In this document: positions 1 through 54,676 of the stretch, in pieces
How positions within the stretch are numbered: position 1 is the stretch's first letter
Layout of the letters: every line of letters begins with the position of its first letter
Assembly: GCA_964582765.1 (NCBI GenBank)
Contig: CAZOSW010000004.1
Coordinates: forward strand, 1 to 54,676
Length of the DNA stretch: 54,676 nucleotides
From: an uncultured Planctomycetales bacterium
GTDB taxonomy: Bacteria; Omnitrophota; Gorgyraeia; Gygaellales; Profunditerraquicolaceae
Direction of reading: 5' to 3'
Position numbers and translations under genes: made by a program
The notes under the pieces: model-generated
Told to the model about the DNA's origin: nothing
Databases searched by the model: none
The model's input: the letters and a program-made list of their open reading frames with translations, nothing else

Positions 1-909
1 CAACGCGATTATAAGATGCGTTCGCGCGCGGAACTAACAAATATCATCCGAGAGACTAAGGATATGACAAAAAATCCTTTCGGCGTAAACATTATGTGCG
101 TACTTACTAACTATGATGAGTTAGTGGAAGCAGCCCAAGTTGAATCTGTCGATGTGATTATCTCTGGGGCTGGGCTACCGTTACGCTTGCCAGCTTTGAT
201 TAAGAATGGACAGACTAAACTTATTCCGATTGTTTCTTCTGCGCGGGCAGCACAGATTATTTGTAGTACCTGGGTTAGGAGGTATAAACGATTGCCCGAT
301 GCCATTATCGTAGAAGGCCCGCTTGCCGGTGGGCATTTGGGTTATAGTTTAGCTGAACTTGCTGATGAAAAACATTTTTATCTGGATAAAATTTTATCCG
401 AGGTTTTGGCGGTTACGCGTGCTTTTAAGAATGACAAATCGCCTATTCCTGTGATTGCCGCCGGAGGAATCTTTGATGGTAAAGATATTGCCAGGGTTAT
501 GCGTTTAGGCGCAAGCGGGGTACAGATGGCTACACGTTTTGTTTGTACCCACGAATGCGATGTATCTCTGCAATATAAAGAGGCGTATATTTCAGCTAGA
601 AAAGAGGATATTGTAGTTATCCAGAGTCCGGTGGGGATGCCGGGAAGGGTTATCCGTAATGAATTTGTGAAGAAGGTTACTGAAGGGGCGCATGTAGCTT
701 TTGGTTGTGAATATAAATGTTTGTATACTTGTGATGCTCAAAAAGTTAATTATTGTATTGCCAAAGCGCTGTTGAATGCCTACCGAGGAGAGTTAGATAA
801 AGGGTTTGCAATGTGCGGCAGCAATGCCTATCGGATTAAAAAGATAGTTTCAGTAAAAGATTTGATCGCAGAGTTGATTGCAGAAGCAGAGAGTTGTTTA
901 AACGAATAG
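1..909 (+). CDS. Nitronate monooxygenase / FabK-like FMN oxidoreductase (5' end truncated by the window)
   Basis: The frame is open to base 1 (QRDYK precedes the listed Met). AAGGIFDGKDIARVMRLGASGVQMATRF is the FMN TIM-barrel signature of the NMO/FabK family. There is a Cys-rich C-terminal segment. Confidence 0.75.
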   Translation, partial: QRDYKMRSRAELTNIIRETKDMTKNPFGVNIMCVLTNYDELVEAAQVESVDVIISGAGLPLRLPALIKNGQTKLIPIVSSARAAQIICSTWVRRYKRLPDAIIVEGPLAGGHLGYSLAELADEKHFYLDKILSEVLAVTRAFKNDKSPIPVIAAGGIFDGKDIARVMRLGASGVQMATRFVCTHECDVSLQYKEAYISARKEDIVVIQSPVGMPGRVIRNEFVKKVTEGAHVAFGCEYKCLYTCDAQKVNYCIAKALLNAYRGELDKGFAMCGSNAYRIKKIVSVKDLIAELIAEAESCLNE

Positions 910-963
910 GTAAATATCAAATAAGTAAAGACCCTGCAGTACTATTTCTACCTTAACGAGTCG

Positions 964-991
964 TTGTGATTCTCGTTGATTATGATATAAT
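964..991 (+). promoter_or_regulatory. Sigma70-like promoter (TTGTGA, 16 nt, extended -10 TGATATAAT)
   Basis: TTGTGA at 964-969, TG at 983-984 and TATAAT at 986-991, read directly from the sequence. Confidence 0.5.
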
Positions 992-1038
992 ATAACAATA
1001 ATTAAGTCTAAGCGTTCTGGGGATTCGTGAGTATCTCC

Positions 1039-1098
1039 GGAGGATTTATAAGATGGTCGGGCCGCCATCTGATTAAATGATCAGGTGACGGATTTTTT
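1039..1098 (+). promoter_or_regulatory. Candidate translation-coupled attenuator: SD + mini-ORF MVGPPSD + intrinsic terminator
   Basis: GGAGG at 1039-1043, then ATG at 1053 and TAA at 1074-1076. The stem 1062-1073 / 1080-1091 is followed by TTTTTT at 1093-1098. The core GATGGTCGGGCCGCCATCT (1052-1070) recurs exactly at 7697-7715. Confidence 0.5.
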
Positions 1099-1178
1099 AT
1101 TGAAAGTGAAAGAGCGGATTAATTAAAATGATAGAGGTTTTTATTCACTCTAATTGTAAGTATTTGTTCAGGTGATAA

Positions 1179-1457
1179 ATGAAAAAAGTTATTAAAAAGT
1201 GGGGATGGTATAAAGTTTTGGCAAAAGGGAATGGGTTTAAGGTAAAGGTATTATATCTTAAGCCTTTCGCCAAGACAAGCTTACAAAGGCATAAGTTTAG
1301 AAGCGAGACATGGGTGTTTCTTGATAGCCAAGAAGTAAAGATAGTAGGAAGGCATAAATGGCATCGTTTAAGTAACTCCAGTAACAAGGGGTTAAAGCTA
1401 GTAGAGGTGCAAATAGGGATATGCCAGGAAAGAGATATAGAAAGACAAAAGGAATAG
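1179..1457 (+). CDS. Small stand-alone cupin protein (phosphomannose isomerase type II C-terminal-like)
   Basis: WGWYKVL..GFKVKVLYLKP..SLQRHKFRSETWV resembles the cupin beta-barrel core of type II PMI / GDP-mannose pyrophosphorylase C-termini. Confidence 0.55.
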   Translation: MKKVIKKWGWYKVLAKGNGFKVKVLYLKPFAKTSLQRHKFRSETWVFLDSQEVKIVGRHKWHRLSNSSNKGLKLVEVQIGICQERDIERQKE

Positions 1458-1472
1458 CCGGAGATAAATACT

Positions 1473-3752
1473 ATGAGCAGTAATGTTAAGAAGATAGCTT
1501 TTATAGGTAATTATCTCCCCAGGAGATGCGGGATTGCCACCTTTACCTCCGATCTTTGTGAGGCGTTTGCGGCCCTGGATCCGTCCGTTCAATTATTTGT
1601 TATTCCTGTTACAGATACCAAGGAAGGTTATGATTATCCCGAACGCGTGCGTTTTGAGATTAAAGAGCAAGATATATCTACATATAAAGCTGCGGCAGAT
1701 TTCCTCAATCTTAACAATATTGATGTTGTCTGCCTTCAGCATGAATTCGGCATTTTTGGCGGAGACGCCGGCAGCTACATATTGACGTTATTACGGCAAT
1801 TGAAGATGCCGATCGTAATGACTTTGCATACGGTATTACAGCATCCATCCGCACGTCAGAAGCGCGTAATGGATGAATTGCTTGAGCTCTCTGATCACGT
1901 GGTTGTAATGACGCAGAAGGCTATAGATATTCTTCAGGCTGTGCATAAAATAAGCAGTGCAAAGATAGCTTTGATTCCGCATGGAATACCTGATGTTTCA
2001 TTTATCGACCCTAATTTCTATAAAGATCAGTATGGAGTTGAAGGCAAGACTGCGCTTTTGACCTTTGGATTGCTTGCTCCGCATAAAGGGATAGAGGTTG
2101 TTCTGCGCGCTCTTCCTAAGGTTTTAAAAGAATACCCAAACGCGGTATATATCGTTGTCGGAGCCACACATCCTAGTCTGTTAAGGTATGAGGGTGAGAA
2201 ATACAGGCTTTTCTTGCAACGCCTTTGTGATGAGTTAGGGATTTCCAGAAATGTTATTTTTCATAACCGGTTTGTATCTCTGGAAGAACTTAAAGAGTTA
2301 CTTGTACTTGCGGATATTTATATTACTCCATATCTTCAAGAGGCGCAGATAGTTTCCGGAACGTTAGCTTATTCTTTCGGCGTAGGAAACGCGGTCATTT
2401 CGACTCCATATTGGCATGCTGCGGAATTACTTAGCGATGGCAAGGGCCTGCTCGTGCCGTTTAACGATTCGCCAGCCATGGAGCAGGCGATCTTAAGGCT
2501 TATTGGCAATGAAAACGAACGTAACGCGATGCGAAAGAATGCTTATCTTTTTGGCCGTGAAATGATCTGGGGTAAGGTGATATTGAAATACGCGTCTATC
2601 TTCGAAGAATCCAGATTGAAACGCACTCCAATAATGCAAAACAAAATAACAATGCATTCTCTTGAACAAGGGGTTCCTGTATTGCCTGAGATTAAGCTCG
2701 ACCATCTCGTGAGGATGACTGATTCTATCGGAATTTTCCAGCACGCGATGTTTAATGTTCCTAATTTTTCCGAAGGATATTGCACAGACGATAATACGCG
2801 GGCGCTTATTCTGGCCGTATTGCTTGAGAATTTAGGTACGGTGAATCTTCTTGCAATTGATGATCTTGCTAGCCGTTATCTCGGATTTATCAGGCATGCC
2901 TGGGATCCTTCTATCGGACGTTTTAGGAATTTTCTGACCTTTCAGCGGAATTGGATGAAAGAAATACCGAGTGAAGATTCCCATGGAAGAGCGTTATGGG
3001 CGATCGGTATTTGTATCGGGCAATCCAAAAATGAAGGATTCGTGCATATGTCAATTGAGCTTTTTGAAAAGGCTCTTACTTGTTCATCGGCATTTACTTC
3101 TCCGCGCGCCTGGGCTTTCATTTTACTCGGCATGCATGAATACCTACAGCGTTTTCGTGGAGATAGGCTGATTCGTAATTGCCTGCAGGCATTGGCTAGG
3201 CGGCTTTACGATCTTTACAGAGCAAATTTCAGCACAGAGTGGCTGTGGTTTGAATCATCTTTGACATATTGCGGCGCTAAATTGCCTCACGCGCTTTTAT
3301 CAAGCGGATATGACCTTAATAATGAAGAAATGATAAAAGCCGGAATAGAGTCTTTAAACTGGCTTGTAAAAATACAGACTTCAACGCGTGGTCATTTCCA
3401 GCCGGTTGGCTCGGATAACGCGTATCATCGCGGTGGGATAAAACCTGCTTTTGATCAACAGCCGGTAGAAGCCTATTCTACTATTTCAGCTTGCCTTGAG
3501 GCTTATCGCGTCACAAAAGATAAGGCCTGGTATAATGAGGCGGCAAAAGTTTTTCAATGGTTCCTCGGTGGTAATGATTTGGGAATTCCCGTATATGATC
3601 CGGTAACTGGAGGATGTTGCGACGGGCTGCATATTGATAGAGTGAATCGCAATCAAGGCGCTGAATCTACACTCTCATTTCTTCTGTCATTAGCTGAAAT
3701 GACGCGTATGGGAAATATTCTGGAAAGCCTTAAGGAGCCATTAGAGGAATGA
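1473..3752 (+). CDS. Group-1 (GT4) glycosyltransferase fused to a ~370 aa C-terminal helical domain of unknown function
   Basis: The N-terminal ~390 aa carry GT-B group-1 patterns (KIAFIGNYLPRRCGIATF, LLTFGLLAPHKGIEV, SGTLAYSFGVGNAVISTPYWHAAELL). The stop overlaps the next start (ATGA at 3749). Confidence 0.8.
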   Translation: MSSNVKKIAFIGNYLPRRCGIATFTSDLCEAFAALDPSVQLFVIPVTDTKEGYDYPERVRFEIKEQDISTYKAAADFLNLNNIDVVCLQHEFGIFGGDAGSYILTLLRQLKMPIVMTLHTVLQHPSARQKRVMDELLELSDHVVVMTQKAIDILQAVHKISSAKIALIPHGIPDVSFIDPNFYKDQYGVEGKTALLTFGLLAPHKGIEVVLRALPKVLKEYPNAVYIVVGATHPSLLRYEGEKYRLFLQRLCDELGISRNVIFHNRFVSLEELKELLVLADIYITPYLQEAQIVSGTLAYSFGVGNAVISTPYWHAAELLSDGKGLLVPFNDSPAMEQAILRLIGNENERNAMRKNAYLFGREMIWGKVILKYASIFEESRLKRTPIMQNKITMHSLEQGVPVLPEIKLDHLVRMTDSIGIFQHAMFNVPNFSEGYCTDDNTRALILAVLLENLGTVNLLAIDDLASRYLGFIRHAWDPSIGRFRNFLTFQRNWMKEIPSEDSHGRALWAIGICIGQSKNEGFVHMSIELFEKALTCSSAFTSPRAWAFILLGMHEYLQRFRGDRLIRNCLQALARRLYDLYRANFSTEWLWFESSLTYCGAKLPHALLSSGYDLNNEEMIKAGIESLNWLVKIQTSTRGHFQPVGSDNAYHRGGIKPAFDQQPVEAYSTISACLEAYRVTKDKAWYNEAAKVFQWFLGGNDLGIPVYDPVTGGCCDGLHIDRVNRNQGAESTLSFLLSLAEMTRMGNILESLKEPLEE

Positions 3753-5191
3753 TAAAAAATACTGGTATAGCTATTACTCCTGATGACAAGCACGTCATTA
3801 TTCGGCCCTATGTTCCTCATGATCAATCACGGGTTCACAGAATTGCATTACGCGTTATGGCGCTAGAGGAATCTGCCGCTGAAAAAGAGCTCAAGAAAAT
3901 CAGGCGCGATTTTTCGGCGCGGCATCATAATCTTGACAAAATCCTTAAACATCAATTTGAAGCTGTACGCACATACTTGCCTTCCGATCTTAACCCTTCT
4001 GAAACACGCAAACTTCTCATAGGAGCGTGTTTTGTCGGCGAGCGTACATTTGAATCAGCAGCGCTTTTTAATCCTTCTATTGTCGCGCATCCGGATCAGT
4101 CCGGGATTTCTTCTGGCTCCTTACGCGTAATTATTTCTTTGCGCGCAACAAGCGAGGGGCACATATCCACATTAACATTTCGTTCCGCTATCCTAGATAA
4201 AGATGGCTTAATATCGATTGATAAAGTTTCTAATTTAGCTTGTACCGCTGAACCGAAAGCCAACGCGCTTTACGATAAGGTATGTTTCATCGGGAAACTC
4301 TATGAAATGGGGCTAGAGAATGATTGTGCAAAATACATTATAGGCCCGTTACCGGCTGAGTTTACTATTGCGCAGCTGGAGGATAGAATTAATGCCTATA
4401 CTATTGATCATGATCCGATAATTCAAACAGATAAGCTTACCTGTGAAAAGATTCTGTGGCTTGCGCGATGTAATTACGAAGTTACTTTTGATTCGCAATT
4501 TACGCTTTCAGAGCGCGTGCTATTTCCGCTTTCTCCCAGCGAACAGAACGGTATGGAGGACGCGCGTTTTGTTCTTTTTAAAGACGATGACGGAAGCAAA
4601 AAATACTATGCTACTTATACGGCGTATGATGGGAAGGTAATCCTTCCGCAGATAATGGAGACAGAAGATTTTATTCATTTTAAAATGATTACCTTAAACG
4701 GCAAGGCAGCGGTCAACAAAGGAATGGCTTTGTTTCCGCGTAAGATTGGCGGCCGCTATGCGATGATCTCTCGGAATGATAACGAGAGGCTCTTTCTCAT
4801 GTATTCCGACAATATCCATTTCTGGCATGAAGCCGTTCCGATTATGGAGCCTTTGTATTCCTGGGAGTTTGTGCAGATCGGAAATTGCGGCTCTCCCATT
4901 GAGACTGAGCGCGGGTGGCTTCTTTTAACCCATGGCGTTGGTCCGTTGCGTCAATACACGATTGGCGCGGCCCTGCTTGATCGCGATGATCCTTCACGCG
5001 TACTCGGTCGATTGAGCAAACCGCTTATTCATTGGAAGGCTAAGAGCCGTTGTGGGTATGTTCCAAATGTCGTCTATTCATGCGGCGCCTTGGTTTACGG
5101 CGATATGCTTATCATTCCCTATGCGTTATCCGATCAACAGACGACTATCGCGCTAGTATCGTTACGCGAGATCTTAGACAGGTTGTCTTAG
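3749..5191 (+). CDS. GH130-family glycosidase/phosphorylase (PH1107-related) with an N-terminal extension
   Basis: NGMEDARFVLF, YYATYTAYDG and GSPIETERGWLLLTHGVG are typical of the GH130 beta-propeller family. Confidence 0.7.
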   Translation: MIKNTGIAITPDDKHVIIRPYVPHDQSRVHRIALRVMALEESAAEKELKKIRRDFSARHHNLDKILKHQFEAVRTYLPSDLNPSETRKLLIGACFVGERTFESAALFNPSIVAHPDQSGISSGSLRVIISLRATSEGHISTLTFRSAILDKDGLISIDKVSNLACTAEPKANALYDKVCFIGKLYEMGLENDCAKYIIGPLPAEFTIAQLEDRINAYTIDHDPIIQTDKLTCEKILWLARCNYEVTFDSQFTLSERVLFPLSPSEQNGMEDARFVLFKDDDGSKKYYATYTAYDGKVILPQIMETEDFIHFKMITLNGKAAVNKGMALFPRKIGGRYAMISRNDNERLFLMYSDNIHFWHEAVPIMEPLYSWEFVQIGNCGSPIETERGWLLLTHGVGPLRQYTIGAALLDRDDPSRVLGRLSKPLIHWKAKSRCGYVPNVVYSCGALVYGDMLIIPYALSDQQTTIALVSLREILDRLS

Positions 5192-5242
5192 GGGAAAAGG
5201 CCTCGACTGTTGTAAAAAAAATATATTCAAAAATATGTTTCT

Positions 5243-5257
5243 GTTGCCTGCGGCAAC
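5243..5257 (+). terminator. Weak hairpin after the GH130 gene
   Basis: GTTGCC-TGC-GGCAAC followed by AATATTTC. The stem is short and the U-tract is poor. Confidence 0.3.
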
Positions 5258-5416
5258 AATATTTCATTAGATAAGAGCTTAATCTGTTTAAGTTTAGCGA
5301 GGAATTATCTTGTATAGCGAAATATCGCATATAGTTTGGCTTATAAATCCAGAAAGTTTTTTCTGTGCTTAATATGAAAAGGGCTATTGTTTGTAAAATT
5401 TCATAATTAATAATGC

Positions 5417-5809
5417 ATGTTTAGGAAATTAATAAAATTAATTTTGGCAGGCCTTCTAACTCCAAGCCTCTGTGGATGCATGGTAGCTATGATATTTGTA
5501 TCCGAAAATCTTAAAGTTAAGCAAGATTTAAATGTTTCTTACTCTCAGGCGTTTGATATTGTTAAAGGGTCTGTGATAGAGCAGGGCATAAAGTTTCGAG
5601 AAGCTTTGATAGAAAAAAATGTCGCAAGGATAAACGGAGAATATAATCGCGGTAAGAGCGTACATATTTTTATCAATAAGATTAGCGATACTCAATGCAG
5701 CATAGCAGTGCGGGTGGGAACAAGCGAAGCTGAAAAAGAAATAGCAAAAAAAATCCTTCAAGGCATTATAGATTATTCTAGAAGAATAGGCGATATTTCA
5801 GGAAAATAG
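5417..5809 (+). CDS. Small lipoprotein (DUF3568-like)
   Basis: Signal peptide ending in LCGC. The C-terminal pattern IAVRVGTSEAEKEIAKKILQGI resembles the DUF3568 lipoprotein family (recalled from memory). Confidence 0.55.
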   Translation: MFRKLIKLILAGLLTPSLCGCMVAMIFVSENLKVKQDLNVSYSQAFDIVKGSVIEQGIKFREALIEKNVARINGEYNRGKSVHIFINKISDTQCSIAVRVGTSEAEKEIAKKILQGIIDYSRRIGDISGK

Positions 5810-5833
5810 TATATCTGCATAGCTTATTTAATT

Positions 5834-7183
5834 ATGGATGAAATCAGGATTTTAACCCCTAATGGTTCAATTGGAAGTGGCTTCTCGGAAGAATTGTTTG
5901 AAGAAGGCATGAAGCGTAATCCCCACGCTATTGCAGTTGATGCGGGTTCAACTGATCCTGGCCCGTATTTTCTTGGCAAGGGACGGTCAATTTCCAATAA
6001 AATGATGATAAAAAGGGATCTTGAGATATTATTGCTAGCGCGGGATAAAAATAATATTCCTTTATTAGTGGGTTCGGCCTGCGGGCCTGGTACTAAATCT
6101 ACTCTTGAGTGGACAATTAATATCGTAAAAGAAATTGCCAAAGAAGAGAACCTCCATTTTAAATTAGCTACTATTACCGGGGATATCGATAAAGAGTTTT
6201 TAAAAAATGCGGTTAAACAAGGTAAAGTACGCACTTTTGAATCCGATAAAGCTTTAACTGTAGAGGAAGTGGATAGAGCCACTAATATTGTAGCCCAAAT
6301 GGGAGTTGAGCCTTTTATGGAAGCGCTAAAATCAAAGCCAGATGTGATTATCGCCGGGCGCGCTTATGATCCGGCTATGATGGCGGCGCTTCCAATTATG
6401 AATGGTTTTGATGAGGCCTTGGCTGAGCATATGGGAAAAATACTTGAATGCGGTTCTATGGCCGCAGAGCCTTCTTCCGGTTTTGAGCCGATCTTAGGTA
6501 CAATTAGAAAAGGATATTTTTTAGTAGAGCCGATGAATCCAAAAAGCAAATGCACTCCCAAATCTGTGGCGGACCATTCCCTTTATGAAGAATGTAATCC
6601 TATTAAAGCCGGGCTTCCCGGAGGAACGCTGGATTTAAGCCAGACGGTATTCGAACAAACCGGCCGTATGACCAAGGTGAGCGGGACTAAATTTGTCAAA
6701 GATACGTATACGGTAAAGGTTGAAGGCGCGGCTAAGGTAGGGTATCGGACGGTTTTTATTGCCGGGGTTAGGGACCCGATTATGATTAGCCAGATAGATT
6801 ATTTAATCGATGGAGTGACGGAAAATACCAAGGCTTTTTTTCATGACGTGGCTGAAGACTTTCAGATTTTGCTCCATGTCTATGGTAAAAATGGGGTTTT
6901 GGGGAAAGTCGAATACATAAAAGATGCCAAGATTTTTGAACTGGGGCTTATTGGTGAGGTGGTGGCTAAAACACAAGAGCTGGCCAGCACAATTTGCGGA
7001 TATCTTTCGCATTTAAGCATGCATTTTGATTATCCGGGATGCAAAGCAACCGCCGGAAATTTAGCCATGCTTTATTCGCCGGAAAATATTGACGCGGGAG
7101 AAGTTTTTGAGTTTAATATCTATCATTTGTTAGAAGTTGACAGTCCGACCGCGTTATTCCCCATAAGTTTTGAGGAGATATAA
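5834..7183 (+). CDS. AtuA-like (DUF1446) family protein
   Basis: The length, N-terminal IRILTPNGSIGSGF and the canonical partner gene immediately downstream fit the acyclic terpene utilisation AtuA/DUF1446 family. Confidence 0.7.
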   Translation: MDEIRILTPNGSIGSGFSEELFEEGMKRNPHAIAVDAGSTDPGPYFLGKGRSISNKMMIKRDLEILLLARDKNNIPLLVGSACGPGTKSTLEWTINIVKEIAKEENLHFKLATITGDIDKEFLKNAVKQGKVRTFESDKALTVEEVDRATNIVAQMGVEPFMEALKSKPDVIIAGRAYDPAMMAALPIMNGFDEALAEHMGKILECGSMAAEPSSGFEPILGTIRKGYFLVEPMNPKSKCTPKSVADHSLYEECNPIKAGLPGGTLDLSQTVFEQTGRMTKVSGTKFVKDTYTVKVEGAAKVGYRTVFIAGVRDPIMISQIDYLIDGVTENTKAFFHDVAEDFQILLHVYGKNGVLGKVEYIKDAKIFELGLIGEVVAKTQELASTICGYLSHLSMHFDYPGCKATAGNLAMLYSPENIDAGEVFEFNIYHLLEVDSPTALFPISFEEI

Positions 7184-7506
7184 TGGTTAAGCCGGTTAAT
7201 ATTGTTGATATAGCCACGATTATCCGAAGCAAAAACGCCAAACCTTTCTTATTTACCATGGATATTTTCTTTGATAATTTAGGGCACTATGAAAAAGCGG
7301 TAAATTCCGGGGTTATAAATAAGAAACTGATTGCAAAGATGTATCATTTAGAAGATGAAAACAAGGCTGAAATTTACAATTTTGCTCAAGCTTGGGCAAT
7401 TAAGATTACTATTCCCAGAGCTGTGGCTTCGGGTGGAATAGGAGATACTGATATTTATGGCGCTCAGCAGCATGCCCCTTTATATTCAATAAAAATTCCT
7501 ATCTGA
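7183..7506 (+). CDS. DUF4387-like small protein (AtuA partner)
   Basis: RSKNAKPFLFTMDIFF...YGAQQHAPL is characteristic of DUF4387. The start overlaps the upstream stop (TAATG). Confidence 0.65.
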   Translation: MVKPVNIVDIATIIRSKNAKPFLFTMDIFFDNLGHYEKAVNSGVINKKLIAKMYHLEDENKAEIYNFAQAWAIKITIPRAVASGGIGDTDIYGAQQHAPLYSIKIPI

Positions 7507-7599
7507 AAAATTAGTAGGTGTCTTATAGGGTATAGTGAAATAGGATATCTGCAAAAAGGTTATTGATTTCTCAAGATTTTGATAAATTCTCGATTATGC

Positions 7600-7628
7600 T
7601 TGACAATGAGATAAAACCTATTTATTAT
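7600..7628 (+). promoter_or_regulatory. Sigma70-like promoter (TTGACA, 17 nt, TATTAT)
   Basis: TTGACA at 7600-7605 and TATTAT at 7623-7628. Confidence 0.5.
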
Positions 7629-7684
7629 AAGAAAAGAGCGAAGTGAAATAAAATATTCTTGGGTTCAGAAATAATTTTATTTCT

Positions 7685-7754
7685 GAAGGTTGTATTGATG
7701 GTCGGGCCGCCATCTACGAAGGTAGAAGGCGGCTTCTGTTTTTTTAACTCTTAG
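7685..7754 (+). promoter_or_regulatory. Candidate translation-coupled attenuator: mini-ORF MVGPPSTKVEGGFCFFNS spanning an intrinsic terminator
   Basis: SD-like GAAGG at 7685-7689, then ATG at 7698 and TAG at 7752-7754. The terminator is GCCGCC-AU-CUAC-GAAG-GUAG-AA-GGCGGC (7706-7733) followed by UUCUGUUUUUUU, with a U-run at 7739-7745. Confidence 0.55.
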
Positions 7755-7770
7755 AGCGAAAGGAGATCCT

Positions 7771-8769
7771 ATGGATTGGCAGAATGTTCCTAACCCAGAT
7801 GAGATAATTGAGGCAGGTAGGAAGAAATTCGTGGATTTCTCGAAGTGGATTCCTATCGCAGTAATTGTTTTGTTCATCCTGGCTGGTTTGCGGGGTTTAA
7901 TTTATTCGATCGGCCCGGATGAGGTGGGTGTTATTCAGAGGTTTGGTAAGTTCATCGGCTTAAGTTCTCCCGGGTTGCATGCAAAAATACCATTTAGTAT
8001 AGATAAGGTAACGCCGATTAAGGTAGAGAAGGTTTTTAAGGAGGAATACGGGTTTAAGACCATGGTGCCGGGAGTAAGGTCAAAATTCTCTTCGGGTAAT
8101 TATCAGGATGAATCTTTGATGCTTACCGGAGACTTGAATATTCTTGATGTGCGCTGGATAGTGCAGTTTAAAATTAAAGATCCGGTAAAGCTGCTTTTCG
8201 CTACGCGCCACCCCGAGGACAATATACACGATATTTCCGAAGTAGTTATGCGGCGTTTCGTCGGGGATTATTCAGTGGATGAAGTCCTTACTACCAAAAG
8301 GGAAGAGATAGATGATTTGGCGCAGCAGGAGATACAGCGTATACTTGATATGTATGATGTCGGGGTACATATAGTTACGGTGAAACTATTGGATGTTAAC
8401 CCTCCTGAAGCGGTAAAGTCCGCATTTAACGAAGTAAACGAGGCCAAGCAAGAAAAAGAGAAGATGATTAACCAGGCCTGGGAGGCTTATAATAAAGTTA
8501 TTCCCAAGGCCAGAGGGACGGCAGAGAAGACTATCCGTGAATCAGAGGGTTATGCTACGGATAAAATAAACCGCGCCAAGGGCGAATCAGCAAGATTTCT
8601 TGCTACTTTAGAGGAGTATAAAAAAGCTCCGGATATAACCAAAAAGAGGCTCTATTTAGAAACCTTAACACAGGTGCTTCCTAATGCAAAAGAGAAATAC
8701 ATAATTGATTCGCAGCAGAGATCGATTCTGCCTCTTTTGGATATCAATAAAAAAGGAGGGCAGCAGTAA
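7771..8769 (+). CDS. hflK: FtsH protease modulator HflK (SPFH/band-7)
   Basis: N-terminal TM segment followed by an SPFH domain (GPDEVGVIQRFGKF, PGLHAKIPF). It is followed by the hflC partner. AGGAG SD. Confidence 0.9.
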   Translation: MDWQNVPNPDEIIEAGRKKFVDFSKWIPIAVIVLFILAGLRGLIYSIGPDEVGVIQRFGKFIGLSSPGLHAKIPFSIDKVTPIKVEKVFKEEYGFKTMVPGVRSKFSSGNYQDESLMLTGDLNILDVRWIVQFKIKDPVKLLFATRHPEDNIHDISEVVMRRFVGDYSVDEVLTTKREEIDDLAQQEIQRILDMYDVGVHIVTVKLLDVNPPEAVKSAFNEVNEAKQEKEKMINQAWEAYNKVIPKARGTAEKTIRESEGYATDKINRAKGESARFLATLEEYKKAPDITKKRLYLETLTQVLPNAKEKYIIDSQQRSILPLLDINKKGGQQ

Positions 8770-9728
8770 TGAAAGGATTACGTTTAATTATTATAATTTT
8801 TACGATATTATTCGCTATTCTAATTTTATCTTTTGTCATTGGTGCGGTGTATGTAATTGAAGAAGGAAAACAAGTGGTTATTACGCAATTCGGCAAGCCC
8901 GTGGGTAATCCGATTACCTCAGCCGGTATGCATTTCAAGCAGCCATTAATTCAGGAAGCACACTATTTTGAAAAAAGGCTCTTGGATTGGGACGGAGATC
9001 CGAATCAGATACCTACCAAAGATAAGAAATATATCTGGGTTGATACTACTGCCCGCTGGAAGATTATCGATGCCTTAAAATTCCTGCAGTCTGTAGGCAA
9101 TGAAATGAGCGCTCAAGGCAGGCTCGATGATATCATAAATTCCGCAACCAGGGATATAATTACCAGCCATCTTTTAGTTGAAGCGGTGAGGGATTCTAAC
9201 CGTATCCTGGAGTCAAGGGCAGAAGGCGAGGATATGATTGTTACGGATGAGGCGCTGGAGCGCATCGAAGTAGGCAGGAAGATGCTGGAGAGCGCCATTC
9301 TAGAAAAGGCAAAGGTTCTTGCTCCCCAGTACGGCATTGATATTATTGATGTGCGCATCAAACGCGTAAATTACGTAGAAGATGTGCGTAACAAAGTTTA
9401 TGATCGTATGATTGCCGAAAGAAAGCGCGCTGCGGAGAAATATCGTTCCGAAGGCCAGGGGAAATCCGCTGAGATAGAGGGGCAGGTAGCCAAAGAATTA
9501 AAGGCTATCACTTCGGAGGCTTACCGTCAGGCACAGATTATTACCGGTAAGGCGGACGGCGAGGCAATCAATATATATGCTGGTGCATACAGCCAGAATC
9601 CCGATTTTTATTCCTTCATGAAGACGTTAGAAAGCTATGGAGATACCATCGACGCAAAATCTACGGTGATTTTGACAACCGACAGCGACTATTACAAATA
9701 CCTCAAGTCCCTGGAGGCTATGAAATAA
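8769..9728 (+). CDS. hflC: FtsH protease modulator HflC (SPFH/band-7)
   Basis: The start overlaps the hflK stop by 1 nt (TAATG). SPFH domain (VITQFGKPVG, AGMHFKQPLIQ). Confidence 0.9.
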   Translation: MKGLRLIIIIFTILFAILILSFVIGAVYVIEEGKQVVITQFGKPVGNPITSAGMHFKQPLIQEAHYFEKRLLDWDGDPNQIPTKDKKYIWVDTTARWKIIDALKFLQSVGNEMSAQGRLDDIINSATRDIITSHLLVEAVRDSNRILESRAEGEDMIVTDEALERIEVGRKMLESAILEKAKVLAPQYGIDIIDVRIKRVNYVEDVRNKVYDRMIAERKRAAEKYRSEGQGKSAEIEGQVAKELKAITSEAYRQAQIITGKADGEAINIYAGAYSQNPDFYSFMKTLESYGDTIDAKSTVILTTDSDYYKYLKSLEAMK

Positions 9729-9815
9729 AATATTAGATTAAGAAGGATTAAGTGATAGCTTTGGTTTGTTGGGTTTATAGCTATATCCTTTCTTTTCAAA
9801 TAATATTAGAGTTTA

Positions 9816-9847
9816 ACGGCTATGATTGCTGTTTGGATCATAGCCGT
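9816..9847 (+). terminator. Strong 11-bp perfect hairpin downstream of hflC (no U-tract)
   Basis: ACGGCTATGAT - 10 nt loop - ATCATAGCCGT. Confidence 0.4.
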
Positions 9848-10152
9848 ATTACTTACTGCTGTTCTAGAGGCTTAGAGGATCGTATTTATGGCCCCCATAT
9901 CGAAAGCTTTTACGCCTTGAAATTATTTAAAACGTTTTTTAAGTATATCCTTAGTGATGACGCCCGAAAGATAAAGAAGTTATAAAACGTTTTATTTTTT
10001 TAAAATAAAGCGTTATAATCAAATTAGGAATGTTTATAATAATAGAAGTTATTTAAAAAACTCATACATGAATAAGAAAATATCTTTTCCTCTCATGATC
10101 ATAAGTTATCATACTAAACATGGGTATCTAAATAGAGAAAGGATGTAAAATT

Positions 10153-11181
10153 ATGAACAGTTATCTTTTTTCGGGTATTTTAATGGTTTCTAGTTTTACT
10201 GCCGGGTGGATACTTTATTTTATTGTTTCGCTTTTACTTAAACGGCGGAATGGGTTTTTCTCTAAAGGGCTTAATGTCGATTTAAGGGTTTTAAAAAGTC
10301 CGTTACGATTCCTATTGCCTATTTTGTGTGTTTCGGGGATTATTCCTTTATTAAGAGTGCCGAGAAATGAGCGTTTATTTTTAGGCGACTTTATTCACAT
10401 TTTGCTTATTGCTTTGTTTGGTTGGGTTGGGGTAAAGATTGTTTACATCTTACGCGATGCTCTCCTAAGCCGTTATGATATTAATACTCGGGATAATGTG
10501 CATGCCCGTAGCATGCATACACAAATGCGCGTGATCACAAATATTATGGTTGTTGTTATAGCCTTGTTGACTATTTCCATTATATTGATGAGTTTTTCAC
10601 AGGTCAGGCATATCGGGGTAAGCCTATTGGCTTCGGCAGGAATTTTGGGAATAGTCATAGGTTTTGCTGCGCAAAAAACATTAGGGAATTTTATTGCCGG
10701 TATTCAGATAGCCTTTGCTCAGCCAATTCGGCTGGATGATGTGGTTATTATTGAAGGTGAATGGGGGTGGATTGAGGAAATTACCCTTACTTTTGTAGTT
10801 GTGCGTATCTGGGACCTAAGGCGCCTGGTTGTACCGATATCATATTTTCTCGAAAAACCATTTCAGAATTGGACGCGGACTTCGGCAGATTTGCTGGGGA
10901 CTGTTTTTATATATACCGATTACACCATATCCGTCAAAGATGTCCGTAATGAATTAACGCGTATCCTGGAAAATAGCTCAAAGTGGGATAAGAAGGTCAA
11001 TGTACTGCAAGTTACCAATGCAACCGACAAAACAGTTGAACTACGGGCGTTGATGAGCGCAGGGGATTCTCCCACCATGTGGGACTTGCGTTGTGAGGTC
11101 AGGGAAAAGCTCCTAGGGTTTTTACAACAACAATTTCCGGAAAGTTTGCCGCGGACTCGCATTGAAATGAATAAAAAGTAA
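10153..11181 (+). CDS. Mechanosensitive ion channel family protein (MscS-like)
   Basis: TM segments followed by GNFIAGIQIAFAQPIRLDDVVIIEGEWGWIEEITLTFVVVRIWDLRRLVVP, the MscS pore-helix/beta-domain signature. Confidence 0.85.
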   Translation: MNSYLFSGILMVSSFTAGWILYFIVSLLLKRRNGFFSKGLNVDLRVLKSPLRFLLPILCVSGIIPLLRVPRNERLFLGDFIHILLIALFGWVGVKIVYILRDALLSRYDINTRDNVHARSMHTQMRVITNIMVVVIALLTISIILMSFSQVRHIGVSLLASAGILGIVIGFAAQKTLGNFIAGIQIAFAQPIRLDDVVIIEGEWGWIEEITLTFVVVRIWDLRRLVVPISYFLEKPFQNWTRTSADLLGTVFIYTDYTISVKDVRNELTRILENSSKWDKKVNVLQVTNATDKTVELRALMSAGDSPTMWDLRCEVREKLLGFLQQQFPESLPRTRIEMNKK

Positions 11182-11238
11182 TTGAGTTAATATGGTTGCG
11201 CTAGGCCGGGTGCAATCTGGTGCTGCGCTAAAGGCCTA

Positions 11239-11260
11239 AGGGTTCGAATTTATTAACCCT
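11239..11260 (+). terminator. Hairpin after the MscS gene
   Basis: AGGGTT - 10 nt loop - AACCCT, preceded by further GC-rich pairing (TAGGCC/GGCCTA). Confidence 0.3.
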
Positions 11261-11321
11261 ATCGAAACTTATAAATAAATATAAAACTTAATAAATAATA
11301 CCGAACCAAATTTTTATTATT

Positions 11322-11729
11322 ATGAATAAAATATTTTTTATGCCTATTGCTTCTATAGTTTTACTTATTTTTTTACTGGGAGGGTGCACTTATATTACCC
11401 ATTATGGACAGATAAGCTTACTCAAAAAGTTTGAATCTAATCAGTGCGAAATCGATAGCTATCTAAAAAGGCAGCAAGAGTTTTTCTATAAATTAATAGG
11501 TGATGTCAAAAATAATCGTTTAAAAAAAGGGATTGCAAAAAAAGATGTTTTATCTTTATATGGTAAGCCGATTTTTTGCAAAGAGGTTAAAGATAGCCTT
11601 GAGATTACGGAAAGATGTCTTTACCGGCCTGCGGTAGAATATTTTAATACCGATAGGATATACCTTAATTTCGATAAAGATCGTAATTTATATTCCTGGG
11701 AATTTATTCCGGCGCCCTTAAAACCTTGA
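11322..11729 (+). CDS. Lipoprotein of unknown function
   Basis: Signal peptide with lipobox LLGGC. I recognised no other domain. Confidence 0.6.
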   Translation: MNKIFFMPIASIVLLIFLLGGCTYITHYGQISLLKKFESNQCEIDSYLKRQQEFFYKLIGDVKNNRLKKGIAKKDVLSLYGKPIFCKEVKDSLEITERCLYRPAVEYFNTDRIYLNFDKDRNLYSWEFIPAPLKP

Positions 11730-11760
11730 TCTTCGTTTGACCTATATAAGGAGGTATTCT

Positions 11761-14214
11761 ATGAACATAGAACAGGCAAAACAAATGTCAATAGAAGAGT
11801 TATTTAATAAACTTTCTTCGCGCAGGACAGGCCTTTCTTCTGAAGAAGCCAAGAAGAAACTCTCGGAGCACGGCCCGAATGAAATAACCGAGAAGAAAAT
11901 CAGCCCAATCTTAAAATTTTTAAGTTATTTCTGGGGGCCGATTCCCTGGATGATAGAAGCCGCAGCGGTTCTTTCTGCCCTTATTCGGCATTGGGAAGAT
12001 TTTGGGGTTATTTTCGTTATGTTATTGATAAATGCCGCGGTAGGATTTTGGCAGGAGCATAAGGCGGATAATGCCATCGAATTATTAAAGAAGAGGTTGG
12101 CGCTTAAGGCGCGCGTATTACGCGATGGAAAGTGGGGCGAGTTGCCGGCGCGTGATTTAGTGCCGGGCGATGTAATACGCATACGCCTTGGCGATATTAT
12201 TCCGGCTGATATTAAGCTATCTGAAGGAGAGTTTCTTTTGGTAGATCAATCTGTATTAACCGGAGAATCGCTGCCCGTTGAAAAGCATCTTTTTGATATC
12301 GGCTATTCGGGTTCAATCGTTAAGCAGGGGGAGATGGATGCTGTAGTAGTTGGTACCGGATTAAATACTTATTTCGGTAAAACTGCCAGTCTTGTTGCCG
12401 GGGCTAAAACCTGCAGCCACTTTCAGAAAGCGGTAATTAAAATAGGGGATTATCTCATCGTGACCGCGATAGTTTTAGTCGCGGTTATCTTTTTAGTCTC
12501 GCTCTTCCGCCATGAGAATTTTTTTGAGATCCTTCAGTTTGCGCTTATTCTGGTTGTGGCCTCTATTCCGGTAGCAATGCCTGCCGTATTGACGGTGACA
12601 ATGGCAGTGGGTGCTTCTGTGCTTGCCAAAAAAGAAGCTATTGTAAGTAAATTAGTGGCTATAGAAGAGATGGCAGGAGTAGATATTTTATGTTCGGATA
12701 AGACAGGCACTATCACGAAAAATGAGTTAAGTATTAAAGAGCTTAGGCCTTTGGAGGGATTTAAGGATGTCGATATGCTGCTCTGGGGTAGATTAGCTTC
12801 CCGAGGAGAAGATAAAGACCCCATAGACGATACCGTTATTGCCAAGGCTCAATCGATAAGTGAAGTTACGCAAAATTTCGGTAAGTATCAGGTAATTTCT
12901 TTTAAACCGTTTGACCCGGTTGCAAAACGTACCGAATGCAGTGTGGAAGCAAGCGGAGGCAAAAAATTTAAGGTAACCAAAGGCGCGCCGCAAGTTATTC
13001 TTTCCCTCGTAGCCAATAAAGATTTGATTTCTTCTAGAATCGACGGAATTGTCAATGATTTTGCAGCTAAAGGTTACCGCGCACTCGGTATTGCTAAAAC
13101 AGATGATTCGGGACGTTGGCAATACGCAGGACTTTTTGCGATTTATGACCCGCCGCGCGAAGATTCTGCGGATACTATAAAAATAGCCAGATCAATGGGT
13201 TTAAATGTAAAAATGGTAACCGGGGACCATATCGCTGTGGCCAAGGAGATTGCAAAAGAAGTGGGGCTGGGAGAAAATATTCAGCCAGCTTCCAGTTTTC
13301 TGGATAAACCTGACAAAGAGGCAGAGAAGATTATCGAGGGTGCGGATGGTTTTGCCCAGGTTTTTCCGGAGCATAAGTATAAAATAGTAGAAGAATTACA
13401 GGCGAAAAACCATATTGTCGGAATGACCGGTGATGGCGTTAATGATGCGCCGGCGTTAAAGAAAGCAGACGCAGGGATTGCTGTTGCAGGCGCTACTGAT
13501 GCGGCAAAGTCTGCGGCATCCATTGTCCTTACTAAACCCGGCCTTTCGGTTATAATCGATGCGATTAAGGAGAGCCGTAAGATATTCAAGCGCATGAACA
13601 GCTATACAATTTATCGTGTTGCCGAGACAACCAGGGTTCTAATATTTATGACTCTGGCGATCCTGATTTTTAATTTCTATCCAGTCACCGCCATTATGAT
13701 CGTTATCTTAGCACTGCTTAATGATATACCCATTATGATGATTGCCTACGATAACACAAAGATTTATCCGAATCCGGTAAGTTGGAATATGCGCAGGGTT
13801 TTAACTCTTGCCACTGCCTTGGGAGTGGCGGGGGTGTTCGCGAGTTTCTTGTTATTTTGGATTGGTGAACAAATATTTCATCTTGACCGTCAAATAATCC
13901 AAACGCTTATTTTTTTAAAATTAGCGGTGGCCGGCCATATGACCATTTATTTGGCTAGGACAGGAGAGGATCCTTTTTGGCGTAAGCCTTATCCTGCCCT
14001 TGCCTTAATATTGACATGTGAAATAACCCAGATTGCTGCGACATTATTTGCGGTATATGGGGTATTTATGAAGCCGATAGGCTGGAGATTGGCTCTTTTC
14101 GTATGGGGGTATGCCTTTATTTTCTTTGTTTTAAATGATTTCATAAAAATTCGTGTTGATAAGACAATGGATCATTTTGGTATAAGATTTCGCCGAGGCA
14201 TACAGGCAAGTTAA
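11761..14214 (+). CDS. P-type ATPase, plasma-membrane H+-ATPase-like (P3 type)
   Basis: CSDKTGTITKN phosphorylation motif, MVTGDH and GDGVNDAPALKKADAGIAV. The start was chosen at the ATG 6 nt after AGGAGG (11749-11754) rather than the TTG at 11737. Confidence 0.9.
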   Translation: MNIEQAKQMSIEELFNKLSSRRTGLSSEEAKKKLSEHGPNEITEKKISPILKFLSYFWGPIPWMIEAAAVLSALIRHWEDFGVIFVMLLINAAVGFWQEHKADNAIELLKKRLALKARVLRDGKWGELPARDLVPGDVIRIRLGDIIPADIKLSEGEFLLVDQSVLTGESLPVEKHLFDIGYSGSIVKQGEMDAVVVGTGLNTYFGKTASLVAGAKTCSHFQKAVIKIGDYLIVTAIVLVAVIFLVSLFRHENFFEILQFALILVVASIPVAMPAVLTVTMAVGASVLAKKEAIVSKLVAIEEMAGVDILCSDKTGTITKNELSIKELRPLEGFKDVDMLLWGRLASRGEDKDPIDDTVIAKAQSISEVTQNFGKYQVISFKPFDPVAKRTECSVEASGGKKFKVTKGAPQVILSLVANKDLISSRIDGIVNDFAAKGYRALGIAKTDDSGRWQYAGLFAIYDPPREDSADTIKIARSMGLNVKMVTGDHIAVAKEIAKEVGLGENIQPASSFLDKPDKEAEKIIEGADGFAQVFPEHKYKIVEELQAKNHIVGMTGDGVNDAPALKKADAGIAVAGATDAAKSAASIVLTKPGLSVIIDAIKESRKIFKRMNSYTIYRVAETTRVLIFMTLAILIFNFYPVTAIMIVILALLNDIPIMMIAYDNTKIYPNPVSWNMRRVLTLATALGVAGVFASFLLFWIGEQIFHLDRQIIQTLIFLKLAVAGHMTIYLARTGEDPFWRKPYPALALILTCEITQIAATLFAVYGVFMKPIGWRLALFVWGYAFIFFVLNDFIKIRVDKTMDHFGIRFRRGIQAS

Positions 14215-14485
14215 TCGGAATGCGAGATAATCCATGACAGCGGAACACATCGATAAAAATTATACGGGTAAAGAATCCTTGAGAATGAAACAAACCAAGA
14301 ATTACCAGATATAAACGAGAAGTGTGACAGGAAAGCCTTCTCTAAAGCCTGAATTTTCTTAGTGGGTGAGGCTATTGCATTAATTCATCAGCACTCAAAT
14401 TTTCCTAATAAGACAGATTTTCCTACTAATTCTCTTCACTACGCTGGAAATCCGCAGGAATTACTTTTCTAAAAACAGAATATTC

Positions 14486-14514
14486 TTGAAATATTGAAGT
14501 ATTACGTCTATAAT
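14486..14514 (+). promoter_or_regulatory. Sigma70-like promoter (TTGAAA, 17 nt, TATAAT)
   Basis: TTGAAA at 14486-14491 and TATAAT at 14509-14514. Confidence 0.45.
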
Positions 14515-14657
14515 TGTTTTTGTAAATTCTGATAGATTTACTCTAGGTTTTAGCGGTGTACAGCTTAATATTTTTTTATTTAATCGTAAATTTGAGTCAG
14601 CGGTTTTATTGTATAAAAAAAGCATGGAAACTGAGGTTTTTAGTCTTCCTAAATTTT

Positions 14658-14900
14658 ATGCTATGGCAGGTCTACATAATTAAATGTAAAGGCGGTGCGC
14701 TCTATACGGGCATTACCAATGATCTCATCCGCCGCATTACAGCCCACAATAGCGGAAACGGTTGCCGTTTCACTAGATGCAGAATTCCCGTAAGACTATT
14801 ATATAGTGAGTCTGTTTGTAGTCGGTCTGCTGCATTAAAACGCGAAGCCAGGATTAAGACTTTCAGCAGAAAAGAAAAACTGGAACTAAGCAGAAGCTAA
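14658..14900 (+). CDS. GIY-YIG nuclease superfamily protein (UPF0213-like, ~80 aa)
   Basis: YIIKCKGGALYTGITNDLIRRITAHNSG...ALKREARIK is the GIY-YIG core. The start was moved to the internal ATG at 14658. Confidence 0.75.
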   Translation: MLWQVYIIKCKGGALYTGITNDLIRRITAHNSGNGCRFTRCRIPVRLLYSESVCSRSAALKREARIKTFSRKEKLELSRS

Positions 14901-14968
14901 TGTTTTAGGGAAACTAAAAGAATTATGGGGGGCATGATACATAATTACAAAAGATAAGGAGAGAAAAA

Positions 14969-15547
14969 ATGAGTAAATCAATCAAGGGTACAAAAACGGA
15001 GAAGAATTTATTAGCAGCCTTTGCGGGAGAGTCACAGGCAAGGAATAGGTATACCTATTTTGCTTCTGCAGCAAGAAAAGAAGGGTTAGAGCAAATAGCA
15101 AATATTTTTACCGAGACTGCTGAGAATGAAAAAGAACATGCAAAAGTTTTCTTTAAGTATCTTGAAGGAGGAGACACAGAGATTACCGCTACGTATCCGG
15201 CAGGTATGATTAAAGATACAAAGAGTAACCTGGAGGCAGCGGCTACTGGCGAAAAGCATGAATGGTCTAATCTGTATAAAGATTTTGCTAAGGCTGCTAA
15301 CGATGAGGGTTTTTTAGAAGTTTCCCGCTCTTTTGAGCAGATAGCAAAAGTCGAGCGATTCCATGAATCTAGGTATAGAAAATTAATCAATAATGTTGCA
15401 AATGGCGAGGTATTTAAGAAAAAGGCGATTACAAAATGGCACTGCATTAACTGCGGTTATGTCTTTGAGGGAGAGGATGCTCCGAAAGAGTGTCCAGCCT
15501 GTAAGCATCCTCAGAGTTATTACGAGGAGTTAGCAGAAAATTATTAA
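14969..15547 (+). CDS. rbr: Rubrerythrin
   Basis: Ferritin-like di-iron domain (GESQARNRYTYF, ENEKEHAKVF) plus a C-terminal rubredoxin CINCGY...CPACKHP. AAGGAG SD. Confidence 0.92.
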   Translation: MSKSIKGTKTEKNLLAAFAGESQARNRYTYFASAARKEGLEQIANIFTETAENEKEHAKVFFKYLEGGDTEITATYPAGMIKDTKSNLEAAATGEKHEWSNLYKDFAKAANDEGFLEVSRSFEQIAKVERFHESRYRKLINNVANGEVFKKKAITKWHCINCGYVFEGEDAPKECPACKHPQSYYEELAENY

Positions 15548-15548
15548 G

Positions 15549-16292
15549 ATGAAAAAAATATTTAGTTGGCAGGTTATCTTTGGGGTAATTTTAATTTCAC
15601 TTTCGGTAATAGGATATTATGTGCATTACCTTCTTTTTCACGATGCCCACCATATTTTTATTTATCTGGTTGGAGATATCGCCTTTGTGTTTTTTGAGGT
15701 ATTCCTGGTGACGATTATCCTACATCAGCTTTTAAGTTACCGCGAAAAGAAAACGATGTTAAATAAACTCAATATGGTAATTGGAGCATTTTACAGCGAG
15801 GTAGGATTAGATCTTTTACGAATATTGTCGGAAGTAAATAATAAGTCTAGACAGGTTTGCGATGAGCTAATTATAAGCAGCAATTGGACTGTTAAGGATT
15901 TTCAGGTAGCCAGCCGTAAGATTAGAGAGCACGGATATGTAGCTGAGATAAAACAAATCCCTTTAGAAACTTTGAAAAATTTTCTTACAGTAAAAAAAGA
16001 TTTTCTACTGCGACTTTTAGAAAATTCTAATTTATTAGAACATGAGTCTTTTACAAACTTACTCTGGGCGGTTTTCCATTTTACTGAAGAGCTTGTCTAT
16101 AGAAACAATTTACAGGGGTTATCCATGAACGATCTTGAGCATTTGTCCGGTGATATAAAACGCGTATATCAATTGCTTGTATTAGAGTGGTTGGATTATA
16201 TGAAACACCTACAAAAGAGCTATCCCTATCTTTTTTCGCTGGCTTTAAGGACTAATCCTTTTGATAAGAATGCTTGCGTTGAAATGAAATAG
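15549..16292 (+). CDS. Hypothetical membrane protein, translationally coupled to rubrerythrin
   Basis: Two N-terminal TM segments (with HDAHH between them) and a ~170 aa helical soluble domain. It starts 1 nt after the rbr stop. I recognised no family. Confidence 0.6.
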   Translation: MKKIFSWQVIFGVILISLSVIGYYVHYLLFHDAHHIFIYLVGDIAFVFFEVFLVTIILHQLLSYREKKTMLNKLNMVIGAFYSEVGLDLLRILSEVNNKSRQVCDELIISSNWTVKDFQVASRKIREHGYVAEIKQIPLETLKNFLTVKKDFLLRLLENSNLLEHESFTNLLWAVFHFTEELVYRNNLQGLSMNDLEHLSGDIKRVYQLLVLEWLDYMKHLQKSYPYLFSLALRTNPFDKNACVEMK

Positions 16293-16372
16293 AGGAAGGA
16301 GCCTAATTTAGCGATACAGATAGACGTTTCTCAGGATAATAAGAACAAAACCTAGAAAAAGAAAGGATATTT

Positions 16373-19300
16373 ATGCCTCCACGTAAAGACATAAAAAAAG
16401 TTATTATTATCGGTTCCGGGCCAATAATTATCGGCCAGGCCTGTGAGTTTGATTATTCCGGGACTCAGGCCTGTAAAGCGTTGCGCGAGGAAGGATACGA
16501 AATTATATTAGTTAATTCTAATCCCGCTACTATTATGACCGATCCGGGGTTGGCCGATCACACATATATTGAACCGCTTACGGTAGAAAGTTTGACTAAA
16601 ATTATTGCCAAAGAAAAACCTGATGCCCTTCTGCCGAATTTAGGGGGCCAGACAGGTTTAAATCTGGCCTCTGCTTTACATAAGGCGGGGGTGTTGGATA
16701 AATACCAAGTAAAAATGATTGGTGTTAAGGCAGATGCCATTGAGCGCGGAGAAGACCGGCAAGCATTCAAAGATACTATGAAAAAATTAGGTATTCCTGT
16801 GCCGCGTTCAGCGATTTGTAATTCGATCCAAGAGGCTTCAAAGATTGCTCAAGAGCTGGGTTTTCCGGTAGTAATACGTCCGGCCTTTACGCTGGGCGGG
16901 ACAGGCGGCGGGATTGCTTATAATTCCGAAGACCTGAATTTTTTTGTTAACCGCGGCCTGAATGCCAGCTTGATACACCAGATTTTACTTGAAGAAGCAG
17001 TAATCGGCTGGGAAGAGCTGGAGCTTGAGGTAGTGCGTGATGAAAAGAATCACAAAATTACCGTTTGCTTTATCGAAAACATCGACGCTATGGGGGTGCA
17101 CACCGGAGATAGTTTTTGCGTTGCACCAATGCTTACCGTGCCTTTAAACCTACAAAAGAGAATGCAGGAATTTTCTTATAAGATAGTAGAGGCTATCGGA
17201 GTAGTCGGAGGTACTAACATTCAGTTTGCGCACAATCTTAAAGACGATCGGCTTGTGGCTATAGAAATTAATCCGCGCACTTCCCGTTCTTCAGCGCTTG
17301 CTTCTAAGGCTACTGGTTTTCCCATTGCCAGGATTTCTACTAAGTTAGCAGCAGGGCTTAGCCTTGATGAGATTCCCTATTGGAAAAAGGGAACATTGGA
17401 AAAATACGAACCTTCAGGAGAATACGTAGTTGTTAAATTTGCGCGCTGGGCATTTGAGAAGTTCCGCCAGGCAAAAGATATCCTCGGCACACAAATGAAG
17501 GCAGTAGGAGAAGTAATGAGTATTGCTAAGGGGTTTAAAGAAGCATTCCAGAAATCTATACGTTCTCTTGAAATAGGCAGGTATGGGCTAGGTTTTGCCA
17601 AAGATTTCTACAATTTACCGCTCGAAGAACTGAAAAAACGGCTTGTTGTCCCTTCAAGCGAGCGTGTGTTTCTAATCTATGAGGGGCTGCGAAAAGGTAT
17701 AAGCGTAGATGAACTTTCTAACCTTACATATATAGGTAAGTGGTTTATCAAGGAAATGCAGGAGATGGTATTTTTTGAAGAAAAGATGTTAAAAACTGGA
17801 TGGCAGAAGCTAAGCGAAGCTGATTTACGCAAAGCAAAGGAATGGGGTTTCAGTGATAAGTATTTGGCCAGGATATTTAAGGTAAAGGAAGATGATGTGC
17901 GGATCGTCAGAAAAAAACTGATAGGTAATGCCCGTTTTGAGCCTGTGCCGGTAAGCGGAGTAAAAGAGGCAGCATATTATTATTCTACTTATACGCCGGG
18001 AAAAGATTTAGTACCGGTTTCAGAAAAAAGAAAGATTCTTATTCTAGGAGGTGGGCCTAATCGCATAGGACAGGGAATTGAATTTGATTATACCTGCGTA
18101 CATGCGGCATTTGCTTTACGCGATGAAGGCCTTGAGTCGATTATGATTAATTGTAATCCCGAGACAGTTTCCACTGATTACGATACTTCCAATAAGCTTT
18201 ATTTTGAGCCGTTGACTGTTGAAGATGTTTTGACTATTTGGGAAAAAGAAAAGCCGCAAGGCGCTATTGTACAATTTGGCGGACAGACGCCGTTAAATAT
18301 TGCTGCAGAACTTGAGCGCAACGGAGTAAAAATTCTCGGGACAAGCACAAAAAGTATTGCTTTTGCTGAGGATCGGGAGCTATTTAGGCAAAAGATGATT
18401 GCGCTTGGGATTTGTCAGACTGAAGGAGCAACCGCATTTTCTCTGGATGAGGCAATTTCAATTACAAAGCGTATAGGCTATCCGGTAATGGTCAGGCCGT
18501 CGTTTGTTTTGGGCGGTCGCGGCATGGAAGTAATTTATGATGAGGAGATGTTAGTAAAGTACGCAAAAGAGGCAATCCAGGTTAGCCCTGAATACCCCAT
18601 GTTGATTGACCGATTTTTAGAGAATGCTTTAGAGTGTGAGGTCGATGCGCTTTGCGACGGAGACAATACATTCGTGGCGGCAGTAATGGAGCATATCGAA
18701 CATGCAGGGATACATTCCGGGGATTCTGCCTGCACTATTCCGCCGCGGAACATAAAGGGTGAACATTTAAAAACAATTAATGCATGGACAGAGAAGATCT
18801 CTAAAGAATTAAAGGTGGTAGGCCTGATTAATATTCAGTTTGCTATCTGCGATGACCAAGTTTATATCCTGGAGGCAAATCCGCGCGCTTCACGTACTGT
18901 GCCTTTGGTTTCTAAAACCATTGGCATACCTCTTGCGCGCATTGCGACCTTGTTAATGCTTGGCAAGAAACTAAGTGATTTTCCCGAGCTTATACACCAT
19001 AGGCTCCCGTATGTTTCAGTGAAGGAAGCGGTATTTCCCTTTAATATGTTTCCTGAGGTTGATCCTGTTTTAGGCCCTGAGATGCGCGCAACAGGCGAGG
19101 TAATGGGAATCGATGAGAATTTTGGGCTGGCATTTTTTAAGGCACAGGAATCTGCCGGGACAAAGCTGCCGAGAGAAGGCAATGTATTGGTTACGGTAAC
19201 AGATAAAGACAAAAAAGAGCTCATCCCTATTGCCGTAAAACTTTCGCAAATAGGATTTAAAATTTTTGCTACTGAAAATACGCAACGTTTTTTAAAAGAA

Positions 19301-19606
19301 AAAGGAATTGAGTCGAACTTTATCAAGAAATTACACGAAGGCAGGCCCAATATTGCGGATTCTATTAAGAATAGAGAAATACACTTGATTATTAATACTC
19401 CTATTGGACGCACAAGTGTTTATGATGATAGCTACATACGCATGCTTGCTATCCAATATAAAATTCCCTACGTAACAACAATGGCTGCTGCCCGGGCAAC
19501 TGTGGATGGGATAGAATCAGTAAAGAACAGGCAGGGTGAGCCGAAATCTTTACAGGAATATCATCGTATGCTAGTGGAAAAGGAACCGCAGGGAGTGTCT
19601 GCTTAG
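16373..19606 (+). CDS. carB: Carbamoyl-phosphate synthase large subunit
   Basis: 1077 aa. [33 protein letters not shown], duplicated ATP-grasp halves and a C-terminal MGS-like domain. Confidence 0.97.
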   Translation: [1077 protein letters not shown]

Positions 19607-19623
19607 CCAATGAGGAGGTGCAT

Positions 19624-20592
19624 ATGCCAGAAGTAAAAGAAATTACAGCGGGCTCCATGAACACAGAAGAATTTATCCATAATAAGGTAGCAGAAATTCG
19701 CCAGATTGTCGGTAGCGGAGTTGTGATTAATGCGCTTTCCGGAGGAGTGGATTCTTCTGCTGTCACAATGCTTGGGCATAAAGCGCTGGAAGATAGGCTA
19801 AAGACTTATTTTATTGACAATGGGATTATGCGTCAAGGCGAGCCGCAGCAGATAGTTTCGGTGTTTGAAAAACTGGGAGTCAAAGTGGAAATAATTGATG
19901 CAAGGGCAGAGTTTCTTAATGCCTTAAAAGGTATTACGGATCCCGAAGAAAAGAGGGAGGCAATTACCCAGGCATTTTATAAGAAAGTTTTTGGCAATCT
20001 GGTAAAGAAAAGCGGTGCAAAGTATTTGTTACAGGGGACAATTCTTACGGATATTGACGAGACAGTTGCCGGCATTAAGCGTCAGCATAATGTCTTTGAA
20101 CAATTAGGTATTGATCCGCAGGAGGCATTCGGATACAAAATTATTGAGCCGCTTGTGCAGTTAAGGAAAGACGGGGTACGTAAGGTCGCCCTTGCTTTGG
20201 GATTACCTTCTTCTATTTATAACCGGATGCCTTTTCCCGGACCTGCGCTTGCTGCGCGCATCATCGGAGAAGCTACGCAAGAGAGGATTTCTCTGGTGCG
20301 TAAGGCAACCTTTATATTAGAGCAGGAGCTAGAATCAGTTAAAGCTTTTCAGTATATGGCAATACTGCATAATGACCGCGTTACCGGTATGCGCGACAAT
20401 AAAAGAGAATTTGGCCAGCAGATTGAAATTCGCTGCTGGGATAGTATTGATGCGCGTAAGGCGCATCCTACTCAGATTTCCTTTGGCGCATTGGAGAAAT
20501 TAGCAAATCGCCTAGTTAGAGAGGTGCCGGGTGTAGTCAGTGTTACTTATAACATTGCTTCCAAACCGCCTTCAACCATGGAAGCGGTATAG
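19624..20592 (+). CDS. guaA: GMP synthase ATP-pyrophosphatase subunit (stand-alone, no GATase domain)
   Basis: PP-loop ALSGGVDSS, FPGPALAARIIGE and a C-terminal dimerisation domain ending in SKPPSTMEAV. The start was chosen at the ATG 7 nt after AGGAGG. Confidence 0.85.
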   Translation: MPEVKEITAGSMNTEEFIHNKVAEIRQIVGSGVVINALSGGVDSSAVTMLGHKALEDRLKTYFIDNGIMRQGEPQQIVSVFEKLGVKVEIIDARAEFLNALKGITDPEEKREAITQAFYKKVFGNLVKKSGAKYLLQGTILTDIDETVAGIKRQHNVFEQLGIDPQEAFGYKIIEPLVQLRKDGVRKVALALGLPSSIYNRMPFPGPALAARIIGEATQERISLVRKATFILEQELESVKAFQYMAILHNDRVTGMRDNKREFGQQIEIRCWDSIDARKAHPTQISFGALEKLANRLVREVPGVVSVTYNIASKPPSTMEAV

Positions 20593-20796
20593 ATAATATA
20601 CAAAGAAGCGATATAGTTGTTTTTGGCAAAAATAGGATTACTTGTCTTCTGTGCTAAAAGTTATTAGATAAGAGCGGCGAGAAAATGCGGCCGTTCTCTT
20701 TCTAATAGCTGGCAAAATGCCTGAGGCAATAATATTTTGTTTTAGTAAATACATTAGCTTATTTATCTTAGAAAGGTAGATAAGCTAATTTATTTA

Positions 20797-20824
20797 TTGA
20801 CAAGAATCTGCAGTATGATAAAAT
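20797..20824 (+). promoter_or_regulatory. Sigma70-like promoter of the ars cluster (TTGACA, 16 nt, extended -10 TGATAAAAT)
   Basis: TTGACA at 20797-20802, TG at 20816-20817 and TAAAAT at 20819-20824. Confidence 0.55.
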
Positions 20825-20848
20825 AGTTATGAACATATGTTCATAACT
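20825..20848. promoter_or_regulatory. Perfect 24-bp palindromic operator AGTTATGAACAT|ATGTTCATAACT at the predicted TSS
   Basis: The sequence is self-complementary over all 24 nt. It lies between the -10 element and the SD (AAAGGA) of the DUF134 gene. Confidence 0.65.
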
Positions 20849-20862
20849 AAAGGATTGATTTT

Positions 20863-21168
20863 ATGCGGCCTAAAAAGACCAGATGGGTTAAATGTGTTCC
20901 GGGGGAGCGATGTTTTAAGCCTTTGTGTAAGCCGATGAATAGATTGGAGAGTGTTTATTTGAGCCTGGATGAATTTGAGGCGGTGCGTCTTGCCTTTCTT
21001 GAAAAGTTAAAACAGTTTGACGCCGCAAAGCTGATGAAGATATCGCGGCCAACTTTCTCGCGGATTTTGACTTCAGCCCAAGAAAAGATAGCTGATGGTT
21101 TAGTTAATATTAAAGCTATACGGATTGAAGGCGGCTGCTGTAAGGTTGGCCGAAGGAGCAAGAAATGA
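20863..21168 (+). CDS. DUF134 (UPF0251) family putative DNA-binding protein
   Basis: RPKKTRWVKCVPGERCFKP...LSLDEFEAVRLAFLE...ISRPTFSRILTSAQEKIADGLVNIKAIRIEGG matches the DUF134 HTH pattern. Confidence 0.8.
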   Translation: MRPKKTRWVKCVPGERCFKPLCKPMNRLESVYLSLDEFEAVRLAFLEKLKQFDAAKLMKISRPTFSRILTSAQEKIADGLVNIKAIRIEGGCCKVGRRSKK

Positions 21169-22337
21169 AAGAGTGGAAGAAATTCTTCTATATTGTAGCG
21201 GCATTTTTGGCGTGTTTTTATCTGCCGATAGAAAATCTACGATTTAGTAACGCAATTTTCGAAGCCTTAGCGCTTGTCAAGTGGTATGCCAGGGAGCATG
21301 TGTTGTTATGCCTTGTTCCGGCCTTCTTTATCGCCGGAGCTATTTCTGTCTTTGTTAGCCAGGCATCGGTGATGAGGTATTTTGGCGCTAAGGCAAATAA
21401 GTTTCTTTCTTACAGCGTTGCTTCGGTTTCAGGGGCTATTCTTGCTGTATGTTCCTGCACGGTTTTACCTCTATTCTCGGGTATTTACAAACGAGGGGCC
21501 GGTTTAGGGCCTGCAATTGCTTTTCTTTATTCCGGGCCAGCAATAAATGTTCTTGCGATTATTTTTACCGCCCGCATACTTGGTTGGCAATTTGGACTGG
21601 CTCGTGCGATCGGAGCGGTAATATTTAGCGTGGTTATCGGTTTATTAATGCATTTAATTTTCTTAAAAGAGGAGCGTGCTCGCCAGGCAAATGGTGATTT
21701 TAATCTGGGAGAAATTAAAGAAATACATTCTTTAGGCCAGACGGTTCTTTATTTTGCTTCAATGATTTTATTCCTTGTGTTTGCGAATTGGGGTAAGCCG
21801 CTTGCAGGGGATCACGGTATGTGGTTTTTGATATACAAATATAAATGGTGGATAGCTGTTTTTTCACTTATCAGCTTGGTTTTTATGGTCATTAAATGGT
21901 TTAAAAAAGCGGAATTAAGGAAATGGATTTTAGCGACATGGGGATTTTCTTTACAAATATTACCGCTTCTTTTAGGGGGGGTTTTGGTTTCGGGGTTCTT
22001 ATTGGGCAGGGTTGGAAATGAAGGTATTATTTCTTCGAGGTTTGTAGAGGGCTTAGTCGGTGGGAATTCCCTGCGTGCAAACTTTTTTTCCTCCATTGTA
22101 GCGGCCTTTATGTATTTTGCCACACTAACTGAAGTGCCTATTTTACAGGGACTTATTGGCTCAGGTATGGGTAAAGGCCCGGCGCTAGCACTTCTTTTAG
22201 CAGGCCCGGCGCTAAGCTTGCCAAGTATGTTTGTTGTTCGTAGTATTATGGGAACCAAAAAAACGATTGTATATGTGGGCTTGGTTGTAGTCATGGCTAC
22301 CATAAGCGGAATGATTTTCGGATTTATTGTTAAATAA
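21165..22337 (+). CDS. Permease, DUF318/ArsP-like (putative organoarsenical or thiol-linked permease)
   Basis: Polytopic membrane protein with CSCTVLPLFSGIYKRGAGLGPAIAFLYSGPAINVLAI, typical of the COG0701/ArsP permease family. ATGA overlap with the DUF134 gene. Confidence 0.75.
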   Translation: MKEWKKFFYIVAAFLACFYLPIENLRFSNAIFEALALVKWYAREHVLLCLVPAFFIAGAISVFVSQASVMRYFGAKANKFLSYSVASVSGAILAVCSCTVLPLFSGIYKRGAGLGPAIAFLYSGPAINVLAIIFTARILGWQFGLARAIGAVIFSVVIGLLMHLIFLKEERARQANGDFNLGEIKEIHSLGQTVLYFASMILFLVFANWGKPLAGDHGMWFLIYKYKWWIAVFSLISLVFMVIKWFKKAELRKWILATWGFSLQILPLLLGGVLVSGFLLGRVGNEGIISSRFVEGLVGGNSLRANFFSSIVAAFMYFATLTEVPILQGLIGSGMGKGPALALLLAGPALSLPSMFVVRSIMGTKKTIVYVGLVVVMATISGMIFGFIVK

Positions 22338-23146
22338 TGGAGCAAGGCATGGATAGAAGAATTGAGGATATAAAACAACTTGTTAGAGAAGGTTACGCTA
22401 AAGTCGTAAGACAGAGAACTTCTTGTTGTTCAACGAACTCTTGTTGTGGAAGTACAAATCAAGCGCAGGATACAAGCAAAGCAATCGGCTATAGTGATTT
22501 GGAAATAGGCGCTGTGCCTGAAGGCGCTAATTTGGGCCTTGGTTGTGGTAATCTGGTTGCAATTGCTTTGTTAAAAGAAGGTGATATTGTTCTTGATCTT
22601 GGAAGCGGTGCGGGGTTTGATGTTTTTCTTGCCTCGCCGCGCGTAGGAAAGACCGGTCGGGTTATCGGCATTGATATGACGCCTGAGATAGTCGAGCGCG
22701 CCCGCGCAAATGCCAAAAAAGGTAATTATGGAAATGTGGAGTTTAGGTTAGGTGAAATAGAAAAACTGCCGGTTAGAGATAATTTTGCCGATGTAATAAT
22801 TTCGAATTGCGTAATTAATCTTTCGCCCGACAAAGAAGCTGTTTTTAAAGAGTCTTTCCGGGTTCTTAAGCCCGGAGGTAGATTGATGGTTTCAGATTTG
22901 GTGCTTGTTAATGAATTGTCTGATTCTATCAAAGGTTCAGTTGAGGCGTATGTAGGATGTCTTGCCGGAGCACTCAGGAAAGATAAGTATCTACAATTTA
23001 TAACTCAGGCCGGATTCCAGGATGTAAAAGTGATTAGTTTGTCGAATTATCCTCTAGATGCTATGTTTGATATCTTTAAGGATGCTGAGGGTGCGGTAGC
23101 CAGTATAAAAGTTTCTGCGTTAAAGAAAAAATTAAATGGAGCGTAA
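22337..23146 (+). CDS. arsM: Arsenite S-adenosylmethionine methyltransferase
   Basis: SAM motif VLDLGSGAGFDVF. Conserved Cys positions are present: an N-terminal CC..CC, ISNCVINLSPDK and YVGCLAGAL. Confidence 0.88.
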   Translation: MEQGMDRRIEDIKQLVREGYAKVVRQRTSCCSTNSCCGSTNQAQDTSKAIGYSDLEIGAVPEGANLGLGCGNLVAIALLKEGDIVLDLGSGAGFDVFLASPRVGKTGRVIGIDMTPEIVERARANAKKGNYGNVEFRLGEIEKLPVRDNFADVIISNCVINLSPDKEAVFKESFRVLKPGGRLMVSDLVLVNELSDSIKGSVEAYVGCLAGALRKDKYLQFITQAGFQDVKVISLSNYPLDAMFDIFKDAEGAVASIKVSALKKKLNGA

Positions 23147-23148
23147 AA

Positions 23149-23382
23149 ATGAAAATCGAGATTTTAGGAGTTGGTTGCCCTAAATGCAAACAGCTTACGG
23201 TTAATACCGAGGCAGCAGTAGAGGAGTTAAATATCCAAGCTGAGATCAGCCATGTCGGAGATATTGATAAAATTACTAATTATGGCGTTATGATTACGCC
23301 GGCATTAGCGCTTGACGGCAAGGTGGTTTCCTCCGGCAAGGTATTAAGCAAAGATGAAATTAAAAAGTTAATATTAAGCTAA
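23149..23382 (+). CDS. Thioredoxin-like redox-active disulfide protein (TM0996/MTH895 type)
   Basis: 77 aa with MKIEILGVGCPKCKQL. This is a usual neighbour of DUF318 permeases. Confidence 0.8.
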   Translation: MKIEILGVGCPKCKQLTVNTEAAVEELNIQAEISHVGDIDKITNYGVMITPALALDGKVVSSGKVLSKDEIKKLILS

Positions 23383-23392
23383 GGAGATTTGC

Positions 23393-23806
23393 ATGTATAA
23401 AAAAGGATTATTGATCTTATGCATTCTTAGTTTCCCTATAGCTTCTCTTGCCGCAGATAAGCCGTCAGGTGGTAAGGTTATAGCCTATTATTTCTACGGA
23501 AACTTCCGTTGTGCTACTTGCTATAAGTTTGAACAGTATTCTAAAGGGGCGATGGAGGAAAACTTTAAGCATAAACTGGCTTCGGGGAGATTGGTCTTTA
23601 ACGCAATTAACACCGATGAGGCAGTGAATAAGCATTTTATAAATGATTATCAGCTTTATACAAAATCGCTTGTCATATCTTTAATTAAGGATGGTAAAGA
23701 GGTGGAATCAAAGAATCTGGTTAAAATATGGGATTATGTGGGGGATAAACAGAGATTCTACGACTATGTTACAGAAGAAATAAAGAATTTCCTGAAGGAG
23801 TCCTGA
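23393..23806 (+). CDS. Secreted CxxC thioredoxin-fold protein, ArsF-family-like
   Basis: Signal peptide followed by YFYGNFRCATCYKFE. Its size and its pairing with a CcdA-like membrane protein match the family RefSeq calls ArsF (recalled from memory). Confidence 0.55.
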   Translation: MYKKGLLILCILSFPIASLAADKPSGGKVIAYYFYGNFRCATCYKFEQYSKGAMEENFKHKLASGRLVFNAINTDEAVNKHFINDYQLYTKSLVISLIKDGKEVESKNLVKIWDYVGDKQRFYDYVTEEIKNFLKES

Positions 23807-24495
23807 TGGATGGGGTTTTAGTAGGTTTTGTATCGGCATTATGGCTTGGGATTTTGACTTCTATCAGTCCGTGCCCGTTGGCGACTAATGTGGCTACGGT
23901 ATCTTTTTTGTCAAAACGCATTAAGCATCCTTTTTTTGTGCTTATTTCAGGTATTGCCTATACGCTTGGTAGGATGTTTGCATACGCTATCTTAGGCCTC
24001 CTACTCATTCATTCAATTCTTGCCGTTCCTCAGGCCGCCCAGTTTTTACAAAAATATATGACTAAGGCGTTGGGCCCGATTTTGATAATAACCGGATTAA
24101 TATTACTTGAAGTGATTGTTTTGCGCATCCCCGGATTTTCTCTTTCGCAAAAGCATCGCAATAAGCTTGTTGAATCCGGAGTTTTCGGCGCTTTTGCCCT
24201 TGGGTTTATTTTTGCTCTCGCGTTTTGCCCTGTATCCGCAGCGCTATTTTTCGGTAGCCTTATCCCGCTTGCCCTTAAAACACCTTTAGGTAGCTTTCTT
24301 CCGTTTATCTACGGTGTAGGTACAGGTCTTCCGGTTATGGTATTTGCAGTTGCGATTTCACTGGGGGTAGCAACACTTAACCATTGGTTTAACAGTTTTA
24401 CTAGGGTTGAATATTTTATGCGCAAAGCTACCGGAGTTATTTTTATACTTGTAGGAATTTATTATTTCGGCGCCTATATCTTGGGAATCTTTTAA
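23806..24495 (+). CDS. CcdA/DsbD-like thiol-disulfide transmembrane protein, ArsG-family-like
   Basis: Six TM segments with the two hallmark membrane cysteines (ISPCPLATN and AFCPVSAALF). TGATG overlap with the upstream gene. Confidence 0.65.
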   Translation: MDGVLVGFVSALWLGILTSISPCPLATNVATVSFLSKRIKHPFFVLISGIAYTLGRMFAYAILGLLLIHSILAVPQAAQFLQKYMTKALGPILIITGLILLEVIVLRIPGFSLSQKHRNKLVESGVFGAFALGFIFALAFCPVSAALFFGSLIPLALKTPLGSFLPFIYGVGTGLPVMVFAVAISLGVATLNHWFNSFTRVEYFMRKATGVIFILVGIYYFGAYILGIF

Positions 24496-24592
24496 AGGTA
24501 GTCCTTTGTCAAACGATTATAATTCGTTAAAAACAATAAAATCATACAATAGATGGCAGGAGTATTAGAAGTTTAATAAAAAAGGAGAATTA

Positions 24593-25672
24593 ATGGAACA
24601 TGTTCTCCGTGGGGAGCGGCGCTTAAGTTTTTTTGAAAAACATCTTACCGGATGGGTCATACTTTGTATCGGGGCAGGGATAGTCCTTGGCAAATTATTT
24701 CCTCAGTTAACGGTTACGCTTGACCGGTTTTCAATATATCAGGTGTCCATTCCTATTGCGGTATGCCTTTTCTTTATGATGTATCCTATCATGGTCAAGA
24801 TCGATTTTGCTGAGGTTATCAAAGCGGGCAAAACCCCTAAACCGGTGGTTCTTACCTTGTTTGTGAATTGGTGTATCAAGCCGTTTACTATGTTTGCTAT
24901 AGCAACGCTATTCCTCGGGTTTTTATTTAAAGGATGGCTTCCGGGAGTAGAGATTGTAAAAGGCGGGGTGCAGGTTGAGTTGTTCAGGTCTTATATTGCA
25001 GGGTGTATATTGCTTGGTATAGCGCCTTGCACAGCGATGGTTTTAATCTGGGGGCATCTTGCTAAGGGTAATGACGGCCATACGCTGGTCATGGTTGCTA
25101 TTAATTCACTTGCCATGTTTTTTCTTTACGCGCCTCTTGGCGGATGGCTATTAGGTGTGAATAAAATGCTTATTCCCTGGCAGACAATTGTGTTATCAGT
25201 GCTGATTTATGTCGGTCTGCCGTTATTTTTAGGGTACTACTCAAGAAAACAGCTGATTGTTAAGAAAGGACTTAAGTGGTTTGAGGAAAAATTCCTGTAT
25301 TATCTAACTCCGGTTTCAATATGCGCACTGCTACTTACACTTGTACTACTGTTTTCATTTAAAGGCGAGCTTATTATAAACCAACCCCAGATTATTCTTC
25401 TGATTGCGATTCCGCTTTTCATTCAGACATGCTTGATTTTCGCAATTTCCTATGGATTAGCAAAGTGGTTAAAGTTGCCTTATCGTGATGCAGCACCGTC
25501 AGCATTAGTCGGGGCGAGTAATCATTTTGAAGTGGCTATTGCCACATCAGCAATTCTTTTCGGGTTATCTTCAGGGGCATCATTGGCCACAGTTGTCGGC
25601 GTCCTTATCGAAGTTCCCGTTATGCTTATACTGGTTAGAATCTGCCTAAGGACAAAGGATTGGTTTAATTAG
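24593..25672 (+). CDS. acr3: Arsenite efflux transporter ACR3
   Basis: [23 protein letters not shown] and ten TM segments fit the ACR3 (BART superfamily) pattern. AAGGAG SD. Confidence 0.9.
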
Positions 25673-25690
25673 AGTAGAAAGGAGCGGGCA

Positions 25691-26091
25691 ATGCATCATG
25701 TTGATATAACTAATACGAGAAGCTATTCTTTCAATGTTAGATCAAATGATTATGAATTTATTGTTGATGTAGAAGGCAAAGGGATTACGCCTACGGATAC
25801 ATTGCTTGCCAGTCTCGGTACTTGTATAGGAATATATTTACGTAAATATACAGAAGGAGTAAAATTATCACTTTCGGAGTTTAGTATAAGCGTTGATGGG
25901 GAACTCTCTAAAGAGGAGCCGATTTGTTTTAGAAAGATAGACGTAAATGTCGATTTAAAGGGAACACAGTTTGATGAACGCAGGCGCAGGCCCTGCATGA
26001 ATTTGTAAAAAATTGCCCCGTGCACAATACCATAAAAAACAACCCTAAGGTAGAAATCAAAATAGAATATCTTGATATGGTAAAGCATTAG
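25691..26091 (+). pseudogene. OsmC/Ohr-family peroxiredoxin-like gene interrupted by a frameshift
   Basis: Frame 1 gives TPTDTLLASLGTCIGIYL (first Cys motif) and stops at 26008. A second frame from about 25978 continues as QAQALHEFVKNCPVHNTIKNNPKVEIKIEYL (second Cys motif, CPV) and stops at 26089-26091. The shift lies in or next to the tandem CGCAGGCGCAGG at 25979-25990. Confidence 0.7.
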
Positions 26092-26128
26092 ATATATAAT
26101 TTTTCTATTATATAGGAGGGTTCTGGAA

Positions 26129-26743
26129 ATGGTTAGTTTACAACAGCTTCCGCAGCAATTCCGCGCTGTTAAAGATGACGATGAAGATTTTATTTGGATC
26201 GGTGAGCCCGCATTTTTCCCTTTCGTTTGCACGGGAATTCCTTTCTTAATACTTGGTTTATTATGGGGTGCGTTTGATTATTTTGGTTTTATAGTACACA
26301 TAAAAAGAGCTCAGGCGGGCTTTATGATACCGTTTTTTGCCTTGCATCTTTTCCCGTTATGGGGAAGCATTCTTAATAGCCTGCGGCTAATTTTAGTGCA
26401 CAAAAACACTTTTTACGCTATTACTAATAAGCGCGTAATGATGAGGAGCGGATTTTGGGGGATTGATTTTAACGCGATTGATTTTGATAAAATATCCGAT
26501 ATCCAAGTTACGGTTAATCCATTGGAGAATATGCTTGGAGTCGGGACATTACGTTTTTCAGCAGGCAAGGTTAGCAGTAAGGGTAACCCCCTGACAGAAG
26601 ATTTTATTGCAATACCCAACCCTTATGACGTTTTTAAAAAAGTCAAAACTGTTAGCGTGGATGTAAAGACTGACTGGAATTATCCCAATAAATTAAGGCC
26701 CGGAGATAACCCGGGCTATAAGACAAAATACGATCCTAAGTAA
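26129..26743 (+). CDS. Membrane-flanked bacterial PH domain protein (bPH_2/YdbS-like)
   Basis: Two TM segments followed by FYAITNKRVMMRSGFWGIDFNAIDFDKISDIQV...GVGTLRF. AGGAGG SD. Confidence 0.65.
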   Translation: MVSLQQLPQQFRAVKDDDEDFIWIGEPAFFPFVCTGIPFLILGLLWGAFDYFGFIVHIKRAQAGFMIPFFALHLFPLWGSILNSLRLILVHKNTFYAITNKRVMMRSGFWGIDFNAIDFDKISDIQVTVNPLENMLGVGTLRFSAGKVSSKGNPLTEDFIAIPNPYDVFKKVKTVSVDVKTDWNYPNKLRPGDNPGYKTKYDPK

Positions 26744-26777
26744 TAAGAGTTCTTATGATCGTGCGAATGGAGTAAGG

Positions 26778-27431
26778 ATGAAACGTTTTCTATGGGTTTT
26801 TTTATCCGGATTATTATTTTTGATAACATTAAGCGGCTTTATTTTTTGCCAATATCGCCTGCAGTATACTTTTAACCAGACCAGAAAACGCCTAATGCTT
26901 ATCGCATCTAATGCCGCGCTTTCGATAAGCGCGGATGAGGTCTTTAATGTGCCGTTAGAGCAGAGAAGCGAAGGAACTCCGGAATATTTAACTGTCTATG
27001 AGAAATTATTAAAAGTCAAGGAGACTAATCCGTCTATTAAATATGTTTATATAATGACGGCTACGAATCAGCCGGGCATCCTTCAGTATGTGGTTGATGC
27101 TGATCCGGTTCCTCAAATAATAACTGCAAAATGCCCCACTTCGCTGCCCGGGGATAAGTATGATGCCCGCAAGTTTCCTGAAATGATGGATGCTTATAGC
27201 AGGCCAAATGCGGATAAGAAAATTACTTCTGATGAATGGGGCATGTTTATCTCCGGTTATGCCCCTATCTGCGATGCTAGCGGCAAATCAATTGCCATAT
27301 TGGGCATAGATACCGATGCTGCTTCGATACAGGTTATGCAAAATAAAGCCAGGGTAGCTGCTCAAGCCGCATTATTTACGGGACTTTTGTGCCTTATTTT
27401 GTTGGCAGCAACTTTAGTTAAATCTCAATAG
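26778..27431 (+). CDS. Membrane protein with a Cache/PDC-like extracytoplasmic domain and no output domain
   Basis: TM - ~170 aa domain (YVYIMT...YVVDAD...DEWGMFISGYAPICDASGKSIAILGIDTD) - TM - stop. The pattern resembles the sensor domains of kinases and cyclases. Confidence 0.5.
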   Translation: MKRFLWVFLSGLLFLITLSGFIFCQYRLQYTFNQTRKRLMLIASNAALSISADEVFNVPLEQRSEGTPEYLTVYEKLLKVKETNPSIKYVYIMTATNQPGILQYVVDADPVPQIITAKCPTSLPGDKYDARKFPEMMDAYSRPNADKKITSDEWGMFISGYAPICDASGKSIAILGIDTDAASIQVMQNKARVAAQAALFTGLLCLILLAATLVKSQ

Positions 27432-27483
27432 TTACCTATCCAATAAACAAATTTTCCCCAATAGATTAGGCGGAATATTTTTC

Positions 27484-27512
27484 TTGCAAAAATACTGAAA
27501 ATATTATATACT
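27484..27512 (+). promoter_or_regulatory. Sigma70-like promoter (TTGCAA, 17 nt, TATACT) giving a near-leaderless TetR mRNA
   Basis: TTGCAA at 27484-27489 and TATACT at 27507-27512. The ATG at 27519 is only 6 nt after the -10 element, and there is no SD. Confidence 0.5.
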
Positions 27513-27516
27513 CTAA

Positions 27517-27536
27517 TTATGAATACAAATTCATTA
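27517..27536. promoter_or_regulatory. Inverted repeat TTATGAAT-ACAA-ATTCATTA over the TetR start codon
   Basis: ATGAAT/ATTCAT arms separated by 4 nt. It matches the core of the ars operator at 15 of 20 positions with identical spacing. Confidence 0.45.
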
Positions 27537-28184
27537 GTTGAAGACAAATTCATTATAGCTAAGCCTGGCTCATCTTTGAGCAGAAGAGAAAGAGATAGAT
27601 TGTTGCGCCGGGCCGATATCTTGCGGGCAGCAGAGTATGTGTTTGCTCTAAAAGGTTATTATGAAGCAACTATGCAGGATATCGCCAATGAAGCGCAATA
27701 TGCCACCGGAACCGTTTATTTGTACTTTAAGGATAAAGATGCGCTTTATTTTTCTTTGGTTGAGCACAAGTATAAAGATTTGCTATCTATTTTAGCAGAA
27801 GAAACGGCTAAGGCAAAAACTGCCAGAGAGAAGATCGAAATATTTGTCTGTGAAAACCTGTTATTTTTTGACCGCAACCGGAATTTTTTCCGCATATTCG
27901 TTTCCGAAAGAAATAAAAACCTGGCAGCTAAGGTACGCAATCTGCATAAATCATCGGTAGTTATGCAACATAAGGAATTTGTCGCTCAGTTAGTGAAGTT
28001 GGCTCAGGGTCAGCAGATAATTAGAAATGATTTTTCCTCTAAGCAAATAGCAGACATTCTTGTTTCAATTCTTATGTCGGTAGTTTTTAGTTGGTTAAAA
28101 GAGGAAACTACAAGCGAAAAGAAATTAAGCCAAATGACCGGTTTTGTTTTGGATATGTTTTTAAACGGGGCAGGAAATAAATGA
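27519..28184 (+). CDS. TetR/AcrR family transcriptional regulator
   Basis: HTH region ILRAAEYVFALKGYYEATMQDIANEAQYATGTVYLYFKDKDALY. Confidence 0.9.
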   Translation: MNTNSLVEDKFIIAKPGSSLSRRERDRLLRRADILRAAEYVFALKGYYEATMQDIANEAQYATGTVYLYFKDKDALYFSLVEHKYKDLLSILAEETAKAKTAREKIEIFVCENLLFFDRNRNFFRIFVSERNKNLAAKVRNLHKSSVVMQHKEFVAQLVKLAQGQQIIRNDFSSKQIADILVSILMSVVFSWLKEETTSEKKLSQMTGFVLDMFLNGAGNK

Positions 28185-29455
28185 AATTAAAGTTTACTTA
28201 TATTTTGTTGATAATTCTTTTAGCCGGATTATTTAGTAATAGTTACGCCTCTAGTGAGGTACTTACTTGGAGTGCATGTATTAAGGAAGCTGCCAAGAAC
28301 CATCCGGATTTAATTGCGGCAGAGGAGGGTATTAAACAATCAGAAGCCTCTAAGCAGCAAACCGCCAGCGGTTTATTCCCTCAGATAACAGGGAGTGTTG
28401 ATGCCTCTAGCGCAAAGACTGCAGGTAACTCAGGCAGTACTACTAAAGACACATATAGTTATGGAGTCAGCGGTACGCAGCTTATCTTTGACGGAACTAA
28501 AACTATTAATAATGTAAGGGCTGCCTCAGAGGATGTTGCCGCAGCTAAGCAGAGTTTTAAATTTACTTCGACAACGGTAAGGTTTAGGTTACGTTCGGCA
28601 TTTGTCGATCTCTTAAAAGCGCAGGATATGCTGCGAATTACCGAAGAAATTTATAATATTAGAAGAAGTAATTTAGAGTTAATTACGTTGCGTTATGTAT
28701 CCGGCCTGGAGCATAAAGGCGCGTTGTTAACTGCAGAAGCGGATCTTGCGGACGCAGAATATGGAATTTCTCAAACTAAAAGATCAGTTGTAGTAGCCCA
28801 ACAGGAACTGGTTAAAGAAATGGGTAGAAAACAATTAACACCTATCTATGTTAGCGCAGACTTCCAGGTTAAAGACAGTGCTTTAGAAAAACCTGATTTT
28901 CAGCTTTTAGCAAAGAATAATCCATCATTGCAGCAACTTATTGCGCAACAGCGTTCAGCAGAGTTTAGTTTAAAATCTGCTTATGCTAATTTTTTCCCGG
29001 AGCTTAGCGGTAGCGCAGGAGCCAACCGTACCGGTTCGCGTTGGGCTCCGCGGGCAGATCAATGGGATATGGGGCTTAGTTTATCGCTGCCTTTATTTGA
29101 AGGAGGCTTAAGAACCGCCCAGGTTTCTGAGGCAAAGGCTTTAGTCAGACAATTACAGGAAAACCAGAGAAGTGTTTTAGATGGCGTCATCTTAACATTA
29201 CAGCAAAGTTGGGCGCTCCTGCAGGACGCAATAGAAAATGTTAATGTGCAGAACAAAGCATTGATTGCCGCTCAAGAGCGCTCTAATATTGCTCAGGCAC
29301 AATATTCTATCGGGTTTATTGCTTTTGATAACTGGACGATTATTGAAGATAATTTAGTAAAAGCTAAAAGAAATTATTTGGATGCTCAAGCAGCGGCATT
29401 ATTGGCTGAAGCAAAATGGGTCCAGGCGAAAGGAGAAGTAATAGAATATGAATAA
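28181..29455 (+). CDS. TolC-family outer membrane efflux protein (system 1)
   Basis: Signal peptide and two OEP repeats. ATGA overlap with the TetR gene. Confidence 0.85.
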   Translation: MKLKFTYILLIILLAGLFSNSYASSEVLTWSACIKEAAKNHPDLIAAEEGIKQSEASKQQTASGLFPQITGSVDASSAKTAGNSGSTTKDTYSYGVSGTQLIFDGTKTINNVRAASEDVAAAKQSFKFTSTTVRFRLRSAFVDLLKAQDMLRITEEIYNIRRSNLELITLRYVSGLEHKGALLTAEADLADAEYGISQTKRSVVVAQQELVKEMGRKQLTPIYVSADFQVKDSALEKPDFQLLAKNNPSLQQLIAQQRSAEFSLKSAYANFFPELSGSAGANRTGSRWAPRADQWDMGLSLSLPLFEGGLRTAQVSEAKALVRQLQENQRSVLDGVILTLQQSWALLQDAIENVNVQNKALIAAQERSNIAQAQYSIGFIAFDNWTIIEDNLVKAKRNYLDAQAAALLAEAKWVQAKGEVIEYE

Positions 29456-30422
29456 AAAATTTAAAACAGGTTTAATTATTATGGGGGTTTTGATTGTTGC
29501 TGTACTTATGGTAATGAGGTTTAAGCCCAAAAAAGATACTGGTAATATTATTGAAGAAATAACTCTTAGCCGGGGCAGGATCCAGACGATCATTTCAACC
29601 ACTGGTACGGTTTTACCTAAAAATCGCCTGGAGATTAAGCCTCCGGTTGGCGGCCGGATAGAAAGTATCTTAGTTAAAGAGGGCCAGAAGGTAAAAGTTG
29701 GCCAAATCCTTGCGTGGATGAGCTCAACTGAGAGGGCTGCGCTCCTGGATGCTGCCCGCGGCCAGGGTGAGGAAAAATTAAAATACTGGCAGGAGGCCTA
29801 TAAGCCGATAGCGCTATTGTCTCCTATTGACGCAGAGGTAATTGTCGCTACAATTCAACCCGGACAAACCGTGACTACCGTAGATGCGGTAATTGTTTTG
29901 TCAGATGAGCTTATCGCACGCGCTCAGGTCGATGAGACAGATATCGGAAGAATTAGGCTTAGGCAGGATGCTATAATAATTCTTGATGCATATCCTGATA
30001 CTGAAATTAAAGCTAGCGTGGAGCATATATATTATGAGTCTAAAACCGTCAACAACGTTACTATCTATGAAGTTGATCTTATTCCTGAGGAGATTCCTGA
30101 ATTTTTCCGCTCGGGGATGAATGCAACCATTAATTTTATAGAGGAGAGTAAAGATAGCATACTGCTTGTCCCGGTTAAGGCCGTGTATAAAGATAAAACG
30201 GAAAGTTTTGTTTTAATAAAAAAAGAAGACTCTGTTGAACCTCTCGTTCAGAAGGTTTTATTGGGAATTACGGATGATAAGAATGTAGAGATTCTTTCAG
30301 GGGTTGATGAAAAAGATATATTGATATTAAAAAATAAAAAATTTGTTCTTCCTAAAAGCGATATAGGCAGTAGCCCGTTTACGCCATTTGGCCAGCGAAA
30401 GGAAAAAGCGCCTAAAAAATAA
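29448..30422 (+). CDS. Periplasmic adaptor subunit (MacA/HlyD-like, system 1)
   Basis: N-terminal TM segment, then lipoyl-like and beta-barrel motifs (VGGRIESILVKEGQKVKVGQILA). It overlaps the upstream stop. Confidence 0.85.
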   Translation: MNKKFKTGLIIMGVLIVAVLMVMRFKPKKDTGNIIEEITLSRGRIQTIISTTGTVLPKNRLEIKPPVGGRIESILVKEGQKVKVGQILAWMSSTERAALLDAARGQGEEKLKYWQEAYKPIALLSPIDAEVIVATIQPGQTVTTVDAVIVLSDELIARAQVDETDIGRIRLRQDAIIILDAYPDTEIKASVEHIYYESKTVNNVTIYEVDLIPEEIPEFFRSGMNATINFIEESKDSILLVPVKAVYKDKTESFVLIKKEDSVEPLVQKVLLGITDDKNVEILSGVDEKDILILKNKKFVLPKSDIGSSPFTPFGQRKEKAPKK

Positions 30423-30432
30423 TTCTAAAAAA

Positions 30433-32406
30433 ATGATTGAGATAAAAAATATATCTAAAACCTATCAGATGGGCAAGGTGGAAGTCAAGGCCCTTTCCGG
30501 CGTATCCTTAAAAATCTCATCCGGAGAATTTGTAGCGATTATGGGGGCTTCCGGGAGCGGTAAATCTACCCTTATGCATATTTTGGGCTTGCTTGACCGG
30601 CCGGATTCAGGTACCTATTATCTGGGCGAAAGGGATATTACCAATCTTTCCGATGAAGAACTGGCTATACTAAGAAATAGGATAATCGGTTTTGTTTTTC
30701 AACAGTTCCATTTATTACCGCGTATGACTGCCCTAGAAAACGCAGAACTTCCATTAATTTACGCCGGCAAGAGGCATCTGAAGGAAAAAGCAAAACAAGA
30801 GATTGAGGAAGTGGGATTGAAGGACAGGATGTTGCATCGGCCCAACGAGTTGTCCGGTGGCCAGCAGCAGAGAGTGGCGATCGCCCGTTCTTTAGTCAAT
30901 GAACCTTTAGTCCTATTCGCGGATGAACCTACGGGTAATCTAGATTCAAAGAGTAAAACAGAAATAATCGCAATATTACAGAAGCTTAACCAAAAAGGAA
31001 AGACTGTTGTTATAGTTACGCATGAACAGGAGATTGCCGATTGTTGCCGCAGAGTTATACAGATGCGTGACGGAGTAATTATTTCTGATAAACGCAGGCA
31101 GGAGGAAAGTAAGGTATCTGAGGTGACTTCTATAGAGGATAACCTGGTGAATAGCGTCTTATCAAAACCTCATAAGCTCTCCGGAGAAACTAAATTTATT
31201 GATTATCTGCGCCAAGCAGTATCGGCTATGCTTTCTCATAAAATGCGCTCGCTACTATCCATTTTAGGCATATTAATTGGAGTTGCTGCAGTTATTGCTA
31301 TGCTGGCTCTGGGGCAGGGCGCCAAAGATGCTATTGCAAAACAGTTGGCATCTTTAGGTTCTAATCTTTTAGTAGTCAGGCCCGGCTCTTCAAGATTACA
31401 TGGAGTGTCAATGGGGGCAGGAACGGTGACTCGTTTTACACTTTCGGATGTTACAGCTATTACCAATCTCTCCGATGTAGTAAAGAGTTCTAGCCCATCG
31501 GTAAGCGGAAGAGGCCAGATGGTTTACGGAAATAACAATTGGAATACTCAAGTGGAGGGAGTAGGGGTTGATTATGAATCTATTCGTGCAGCATACCCAC
31601 CTCTAGGCAGATTTTTTACTGAAAGTGAAGTCAGGATGAGAGAGAAGGTTATTTTACTGGGCACGACGGTAGTTGAGAAGTTGTTTGAAGATGCTAACCC
31701 GATTGGCCAAACAATAAAGTTGAACCTTCTTAATTTTAAAGTAATCGGTATCCTGCCTGCTAAAGGAGCTAATACCTTTCACGATCAGGATGATGTGGCA
31801 ATTATTCCGATTACCACTGCGATGTTTCGGGTTTTTGGAAAAGAATATGTAGATACTATTTATGTAGAAGCAAAAAATCCGGATTCCCTGGATGCGGCGC
31901 AAGAGGCTATATCTAAGCTGATTATCAAACAGCATCGGCTGGACCCTAAAGATGCAGAGGATTCATTTCAAATCCGTAATATGGCCGATATTAAAGAGAC
32001 GCTGGAGGCAACTACTAAAACCATGTCGTTATTACTCGGAGCGATTGCGGCAATCTCGCTTTTAGTCGGAGGCATCGGGATTATGAATATTATGCTGGTT
32101 TCAGTTACGGAGCGCACGCGGGAAATCGGCCTGCGTAAAGCAATTGGCGCGACCAATAAAGATATTATGGTGCAGTTTCTTATTGAAGCGATACTTATGA
32201 CTTTTCTGGGAGGCATTTCTGGCATTATTTTGGGCTGGGGGGTAGCCACGCTGATTACTATTTTTGCTGGCTGGAGTGTTAAAGTTTCTCTATTCTCAGT
32301 AGTTCTTTCAACTACATTTTCATTAATTGTAGGGATAGTATTTGGGCTCTGGCCGGCGAAGAAGGCAGCTTCACTTGATCCCATTGAAGCCTTGCGTTAT
32401 GAATAA
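30433..32406 (+). CDS. macB: MacB-type ABC transporter (fused ATPase + FtsX permease)
   Basis: Walker A GASGSGKST, signature LSGGQQQRVAIARS, Walker B LFADEPTGNLD and a C-terminal MacB_PCD/FtsX domain. The start was set at MIEIKNISKTY rather than the upstream in-frame ATG at 30388. Confidence 0.9.
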   Translation: MIEIKNISKTYQMGKVEVKALSGVSLKISSGEFVAIMGASGSGKSTLMHILGLLDRPDSGTYYLGERDITNLSDEELAILRNRIIGFVFQQFHLLPRMTALENAELPLIYAGKRHLKEKAKQEIEEVGLKDRMLHRPNELSGGQQQRVAIARSLVNEPLVLFADEPTGNLDSKSKTEIIAILQKLNQKGKTVVIVTHEQEIADCCRRVIQMRDGVIISDKRRQEESKVSEVTSIEDNLVNSVLSKPHKLSGETKFIDYLRQAVSAMLSHKMRSLLSILGILIGVAAVIAMLALGQGAKDAIAKQLASLGSNLLVVRPGSSRLHGVSMGAGTVTRFTLSDVTAITNLSDVVKSSSPSVSGRGQMVYGNNNWNTQVEGVGVDYESIRAAYPPLGRFFTESEVRMREKVILLGTTVVEKLFEDANPIGQTIKLNLLNFKVIGILPAKGANTFHDQDDVAIIPITTAMFRVFGKEYVDTIYVEAKNPDSLDAAQEAISKLIIKQHRLDPKDAEDSFQIRNMADIKETLEATTKTMSLLLGAIAAISLLVGGIGIMNIMLVSVTERTREIGLRKAIGATNKDIMVQFLIEAILMTFLGGISGIILGWGVATLITIFAGWSVKVSLFSVVLSTTFSLIVGIVFGLWPAKKAASLDPIEALRYE

Positions 32407-32441
32407 ACTAGAAATTACGACAGCATTAACTTAAAAAACGG

Positions 32442-33992
32442 ATGAGAGACAAAATAGCTAAGCTTGCTTATATTGCCATAATTATTGCATTCTTATTTAA
32501 CAATGTATGCTCTGCTGCTATCGAAAATGAATCTAGGCAAATAGAGATGGGTAGGGCCATTTTTATGGCCGCAGGTACTCAGGACAGAACCTTAAGAATT
32601 GGTTTAATAGATTGTGTTATATATTGCCTGAAGAATAATTCAGAAATTCTTATTAAGCGCATAGAGCCTAAATTAAAAGAGGGTGATGTAAAAATCGCGC
32701 AGTCAGATTTTGAACCCACTTTTAATACCGAATTTACACTACAAGATATTACGGAAATTTCTACATCAACCCTCCAGGGGGCAAGCAAATTTAATTCGCA
32801 AGATGTAAATATTAATGCGGGAGTCTCGGGTAAATTAGTAACCGGCACAGAATACAATCTAGAGTTTCTTAATCAAAGATATAAGAGTGACTCATTGTAT
32901 CAGATTTATGATCCCTATTATTCAGCCGAACCAAAGATAACCATTACTCAACCGCTTTTTAGGGGTTTTGGTATACTGGTAAATAAAGCAAATATTATGA
33001 TTGCCAAGAATAACCAGCTGGCCTCAGAAAAGGATTTCAAGGATACGGTTATGGAGAGTATTAGTAAAGCTAAAACCGCTTACTATAACTATGTATTTTA
33101 TCTTGAAAGTTATTCTATAGATAAACTTTCCTTGAAGCGCGCCAATAATCTGTTAGAGGCAAATAAGGCCAGATATCAGAAGGGGTTGATTAGTTCAGTG
33201 GATTTATTGGAGACAGAAGCCGCTGCCGCAGAAAGAGAAAAAACCCTTCTTTCCGCAGAGGCAGCCCTTAAGAAGGCAGAGGATGATTTAAAGTTTATAA
33301 CCAACCTCGTCGATGATCCAGAAACCTGGAATGCAAGGATAGAATTAATAGATAAGCCCGAATTTAAGCAGGATGATGTGAATTTATTGAAGAGCTTAAA
33401 AGAAGCTTTTATATATAGGCCGGATTACCAAGCCGCTAAATTGGATTTAATAAACCGTAATATTAGCATAAAGGTTGCCAAGAATGCGCTTTTGCCAACC
33501 TTAGATTTAACCGGTAGTTTTGGTTTAAATGGTCTCGGAAAAGATTACCAGAGTGCAATAGAAAAGACTAATTCCGATTATCCCGATTGGGGCGTGGGGA
33601 TTAAATTTAGCCTGCCATGGGGCACAGGGGATCGGGCGAAATATGACCAGAGAAAATTGGAAAAAGCCCAAGCCCTTTTGTCTTTTAGGAGATTGGAACA
33701 AAATATTATTCTGGATGTAAGAGATAGAGTAAGATTGACGAAGATTCAGTATCGCCAGGTGGAGGTATCAGAAGTTTCTCGTGATAAAGAAGCACAAAAT
33801 TATGAGGCGCAAAAGGAGCGCTATGTTGCAGGGCAGGTCTCTACCCACGATATCCTTGATTATCAGGATAAGTTGGCTCAGGCTGAACTGGATTATTTTA
33901 AGGCTTTGATTGATTATAATGTTGCTTTGATAAATTTAGATAAATCGCTGGGGTTAACCTTGGTTAAGAACAATATAAAAATAGAGGAGTAA
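32442..33992 (+). CDS. TolC-family outer membrane efflux protein (system 2)
   Basis: Signal peptide and two OEP repeats with long coiled-coil segments. Confidence 0.85.
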   Translation: MRDKIAKLAYIAIIIAFLFNNVCSAAIENESRQIEMGRAIFMAAGTQDRTLRIGLIDCVIYCLKNNSEILIKRIEPKLKEGDVKIAQSDFEPTFNTEFTLQDITEISTSTLQGASKFNSQDVNINAGVSGKLVTGTEYNLEFLNQRYKSDSLYQIYDPYYSAEPKITITQPLFRGFGILVNKANIMIAKNNQLASEKDFKDTVMESISKAKTAYYNYVFYLESYSIDKLSLKRANNLLEANKARYQKGLISSVDLLETEAAAAEREKTLLSAEAALKKAEDDLKFITNLVDDPETWNARIELIDKPEFKQDDVNLLKSLKEAFIYRPDYQAAKLDLINRNISIKVAKNALLPTLDLTGSFGLNGLGKDYQSAIEKTNSDYPDWGVGIKFSLPWGTGDRAKYDQRKLEKAQALLSFRRLEQNIILDVRDRVRLTKIQYRQVEVSEVSRDKEAQNYEAQKERYVAGQVSTHDILDYQDKLAQAELDYFKALIDYNVALINLDKSLGLTLVKNNIKIEE

Positions 33993-33995
33993 AAG

Positions 33996-34883
33996 ATGCC
34001 TAAAAAAATGAAACCAATATTATATGTTTTACCGATATTTCTTATGATGTTAATTTCTATGGGTTGCCAAGGGAAAAATAAGGCTACAGTTGAGAAAGAA
34101 ACTATTCCGGTCAGGGTAATTAAAGCCGAGCGGCAATCAATTAAAAAAATTCTTGATTATGTGGATGATATAAGGGCGCAGGATGAGGCAATAATTTACC
34201 CTAAAGTAAATGGTAAAATTATAGAGAAAATAAAAGAAGAAGGAAGTAGCGTGAATAAGGGTGATGTTATTGCTTATATCGATAGGGATGAGGTTGGCTT
34301 TAAATTTGAAAAGGCGCCTGTGGAGAGCCCGCTTCGCGGGACTATTGGAAGAGTCTATGTGGATAAGGGCTCAAGCGTTACTCCTCAAAGCCCTATAGCA
34401 TTGGTAGTGGATATGGACAAGGTGAAAATCAAATTAGATATTACTGAGGAGTATCTATCTAGGATTGCCCTGGGGCAGGAAGCGCAAGTAAGCCTTCAGG
34501 CGTATCCCAATGAGAAATTTATCGGGGTAGTTTTAAGGATCAGTCCGGTTCTGGATTTAGAGACGCGCACCGCTCCTATTGAGGTGATTATTCCTAATAG
34601 CGATCATCGCCTAAAATCCGGAATGTTTGCGCAGGTGCAATTAATCCTGGAGGAACATAAGGATGTTGTAGTAATTGCCAAAGAAGCGATTATGGGCAGG
34701 GAAGCTGAAGTTTACGTATATGTTGTTGAATCAAATATTGCCCATCAGAAAAGTATTAAATTAGGGATACGTCAGGGTGCATTTTATGAAATTAAAGAAG
34801 GCCTGAAAGCTGGGGATTTGGTGGTGATAATGGGGCAACAAAAACTTTATGACGGAGCTCCGGTTATAATAGAGGAGAAATAG
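33996..34883 (+). CDS. RND efflux periplasmic adaptor subunit (system 2)
   Basis: Lipobox-like SMGC, then VNGKIIEKIKEEGSSVNKGDVIA lipoyl-like motif and a beta-barrel domain. Confidence 0.85.
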   Translation: MPKKMKPILYVLPIFLMMLISMGCQGKNKATVEKETIPVRVIKAERQSIKKILDYVDDIRAQDEAIIYPKVNGKIIEKIKEEGSSVNKGDVIAYIDRDEVGFKFEKAPVESPLRGTIGRVYVDKGSSVTPQSPIALVVDMDKVKIKLDITEEYLSRIALGQEAQVSLQAYPNEKFIGVVLRISPVLDLETRTAPIEVIIPNSDHRLKSGMFAQVQLILEEHKDVVVIAKEAIMGREAEVYVYVVESNIAHQKSIKLGIRQGAFYEIKEGLKAGDLVVIMGQQKLYDGAPVIIEEK

Positions 34884-34884
34884 C

Positions 34885-37800
34885 ATGAACTTACCCGAAT
34901 TTGGCGTAAAGAGGCCAGTTACTAATTTAATGATTTTTTTGGGAATCATTATTGTAGCGCTATATAGCTTAAGCCGTTTAGGCATAGATTTGATGCCGGA
35001 GATTGAGCCGCCGATAATCTCGGTAATCACAACATATCCGGGGGCCAGCCCGGAAGATGTTGAAATAAGGGTGAGCGAGCCTTTAGAAAACCAATTGGCT
35101 ACTACCCCCGGCTTAGAAAAGATTACCTCCCGTTCTTTAGAGGGGGCTTCAGTGGTTAGCCTTAAATTTATCTGGGGGACTAATCTTAATGAGGCTTCTA
35201 ATGATATCCGTGACCGCATCGAGCAGGCCAAACGTTACCTGCCGGATATACCCGATGAAATAGATAACCCTTTTATCTTTAAATTTAATACTGCCATGGT
35301 TCCCGTGCTTTTTGCGGGAGTAACTGCCGGGCAGAGTTATCCAGAACTTTTTGATTTGATTGATAAAAAAGTAGGGGATCCTCTAAGGCAGTTGCCGGGG
35401 GTAGGGACCGTGCAATTAAACGGAGGGCTGGAGCGCCAGATTAATATCTGGGTGGATAGGAATAAACTTCAAGGTTACGGTTTTTCTATCCTTGATGTAC
35501 AGGAAGTTTTAAAACAGGAAAATGTAACTCAGCCAGCCGGCAACATAAAATCAGGTCTTACGGATTATCTCTTGCGCATCCCAGGAGAATTTGCCGCACC
35601 TGATGAAATAAATTCGGTTATTCTGGGTAAGCGTAACGGAAAACTTGTTTATTTGAAAGATGTTGCCAGGATAGAAGATAGTTTTAAAGAGGTAACCCGC
35701 ATTGTGCGTGTTAATAGGAGCAGGGGAATTGTAATGATGATTCAGAAACAAACCGGCACGAATACGGTTAAAGTAGCCAGCCTGGTTAAGGAAAAACTTC
35801 AACAGCTTAAAACAACATTGCCGCATGACGTAAAAATCATTACTATGATGGACTCTTCCAAGGATATTATTGATTCGCTTAATTCCCTGAAATCTACTGT
35901 CTGGATAGGGGGAGTTTTGGTAATTTTTGTAGTTTGGTTTTTCCTGCGCCAATTTTTACCCAGTATGATTATTGCGCTAACCATTCCTTTTTCTCTTTTG
36001 GTGGCGTTTATTTATCTGTTCCTTAGCGGGAAAACCATTAATACTATTAGCCTTTCTTCTTTGACTATTGCTATCGGTATGGTAGTGGATAACGCGATTG
36101 TAGTCGTGGATAATGTGTACCGCCATATGGAGCGAGGCAAACGGCCGCAAGAAGCGGCAATTTTCGGTACATCTGAAATGTTTTTATCTATCGCAGCCTC
36201 TACTCTTACTACCATTGTAGTATTTTTGCCGATGTTGTTTATAACCGGCGTAGTGGGGATAATGTTTGGGGAACTGGCGATTATTATTTCGGTTACGCTT
36301 GTGGCTTCTCTTTTTACTGCGGCCACCTTTAGCCCGATGCTTTGCTCAGAATGGATGCGTTTTAACCACGGATCCGTAAAGAGTAGAAATAGGCTATTTT
36401 CCAGATTTTACGATTTAAGCGAACATTGGTTTGAGAGATGGGAAGAACTTTACGCTAAATCTTTGTCCTGGTGCCTGGGCCACAAAAAATTTGTTATTTT
36501 TGGTTTCCTGGGAGCGTTTATTCTAAGTTTGTTTTTGCTAAAGTTTGTAGGCAATGAATTTATCCCTGAGGAAGATTCAGGAGACTTGCGTTATACTATT
36601 TCTTTGCCAATGGGAACACGTGTTGAGGAGACTGATAAGGTTGCTTCTAGAGTGGAGAATATTTTTAAGGAGAATGTTCCCGAAGAGAGGTTTATATATG
36701 TTTCTAGCGGACAAGGTTCGGCAATGAGTTTGTCCATGGGCAGGCAGTCAGGGAGCCATATTGTTTCAGGCGGGGCTAAGCTTGTTCCAAAAACAGAAAG
36801 AAAGCGCTCGGTTAAAGAAATAGCGCAGATTATTAGAAGAAAAATTAAGCAAATTCCCGGGGTGATCAAGACTGATATTGTAACGGGCAATCCTATAAGT
36901 TCCATGATTACTGGTTCCGGCGGCAAACAAATTCAGGTAGAGATTACCGGCCATTCCTTTGAAGATACTGATGTCTTGGCTGAAAAAATTAAAGAGATGA
37001 TGGCAGGTATTGCCGGGGCGACAGATGTGTCGATTTCCCGTGATTTGAGCCGGCCGGAATTAAGAGTCCAGGTATACCGTCAAAAGGCCTCCAGCCTTGG
37101 ACTTAATATGCGTAATATCGCTGATAGTATCAAGACCTTTGTGGAAGGCTCAATAGCAACCGAGTTTCGGGATAAGGGAGAGACTTACGATATATATGTG
37201 CGTTTAGAAGATAAATTCCGCGCAAATCCTGAGGATGTGGGAAACCTGACGATTGTTTCGCCTTTTACCGGAAAACAAATTAAATTAAGCAGCGTTGCCC
37301 GTATCTATGAGGTTTCCGGGCCAGTTGAGATTGAACGTAAAAATAGGGAAAGAGTGGTTAGGGTTGAATGCAACACTTACAAGCGTTCTATGGGTAAAGT
37401 TATTGAAGATATTAAAAGCCAGCTGCGCAAAATTCCTATACCTTCTGATATTGTAATAAGTTTTGGCGGAGATGCGGAAGAGCAGGGTAAGGCATTTATG
37501 GACTTAACGCTTTTACTACTTTTAGGGATGTCTCTGGTTTATATGGTAATGGCCGCGCAATTTGAATCTTTATTAGATCCTTTCATAGTTATGTTTGCCG
37601 TCCCCTTTACTTTTACAGGAGTAATATTAGGTTTTATTCTAACCGGAACAACCTTAAGCGTAATTACTTTTCTAGGCATAGTTATGCTTATGGGGATTGT
37701 TGTGAATAATGCTATTGTTTTGGTCAGTTATATAAACATTTTACGCGCCCGTGGCTTAACTATGCTTGAAGCGGTAACTTTAGGAGGAAGGGATAGATTA

Positions 37801-38031
37801 AGGCCTGTGCTGATGACGACAATTACTACGTTGGCCGGTTTATTACCTTTGGCATTATCAACAGGCGAAGGCTCGGAGATTTGGCAACCTTTAGGCATTA
37901 CTATGGTCGCAGGACTGTCCCTTTCAACTTTAATCACTATGTTATTCGTTCCAACGCTTTATGCGACATTTGAAGCGAAATTTAAGAAGAATGCCTGCCT
38001 GCCGGCAGGCAGGGAGGTAAGAAAGAAATGA
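34885..38031 (+). CDS. RND efflux transporter permease (AcrB/HAE family)
   Basis: 1048 aa with 12 TM segments and two large periplasmic loops. VVDNAIVVVDN and VVNNAIVLV motifs. Confidence 0.93.
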   Translation: MNLPEFGVKRPVTNLMIFLGIIIVALYSLSRLGIDLMPEIEPPIISVITTYPGASPEDVEIRVSEPLENQLATTPGLEKITSRSLEGASVVSLKFIWGTNLNEASNDIRDRIEQAKRYLPDIPDEIDNPFIFKFNTAMVPVLFAGVTAGQSYPELFDLIDKKVGDPLRQLPGVGTVQLNGGLERQINIWVDRNKLQGYGFSILDVQEVLKQENVTQPAGNIKSGLTDYLLRIPGEFAAPDEINSVILGKRNGKLVYLKDVARIEDSFKEVTRIVRVNRSRGIVMMIQKQTGTNTVKVASLVKEKLQQLKTTLPHDVKIITMMDSSKDIIDSLNSLKSTVWIGGVLVIFVVWFFLRQFLPSMIIALTIPFSLLVAFIYLFLSGKTINTISLSSLTIAIGMVVDNAIVVVDNVYRHMERGKRPQEAAIFGTSEMFLSIAASTLTTIVVFLPMLFITGVVGIMFGELAIIISVTLVASLFTAATFSPMLCSEWMRFNHGSVKSRNRLFSRFYDLSEHWFERWEELYAKSLSWCLGHKKFVIFGFLGAFILSLFLLKFVGNEFIPEEDSGDLRYTISLPMGTRVEETDKVASRVENIFKENVPEERFIYVSSGQGSAMSLSMGRQSGSHIVSGGAKLVPKTERKRSVKEIAQIIRRKIKQIPGVIKTDIVTGNPISSMITGSGGKQIQVEITGHSFEDTDVLAEKIKEMMAGIAGATDVSISRDLSRPELRVQVYRQKASSLGLNMRNIADSIKTFVEGSIATEFRDKGETYDIYVRLEDKFRANPEDVGNLTIVSPFTGKQIKLSSVARIYEVSGPVEIERKNRERVVRVECNTYKRSMGKVIEDIKSQLRKIPIPSDIVISFGGDAEEQGKAFMDLTLLLLLGMSLVYMVMAAQFESLLDPFIVMFAVPFTFTGVILGFILTGTTLSVITFLGIVMLMGIVVNNAIVLVSYINILRARGLTMLEAVTLGGRDRLRPVLMTTITTLAGLLPLALSTGEGSEIWQPLGITMVAGLSLSTLITMLFVPTLYATFEAKFKKNACLPAGREVRKK
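37994..38013 (+). repeat. Perfect 20-nt GC-rich palindrome CCTGCCTGCC|GGCAGGCAGG at the RND 3' end, abutting the next SD
   Basis: The sequence is self-complementary. Its 3' arm runs into the GGGAGG SD (38012-38017) of the gene starting at 38028. Confidence 0.6.
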
Positions 38032-38321
38032 TGAAAATGGTAATGATTGCATATAATGAAGCGATCGATGATGAGGTGATGGAGCTTCTGGAAAGCTGTT
38101 CCTTAAATAATTACACTAAAATAAAAGGAGTTTTTGGCAAGGGCACTACATCAGGCACTCATCTAGGGAATGATGTTTGGCCGGGTAGAAACAATATTTT
38201 ATATGCCGCCTGTTTAGAGGCTGAAGCAGAGCAGTTGCTCGCCTGTATTAAGGAATTGCGCAAAACACTAGGCAAAGAAGGCGCCAAGGCTTTTGTCTGG
38301 AATTTAGAAGATAATATTTAA
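38028..38321 (+). CDS. PG0541-family transporter-associated small protein (PII-like)
   Basis: MVMIAYNEAIDDEVMELLESC..NYTKIKGVFGKGTTSGTHLGNDVWPGRNNILY, found after RND pumps (family name recalled from memory). ATGA overlap with the RND gene. Confidence 0.6.
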   Translation: MMKMVMIAYNEAIDDEVMELLESCSLNNYTKIKGVFGKGTTSGTHLGNDVWPGRNNILYAACLEAEAEQLLACIKELRKTLGKEGAKAFVWNLEDNI

Positions 38322-38323
38322 AG

Positions 38324-38367
38324 TTAGGGACAGCTACTATTTTTTAAAAAATAGTCGCTGTCCCTAA
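38324..38367 (+). terminator. Long palindromic hairpin terminator (bidirectional type)
   Basis: TTAGGGACAGCTACTATTTTT / AAAAATAGTCGCTGTCCCTAA has a single mismatch, with A/T runs at the centre. It starts 3 nt after the stop codon. Confidence 0.7.
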
Positions 38368-38376
38368 TTAAAGATA

Positions 38377-39498
38377 ATGAGAGTATTAATTCAGTTCGAA
38401 AGAAAACCGGTTTTTTTCCAAAATCCGGAATTTATTATATCATGCACTGAGCCGTCTTTATTTACGCAAAGTTTTCAAGATATTGAAAATGCGCTTAAAC
38501 GTGGATATTATTTAGCCGGATTTTTTTCCTATGAAGGCGGATATTGTTTCGAAGAAAAATTACATAAAAATAAGCAGTATGATTTTCCGTTAATCTATTT
38601 AGGCGCCTACAGGGCGCCACAGAAAAATAAAATAGAACTTCCTAAGCTACCCTATGCGAACACCCTGGAGAATCTTAAATTAAATATTACAAAAAATGAA
38701 TATGCTCATGATATAGATGCAATCCGCAATTATATCGCTAAAGGAGATGTATACCAGATTACCTATTGCATCAAGTTGTTTTTTAAATTTTACGGAGATC
38801 CGCTGTCTTTTTATAATCAGCTTTTAAAAGAGCAACCTGTGCCTTATCCTGCCTATATTCAAACAGACAGATTCCATATCCTTTCTCTGTCTCCGGAGCT
38901 ATTTATTAAGAAAAATTCTACACATTTGATAACTAAACCAATGAAAGGTACCTGGCCGCGGGGCAGCAGTATGTTTTCTGATTTAATTGCGCCGTTACGC
39001 CTTAAATATGATAAGAAGAACCGCGCGGAGAACGTGATGATTGCTGATCTCCTAAGGAATGATTTGGGAAGGATGGGAGTAGGTATTAAAGCGCCCACGC
39101 TTTTTGAGGTAGCCAGATATAAAACTCTTTGCCAGATGACCTCTACGGTAACTGCTAAAGTGGATAAAGATATATCCATTTATAAACTTTTCTCTTCCAT
39201 TTTTCCTTCAGGATCGGTTACCGGGGCGCCAAAGATCCGCGCTATGGAGGTAATAAGTACGCTTGAGAAAGAGGAGCGTAAGATTTATACAGGCGCTATT
39301 GGTTACATCAGCCCTGATAAGGAGATATTTTTTAATATTCCTATACGGACTCTTTTAATTGAAGGTTCGCAGGCTCAGATGGGTATAGGCGGAGGGGTAG
39401 TTTGGGATTCAACTCCCTGCGGCGAATGGAATGAGGGGCTACTCAAGGCTAAATTTCTCACTGGACTGTCGAAAAAGGGAACTTTTACTCCTATTTAA
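38377..39498 (+). CDS. pabB: Aminodeoxychorismate/anthranilate synthase component I family protein
   Basis: Chorismate-binding domain (PMKGTWPRG, ENVMIADLLRNDLGR, GSVTGAPKIRAMEVISTLEKEERKIYTGAIGY). Confidence 0.8.
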   Translation: MRVLIQFERKPVFFQNPEFIISCTEPSLFTQSFQDIENALKRGYYLAGFFSYEGGYCFEEKLHKNKQYDFPLIYLGAYRAPQKNKIELPKLPYANTLENLKLNITKNEYAHDIDAIRNYIAKGDVYQITYCIKLFFKFYGDPLSFYNQLLKEQPVPYPAYIQTDRFHILSLSPELFIKKNSTHLITKPMKGTWPRGSSMFSDLIAPLRLKYDKKNRAENVMIADLLRNDLGRMGVGIKAPTLFEVARYKTLCQMTSTVTAKVDKDISIYKLFSSIFPSGSVTGAPKIRAMEVISTLEKEERKIYTGAIGYISPDKEIFFNIPIRTLLIEGSQAQMGIGGGVVWDSTPCGEWNEGLLKAKFLTGLSKKGTFTPI

Positions 39499-39502
39499 TT
39501 GA

Positions 39503-39531
39503 TTGACAAGCCTGGTTAAGCGGGGTATAAT
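39503..39531 (+). promoter_or_regulatory. Consensus sigma70 promoter (TTGACA, 17 nt, TATAAT)
   Basis: TTGACA at 39503-39508 and TATAAT at 39526-39531. Confidence 0.65.
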
Positions 39532-39543
39532 AATTCAAAGATT

Positions 39544-39598
39544 AGGAGCTTTAATGCCGCCAAGGACAACAACTAACCTTTGCGGTTTTTTATTATAA
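39544..39598 (+). promoter_or_regulatory. Candidate translation-coupled attenuator: mini-ORF MPPRTTTNLCGFLL spanning an intrinsic terminator
   Basis: AGGAG at 39544-39548, 5 nt, ATG at 39554, TAA at 39596-39598. The stem is CCGCCAAGG (39557-39565) / CCTTTGCGG (39577-39585) with one mismatch, followed by TTTTTT at 39586-39591. Confidence 0.55.
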
Positions 39599-39759
39599 GA
39601 GAGGTGAGGCATCAAAAAGATAAAGACGTCAGGTAAGGGAAGGAAATGTAAGTACTTACATTGTAAGCATATTTTGAGTATTTATAATCATGAGTCTTAT
39701 TGCCATGTGCATCTTGGTCTTTTAGCTAATAGCGAAAAAACTAAGGCGGTTAAAGCGTT

Positions 39760-41064
39760 ATGACAAATAAAGCGGCTATAAATAATATCACAGAAGCACC
39801 TGCTAATTTTTATGGTTTAGGTATTGCTCCTAAGATCCTGGATATCTTGGAACGCATGAAATTTAAGGTTCCGACTCCTGTCCAGTTAAAGGCAATTCCT
39901 CTTGCCCTTGAAGGAAAAGATATCATAGGTATTGCTCAGACGGGGACTGGAAAGACTCATTCTTTTGCTATTCCTATGGTACAGCGGCTGGTGCAGAAAA
40001 AAGGTATAGGACTAGTGCTTGCGCCGACAAGGGAACTAGCTATTCAGATTGATGAAGCTTTTCAGGAGATTGCCCGCGCTTTTAGTATGAGGACTGCTTG
40101 TTTAATCGGCGGAGCACCTATGCCTCCTCAGGTTCAGGCTTTGCGCAGGGAACCGCATATAGTTATTGCAACCCCGGGGAGATTAATTGACCATATGTCG
40201 CAGTGGAATTTTCTGCCGGATAGCGTAATAATGCTGGTGCTTGATGAGGCGGATCGAATGTTGGATATGGGTTTTGCGCCGCAAATAGAGAAAATATTGC
40301 GTTTTCTCCCTCGCGAAAGGCAAACCATGTTATTTTCGGCGACTATGCCAAAAGAAATTATGAATATAGCTGCTAAATATATGAAATTACCCCTGAGTGT
40401 TGAAATAGCTCCTTCGGGAACTACTGTTGAGCTTGTTACTCAAGAATTATTTATCGTGAAAAAAGAGGCAAAAACACAACTGTTAAGGAAGCTGCTTGGC
40501 CAATATCACGGTACAGTTTTATTATTTTCACGCACCAAGCATAATGCTAAAAAAATTGTTAGATCAATCAGGGATATGGGGTACTCTGCTTCAGAGATTC
40601 ATTCTAATCGATCTTTGGTTCAGCGTAGAGATGCATTAGAAGGTTTTAAATCCGGGAAATACAGGGTATTAGTCGCAACGGATATTGCATCGCGCGGTAT
40701 TGATGTTACCGGAATTGAATTGGTGCTTAATTATGATTTGCCTGAGGATGCGGAAAATTACGTGCATCGTATCGGCCGCACTGCCCGGGCCGGGCACAAG
40801 GGCCATGCTATTTCTTTTGCCACTCCTGATCAGGGCAATGATGTGCGCGATATTGAAAAACTTATTAAAGCCACTCTGCCTGTATCAAAACATGCGGAGC
40901 TTACCCTGGATAAATTCGGTGAACCTAGCCACCGCCTTGGCCGAAGCCGTGCATATCAATCTAGCCATGGACAGCCAAGAGGAGGCCAGTCAAACTATGG
41001 GCAGCCGAGGCATGCCCAGCCGAAGAAACCTTTTAAATACCCTAAGCCAAAATTCTACCGTTAA
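39760..41064 (+). CDS. DEAD-box ATP-dependent RNA helicase (RhlE/CsdA-like)
   Basis: Q motif, AQTGTGKT, DEAD, SAT and HRIGRTARAG. Basic G/Q/P-rich C-terminal tail. Confidence 0.93.
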   Translation: MTNKAAINNITEAPANFYGLGIAPKILDILERMKFKVPTPVQLKAIPLALEGKDIIGIAQTGTGKTHSFAIPMVQRLVQKKGIGLVLAPTRELAIQIDEAFQEIARAFSMRTACLIGGAPMPPQVQALRREPHIVIATPGRLIDHMSQWNFLPDSVIMLVLDEADRMLDMGFAPQIEKILRFLPRERQTMLFSATMPKEIMNIAAKYMKLPLSVEIAPSGTTVELVTQELFIVKKEAKTQLLRKLLGQYHGTVLLFSRTKHNAKKIVRSIRDMGYSASEIHSNRSLVQRRDALEGFKSGKYRVLVATDIASRGIDVTGIELVLNYDLPEDAENYVHRIGRTARAGHKGHAISFATPDQGNDVRDIEKLIKATLPVSKHAELTLDKFGEPSHRLGRSRAYQSSHGQPRGGQSNYGQPRHAQPKKPFKYPKPKFYR

Positions 41065-41101
41065 GTTACTAATCTTTTCAATAGGTTCCGTTTTAAAATT
41101 C

Positions 41102-41130
41102 TTGCTATAACAAACTTTTTTGCCTATAAT
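41102..41130 (+). promoter_or_regulatory. Sigma70-like promoter (TTGCTA, 17 nt, TATAAT) followed by the IR CTTTAA-N7-TTAAAG
   Basis: TTGCTA at 41102-41107 and TATAAT at 41125-41130. The inverted repeat at 41133-41151 abuts the ATG at 41152. Confidence 0.5.
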
Positions 41131-41151
41131 ATCTTTAAGTATATTTTAAAG

Positions 41152-42543
41152 ATGAAAGGGCAAAAATTGGCATATAGAAACAAAATTGTTTTTGTTGTTG
41201 TATTTTTATACCTATTTATAATTTGCCCAAACTCGTTTTCTCAGGGCACGACATCAACGGATGCAAATCTCACTCTCGCCGGTACCATCCTAATTGCTTT
41301 TGGAAATAATAAAGATATTCAGATGCAGGAGGCTGAAATAGCTATTGCCAGCGCCAATATCCAAGGCGCAATCAGCCCTTTTTTACCGCAGATAAATTTT
41401 CAGGCAGCATATGCTCATAATGATAAGGTGCTTGCCCAGAATATTTTTTCCGGGTACGGCAATGATAATTTAGCCAAAATTGCTTTGAGCGAATCTATTT
41501 ATAGCGGTGGGGCGAATATGGCTAATTTTAAACAGGCTAAACTTTCTTTAGATGTCCAGCAGGAAACTCTGCGTGCCAAAAAGATGAACGTAGAGTTTGA
41601 TGCCAAGAGGCTTTATTACGGGCTCCTGCTTGCTTATGAGACTCAGCGTATTGCACGTGACGCTTTGGATCAGGCCATCGCTCATTATGAAGATGTAAGA
41701 CAGATGTATAAGCACGGGACAGCATCAAGGTTCGATTTGCTACAATCCGGCGTGCAGGTTTCTTTGCTTGAGCCGAATGTGGTAAAAGCTAAAAATGAAA
41801 TAGATTCACTTAAAGCAGATTTAAATAAGTTATTGGGGCGTAAAGTCGATTTCCCGATCACCATAGATGAAAAGCTGTCATATTCTTTCATTGGGATAAA
41901 AGAAAATGAGTTTTTAAAAACCGCCTATCTCAGGCGCCCGGAAATGAAATTAAAATCCCTAGGTATAGATATTGATAAATGGGAAATTCAAATGGCTAAA
42001 TCCGGGTATCGGCCCACGGTAGATTTTCTCGGCAGTATTTCTTATCGCTCAAATAATCTGGGTAATATGTTTAATCGGAGACAACAGAATTGGAACGCGG
42101 GGATATCGGTAAATATCCCAATTTTTGAAGGTTTTTCTACCAAGGCTAAAGTGGATGCGGCTCGCGCGCGTTATGCTCAGGCTAAAATCGATAAAGATAA
42201 TTTAATCGATACTATTGCCGTAGAAGTGCGTAAGGCCTGCCTTAATCTTAAGGAGGCTACCTCAATTATTCAATCCCAGAAGGATAATGTTCAGGAGGCA
42301 AAAGAGGCTTTAAGGATTGCTGAGGTCAGTTATCAAAACGGGGTGGCGATAAATTTAGATGTTCTAGACAGTCAGGTTTCATTGGCTCAGATACAAACTA
42401 ATTTGGCTTCAGGAATTTATGATTATTTAATGGCGCTTGCCTATTTGGACCGTAGTATTGGTAAACTAACACTAGACGCTTATGTCCGTCCGGCAGGCGG
42501 GCCCGCGCTCAGGTATGGAGAAAAAAATGAGAAAAAAAGTTAA
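41152..42543 (+). CDS. TolC-family outer membrane efflux protein (system 3)
   Basis: Signal peptide and two OEP repeats. Confidence 0.85.
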   Translation: MKGQKLAYRNKIVFVVVFLYLFIICPNSFSQGTTSTDANLTLAGTILIAFGNNKDIQMQEAEIAIASANIQGAISPFLPQINFQAAYAHNDKVLAQNIFSGYGNDNLAKIALSESIYSGGANMANFKQAKLSLDVQQETLRAKKMNVEFDAKRLYYGLLLAYETQRIARDALDQAIAHYEDVRQMYKHGTASRFDLLQSGVQVSLLEPNVVKAKNEIDSLKADLNKLLGRKVDFPITIDEKLSYSFIGIKENEFLKTAYLRRPEMKLKSLGIDIDKWEIQMAKSGYRPTVDFLGSISYRSNNLGNMFNRRQQNWNAGISVNIPIFEGFSTKAKVDAARARYAQAKIDKDNLIDTIAVEVRKACLNLKEATSIIQSQKDNVQEAKEALRIAEVSYQNGVAINLDVLDSQVSLAQIQTNLASGIYDYLMALAYLDRSIGKLTLDAYVRPAGGPALRYGEKNEKKS

Positions 42544-43357
42544 ATTAATTATTTTAGTTGTTTTAATCTTTGCCGTAGGGATAATTTCAGCGGTATATTA
42601 TATTGAGAAAAAGGCACACGATAACGTTATAAAAGTATCCGGAAATATCGAAGGAGATGATGTACGTATTTCTTTTCGCGTGGAAGGCCAGATAATTCAA
42701 CTGCTTACTGATGAGGGCGAGGTAGTAAAAAAAGGAGATATAGTAGCTCTTTTAAATACAGATGAATTGATTAAGGAGCGGGATAATGCCGCAGCATCGC
42801 TTAAGGCTGCTCAATTTGATTATGAGCTGGCAAAAATAGATTATCAAAGATCAGAGAACCTATTTAAAGAAGGAGCAGTCTCTGCACAGAAAAGGGATCA
42901 GGATAAAACTAATTTTGACTCAAGCTACGCACAGGTAGAACAACTGAAAGCTTCTTTAGATTTGGCTCAGACCCGCCTTGATTTTACCAAGCTGGCTTCT
43001 CCTTTAGATGGGTTTATCCTTGTAAAAAGCAGCCTTGCCGGAGAGGTAGTTAAATCCGGCACTCCTGTATTTAGCGCAGTTGACCTGCATAATATCTGGG
43101 TTACCGCTTATATTAATGAAAAAGACTTAGGAAGGGTAAAGCTCGGCCAAAATGCAGATGTAGTTACTGATACATTCCCTGGTAAAAAATATAAAGGATG
43201 GGTTTCTTTTATTTCAAGCCAGGCAGAGTTCACTCCTAAGTTTATCCAGACTCAGGAGGAAAGAGTGAAGCTAGTTTATCGTATTAAGGTCAGAGTAGAT
43301 AATTCCAGCCTTGAATTAAAGCCGGGCATGCCGGCTGATGCTTACATCATCGAATAA
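42527..43357 (+). CDS. HlyD-family periplasmic adaptor (YbhG-like)
   Basis: N-terminal TM segment, then VSGNIEGDDVRISFRVEGQI, a coiled coil and a beta-barrel. The start was set at the ATG after GGAGA, rather than 42482. Confidence 0.8.
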   Translation: MRKKVKLIILVVLIFAVGIISAVYYIEKKAHDNVIKVSGNIEGDDVRISFRVEGQIIQLLTDEGEVVKKGDIVALLNTDELIKERDNAAASLKAAQFDYELAKIDYQRSENLFKEGAVSAQKRDQDKTNFDSSYAQVEQLKASLDLAQTRLDFTKLASPLDGFILVKSSLAGEVVKSGTPVFSAVDLHNIWVTAYINEKDLGRVKLGQNADVVTDTFPGKKYKGWVSFISSQAEFTPKFIQTQEERVKLVYRIKVRVDNSSLELKPGMPADAYIIE

Positions 43358-43360
43358 AAA

Positions 43361-44092
43361 ATGACCACAATTAAAGCCGAAGGTTTAACTAAAAGATTTG
43401 CTTCTCTTGTTGCCGTAGATAATTTGAATCTCAAAGTAGAGGAAGGGGAAATATTCGGTTTAGTTGGTCCGGATGGGGCAGGTAAAACTACAACCATGCG
43501 TTTATTGACTAGTATACTTGATCCCAGCCAAGGAGAGGCTTGGGTTTTTAATAAACATACTGTAAAAGAAGCAGAAAGCCTTAAAGAATGCATTGCGTAT
43601 ATGTCTCAGCGTTTCGGGCTTTATGAAGAACTAAGTGTAATTGAAAATATTAATTTTTATGCGGATGTTTACGGAGTGTCTAGGGATAAGCGCCTAGAAT
43701 CTGTTGATCGACTGTTAGGTTTTTCCGGATTGCTGCCTTTTAAACAGCGCTTAGCTGGGAAGCTTTCCGGAGGGATGAAACAAAAACTCGGGCTTGCCTG
43801 CGCGCTAATACATACCCCTAAAGTTTTATTTCTCGATGAGCCTACTAATGGCGTGGATCCGGTTAGCCGTAGGGATTTTTGGAGGATTCTTTATGATCTC
43901 TTAAAAGAGAAGGTAACTATCTTTTGTTCTACATGTTATCTTGATGAAGCAGAGCGTTGCCATAGAGTGGGCCTGATGCATAAAGGAAAACTTTTACGCT
44001 GCGACACACCCGATGCTATTAAAAATGAATGCAACGCCAAAACACTGGAAGAAGCATTTATCTCAATAATTAAAGATTATGAATCAAAGTAA
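43361..44092 (+). CDS. ABC transporter ATP-binding protein (ABC-2 type, first of two)
   Basis: Walker A GPDGAGKTT, signature LSGGMKQKLGLA and Walker B LFLDEPTNGVD. Confidence 0.9.
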   Translation: MTTIKAEGLTKRFASLVAVDNLNLKVEEGEIFGLVGPDGAGKTTTMRLLTSILDPSQGEAWVFNKHTVKEAESLKECIAYMSQRFGLYEELSVIENINFYADVYGVSRDKRLESVDRLLGFSGLLPFKQRLAGKLSGGMKQKLGLACALIHTPKVLFLDEPTNGVDPVSRRDFWRILYDLLKEKVTIFCSTCYLDEAERCHRVGLMHKGKLLRCDTPDAIKNECNAKTLEEAFISIIKDYESK

Positions 44093-45044
44093 TCAGGATA
44101 ATATCGCCGTTAACGTAGAAAACCTTGAAAAGAGGTTCGGTTCTTTTATTGCGGTTAATAAAATTAATTTTGAAGTTAAGCAGGGAGAGGTCTTTGGTTT
44201 TTTGGGGCCAAACGGCGCCGGAAAATCCACCACCATTAGAATGCTCTGCGGAATTATTTCTCCGACAAGCGGTAACGGCCAAGTCAGCGGCTACGATATT
44301 ATAAAAGAGCAGAATAAAATTAAAGAGCATATAGGGTATATGTCGCAGAAATTTTCACTCTATAATGACCTGACGGTTGAGGAGAATATTAATTTTTACA
44401 GCGGTATATACAAAATTCCGAAGGCAGAAAAAAAAGAGCGCTTTAATGAAGTTATTCAAGCTGCAGGTTTAGAAGGGATGGAAAGAAATCTTACTGCTAC
44501 TCTTGCCGGAGGATGGAAACAGCGCTTGGCATTGGGATGCGCGCTTTTGCATAAACCAAAAATTTTATTCCTCGATGAGCCAACCTCAGGAGTTGATCCG
44601 ATAACCCGCGCTAATTTTTGGGGTATTATTAAAAAACTTGCCTATAGCGGCGTAACCGTATTTGTCACCACGCACTATATGGATGAGGCTGAAAATTGTA
44701 ACCGCATGGTTTTAATTTATCACGGTACAATTATTGCTATGGGGACGCCCCAGGAGATGAAAACCAATTGCATGAAAAATGAAGTGCTTGAAATTACTCT
44801 GCCTGATTCACAGGTTTGGTTAGAGAAAATAAGTAAACTTGATGGAGTTAAAGATTCAGCGCTTTTTGGTTCAAATATCCATGCTGTTGTTTATGACAGC
44901 CCTAAGGCTCTTGCGGCAGTAAAAGAATTTTTACAAAAAGAAAAAATAGAAAAATCCAGCGTTGATAAAATTACCCCATCCTTAGAGGATGTATTTGTTT
45001 CTTCGATAGAGGAATATGATCGCACAGAAGCTAAAAAGAATTAA
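44079..45044 (+). CDS. ABC transporter ATP-binding protein (ABC-2 type, second of two)
   Basis: Walker A GPNGAGKST, signature LAGGWKQRLALG and Walker B LFLDEPTSGVD. It has an additional C-terminal domain. Confidence 0.9.
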   Translation: MNQSNQDNIAVNVENLEKRFGSFIAVNKINFEVKQGEVFGFLGPNGAGKSTTIRMLCGIISPTSGNGQVSGYDIIKEQNKIKEHIGYMSQKFSLYNDLTVEENINFYSGIYKIPKAEKKERFNEVIQAAGLEGMERNLTATLAGGWKQRLALGCALLHKPKILFLDEPTSGVDPITRANFWGIIKKLAYSGVTVFVTTHYMDEAENCNRMVLIYHGTIIAMGTPQEMKTNCMKNEVLEITLPDSQVWLEKISKLDGVKDSALFGSNIHAVVYDSPKALAAVKEFLQKEKIEKSSVDKITPSLEDVFVSSIEEYDRTEAKKN

Positions 45045-46158
45045 GGCAGTAGCCTGGAAGGAATTTATCCAGATTAAGCGCGATCCGCGCAGTTTGGGCC
45101 TGGCTATTGCTATCCCGATATTCATGCTTTTAATTTTCGGTTATGGGCTTTCCCTCGATATCGACCATGTGCGCATGCTTGTTTGGAATCAGGATAGCTC
45201 TTCGCAGATAACCCGAGATTTCCTGCTCAATTTTAATAATTCAAAATATTTTAAAATAGTTGGTTATACTGATAATTACCGCGATATTACGAAGAAAATT
45301 GATAATGGCCATATAATGATGGCTTTAATTATTCCTAAAGATTTTTCGCATTTTATCGAATCGGGTAAAGTCGCGCCTTTACAGCTTATCGTTGACGGAA
45401 GCGACGCTAATACTGCTACTATTGCTTTGGGTTACGTGCGTAGTGTGGTTTCAAAATACAATGTTGATTTATTAACTGAAGCTTTTGCCAAACACGGCAT
45501 GAATCCAGTTAAATCAGTAAATGCTCATCCGCGGGTTTGGTTTAATATGGGCCTAACCAGCACCTGGTTTATCATTCCCGGTGTTATTGCTATGATTATT
45601 ATGATTATTTCAGCACTACTTATTTCTATTACCATTTCCCGTGAATGGGAGAGGGGCACGATGGAGCAATTGATTTCTACTCCGGTAAAAGGCCCGGAGT
45701 TGATTCTCGGTAAGTTCATACCGTATTTTGTCATTGGTTTTTTTGATCTTTTGGTGGGCGTGCTGATGGCCAGATTTTTATTTGGGGTTCCTTTTAGGGG
45801 CAGTTATTTTCTGCTTATAATCCTAAGTTCTTTATTCTTAACCGGAGCATTGTCACAGGGAATATTAATTTCTGTTAATTCTAAAACTCAGCTTATGGCA
45901 ACTCAGCTCGCCAGCCTTTCTACGCTTATACCGACAATGTTATTATCCGGATTTATCTATCCGATTTTTAATATGCCTAAATTTATACAAGGTATTACTT
46001 ATTTGATTCCTGCGCGCTATTATATTACTGTCTTAAGAGATCTTTTCTTAAAAGGTAATGGCATAGCTACTATATGGGATGAAACTCTTTTTCTTTTATT
46101 ATTTGCATTTATCATGTTTTCTTTAGCGACAAGAAAGTTTAAGAAAAAGGTTATATAA
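45016..46158 (+). CDS. ABC-2 type transporter permease (YbhS/YbhR-like)
   Basis: AVAWKEFIQIKRDPRS N-terminus, a large extracytoplasmic loop, then five TM segments (SREWERGTMEQL). Confidence 0.85.
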   Translation: MIAQKLKRIKAVAWKEFIQIKRDPRSLGLAIAIPIFMLLIFGYGLSLDIDHVRMLVWNQDSSSQITRDFLLNFNNSKYFKIVGYTDNYRDITKKIDNGHIMMALIIPKDFSHFIESGKVAPLQLIVDGSDANTATIALGYVRSVVSKYNVDLLTEAFAKHGMNPVKSVNAHPRVWFNMGLTSTWFIIPGVIAMIIMIISALLISITISREWERGTMEQLISTPVKGPELILGKFIPYFVIGFFDLLVGVLMARFLFGVPFRGSYFLLIILSSLFLTGALSQGILISVNSKTQLMATQLASLSTLIPTMLLSGFIYPIFNMPKFIQGITYLIPARYYITVLRDLFLKGNGIATIWDETLFLLLFAFIMFSLATRKFKKKVI

Positions 46159-46230
46159 AGCTTAAGGTGCTTATGCTTACTTGTTTAGGCTCGTAAGTAT
46201 TTCGCTAGATAAAACCTTTAAGGTGCTCAA

Positions 46231-47358
46231 ATGTTTGAACGCGCAAAGGCGATTCTTGTAAAGGAATTCAAACAAATTTTCCGCGACCCGCGGATGAAAA
46301 CGATAATTTTTATCTCTCCTCTTTTTCAGATTATACTTTTTGGTTATTCTGCAAATAAAGATATCACTTATATCCCTACCGCAATTTACGACCGTGATAA
46401 TACCGCAGAGAGTAGGGAACTTCTGCGTAGGTTTACTTATTCCAAATATTTTGTTCCCGAGCGTTATATTTTTAACGACAAAGACCAGGATTTTGTTTTA
46501 AATAAAGGCCTAGTTAATACGGTTATTCGGATTGACCGCGGATTCGGCCGTAATATTAAAGCTAATAAAGATGCCAATATTCAGTTAGCTTTTGATGGTA
46601 CGGATTCAAATACTGCGATGATTGTTATGGGGTATGCTAATACGATTATGAGTAATTATCAGCAAGAGCTGCTTAAAAATAGAGCCGAGGCAGCCGGCTT
46701 TATTAATACTGTGCCTAGCGTGGATCTTAGAGACCGCGCTTGGTTTAACGGAAACCTTATTTCAAGGAATTATTATTTGCCCGGAGTAATAGCTACTATC
46801 GTAACTATGATGTCTCTTATGTTAACGGCTATGGCTATCGTAAAAGAAAAGGAGATCGGCACGATGGAGCAGTTGACAGTAAGCCCTTTAAGGCCGTTAG
46901 AGCTTGTTATAGGCAAACTCCTGCCTTTTGCAATGATTTCTCTGGTTCAGATTTTTCTTATTACTCTATTGGGAGTTGTTTGGTTTCATATACCCTTAAG
47001 GGGAAATGTTATTTTCCTTCTTTTTTCTACCTGCGTATATTTATTTACTACCTTAGGAATCGGTTTATTTATTTCTACAATATCTTCAACTCAACAGGAG
47101 GCAAATATGGCGGTTTTTCTTTTTTATTTGCCCACTGTTTTGCTTTCCGGATTTGCCTATCCGATTGCTAATATGCCGCCCGTTATTCAATGGTTTACGA
47201 TTTTTAATCCCATGCGCTATTTCATGGTAATCATCAGGAGTATTTTTTTAAAAGGAGTAGGAATAGAAGTGCTTTGGCCGCAGTTATTGCCGCTTTTTGT
47301 TATCGGAGTTGTAGTTATTACCTTAAGTTCCTTGCGTTTTCGTAAAGGTTTAAGTTAG
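46231..47358 (+). CDS. ABC-2 type transporter permease (YbhS/YbhR-like)
   Basis: Paralogue of the preceding gene (KEFKQIFRDPRM, KEKEIGTMEQL). Confidence 0.85.
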   Translation: MFERAKAILVKEFKQIFRDPRMKTIIFISPLFQIILFGYSANKDITYIPTAIYDRDNTAESRELLRRFTYSKYFVPERYIFNDKDQDFVLNKGLVNTVIRIDRGFGRNIKANKDANIQLAFDGTDSNTAMIVMGYANTIMSNYQQELLKNRAEAAGFINTVPSVDLRDRAWFNGNLISRNYYLPGVIATIVTMMSLMLTAMAIVKEKEIGTMEQLTVSPLRPLELVIGKLLPFAMISLVQIFLITLLGVVWFHIPLRGNVIFLLFSTCVYLFTTLGIGLFISTISSTQQEANMAVFLFYLPTVLLSGFAYPIANMPPVIQWFTIFNPMRYFMVIIRSIFLKGVGIEVLWPQLLPLFVIGVVVITLSSLRFRKGLS

Positions 47359-47389
47359 TTAGCCTTTTTTAGGGAGGCTTTAAAATAAT

Positions 47390-48076
47390 ATGCATATACC
47401 AGACGGATATTTAGGCCCGGCAACATGCGGTTTCTTTTATGCAATAATGCTGCCGATATGGACAGTTGCTTCGCATGTTGTTAAGAAAACTCTTAATGCC
47501 AGGCAGGTCCCATTGTTGGCGATAGGGGCGGCATTTAGTTTTGTGATTATGATGTTTAATCTTCCGATCCCCGGTGGCACCACCGGCCACGCTGTGGGTG
47601 GGGTGTTGGTAGCGATACTTATCGGTCCATGGGCAGCATGTATTGCCATTACAGTAGCGCTTGTAATCCAAGCTTTATTATTTGGAGACGGAGGGATTAC
47701 TGCTATAGGCGCAAATTGTTTTAACATGGCGTTTGTGCTTCCTTTTGCCGGGTATTATATCTATAAAGCAATTAGTTGCAAAACCGCCATAGATTCAAAA
47801 ATAAGGGTTGTTGCCGCAGGAATCGCCGGGTATGTAGCGCTTAATATTGCCGCAGGGCTAACTGGTTTTATGTTTGGTATTCAACCCCTGCTGTATAAAA
47901 CTGCCAGTGGCCAGGCTTTGTATTGTCCCTATGGTTTAAATGTTGCCTTACCTGTTATGCTGGGTGAGCATCTTCTGGTTTTTGGATGGGTGGAGGCAGT
48001 TGTAACTGCTCTAGTAATAAAATATTTACAAAAACATTCTCCGGAGCTTTTGGCAGGGGGGAGAAAAATAAAATGA
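47390..48076 (+). CDS. cbiM: Energy-coupling-factor substrate-capture protein CbiM/NikM
   Basis: N-terminal MHIPDGYL and GGTTGHAVGG motifs with a 6-7 TM topology. GGGAGG SD. Confidence 0.88.
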   Translation: MHIPDGYLGPATCGFFYAIMLPIWTVASHVVKKTLNARQVPLLAIGAAFSFVIMMFNLPIPGGTTGHAVGGVLVAILIGPWAACIAITVALVIQALLFGDGGITAIGANCFNMAFVLPFAGYYIYKAISCKTAIDSKIRVVAAGIAGYVALNIAAGLTGFMFGIQPLLYKTASGQALYCPYGLNVALPVMLGEHLLVFGWVEAVVTALVIKYLQKHSPELLAGGRKIK

Positions 48077-48411
48077 AGATTATTTCTAAACTTTGGGTTT
48101 CTATAGGAGTATTAATTATCTTGTCCCCAATAGGGTTGTTATTACCTGAGCGCTTTAAGGCAGGTTCAGCCTGGGGTGAGTGGGGAGCAAGTGAAATACG
48201 CCAGCTAGTCGGCTATATCCCCAGAGGCTTAGAAAAGTTCTCAAACATTTGGAGTGCGCCGGTTCCTGACTATGCTTTTAAGGGGCAGGAAGGGGCAGGG
48301 TTATTGGCTTTAAGTTTTGGGTATATTGGCTCAGCATTAATTGGTATCCTTGTTGTCGCAGGATTGGCGTTTTTAATTGCTAAATTTTTAATTAAAAAAA
48401 ATAATTTGTGA
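48073..48411 (+). CDS. PDGLE-domain protein (CbiN/NikN-like accessory component)
   Basis: TM - AWGEWG...SAPVPDYAF - TM architecture typical of PDGLE domains. ATGA overlap with cbiM. The start was set at the internal ATG at 48073. Confidence 0.65.
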   Translation: MKIISKLWVSIGVLIILSPIGLLLPERFKAGSAWGEWGASEIRQLVGYIPRGLEKFSNIWSAPVPDYAFKGQEGAGLLALSFGYIGSALIGILVVAGLAFLIAKFLIKKNNL

Positions 48412-48459
48412 TATAATCTATAAAATTACCTAATTCAAGACAAAAATAAAAATTCTTAA

Positions 48460-49533
48460 GTGTTAAAAACTCCGCTTTATGATATCCATCTTGCCTGTGG
48501 CGCAAAAATTGCTCCTTTTGGCGGTTGGCTTATGCCTATTCAATATCAGGGCATTTTAGCTGAACATGCCTACACCCGCCAGGCAGTTTCGGTTTTTGAT
48601 GTCTGTCATATGGGCGAATTTTTGCTCGAGGCAGATCCTGCCTTAAGCGGTTTTGATCGCGTTGTTACTCAAAATATAATCTCTATACCTCCTGCAAGCT
48701 GCCGTTATGGTTTTATGCTCAATGAGCAGGCGGGGGTATTAGATGATTTGGTTGTATACCGTATTAATAAAAATAATTGGATGTTAGTGGTTAATGCAGC
48801 AACCGCTTTAGGCGATTTTGAATACTTAAAGAAGAACCTTTCGGGAGAATACCATCTTCAAAATGTTTCCGATAAAACAGGAAAACTTGATCTTCAGGGC
48901 CCGCATTCGCTTGATGTGCTTAGGGATATTTTCGGCGATGATATAGGAAAACTTAGCTATTACACCTTTGCCGATTTCGTTTTTGAAAAAGAGCATTGCA
49001 TAATAAGCAGAACCGGTTACACTGGAGAGCTAGGGTTTGAAATCTACATTTCAAATGATTATGTAGTAAAATTATGGGAGTTTTTGCTCAAAGGCCGAGG
49101 CGTTAAACCCGCGGGTTTAGGAAGCCGTGATACTTTGCGCCTTGAAATGGGTTATCCTCTTTATGGCCAGGATTTAGATATAAACCGTACTCCGTTAGCT
49201 GCCGGTTTTGGCAAGTTTATTGATTTCTCGAAAGATTTTATTGGCAAAGATGCCTTGCTTAAAGAGCTTAATAGCGGCCCAGGCGAACATTTAATTTGTT
49301 TTCGGGCAGATTCCCGCCGGGCGCCGCGCCACGGTTTTGCGATATTTGATATGGATAAACGTGTTGGAACTGTAACCAGCGGTTCTTTTTCTCCGACTCT
49401 CTCGGTAGGTATTGGGATGGGTTATGTTGCTGGTAATTATAATATTGGCACACAGCTTGTTGTTAGAGATGTTTCAACGGAGATTTCGGTAACAATTGTA
49501 AAGAAACCATTTTTAAGTAAAACTTCATTATAA
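48460..49533 (+). CDS. gcvT: Glycine cleavage system aminomethyltransferase (T protein)
   Basis: LKTPLYDIHLACGAKIAPFGGWLMPIQY and GYTGELGFEIY. GTG start with no clear SD. Confidence 0.92.
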   Translation: MLKTPLYDIHLACGAKIAPFGGWLMPIQYQGILAEHAYTRQAVSVFDVCHMGEFLLEADPALSGFDRVVTQNIISIPPASCRYGFMLNEQAGVLDDLVVYRINKNNWMLVVNAATALGDFEYLKKNLSGEYHLQNVSDKTGKLDLQGPHSLDVLRDIFGDDIGKLSYYTFADFVFEKEHCIISRTGYTGELGFEIYISNDYVVKLWEFLLKGRGVKPAGLGSRDTLRLEMGYPLYGQDLDINRTPLAAGFGKFIDFSKDFIGKDALLKELNSGPGEHLICFRADSRRAPRHGFAIFDMDKRVGTVTSGSFSPTLSVGIGMGYVAGNYNIGTQLVVRDVSTEISVTIVKKPFLSKTSL

Positions 49534-49536
49534 TTA

Positions 49537-49586
49537 AAGGCACCCAACGCTAATTGGCACCTGGAGAGAGCGTAATTGTGAGGGTG
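49537..49586 (+). promoter_or_regulatory. Structured gcvT-gcvH intergenic element carrying the 18-nt motif AAGGCACCCAACGCTAAT
   Basis: CACCC/GGGTG and ACGCT/AGCGT pairing. It is followed by UUGUGUUUGU and the gcvH SD. The motif recurs at 54347-54364. Confidence 0.4.
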
Positions 49587-49612
49587 TTGTGTTTGTATGC
49601 AAGGAGGGCTTA

Positions 49613-50002
49613 ATGAATATAGAAAAGAATCTTTTATACACTAAAGATCACGAATGGGTACGTATTGAAGGAAAAGTAGCATATGTTGGAATTACCGATT
49701 ATGCCCAGCACTCTTTAGGTGACATTACTTTTGTTGAGCTTCCGAAAATAGGCGAAGAAATAAAGCAGGCTTCTTATTGCGCGACTGTAGAGTCGGTTAA
49801 AGCTGCATCTGAAGTATATGCGCCTTTATCAGGAAAAGTTTTGTCCGTTAATGCGGAATTATCCGCACATCCGGAATTAATTAATCAATCGCCATGCGAA
49901 AAAGGTTATTTTTTCACTATGGAATTTTCAAATGAAGCCCAGAAAGCAAATCTTATGGATGCTGCTACTTACCAGCGCTACGTAGAAGGAATTTCTAAAT
50001 GA
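49613..50002 (+). CDS. gcvH: Glycine cleavage system H protein
   Basis: YTKDHEWV and the lipoyl-lysine motif VESVKAASEVYAPLSG. The start was set at the ATG after AAGGAGG, rather than the upstream GTG at 49589. Confidence 0.93.
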   Translation: MNIEKNLLYTKDHEWVRIEGKVAYVGITDYAQHSLGDITFVELPKIGEEIKQASYCATVESVKAASEVYAPLSGKVLSVNAELSAHPELINQSPCEKGYFFTMEFSNEAQKANLMDAATYQRYVEGISK

Positions 50003-51330
50003 ATTTTATCCCGCATACACAAGAAGACACTAAAGAGATGCTTCAGGCAATAGGTTTAAAGAGTATTGACGAACTCTTTAAAGATATCCCTGTTGAGCTT
50101 AGGCCGAAATCATTCAATATCCCCGACGGAAAATCAGAATTTGAAGTAACACAAGTTTTACATAAACTTTCCCTAAAAAATGCGACGTGTTTAATTAATT
50201 TTGTCGGTGCCGGGTTCTATGATCATTTTATTCCTGCTGTAGTGGATGCAATTGCCAGCCGTTCGGAATTTTATACTGCTTATACTCCATATCAGGCGGA
50301 ATGTTCTCAAGGGTGGTTGCAGGCAATCTATGAATATCAGACAATTGTTTGTCAACTCACTGGCCTTGATGTCTCCAATGCCTCTTTATATGATGGCGGC
50401 ACAGCCCTTTTTGAGGCAATGATGATAGCAATAAGGCAGACCGGCCGTAATAAAATTATTCTGGATAGTGGGGTGAATTTGATTTACCGCACTATGCTTT
50501 ATACTTATACCTCAAATCTTTCTATTGAGTTTGTGGAAATTCCGGTTGCGCATGGGCAGAGCAGCCGTAAGGATTTATTTAAACATCTGGATAATAAAAC
50601 TGCGGCGGTAATTTTACAGAACCCTAATTTTTTTGGGGTTGTTGATGATTATAGCGACGTGGTAAAAGAAGTGCATAAGTTTGGCGCTTTGGCAATTACT
50701 TCGGTATATCCGGTTTCTTTGGGAATGTTGAAAACTCCCCAGGAGATGGGGTTTGATATTGCGACAGGAGAAGGCCAAAGTTTAGGAATTCCACTTTCTT
50801 TTGGTGGGCCATACCTTGGATTTATGGCGGCAAAAAATGAATTAGTACGCCAGATGCCCGGCAGGATTGTAGGGGCTACGGTTGATAGTGAGGGCAGAAG
50901 AGGTTTTGTATTAACTCTTCAGACGCGAGAGCAGCATATCCGCCGTGAAAGAGCAACCTCGAATATTTGTTCAAATGAAGCGCTTTGTGCTTTGCGCGCA
51001 GCAGTGTTTGTTTCGCTATTAGGCAGAGATGGGCTTACGGAATTAGCAGAGCATAATTATCGGAAAGCAGAGTTTGCTAAAGAGCAGCTATCCCGGATTC
51101 CCGGGGTAGAGGTAAAGCGGTCATCTGCGACTTTTAATGAATTTACAGTGTTATTGCCGTGCCATGCGGATAGAGTAGTGCAGCGAATGATTGAAAAAGG
51201 TTTTGCCTGTGGTTTTCCGCTGGGCAGATTTTATAAAGGAATGGATAATTATTTATTGATTGCTGTTACAGAAAAAAGGACTAAAGAAGAGATTTGCATG
51301 TTTGTCGATAGCCTAAAGACAGTATTATGA
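49999..51330 (+). CDS. gcvPA: Glycine dehydrogenase (decarboxylating) subunit 1
   Basis: 443 aa. FYTAYTPYQAE.SQG and QTREQHIRRERATSNICSN. ATGA overlap with gcvH. Confidence 0.93.
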   Translation: MNFIPHTQEDTKEMLQAIGLKSIDELFKDIPVELRPKSFNIPDGKSEFEVTQVLHKLSLKNATCLINFVGAGFYDHFIPAVVDAIASRSEFYTAYTPYQAECSQGWLQAIYEYQTIVCQLTGLDVSNASLYDGGTALFEAMMIAIRQTGRNKIILDSGVNLIYRTMLYTYTSNLSIEFVEIPVAHGQSSRKDLFKHLDNKTAAVILQNPNFFGVVDDYSDVVKEVHKFGALAITSVYPVSLGMLKTPQEMGFDIATGEGQSLGIPLSFGGPYLGFMAAKNELVRQMPGRIVGATVDSEGRRGFVLTLQTREQHIRRERATSNICSNEALCALRAAVFVSLLGRDGLTELAEHNYRKAEFAKEQLSRIPGVEVKRSSATFNEFTVLLPCHADRVVQRMIEKGFACGFPLGRFYKGMDNYLLIAVTEKRTKEEICMFVDSLKTVL

Positions 51331-52781
51331 AGCTAATTTTCGAAAAGCATAAAGATGGCCGCAGGGGGTTTTCGTATGGCTTAGCCAGTGAGCCTGAAGC
51401 AAAACCTTTGCCAAAAAAATATTGCAGGACTACTGTTGCGAGTTTGCCTGCCTTAAGTGAGTTAGATGTAGTGCGCCATTATACAAACCTTTCCCGCCTC
51501 AATTTTTCTCTAGATACTAATTTTTATCCGCTAGGTTCATGTACGATGAAATATAATCCGAAATTTACCGAGCGGATAGCTTGTTTTGAAGGATTTTCGC
51601 AATTGCATCCTTTGCTGCCGCAGCTCTCAGGCGGCGGCATACTCTCACAGGGTTCATTAGAGGTTTTGTTTGAGACAGAGAAACTGCTTTGTGAAATTAC
51701 CGCAATGAGCGCTTTTACCATGCAACCTTTGGCAGGAGCGCATGGTGAGTTAACCGGGGTCATGCTTATTGCTGCCTATCATAAAGATAAAGGATTAAAG
51801 CGTAAATATGTAATTGTCCCGGATTCTTCGCATGGTACTAACCCAGCGAGTGCTGCGATTGCCGGCTACCAGGTTAAAGTTATTGCAACCAGTGCCGATG
51901 GTTATATGGATTTAGAGGAATATCAAAAACAATTAAATGATGAAGTAGCAGCAGTGATGTTGACTTGTCCGGATACCCTGGGGATTTTTAATCCGCAGAT
52001 TAAAAAGATTGCGGATATGGCGCATAAGGTTGGCGCTCTAATGTATTACGACGGAGCCAATCTTAATGCTATGCTTGGAAAATGCCGGCCCGGAGATATT
52101 GGTTTTGATCTGGTGCATCTAAATCTACATAAAACTTTTGCTACTCCTCATGGCGGGGGAGGCCCGGGGGCAGGCCCGGTGGGGGTTAGTGAAAAATTAG
52201 TTGAGTTCTTGCCGATTTCTCGCGTAGTCATGCGCAGCGACGGAACATACGCGCTTAATTATAATTATCGTAAATCAATTGGTTATATCGCGCCTTTTTA
52301 CGGAAATTTCGGCGTGATTCTTAAGGCATATGCCTATATCCTGGCTTTGGGCAAAGAAGGTTTAATTAATGCAGCAGAAATCGCCGTGTTAAATGCTAAT
52401 TATTGCCAAGCTAAACTTAAAAGTTATTATGACCTGCCTTTTGATAAAAACTGTATGCATGAATGCATTTTCTCCGCAACGCGCCAGGCAAAAAACGGGG
52501 TGCATGCCTTGGATATTGCCAAATATTTAATCGACAAAGGTTTTCATCCTCCGACGATATACTTTCCGTTGATTGTGCAAGAGGCGTTGATGATTGAGCC
52601 TACTGAAACAGAGTCTAAAGAGAGCATTGATGCTTTTATTGATGCGATGATTGAGATTGCACGCCTTGCAGCTGAGAATCCTTTTTTAGTTAAAGAGGCG
52701 CCAATTAATATGCCGATAAAACGACTTGATGAAGTAAGGGCAGCGCGAAAGCCGGATCTTTGCTGGAAACCGCAAAATTAA
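51327..52781 (+). CDS. gcvPB: Glycine dehydrogenase (decarboxylating) subunit 2
   Basis: 484 aa. PLGSCTMKYNP and the PLP lysine context NLHKTFATPHGGGGPG. ATGA overlap with gcvPA. Confidence 0.93.
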   Translation: MKLIFEKHKDGRRGFSYGLASEPEAKPLPKKYCRTTVASLPALSELDVVRHYTNLSRLNFSLDTNFYPLGSCTMKYNPKFTERIACFEGFSQLHPLLPQLSGGGILSQGSLEVLFETEKLLCEITAMSAFTMQPLAGAHGELTGVMLIAAYHKDKGLKRKYVIVPDSSHGTNPASAAIAGYQVKVIATSADGYMDLEEYQKQLNDEVAAVMLTCPDTLGIFNPQIKKIADMAHKVGALMYYDGANLNAMLGKCRPGDIGFDLVHLNLHKTFATPHGGGGPGAGPVGVSEKLVEFLPISRVVMRSDGTYALNYNYRKSIGYIAPFYGNFGVILKAYAYILALGKEGLINAAEIAVLNANYCQAKLKSYYDLPFDKNCMHECIFSATRQAKNGVHALDIAKYLIDKGFHPPTIYFPLIVQEALMIEPTETESKESIDAFIDAMIEIARLAAENPFLVKEAPINMPIKRLDEVRAARKPDLCWKPQN

Positions 52782-52787
52782 TATTAT

Positions 52788-53510
52788 ATGAAATCATTTA
52801 AACTTATTCGATCGGGCGCATCTTCTGCCGCCTCTAATATGGCGTTGGATGAAGAAATTTTTAGACAATACCTAGAGGATGGTGTTGGTGTATTTCGCCT
52901 GTACCAATGGCAAGGGCCTTCTTTTACTTATGGCTTCTCCCAGAATCCTGAAGGCCAAATTGATTTACCCCGCTGCGCATCTGATGGTGTCCAGATTGCA
53001 AAAAGAATTACCGGTGGTGGAATTTTATTTCATTATGATGAGATAACTTATAGTTTTGTTTGTAGTAAAACCGATGTGGGTGAACCCCAGGGGGTGTTTG
53101 TTTCTTATCGGGATATATGCGCGTTTCTTATGCAATTCTATCAATCACTCGGGCTTAATCCAGTTTTTGCGCTCCAGGCAGAAAGTTTTAAGAATAGATG
53201 CGCGCCACATCAGCTTTGCAGCGCATCAAATGAAAAATACGATATAGTGGTTGATGGTAAGAAAATCGGCGGCAATGCCCAGAAAAGAAAGAGGCAGGTT
53301 ATCTTTCAGCATGGTTCTATCCCCTGCCGCATTGATTGGAGTTTTGTGCGTAGGTATATTAAATCTTTGCCTTTTGATATAGCCGAGTATGTTACAACTC
53401 TTGACAACGAATTAGGAGTTGTTCCTGAAAAAGATATTTTAGAAGAGAAATTAATTGAGGCCTTTGAACGATCTTTGAATGTGCGTTTCTATGAAACCTG
53501 CTTGGCTTAA
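52788..53510 (+). CDS. Lipoate-protein ligase / octanoyltransferase family protein (LplA/LipM-like BPL_LplA_LipB domain)
   Basis: KRITGGGILFH and GKKIGGNAQKR (catalytic Lys context). Confidence 0.8.
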   Translation: MKSFKLIRSGASSAASNMALDEEIFRQYLEDGVGVFRLYQWQGPSFTYGFSQNPEGQIDLPRCASDGVQIAKRITGGGILFHYDEITYSFVCSKTDVGEPQGVFVSYRDICAFLMQFYQSLGLNPVFALQAESFKNRCAPHQLCSASNEKYDIVVDGKKIGGNAQKRKRQVIFQHGSIPCRIDWSFVRRYIKSLPFDIAEYVTTLDNELGVVPEKDILEEKLIEAFERSLNVRFYETCLA

Positions 53511-54327
53511 TAAAAAGATTGATCTTAAAAGTTGTTCTGCGCTAAAAGAGGCCTTACGGGACCTGCGCCTTAATACAGTTTGCGAACAGGCAATGTGCCC
53601 GAATATCGGTGAATGTTTTTCGCACAACCTAGCGACATTTTTAATCCTTGGCCGTTATTGTACGCGCATGTGCAGTTTTTGTAACATAGAGAAGAAGAAA
53701 CCATTGCTGGTAGATTTGGATGAGCCTGTTAGGGTAGCCGAGGCGGTTAGAAGGTTTTCTTTAAAACATGTTGTAATTACCAGTGTTACCCGGGATGATT
53801 TAGATGACGGCGGAGCAGGAATTTTTGCGAAAACTGTTTCTTGTATTAAACAGACGTCTCCGGGTGTAGCCATTGAGGTTTTGATTCCTGATTTTAAACT
53901 TTCTTTAGATGCTCTAAGGGAAGTTGCAGGATCCTGTCCGCATATTATTGCGCATAATATTGAAACTGTTCCTTCGCTTTATCGAGTAGCGCGCCAGGGC
54001 GCAAATTATGCGCGATCGCTTAGTGTATTGCGCATAATTAAAAAAATTTCTCCGGAACTTAAGACAAAATCCGGCCTTATGCTTGGGTTGGGAGAAAAAA
54101 AAGAGGAAGTTATTTCGGTTATGGAGGACCTGCGTTCGGTTGATTGTGATTTTTTAAGTATTGGACAGTATCTTGCGCCGAGCCAGAAGCATTATCCGGT
54201 TAAAGAATATATTGCTCCGGAGCAATTCGATTATTTTAAAGAAAAAGGCAAGCGTTTAGGGTTTTTGCATATCCAAAGCAGTCCGTATGTGCGTAGTTCA
54301 TATATGGCAGCCGAGTATTTATCTTAA
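53491..54327 (+). CDS. lipA: Lipoyl synthase
   Basis: CPNIGECF auxiliary-cluster motif and radical-SAM CTRMCSFCNI. An alternative in-frame ATG lies at 53479. Confidence 0.93.
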   Translation: MKPAWLNKKIDLKSCSALKEALRDLRLNTVCEQAMCPNIGECFSHNLATFLILGRYCTRMCSFCNIEKKKPLLVDLDEPVRVAEAVRRFSLKHVVITSVTRDDLDDGGAGIFAKTVSCIKQTSPGVAIEVLIPDFKLSLDALREVAGSCPHIIAHNIETVPSLYRVARQGANYARSLSVLRIIKKISPELKTKSGLMLGLGEKKEEVISVMEDLRSVDCDFLSIGQYLAPSQKHYPVKEYIAPEQFDYFKEKGKRLGFLHIQSSPYVRSSYMAAEYLS

Positions 54328-54346
54328 ATTAACACCCCGCGCTTGT

Positions 54347-54417
54347 AAGGCACCCGACGCTAATAATGTATTGCGTCGGTGTGCGCTACGTAGCGCAGTG
54401 TGCCCTTGTGGGCAAGG
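54347..54417 (+). promoter_or_regulatory. Structured thyX leader carrying AAGGCACCCGACGCTAAT and three consecutive hairpins
   Basis: Hairpin 1 is GGCACCCGACGC/GCGTCGG(T)GTGC. Hairpin 2 is the palindrome GCGCTACGTAGCGC (54383-54396). Hairpin 3 is GCCC-TTGT-GGGC, directly 5' of the AAGGAG SD. Confidence 0.4.
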
Positions 54418-54427
54418 AGAATTTATT

Positions 54428-54676
54428 ATGGCAAGAGTTGAGCTGAATGTTCAGTTATTAGAGATGAGCAAGGATGCAATATCTCTTATTTATGTTGCCT
54501 GCCGGCAGTGTTATTCTGAAAAATTCGCAGGCGATGTTTTTTTAAATGAAACGACTACAGTAGAAAAACAGGAGGCTTTTGTTAAAAGTATTGTTGCCTC
54601 AGGACACCTTAGCCCGCTTGAGCATGTTAAGTTTACTTTTGCTATAGAAGGGGTCTCCCGGGCACTCACCCACCAG
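54428..54676 (+). CDS. thyX: Flavin-dependent thymidylate synthase ThyX (3' end truncated by the window)
   Basis: ASGHLSPLEHVKFTFAIEGVSRALTHQ precedes the expected RHR motif. The frame is open to the end of the window. AAGGAG SD 8 nt upstream. Confidence 0.85.
   Translation, partial: MARVELNVQLLEMSKDAISLIYVACRQCYSEKFAGDVFLNETTTVEKQEAFVKSIVASGHLSPLEHVKFTFAIEGVSRALTHQ

Follow-up and report, generated by a model that had tools for sequence, protein, structure and literature searches.

Two putative nhaA-I class cation riboswitches upstream of a cupin/GT4/GH130 operon and of hflKC in an Omnitrophota genome

The leader RNA at positions 1013–1070 of the window (the whole 54,676-nucleotide stretch of Omnitrophota DNA that was analysed) is very probably one of two riboswitches of the nhaA-I class (RF03057), a cation ON switch, with ligand binding and termination predicted from its sequence and its relatives. 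An initial annotation had described the region as a new attenuator that senses translation and that matches no riboswitch class. The latter statement was wrong, as both copies score above the Rfam gathering score for nhaA-I. The result is mainly of corrective value – the supposed attenuator belongs to a known riboswitch class and is picked up by a routine Rfam scan.

A 2017 description of the nhaA-I motif listed it as a candidate RNA related to sodium. Validation as the Li+-I riboswitch followed in 2022, when the rare variants with terminators, which respond to Na+, received the name Na+-II (White et al. 2022, PMC9646797). The class, the fold and the switching design are already published, and the standard Rfam scan finds both window copies. 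The Omnitrophota host, the recurrent associations with hflKC and with GT4/GH130 genes, and the mixture of subclass features are modestly new.

The two aptamers and their relatives

A scan of the whole window against Rfam at curated thresholds gave exactly two matches, both to RF03057. When the scan was extended to E ≤ 1, only two noise matches to other RNA families were added (a miRNA and IsrM), and there was no match to DUF1646 (Na+-I). Copy 1 (1013–1070, + strand) reaches 38.9 bits, where the gathering score is 37, and copy 2 (7661–7715, + strand) reaches 53.7 bits, with E = 7e-8. In the RF03057 alignment, copy 1 consists of a 5' tail, CGUU (1013–1016), where the consensus is GGGU; P1 (1017–1024 paired with 1033–1040); the conserved AGG (1041–1043); a linker (1044–1050); and P2 (1051–1057 paired with 1064–1070), with the loop CGGGCC at 1058–1063. 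The corresponding parts of copy 2 are GGGU (7661–7664), P1 (7665–7672 paired with 7679–7686), AGG (7687–7689), and P2 (7696–7702 paired with 7709–7715), with the loop CGGGCC at 7703–7708. The near-invariant P2 core, GGUCGGGCCGCC, is exact in both.

Both aptamers are in the 5' leader of a gene on the same strand, which starts 108 nt (copy 1) or 55 nt (copy 2) past the aptamer end, and promoter-like sites are found 20–35 nt upstream. The site ahead of copy 1 (964–991, + strand) had been proposed as a promoter in the initial annotation and was recovered by the promoter scan with a score of 10/12; it has TTGTGA, a 16-nt spacer and TATAAT with an extended −10 TG. This sequence is nearly unchanged at the orthologous locus L204. 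The site ahead of copy 2 (7600–7628, + strand) has TTGACA, a 17-nt spacer and TATTAT, and scores 11/12.

Direct reading of the sequence places GGAGG at 1039–1043, the frame ATG GTC GGG CCG CCA TCT GAT TAA at 1053–1076, and the 19-mer GATGGTCGGGCCGCCATCT at 1052–1070 and again, exact, at 7697–7715, all as annotated earlier. The 19-mer occurs exactly twice, and a search of the whole window with up to three mismatches found no further copies. Its chance expectation is 0.02 matches, and none of 100 dinucleotide shuffles contained two or more copies. On the predicted fold, the 19-mer is the P2 hairpin of the aptamer, and GGAGG is the end of the P1 3' arm together with the conserved AGG.

An exact-pattern scan of species-representative genomes gave 120 loci, about 84 of them with full aptamer context. 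The pattern fixed the P2 sequence and is unusable for judging conservation of P2 or of the AUG within it; the replacement sample consisted of 80 metagenomic loci anchored solely on homologs of the window HflK. Upstream sequence was usable at 76 of these loci, and in 49 of the 76 the conserved P2 core CGGGCCGC lies no more than 200 nt upstream of hflK. A covariance model, R1, was built from an alignment of 54 of the HflK-anchored copies, with window copy 1 in the seed. Run on the window with filters off, R1 found the two copies and no others (51 bits for copy 1, a seed member, and 70.3 bits for copy 2); run on the HflK-anchored loci it gave 58 matches, 56 of them non-redundant. Further and orthologous copies, on whose existence the initial annotation had made its reading depend, were thus found: true orthologs of copy 1 precede the cupin/GT4/GH130 operon at L204, L208 and L209, in differing neighbourhoods, and copy 1 orthologs outside the R1 seed score 52.7–64.5 bits.

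The P1 helix covaries in the 54-copy alignment. Between 95.7 and 97% of P1 cells are paired, vs. about 50% when the partner columns are slid. The pair 7–33 is UA in 36 copies and CG in 17, 8–32 is CG in 40 and UA in 9, 9–31 is AU in 34 and GC in 16, and 11–29 is GC in 23 and AU in 22. Six of the eight P1 pairs have changes on both sides, while the AGG is invariant. The earlier claim of a real, repeated structured RNA is borne out.

Aptamers of nhaA-I type with full context in the pattern scan (L001–L120) come from Omnitrophota, Acidobacteriota, Planctomycetota, Verrucomicrobiota, Elusimicrobiota, Nitrospirae, WOR-3, Aminicenantes and other metagenome-assembled genomes (MAGs), a wider range of phyla than the Proteobacteria named in the 2022 paper (PMC9646797). 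That paper reported terminator-type variants in Deltaproteobacteria only (PMC9646797); terminator-type nhaA-I riboswitches are found well outside this group. Several genomes (L063, L077, L132, L187) have two copies within 0.5–2.3 kb, each with its own downstream gene, an arrangement comparable to the window copies at 1013 and 7661. Matches of the pattern scan with C at position 54 were discarded as candidates, as 30 of the 33 lacked aptamer context and were mostly chance occurrences within GC-rich coding regions.

Predicted terminators and the MVGPPSD reading frame

Each copy is followed by an intrinsic terminator that serves as the putative expression platform. The terminator of copy 1 (1062–1098, + strand), present as first annotated and listed by the terminator scan, has a stem of 1062–1073 with 1080–1091 in which 11 of 12 positions are paired (one C/A mismatch, one G-U), followed by A and then TTTTTT at 1093–1098. 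Its 5' arm reuses the P2 loop and the P2 3' arm. The competing hairpin AGAUGG/CCAUCU that had also been pointed out is P2 itself, whose 3' half is reused by the terminator. The terminator of copy 2 (7706–7745, + strand) has a stem at 7706–7733, GCCGCC.AUCUAC...GUAGA.GGCGGC, with −21 kcal/mol, followed by UUCUGUUUUUUU; the 5-nt spacer ahead of its main U-run is a point against the reading as a switch. The earlier observation that stem partners change between the copies while pairing is kept holds in both sequence and folding.

In folding calculations the terminator is the minimum-energy state of both copies, favoured over the fold with P2 enforced by 5–10 kcal/mol (−29.2 vs. −24.4 kcal/mol in copy 1 and −34.1 vs. 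−24.3 kcal/mol in copy 2). A hairpin of −10 kcal/mol or lower with GCCGCCAUC as its 5' arm, followed by a T-run, is present in 48 of the 56 related copies. Those copy 1 orthologs that have terminators differ in stem sequence, with pairing kept.

By analogy with characterised relatives, a cation-triggered ON switch that acts by antitermination is the best-supported reading of these sequences. Each copy would be transcribed from its own promoter and would fold into a two-hairpin aptamer with P1, an AGG-containing linker, and P2 with the invariant loop UCGGGCCG. The P2 3' half, GCCGCCAUCU, would double as the terminator 5' arm, and since this half and the loop are shared, aptamer and terminator should be mutually exclusive. 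Without ligand, the terminator, as the more stable fold, would stop transcription at the U-run. With the cation bound, P2 would be held closed and the terminator blocked, and RNA polymerase would read on, from copy 1 into the cupin/GT4/GH130 operon and from copy 2 into hflK-hflC. The use of the P2 3' half as terminator 5' arm is a published ON-switch design, found in the D. propionicus template in the supplement of the 2022 paper (PMC9646797). In single-round transcription of this terminator-type RNA with RNA polymerase alone, Na+ raises the amount of full-length product (PMC9646797). The P2-terminator competition of the Na+-I riboswitch follows the same logic. What stands of the attenuator first proposed to gate the cupin/GT4/GH130 operon is the competition between P2 and terminator and the gating of the operon; the sensing of translation does not.

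According to the translation-based reading, the mini-ORF MVGPPSD (1053–1076, + strand) is translated, EF-P-dependent pausing at the Pro-Pro codons covers the terminator 5' arm, and read-through reports translation status. The Pro-Pro codons do fall within that arm, a start codon is present at the P2 position in all 56 related copies (ATG in 50, GTG in 6), and an AGG-containing purine run lies 7–12 nt upstream of the AUG. All of the nucleotides of GGAGG, the AUG and Pro-Pro are, however, conserved aptamer positions, and the P2 sequence dictates codons 1–6. Within P2, the A of the AUG has a U as its partner, and some relatives have G in place of the A (AU 48, GU 5, GC 1), which explains the division between ATG and GTG. 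Those of the SD-like bases that belong to P1 are paired in both calculated folds and covary with the P1 5' arm.

Nor does the frame behave as a gene. Counted from the P2 AUG, the ORFs of the 56 related copies have between 6 and 359 codons and stop anywhere from −22 to +1034 nt relative to the U-run. The first stop comes after a median of 13, 13 and 11 codons in the three frames, with the ORF frame no different from the others. In the same 56 protein-anchored copies and four copy 1 orthologs, there was no peptide conservation past MVGPPS, and no conserved ORF length, stop position or frame bias was found; the ortholog peptides are MVGPPSD, MVGPPSCI, MVGPPSD and one peptide of 30 residues. All four experimentally validated family members lack the AUG – their P2 5' arms are GUUGG, GCUGG, GCAGG and GUUAG, vs. 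GAUGG here (PMC9646797). The D. propionicus RNA (GCC GGG CCG CUA) also lacks Pro-Pro, and still switches in ribosome-free transcription (PMC9646797). With an unconserved ORF, an AUG that covaries with its partner, and an AUG-less member that switches without ribosomes, the proposed sensing of translation or of Pro-Pro finds no support and is very improbable. MVGPPSD was judged not to be a functional gene; its AUG, its Pro-Pro codons and the SD-like GGAGG ahead of it are best read as by-products of conserved aptamer nucleotides.

Attenuators of the mgtL/mgtP type have a short ORF with proline codons that coincides with alternative hairpins ahead of a terminator. The window copy has the same layout, but the likeness is superficial: its ORF is conserved solely at nucleotides fixed by RNA structure, and an nhaA-I family member without the ORF works without ribosomes. 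At two of the HflK-anchored loci, L195 and L167, the frame from the P2 AUG runs for 357–359 codons and in frame into hflK, most likely by accident.

Ligand, subclass and the divergent base of copy 1

The window elements resemble three known riboswitch classes to different degrees. They share with Na+-II, represented by the D. propionicus 'hypo' RNA (PMC9646797), a two-hairpin aptamer with the loop CGGGCCG, a P1 base of the type GGGU-YC...GR-AGG, a terminator 5' arm formed by the P2 3' half, and controlled genes other than nhaA. They differ from it in having U54, where the sole validated Na+-II RNA has C54; in the P2 stem, which is GAUGG/CCAUC in the window and UUAG/CUAA in D. propionicus; in the host, an omnitrophote rather than a deltaproteobacterium; and in the genes that follow, which are hflKC and a GT4/GH130 operon in place of 'hypothetical' genes. 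As in Li+-I (RF03057), they pass the family covariance model and have its invariant nucleotides, including U54; unlike Li+-I, they have a Y-R closing pair of P1, terminators and osmotic-stress genes. In the validated Li+-I RNAs the P1 base is GGGUG(C/U)...(G/A)CAGG; their presumed site of action is the ribosome-binding site, and the gene that follows is mostly nhaA (PMC9646797). Na+-I (the DUF1646 motif) has a similar two-hairpin layout and P2-terminator competition and is likewise an ON switch for sodium and osmotic-stress genes, but its conserved nucleotides are different, the P2 loop of the C. acetobutylicum kefB RNA being UGGGGUGG.

The two types of P1 base differ in their platforms and in the genes that follow. 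In the pattern-scan set, 31 of the 34 copies with GGGUGC...GCAGG lack a terminator, while a terminator is present in 29 of the 46 copies with GGGUYC...GRAGG. NhaA is encoded by the first gene after 8 of 25 non-terminator GGGUGC...GCAGG copies. After 32 terminator-type and other non-A-type copies, the first gene encodes MscS (6), Band_7 (5), GT20/otsA (3), OmpA (3), Rnf/Nqr (2), a Na/Ca exchanger (2), and in no case NhaA. Environmental tandem copies with terminators and osmotic-stress genes were noted in the 2022 paper, with specificity unassigned (PMC9646797).

The M4 oligonucleotide in the supplement of the 2022 paper places position 54 between GG and CGGGCC (PMC9646797). The Na+ sensor has C there and most family members have U; when its C54 is mutated to U, the Na+ sensor acquires responses to Li+ and NH4+ and keeps that to Na+ (PMC9646797). 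U54 is found in both window copies and in 55 of the 56 relatives. The P1 closing pair of the window copies is Y-R, as in the Na+ sensor; it is G-C in three validated Li+ sensors. Going by these nucleotides and by context, the window elements mix a Na+-II-like P1 base, terminator and gene set with a Li+-type U54.

One relative, L177 (1310–1362), has C54, the Na+-II-type base, ahead of hflK, and the near-identical L171, L172 and L179 have U54. L177 and its relatives are a natural pair, and the window copies and their relatives supply natural U54 variants, for testing Li+ vs. Na+ specificity.

With the P1 base, the terminator platform and the osmotic-stress genes all resembling Na+-II, context makes Na+ or a general salt load the most likely ligand, at slightly better than even odds. 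A Li+ or broad response is possible because position 54 is U, as in the Li+ sensors. That the copies belong to the same class and are ordinary Li+-I riboswitches with Li+ as ligand is unlikely, though the least unlikely of the specific alternatives. It would fit U54 in both copies and 55 of 56 relatives, and the published link between U54 and Li+ responsiveness, with the Li+ and NH4+ response gained by C54U (PMC9646797). The same mutant retains its response to Na+ (PMC9646797), however, and the Y-R closing pair, the absence of nhaA from the 32 downstream genes, where osmotic-stress genes are found instead, and the C54 of L177 among near-identical U54 relatives with the same downstream gene all speak against it. 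The ligand may also be neither, and the response broad or of another kind.

A further proposal, less likely than not, is put forward tentatively: copies with U54, a Y-R P1 closing pair and a terminator could form a widespread, uncharacterised nhaA-I subclass that responds to Na+ or total monovalent-cation load and controls an osmotic-stress regulon of mscS, hflKC, otsA and a GT4/GH130 mannoside pathway. Copies with this combination occur in Omnitrophota, Elusimicrobiota, Planctomycetota, Nitrospirota and other phyla. If the proposal were true, position 54 would not be the specificity switch, and HflK/C and the very widely conserved GT4/GH130 pair would be tied to salt adaptation.

Copy 1 has one divergent feature. 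Its positions 1013–1016 are CGUU, while every other copy examined (more than 55) has NGGU there; the L204 ortholog has UGGU, and copy 2 has the consensus GGGU before P1. The low Rfam score of copy 1 (38.9 vs. 37) results from this replacement, and the change of G to U at an otherwise invariant G may lead to poor ligand binding. It could then be supposed that copy 1 is a decaying, non-binding aptamer with a constitutive or leaky terminator, and that the operon relies on the promoter-like site at 1100–1129. Such decay is improbable, less likely than Li+ as the ligand. Copy 1 is the sole one among more than 55 with U at the invariant G, its Rfam score is the lowest and just over the threshold, the element is wholly lost in close relatives, and the promoter-like site lies directly past its terminator. 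Against this, copy 1 retains an intact P1, AGG, P2, loop and terminator, and conservation of its promoter extends to L204; no published test of the role of the 5' GGG in the aptamer was found, and promoter-like matches such as that at 1100–1129 are no commoner in this AT-rich region than in shuffled sequence.

A conserved stretch, ATTGAAAG[G/T][G/A]AAAGAG, is found 3' of the copy 1 terminator in the window (1099–1130), at L204 (2667–2685) and at L209. In the window it overlaps the promoter-like site at 1100–1129, and it may provide a second promoter, bypassing the switch.

Controlled genes and the third locus

Operon 1 (1179–5191, + strand) was identified by Pfam, NCBIfam and PDB sequence matches. 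It encodes a cupin of the mannose-6-phosphate isomerase C-terminal type (1179–1457), a GT4 glycosyltransferase of 759 aa (1473–3752), and a GH130 protein closest to beta-1,2-mannoside phosphorylases (3749–5191). Sequence matching gave only generic GT4 and beta-1,2-mannoside phosphorylase matches for its product, with no pathway assignable; an osmolyte or beta-mannoside pathway is a candidate role for the GT4/GH130 pair. Operon 2 (+ strand) consists of hflK (7771–8769; TIGR01933, 286 bits, cut-off 159) and hflC (8769–9728; TIGR01932, 264 bits, cut-off 134), and a gene for an MscS-like channel (10153–11181) follows hflC. The two NCBIfam matches for hflK and hflC are of equivalog level. HflK and HflC are SPFH/Band 7 proteins that modulate the FtsH protease.

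The riboswitch is not a fixed part of the GT4/GH130 operon. At L211 it is directly ahead of the GT4 gene in yet another neighbourhood. It is absent ahead of the operon in L201–L203, which have the closest GT4 relatives and an NMO-cupin gap of 34 nt; it is absent at the GT4 operon of L206, and none was found upstream of the GT4 gene of the single Kiritimatiellae relative examined. The absence from L201–L203 indicates that the element is dispensable for the operon. In Omnitrophota relatives the GT4/GH130 genes adjoin hflKC, mscS, a ClC channel gene and otsA.

The set of genes downstream of the riboswitches in Omnitrophota – hflK-hflC, mscS, otsA and cupin/GT4/GH130 – looks like a salt or osmotic-stress regulon. 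The published association table contains glycosyl transferase (5), otsA (16) and mscS (3), with no HflK/Band 7 entry (PMC9646797). The associations described here offer testable functional hints for HflK/C and for a GT4/phosphorylase pair that is found across phyla. At L147, L152 and L185 the riboswitch is further upstream and hflK is directly preceded by what looks like the 3' end of a gene, pointing to an operon that includes hflKC.

The closest named homologs of the GT4 protein (79–88% identity) are from Candidatus Omnitrophica/Omnitrophota MAGs. In ENA, the window matches contig k141_235047 of assembly ERZ27248937. Named homologs of the GT4 protein at 66–69% identity come from Kiritimatiellae, Bacteroidota, Chlorobiaceae and Thermoplasmata archaea, and the 759-aa GT4 and its GH130 partner are unusually conserved (window, L201–L211).

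A third locus, 39544–39598, had been placed in the same family. It has no Rfam match at E ≤ 1 and no R1 match at E ≤ 10 with filters off, and was rejected as an nhaA-I RNA; it has only GCCGCCA in common with the riboswitches. Its hairpin is weak (−11.2 kcal/mol, z = −1.3) and is omitted by the terminator scan. The region 39503–39600 has a perfect sigma-70 consensus promoter (12/12, 39503–39531), AGGAG, a 14-codon ORF, MPPRTTTNLCGFLL, and the weak hairpin with U6. It is 160 nt ahead of a DEAD-box RNA helicase gene (39760–41064), with a second promoter-like site nearby at 39661–39688. The locus is separate from the riboswitch and could encode a short leader transcript, act as an attenuator or give rise to a small RNA.

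Follow-up and report, generated by a model that had tools for sequence, protein, structure and literature searches.

A predicted terminator-controlling cation riboswitch of the nhaA-I family in the hflKC leader of Omnitrophota

The leader of the hflK and hflC genes in an uncultured bacterium of the Omnitrophota is predicted to contain a cation riboswitch of the nhaA-I family (Rfam RF03057), which would act through an intrinsic terminator located before hflK. The probability of this reading is put at about 0.9, a value that refers to family membership and to action via the terminator and excludes the identity of the ligand. The window, here the whole stretch of DNA analyzed, has 54,676 nucleotides (contig CAZOSW010000004.1 of the assembly GCA_964582765.1, positions 1 to 54,676), and the leader corresponds to positions 7600-7770. 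The element belongs to an already described riboswitch family, having a new target and a new phylum as its differences and no new mechanism; its helices covary, its second helix and the terminator exclude each other, and the same layout is found in 13 species. The original prediction for this region, made from the sequence alone, had proposed a translation-sensing leader, in which a ribosome translating, or stalled at Pro-Pro on, a short ORF beginning with MVGPPS keeps the terminator from folding. The promoter, hairpin, ORF, terminator, U-run and hflK start that it listed are all at the given coordinates (Table 1), and the promoter-to-terminator unit directly upstream of hflKC was borne out, being conserved in relatives. 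The translation-sensing part did not hold, as the features on which it was built are P1, the AGG of the J1/2 junction and P2 of an nhaA-I aptamer, and no selection was found at the peptide level.

Both hflK and hflC score above the cut-offs of their equivalog models, and the start of hflC overlaps the stop of hflK at position 8769; therefore, the two genes are taken as one operon. The closest homologs of the encoded HflK (75-92% identity) all belong to metagenome-assembled genomes of Candidatus Omnitrophota and are annotated as HflK, and three metagenome contigs encode identical proteins in the same gene order. The promoter of the leader matches at 11 of 12 positions and was the top-scoring site of the first 12 kb in the promoter scan; the total count of promoter-like sites was not above chance (31 vs. 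30.6 in shuffles). From this promoter, transcription is predicted to start near 7635, about 26 nt ahead of the aptamer. The relatives keep the promoter at the equivalent position, as GCTTGACAA followed after 16-17 nt by a -10 box; most of the hflK-linked relatives have the -35 block (C)TTGACA(A) with a -10-like box 16-17 nt downstream, and the distance from the end of the -10 box to the GGGU of the aptamer is 13-35 nt. A separate hflK promoter 3' of the terminator was ruled out, since the U-run and the ATG are separated by 25 nt including the Shine-Dalgarno (SD) sequence, and a scan of this 25-nt gap found no promoter-like site. Read-through from the upstream DUF4387 gene, which ends at 7506, may be an additional source of transcripts.

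Table 1. Coordinates of the features discussed in the text (position 1 is the first nucleotide of the window).
Feature	Position	Strand	Evidence or remark
Second-copy promoter-like site	964-991	+	TTGTGA, 16-nt spacer, TG-TATAAT
Second nhaA-I aptamer	1013-1070	+	RF03057, 38.9 bits vs. 37; CGUU replaces GGGU
Second-copy terminator hairpin	~1062-1091	+	-15.2 kcal/mol; T-run 1093-1098
Cupin / GT4 glycosyltransferase / GH130 operon	1179-5191		Pfam; downstream of second copy
Sigma-70-type promoter	7600-7628	+	TTGACA 7600-7605, 17-nt spacer, TATTAT 7623-7628
nhaA-I riboswitch aptamer	7661-7715	+	Rfam RF03057, 53.7 bits
Aptamer GGGU	7661-7664	+	Model alignment
Aptamer P1	7665-7672 / 7679-7686	+	Model alignment
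Aptamer conserved junction AGGUU	7687-7691	+	Model alignment
Aptamer P2 stem GAUGGU / GCCAUC	7697-7702 / 7709-7714	+	Model alignment
Aptamer conserved loop CGGGCC	7703-7708	+	Model alignment
"uORF" of the original prediction, MVGPPSTKVEGGFCFFNS	7698-7754	+	ATG 7698, stop TAG 7752-7754; judged non-coding
Intrinsic terminator (expression platform)	7705-7745	+	Hairpin 7705-7734, T7 7739-7745
Ribosome-binding site AAGGAG	7760-7765	+	5' of hflK ATG 7771
hflK	7771-8769	+	332 aa; TIGR01933 HflK equivalog, 286 bits (cut-off 159.4); Band_7/SPFH domain
hflC	8769-9728	+	319 aa; TIGR01932 HflC equivalog, 264.5 bits (cut-off 134.4); Band_7 domain

At the gathering thresholds, exactly two Rfam hits were found in the whole window, both to RF03057 on the forward strand, and they correspond to both loci at which MVGPPS had been read (7661-7715 and 1013-1070). 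Both are full-length matches (model positions 1-55 of 55) above the gathering score of 37, and the copy before hflK has a local E-value of 3e-10. When 7560-7800 was scanned permissively against Rfam for a further family, the next-best local matches were noise (E > 5); neither the DUF1646 motif (Na+-I) nor a ribosomal leader had a match in this interval, DUF1646 being absent even at E <= 10. The hflK copy contains all the elements of the conserved core, that is, GGGU, a covarying P1, AGGU, P2 and the CGGGCC loop. The hairpin noticed originally, a perfect 9-bp stem of TTCAGAAAT (7664-7672) with ATTTCTGAA (7679-7687), is P1; the "SD-like GAAGG" contains the AGG(UU) junction, and the stretch ATG GTC GGG CCG CCA TC(T) is the P2 stem-loop. 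The RF03057 consensus itself reads cGaUGGUCGGGCCGCCAuCg, and it includes AGG-N8-AUGG, with a J1/2 linker consensus of 8 nt. The 3' end of the aptamer is 55 nt from the hflK ATG, in a 5' UTR position, and the terminator shares the 3' strand of P2.

In RNA folding, the isolated aptamer forms P1 and P2. The structure was compared over 22 sequences, which include 18 Omnitrophota aptamers and four published constructs. In this set, 94.8% of the cells are paired and compensatory changes are present in 9 of 13 pairs (38 cells), including six of the seven pairs of P1. None of 500 shuffles attained any of the observed measures of pairing or covariation, and slid pairing registers were only 32-65% paired.

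The terminator hairpin GGCCGCCAUCUAC-GAAG-GUAGAAGGCGGCU (7705-7734) is followed by UUCUGUUUUUUU, ending at 7745; GCCGCC (7706-7711) and GGCGGC (7728-7733) both lie in this hairpin, which has a folding energy of -21.0 kcal/mol. Its 5' arm includes the whole 3' strand of P2 along with the final bases of the loop, and thus P2 and the terminator are mutually exclusive. P2 has a folding energy of -6.1 kcal/mol, and the full leader reaches -32.5 with the terminator vs. -24.3 with P2 enforced, so that its minimum-free-energy structure has the terminator in place of P2. A simple terminator scan missed the hairpin, probably because of an internal A/A mismatch, and it was recovered by folding as the minimum-free-energy structure. 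The most likely mechanism is a monovalent-cation-dependent transcriptional ON switch, in which P2 blocks the terminator. Transcription would begin near 7635 and the aptamer would be made first. With the cognate cation bound, P2 (7697-7714) and the CGGGCC loop would be held together with the GGGU/AGG core, leaving the strand GCCGCCAUC unavailable to the terminator, and the RNA polymerase would continue into hflK and hflC. When the ion is absent, the 3' half of P2 would go into the much more stable terminator, with termination at the U-run giving a transcript of about 110 nt; the transcript of this size in the original prediction agrees with the folding model, here with ion binding as what would override termination. 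That the switch turns expression on, and does so without ribosomes, is expected by analogy with published experiments on the Desulfobulbus propionicus RNA.

The conservation of this layout was analyzed in 80 loci around HflK relatives, taken from GTDB species representatives. An aptamer above the Rfam gathering score was found about 50-90 nt 5' of hflK in 13 loci (L004, L005, L006, L007, L009, L013, L015, L016, L017, L018, L019, L021 and L027), all of them from Omnitrophota and with HflK 69-92% identical to that of the window. In all 13, the aptamer is followed by a hairpin that begins within the loop's GCC, takes up the 3' strand of P2 and ends in a T-run. The overlap between P2 and terminator and the T-run are present in 18 of 18 Omnitrophota copies, and their terminator stems covary. 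The intergenic alignment has conserved islands at the -35 CTTGACA, GGGUUC, CUGAAGG, the invariant 19-mer of P2, the T-run, the SD and the ATG, and the terminator stems between them are variable yet complementary. No aptamer was found at the more distant HflK loci (<=68% identical; other Omnitrophota, Cloacimonadota, Aerophobetes and others), L024-L043 being scanned with Rfam, with only L027 (69%) positive, and L044-L083 by motif regex only. In several of the aptamer-less Omnitrophota loci, hflK is directly behind another gene. A pattern scan of metagenomes (AGGTN{3,16}GGTCGGGCCGCC), aimed at a broad sample of the family for AUG frequency and gene associations, gave 120 matches, most of them chance occurrences in GC-rich coding DNA, and no family-wide statistics were drawn from it. 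Five loci passed a structural filter, one of which (L158) is probably a chance match, leaving L085, L102, L129 and L153; a further real-looking aptamer, L197, was missed by the filter and recognized by eye. The few real matches have ATG, GTG or TTG at the start-codon position.

The second copy in the window (1013-1098) precedes the cupin/GT4/GH130 operon. Because it lacks GGGU and is barely above the Rfam threshold, this copy may be impaired. None of the downstream genes checked after either copy is nhaA or another cation transporter. In relatives, extra copies of the aptamer precede MscS genes, and in L014 one copy heads an operon that includes a small membrane ORF, MscS, a BaxI-like protein and hflKC.

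Pro-Pro is a known ribosome-stalling motif, and a ribosome stalled on a leader peptide MVGPPS... could mask the terminator, in which case hflKC would report on translation or EF-P status; this explanation is considered extremely improbable. The MVGPPS codons are P2 read as protein, and the ORF is a codon string without sign of being a gene: its first six codons are P2, and the remainder crosses the terminator, which the ORF of the window spans. An AGG is found 5-12 nt upstream of the AUG in nearly all Omnitrophota copies, as a leader peptide would have it; however, AGG-N8-AUGG belongs to the consensus of the RNA family itself, and the AUG is buried in P2 of the folded aptamer. The 19-mer GATGGTCGGGCCGCCATCT has exactly two occurrences in the window, at 1052 and 7697, where 0.02 are expected by chance, and at the first of these the ORF is MVGPPSD* only. 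From the identity of the codons, wobble positions included, to those at 1053-1070, it had been suggested that peptide and RNA are both constrained, or that the element was recently duplicated. The constraint at the RNA level was confirmed and that on the peptide was not. The wobble bases of Val-Gly-Pro-Pro (four, all four-fold-degenerate) are those of the window in 51 of 52 cells from the 13 hflK-linked orthologs, and the single change, GTC to GTT in L013, is synonymous, in keeping with a peptide; but where the neighboring hflK of the same genomes encodes an identical residue, its four-fold sites have the same base in only 28-67% (mean 43%), so that the frozen wobbles are the opposite of peptide-level selection. 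A recent duplication of the two loci was ruled out, as only the 19-nt core is identical, and P1, linker and terminator differ. The check proposed originally, for an MVGPP-type uORF upstream of hflK in relatives, showed that the codons recur and the ORF does not keep its extent: ORFs from the AUG of P2 have 7, 7, 8, 9, 16, 16, 17, 18, 18, 18, 18, 19, 21, 25, 27 and 73 codons, the one in L018 runs in frame into hflK, and the overall range is 7 to >100 codons. Their stops have no conserved position, the extremes being within the terminator and within hflK. In L015, a compensatory change of a P2 pair from G-C to A-U alters codon 6 ("Ser") too, in L012 the loop is replaced and the ORF becomes MVLSAIL* with the helices retained, and beyond the aptamer the only recurring residues are those forced by the terminator. 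Moreover, the four published constructs, including validated riboswitches of the family, have CTG, CAG, TTG or TTA where the window has ATG (PMC9646797 supplement), and a terminator-type member works in vitro without ribosomes (PMC9646797). With frozen wobbles, a variable ORF, validated members that lack the AUG and switching free of ribosomes, the leader-peptide model is not supported.

A different role for the same RNA, as a trans-acting small RNA of about 110 nt or as a decaying relic that does not regulate, is very unlikely as well. A short terminated RNA is the predicted default product, and in other bacteria a trans role is known for terminated riboswitch transcripts; decay also occurs, as in L012 with its destroyed loop, and the second copy in the window lacks GGGU. 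Across 13 species, however, the element stays directly in front of hflK, the terminator and the ATG being separated by only 25 nt that include an SD, and the invariant nucleotides of the ligand core and the compensatory changes within P1 speak for a functional aptamer in cis.

The nhaA-I RNAs are described as Li+ ON riboswitches (Li+-I), located mostly 5' of nhaA and probably acting on the ribosome-binding site, and rare terminator-bearing variants as Na+ ON switches (Na+-II), found only in Deltaproteobacteria before genes of unknown function (PMC9646797). Na+-selective binding, with a Kd of about 1 mM, and Na+-dependent antitermination characterize the Na+-II class. The Na+-II RNA of D. propionicus antiterminates in single-round in vitro transcription with only polymerase and Na+, and its mutants AGG to AAA (M2) and of the loop (M3) do not respond (PMC9646797). 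This RNA has C54 where most nhaA-I RNAs have U54, and a response to Li+, Na+ and NH4+ was obtained with its C54U mutant (M4) (PMC9646797). Gene associations of the family include otsA (16), glycosyl transferase (5), trkA (4) and mscS (3), besides "other" (52) and "hypothetical" (171), neither of which is itemized; environmental Li+-I-like aptamers with terminators have also been noted, 5' of nhaD and osmotic-stress genes (PMC9646797).

With respect to the ligand, Na+ or a broad Na+/Li+/NH4+ response, which in cells would amount to sensing of Na+ or salt, is favored here over selective Li+ sensing. The P2 core GGUCGGGCCGCC, with U at the equivalent of position 54, is present in both window copies and in 17 of 18 Omnitrophota copies; the exception in L013, GGUUGGGCCGCC, keeps U54 and has the first C of the loop changed to U. 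Thus, U54 is found in 18 of 18 Omnitrophota copies and none of these has the C54 of the Na+-II type; comparison of the wild-type and M4 templates maps position 54 to the nucleotide directly preceding the CGGGCC loop. The only validated Na+-II RNA has C there, and this makes the assignment of the ligand uncertain. Selective Li+ sensing by the same architecture, as in canonical Li+-I, with HflKC induced in a lithium-toxicity response, is less probable, even with U54, the sole specificity determinant identified experimentally (PMC9646797), in the Li+-I state and nhaA-I model scores as high as 53.7 bits. Three natural U54 RNAs responded to Li+, and the two that were tested on other cations favored it over Na+; in a terminator-type backbone, however, U54 gave the broad response to Li+, Na+ and NH4+ (PMC9646797). 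Selective Li+ sensing also fits poorly with a gene context of MscS, HflKC and glycosyltransferase without nhaA, given that Na+ sensing is suspected by the authors for associations of the osmotic type (PMC9646797), and with the P1-closing pair, which is U-A, C-G or U-G in the Omnitrophota copies, unlike the G-C of the Rfam consensus and of the Li+-I examples. On the side of Na+ or a broad response, Na+-II is so far the only type for which a terminator platform has been validated, the P1-closing pair resembles the pyrimidine-purine one (C-G) of the Na+-II RNA, and the regulon looks osmotic (MscS, hflKC and cupin/GT4/GH130). Overall similarity gave no separation, with 0.66 to Na+-II vs. 0.58-0.67 to Li+-I RNAs; for the 5' half the values were 0.68 vs. 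0.54-0.60, a difference that may reflect only AT content. A ligand other than these is improbable.

Tentatively, it is proposed that the Omnitrophota RNAs are a distinct subclass of nhaA-I that defines a regulon for salt or ionic stress, composed of HflKC, MscS and the GT4/GH130 operon, the latter possibly dedicated to a glycoside as compatible solute. The proposed signature of the subclass includes U54, a pyrimidine-purine P1-closing pair and the terminator platform, making it a natural counterpart of the M4 mutant. If true, the membrane quality control by HflKC-FtsH would be placed directly under intracellular Na+, or another monovalent cation, by an RNA sensor, a link for which no description was found in the literature searched. 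The association suggests that, in these uncultivated bacteria, membrane proteostasis by HflKC/FtsH belongs to the response to ionic or osmotic stress.

Compared with the literature, the findings modestly extend the family in three ways: the Omnitrophota host, as nhaA-I has been reported only from Proteobacteria, including Deltaproteobacteria; the hflKC target, consistent over 13 species-level genomes; and the co-occurrence, in natural RNAs, of the Li+-type U54 and a terminator platform. Because Li+-I-like aptamers with terminators had already been noted in environmental sequences (PMC9646797), the findings are an extension and not a new kind. With this natural combination, the RNAs lend themselves to testing how a single nucleotide and the P1 base tune the Li+/Na+ selectivity. 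HflK, HflC and SPFH are not mentioned in PMC9646797, the Na+-I paper or the motif-discovery paper, and no link between a riboswitch and hflK was found in the literature searched, where earlier sightings are possible within the un-itemized "other" and "hypothetical" categories. The original description of the element as undescribed accordingly applies to the association with hflKC, and not to the RNA, which is the known Rfam family RF03057. A Pro-Pro-stalling leader peptide controlling an FtsH modulator is in this way replaced by an annotated, testable element, and in genome scans, nhaA-I aptamers read as SD-N8-AUG GUC GGG CCG CCA and will be mistaken repeatedly for MVGPP mini-ORFs.

The closest known system is the Na+-II riboswitch of D. 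propionicus (White et al. 2022, PMC9646797), which shares with the RNA of the window the GGGU, an AU-rich P1 (CAGAAA/UUUCUG), the AGGUU, a short linker, a P2 with the CGGGCC loop and a terminator that takes the 3' half of P2 as its 5' arm and leads into a U-run. They are also alike in the predicted ON logic, in downstream genes other than nhaA and in the pyrimidine-purine P1-closing pair. They differ at position 54, where the window has U and not C, the one nucleotide shown to shift specificity, and in host and target, which are Omnitrophota and hflKC in the window and Deltaproteobacteria and a hypothetical gene in the known case. The Li+-I riboswitches (RF03057) resemble it in the full-model score above the gathering threshold, the P2 core including U54, the location in the 5' UTR and the published associations with mscS and glycosyl transferase, which are also those of other copies described here. 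Typical Li+-I members are from Proteobacteria and probably regulate nhaA through its ribosome-binding site, whereas the window has a terminator before hflKC, and its P1 pair is U-A instead of the G-C of the consensus. The Na+-I riboswitches (DUF1646 motif) are described as two-hairpin RNAs of similar consensus that a monovalent cation turns on, often via terminators; however, their lower P1 and P2 loop are different, and no DUF1646 match was found in the leader of the window. The trpL/hisL attenuators and proline-rich arrest peptides, similarly, have a short ORF over alternative hairpins and a terminator before the operon, but in the hflKC leader the ORF has neither a conserved length nor peptide selection, and the sensor is the RNA fold.

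In addition to the riboswitch, the hflK promoters share a conserved block, CGATTnnGCTTGACAA, found at 7585-7607 in the window and at the equivalent position in six (L005, L006, L009, L017, L018 and L021) of the Omnitrophota loci with an hflK-linked aptamer. This block extends 5' beyond the -35 hexamer and could function as an UP-like element or else bind a protein, in either case superimposed on riboswitch control. At a further comparison locus (L012:2880-2990), the element located 5' of hflK, whose product is 75% identical to the HflK of the window, has P1, the AGG junction, the P2 stem and the terminator as in the hflK-linked relatives; it carries CTTATCC in place of the CGGGCC loop and scores under the Rfam threshold. 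The aptamer of this locus has either decayed or changed in specificity.

The second nhaA-I copy of the window has CGUU where GGGU is conserved, and it precedes an operon of three genes, cupin, GT4 and GH130 (964-5191 including the promoter-like site), which may encode a glycoside or compatible-solute pathway induced by salt.

Features of the window and of the comparison loci
Feature	Location	Strand	Remarks
Promoter-like site, second nhaA-I copy	964-991		
Aptamer, second nhaA-I copy	1013-1070	+	Rfam match barely above threshold
Terminator, second nhaA-I copy	about 1062-1098		
Cupin, mannose-6-P isomerase C-terminal-like	operon of second copy		92 aa
GT4 glycosyltransferase	operon of second copy		759 aa; C-terminal half without assignment
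GH130 phosphorylase-like protein	operon of second copy		480 aa
77-aa gene between hflC and MscS gene	9752-9985		no Pfam match; called on identical metagenome contigs (L001 4982-5215)
MscS-like channel	10153-11181		downstream of hflKC
135-aa ORF	within 10153-14214		downstream of hflKC; no family match
P-type ATPase	within 10153-14214		downstream of hflKC; 825 aa; TIGR01647
ATG-type aptamer and terminator	L102, about 770-900	-	
ATG-type aptamer and terminator	L129:40-320		
Extra aptamer-terminator copy and MscS region	L014:929-3987		
Extra aptamer-terminator copy and MscS region	L006:1631-2801		
Extra aptamer-terminator copy and MscS region	L021:6283-6990		

Two AT-rich metagenome contigs, L102 and L129, each carry the same ATG-type aptamer followed by a terminator. 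In L102 the aptamer precedes the gene for a small protein of zinc-ribbon/transmembrane type (MKCPKC...), and in L129 the first ORFs downstream encode small membrane proteins, with an MKCPKC-type zinc-ribbon ORF about 1.3 kb beyond them. A third metagenome contig (L153) has GUG rather than AUG in P2, forming a G.U pair, and the terminator is also present.

Within the window, no riboswitch was found upstream of the MscS-like channel, the 135-aa ORF or the P-type ATPase, the last of which scores 1032 bits on the TIGR01647 equivalog (plasma-membrane proton-efflux, type IIIA), an unusual match in a bacterium. In three relatives (L014, L006 and L021), genes for MscS-type mechanosensitive channels are preceded by extra copies of the aptamer and terminator. 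The gene order behind a single aptamer in L014 is a small transmembrane ORF, MscS, the Bax-inhibitor-like BaxI_1 and hflK; in E. coli, the Bax-inhibitor-type protein YccA interacts with FtsH-HflKC.
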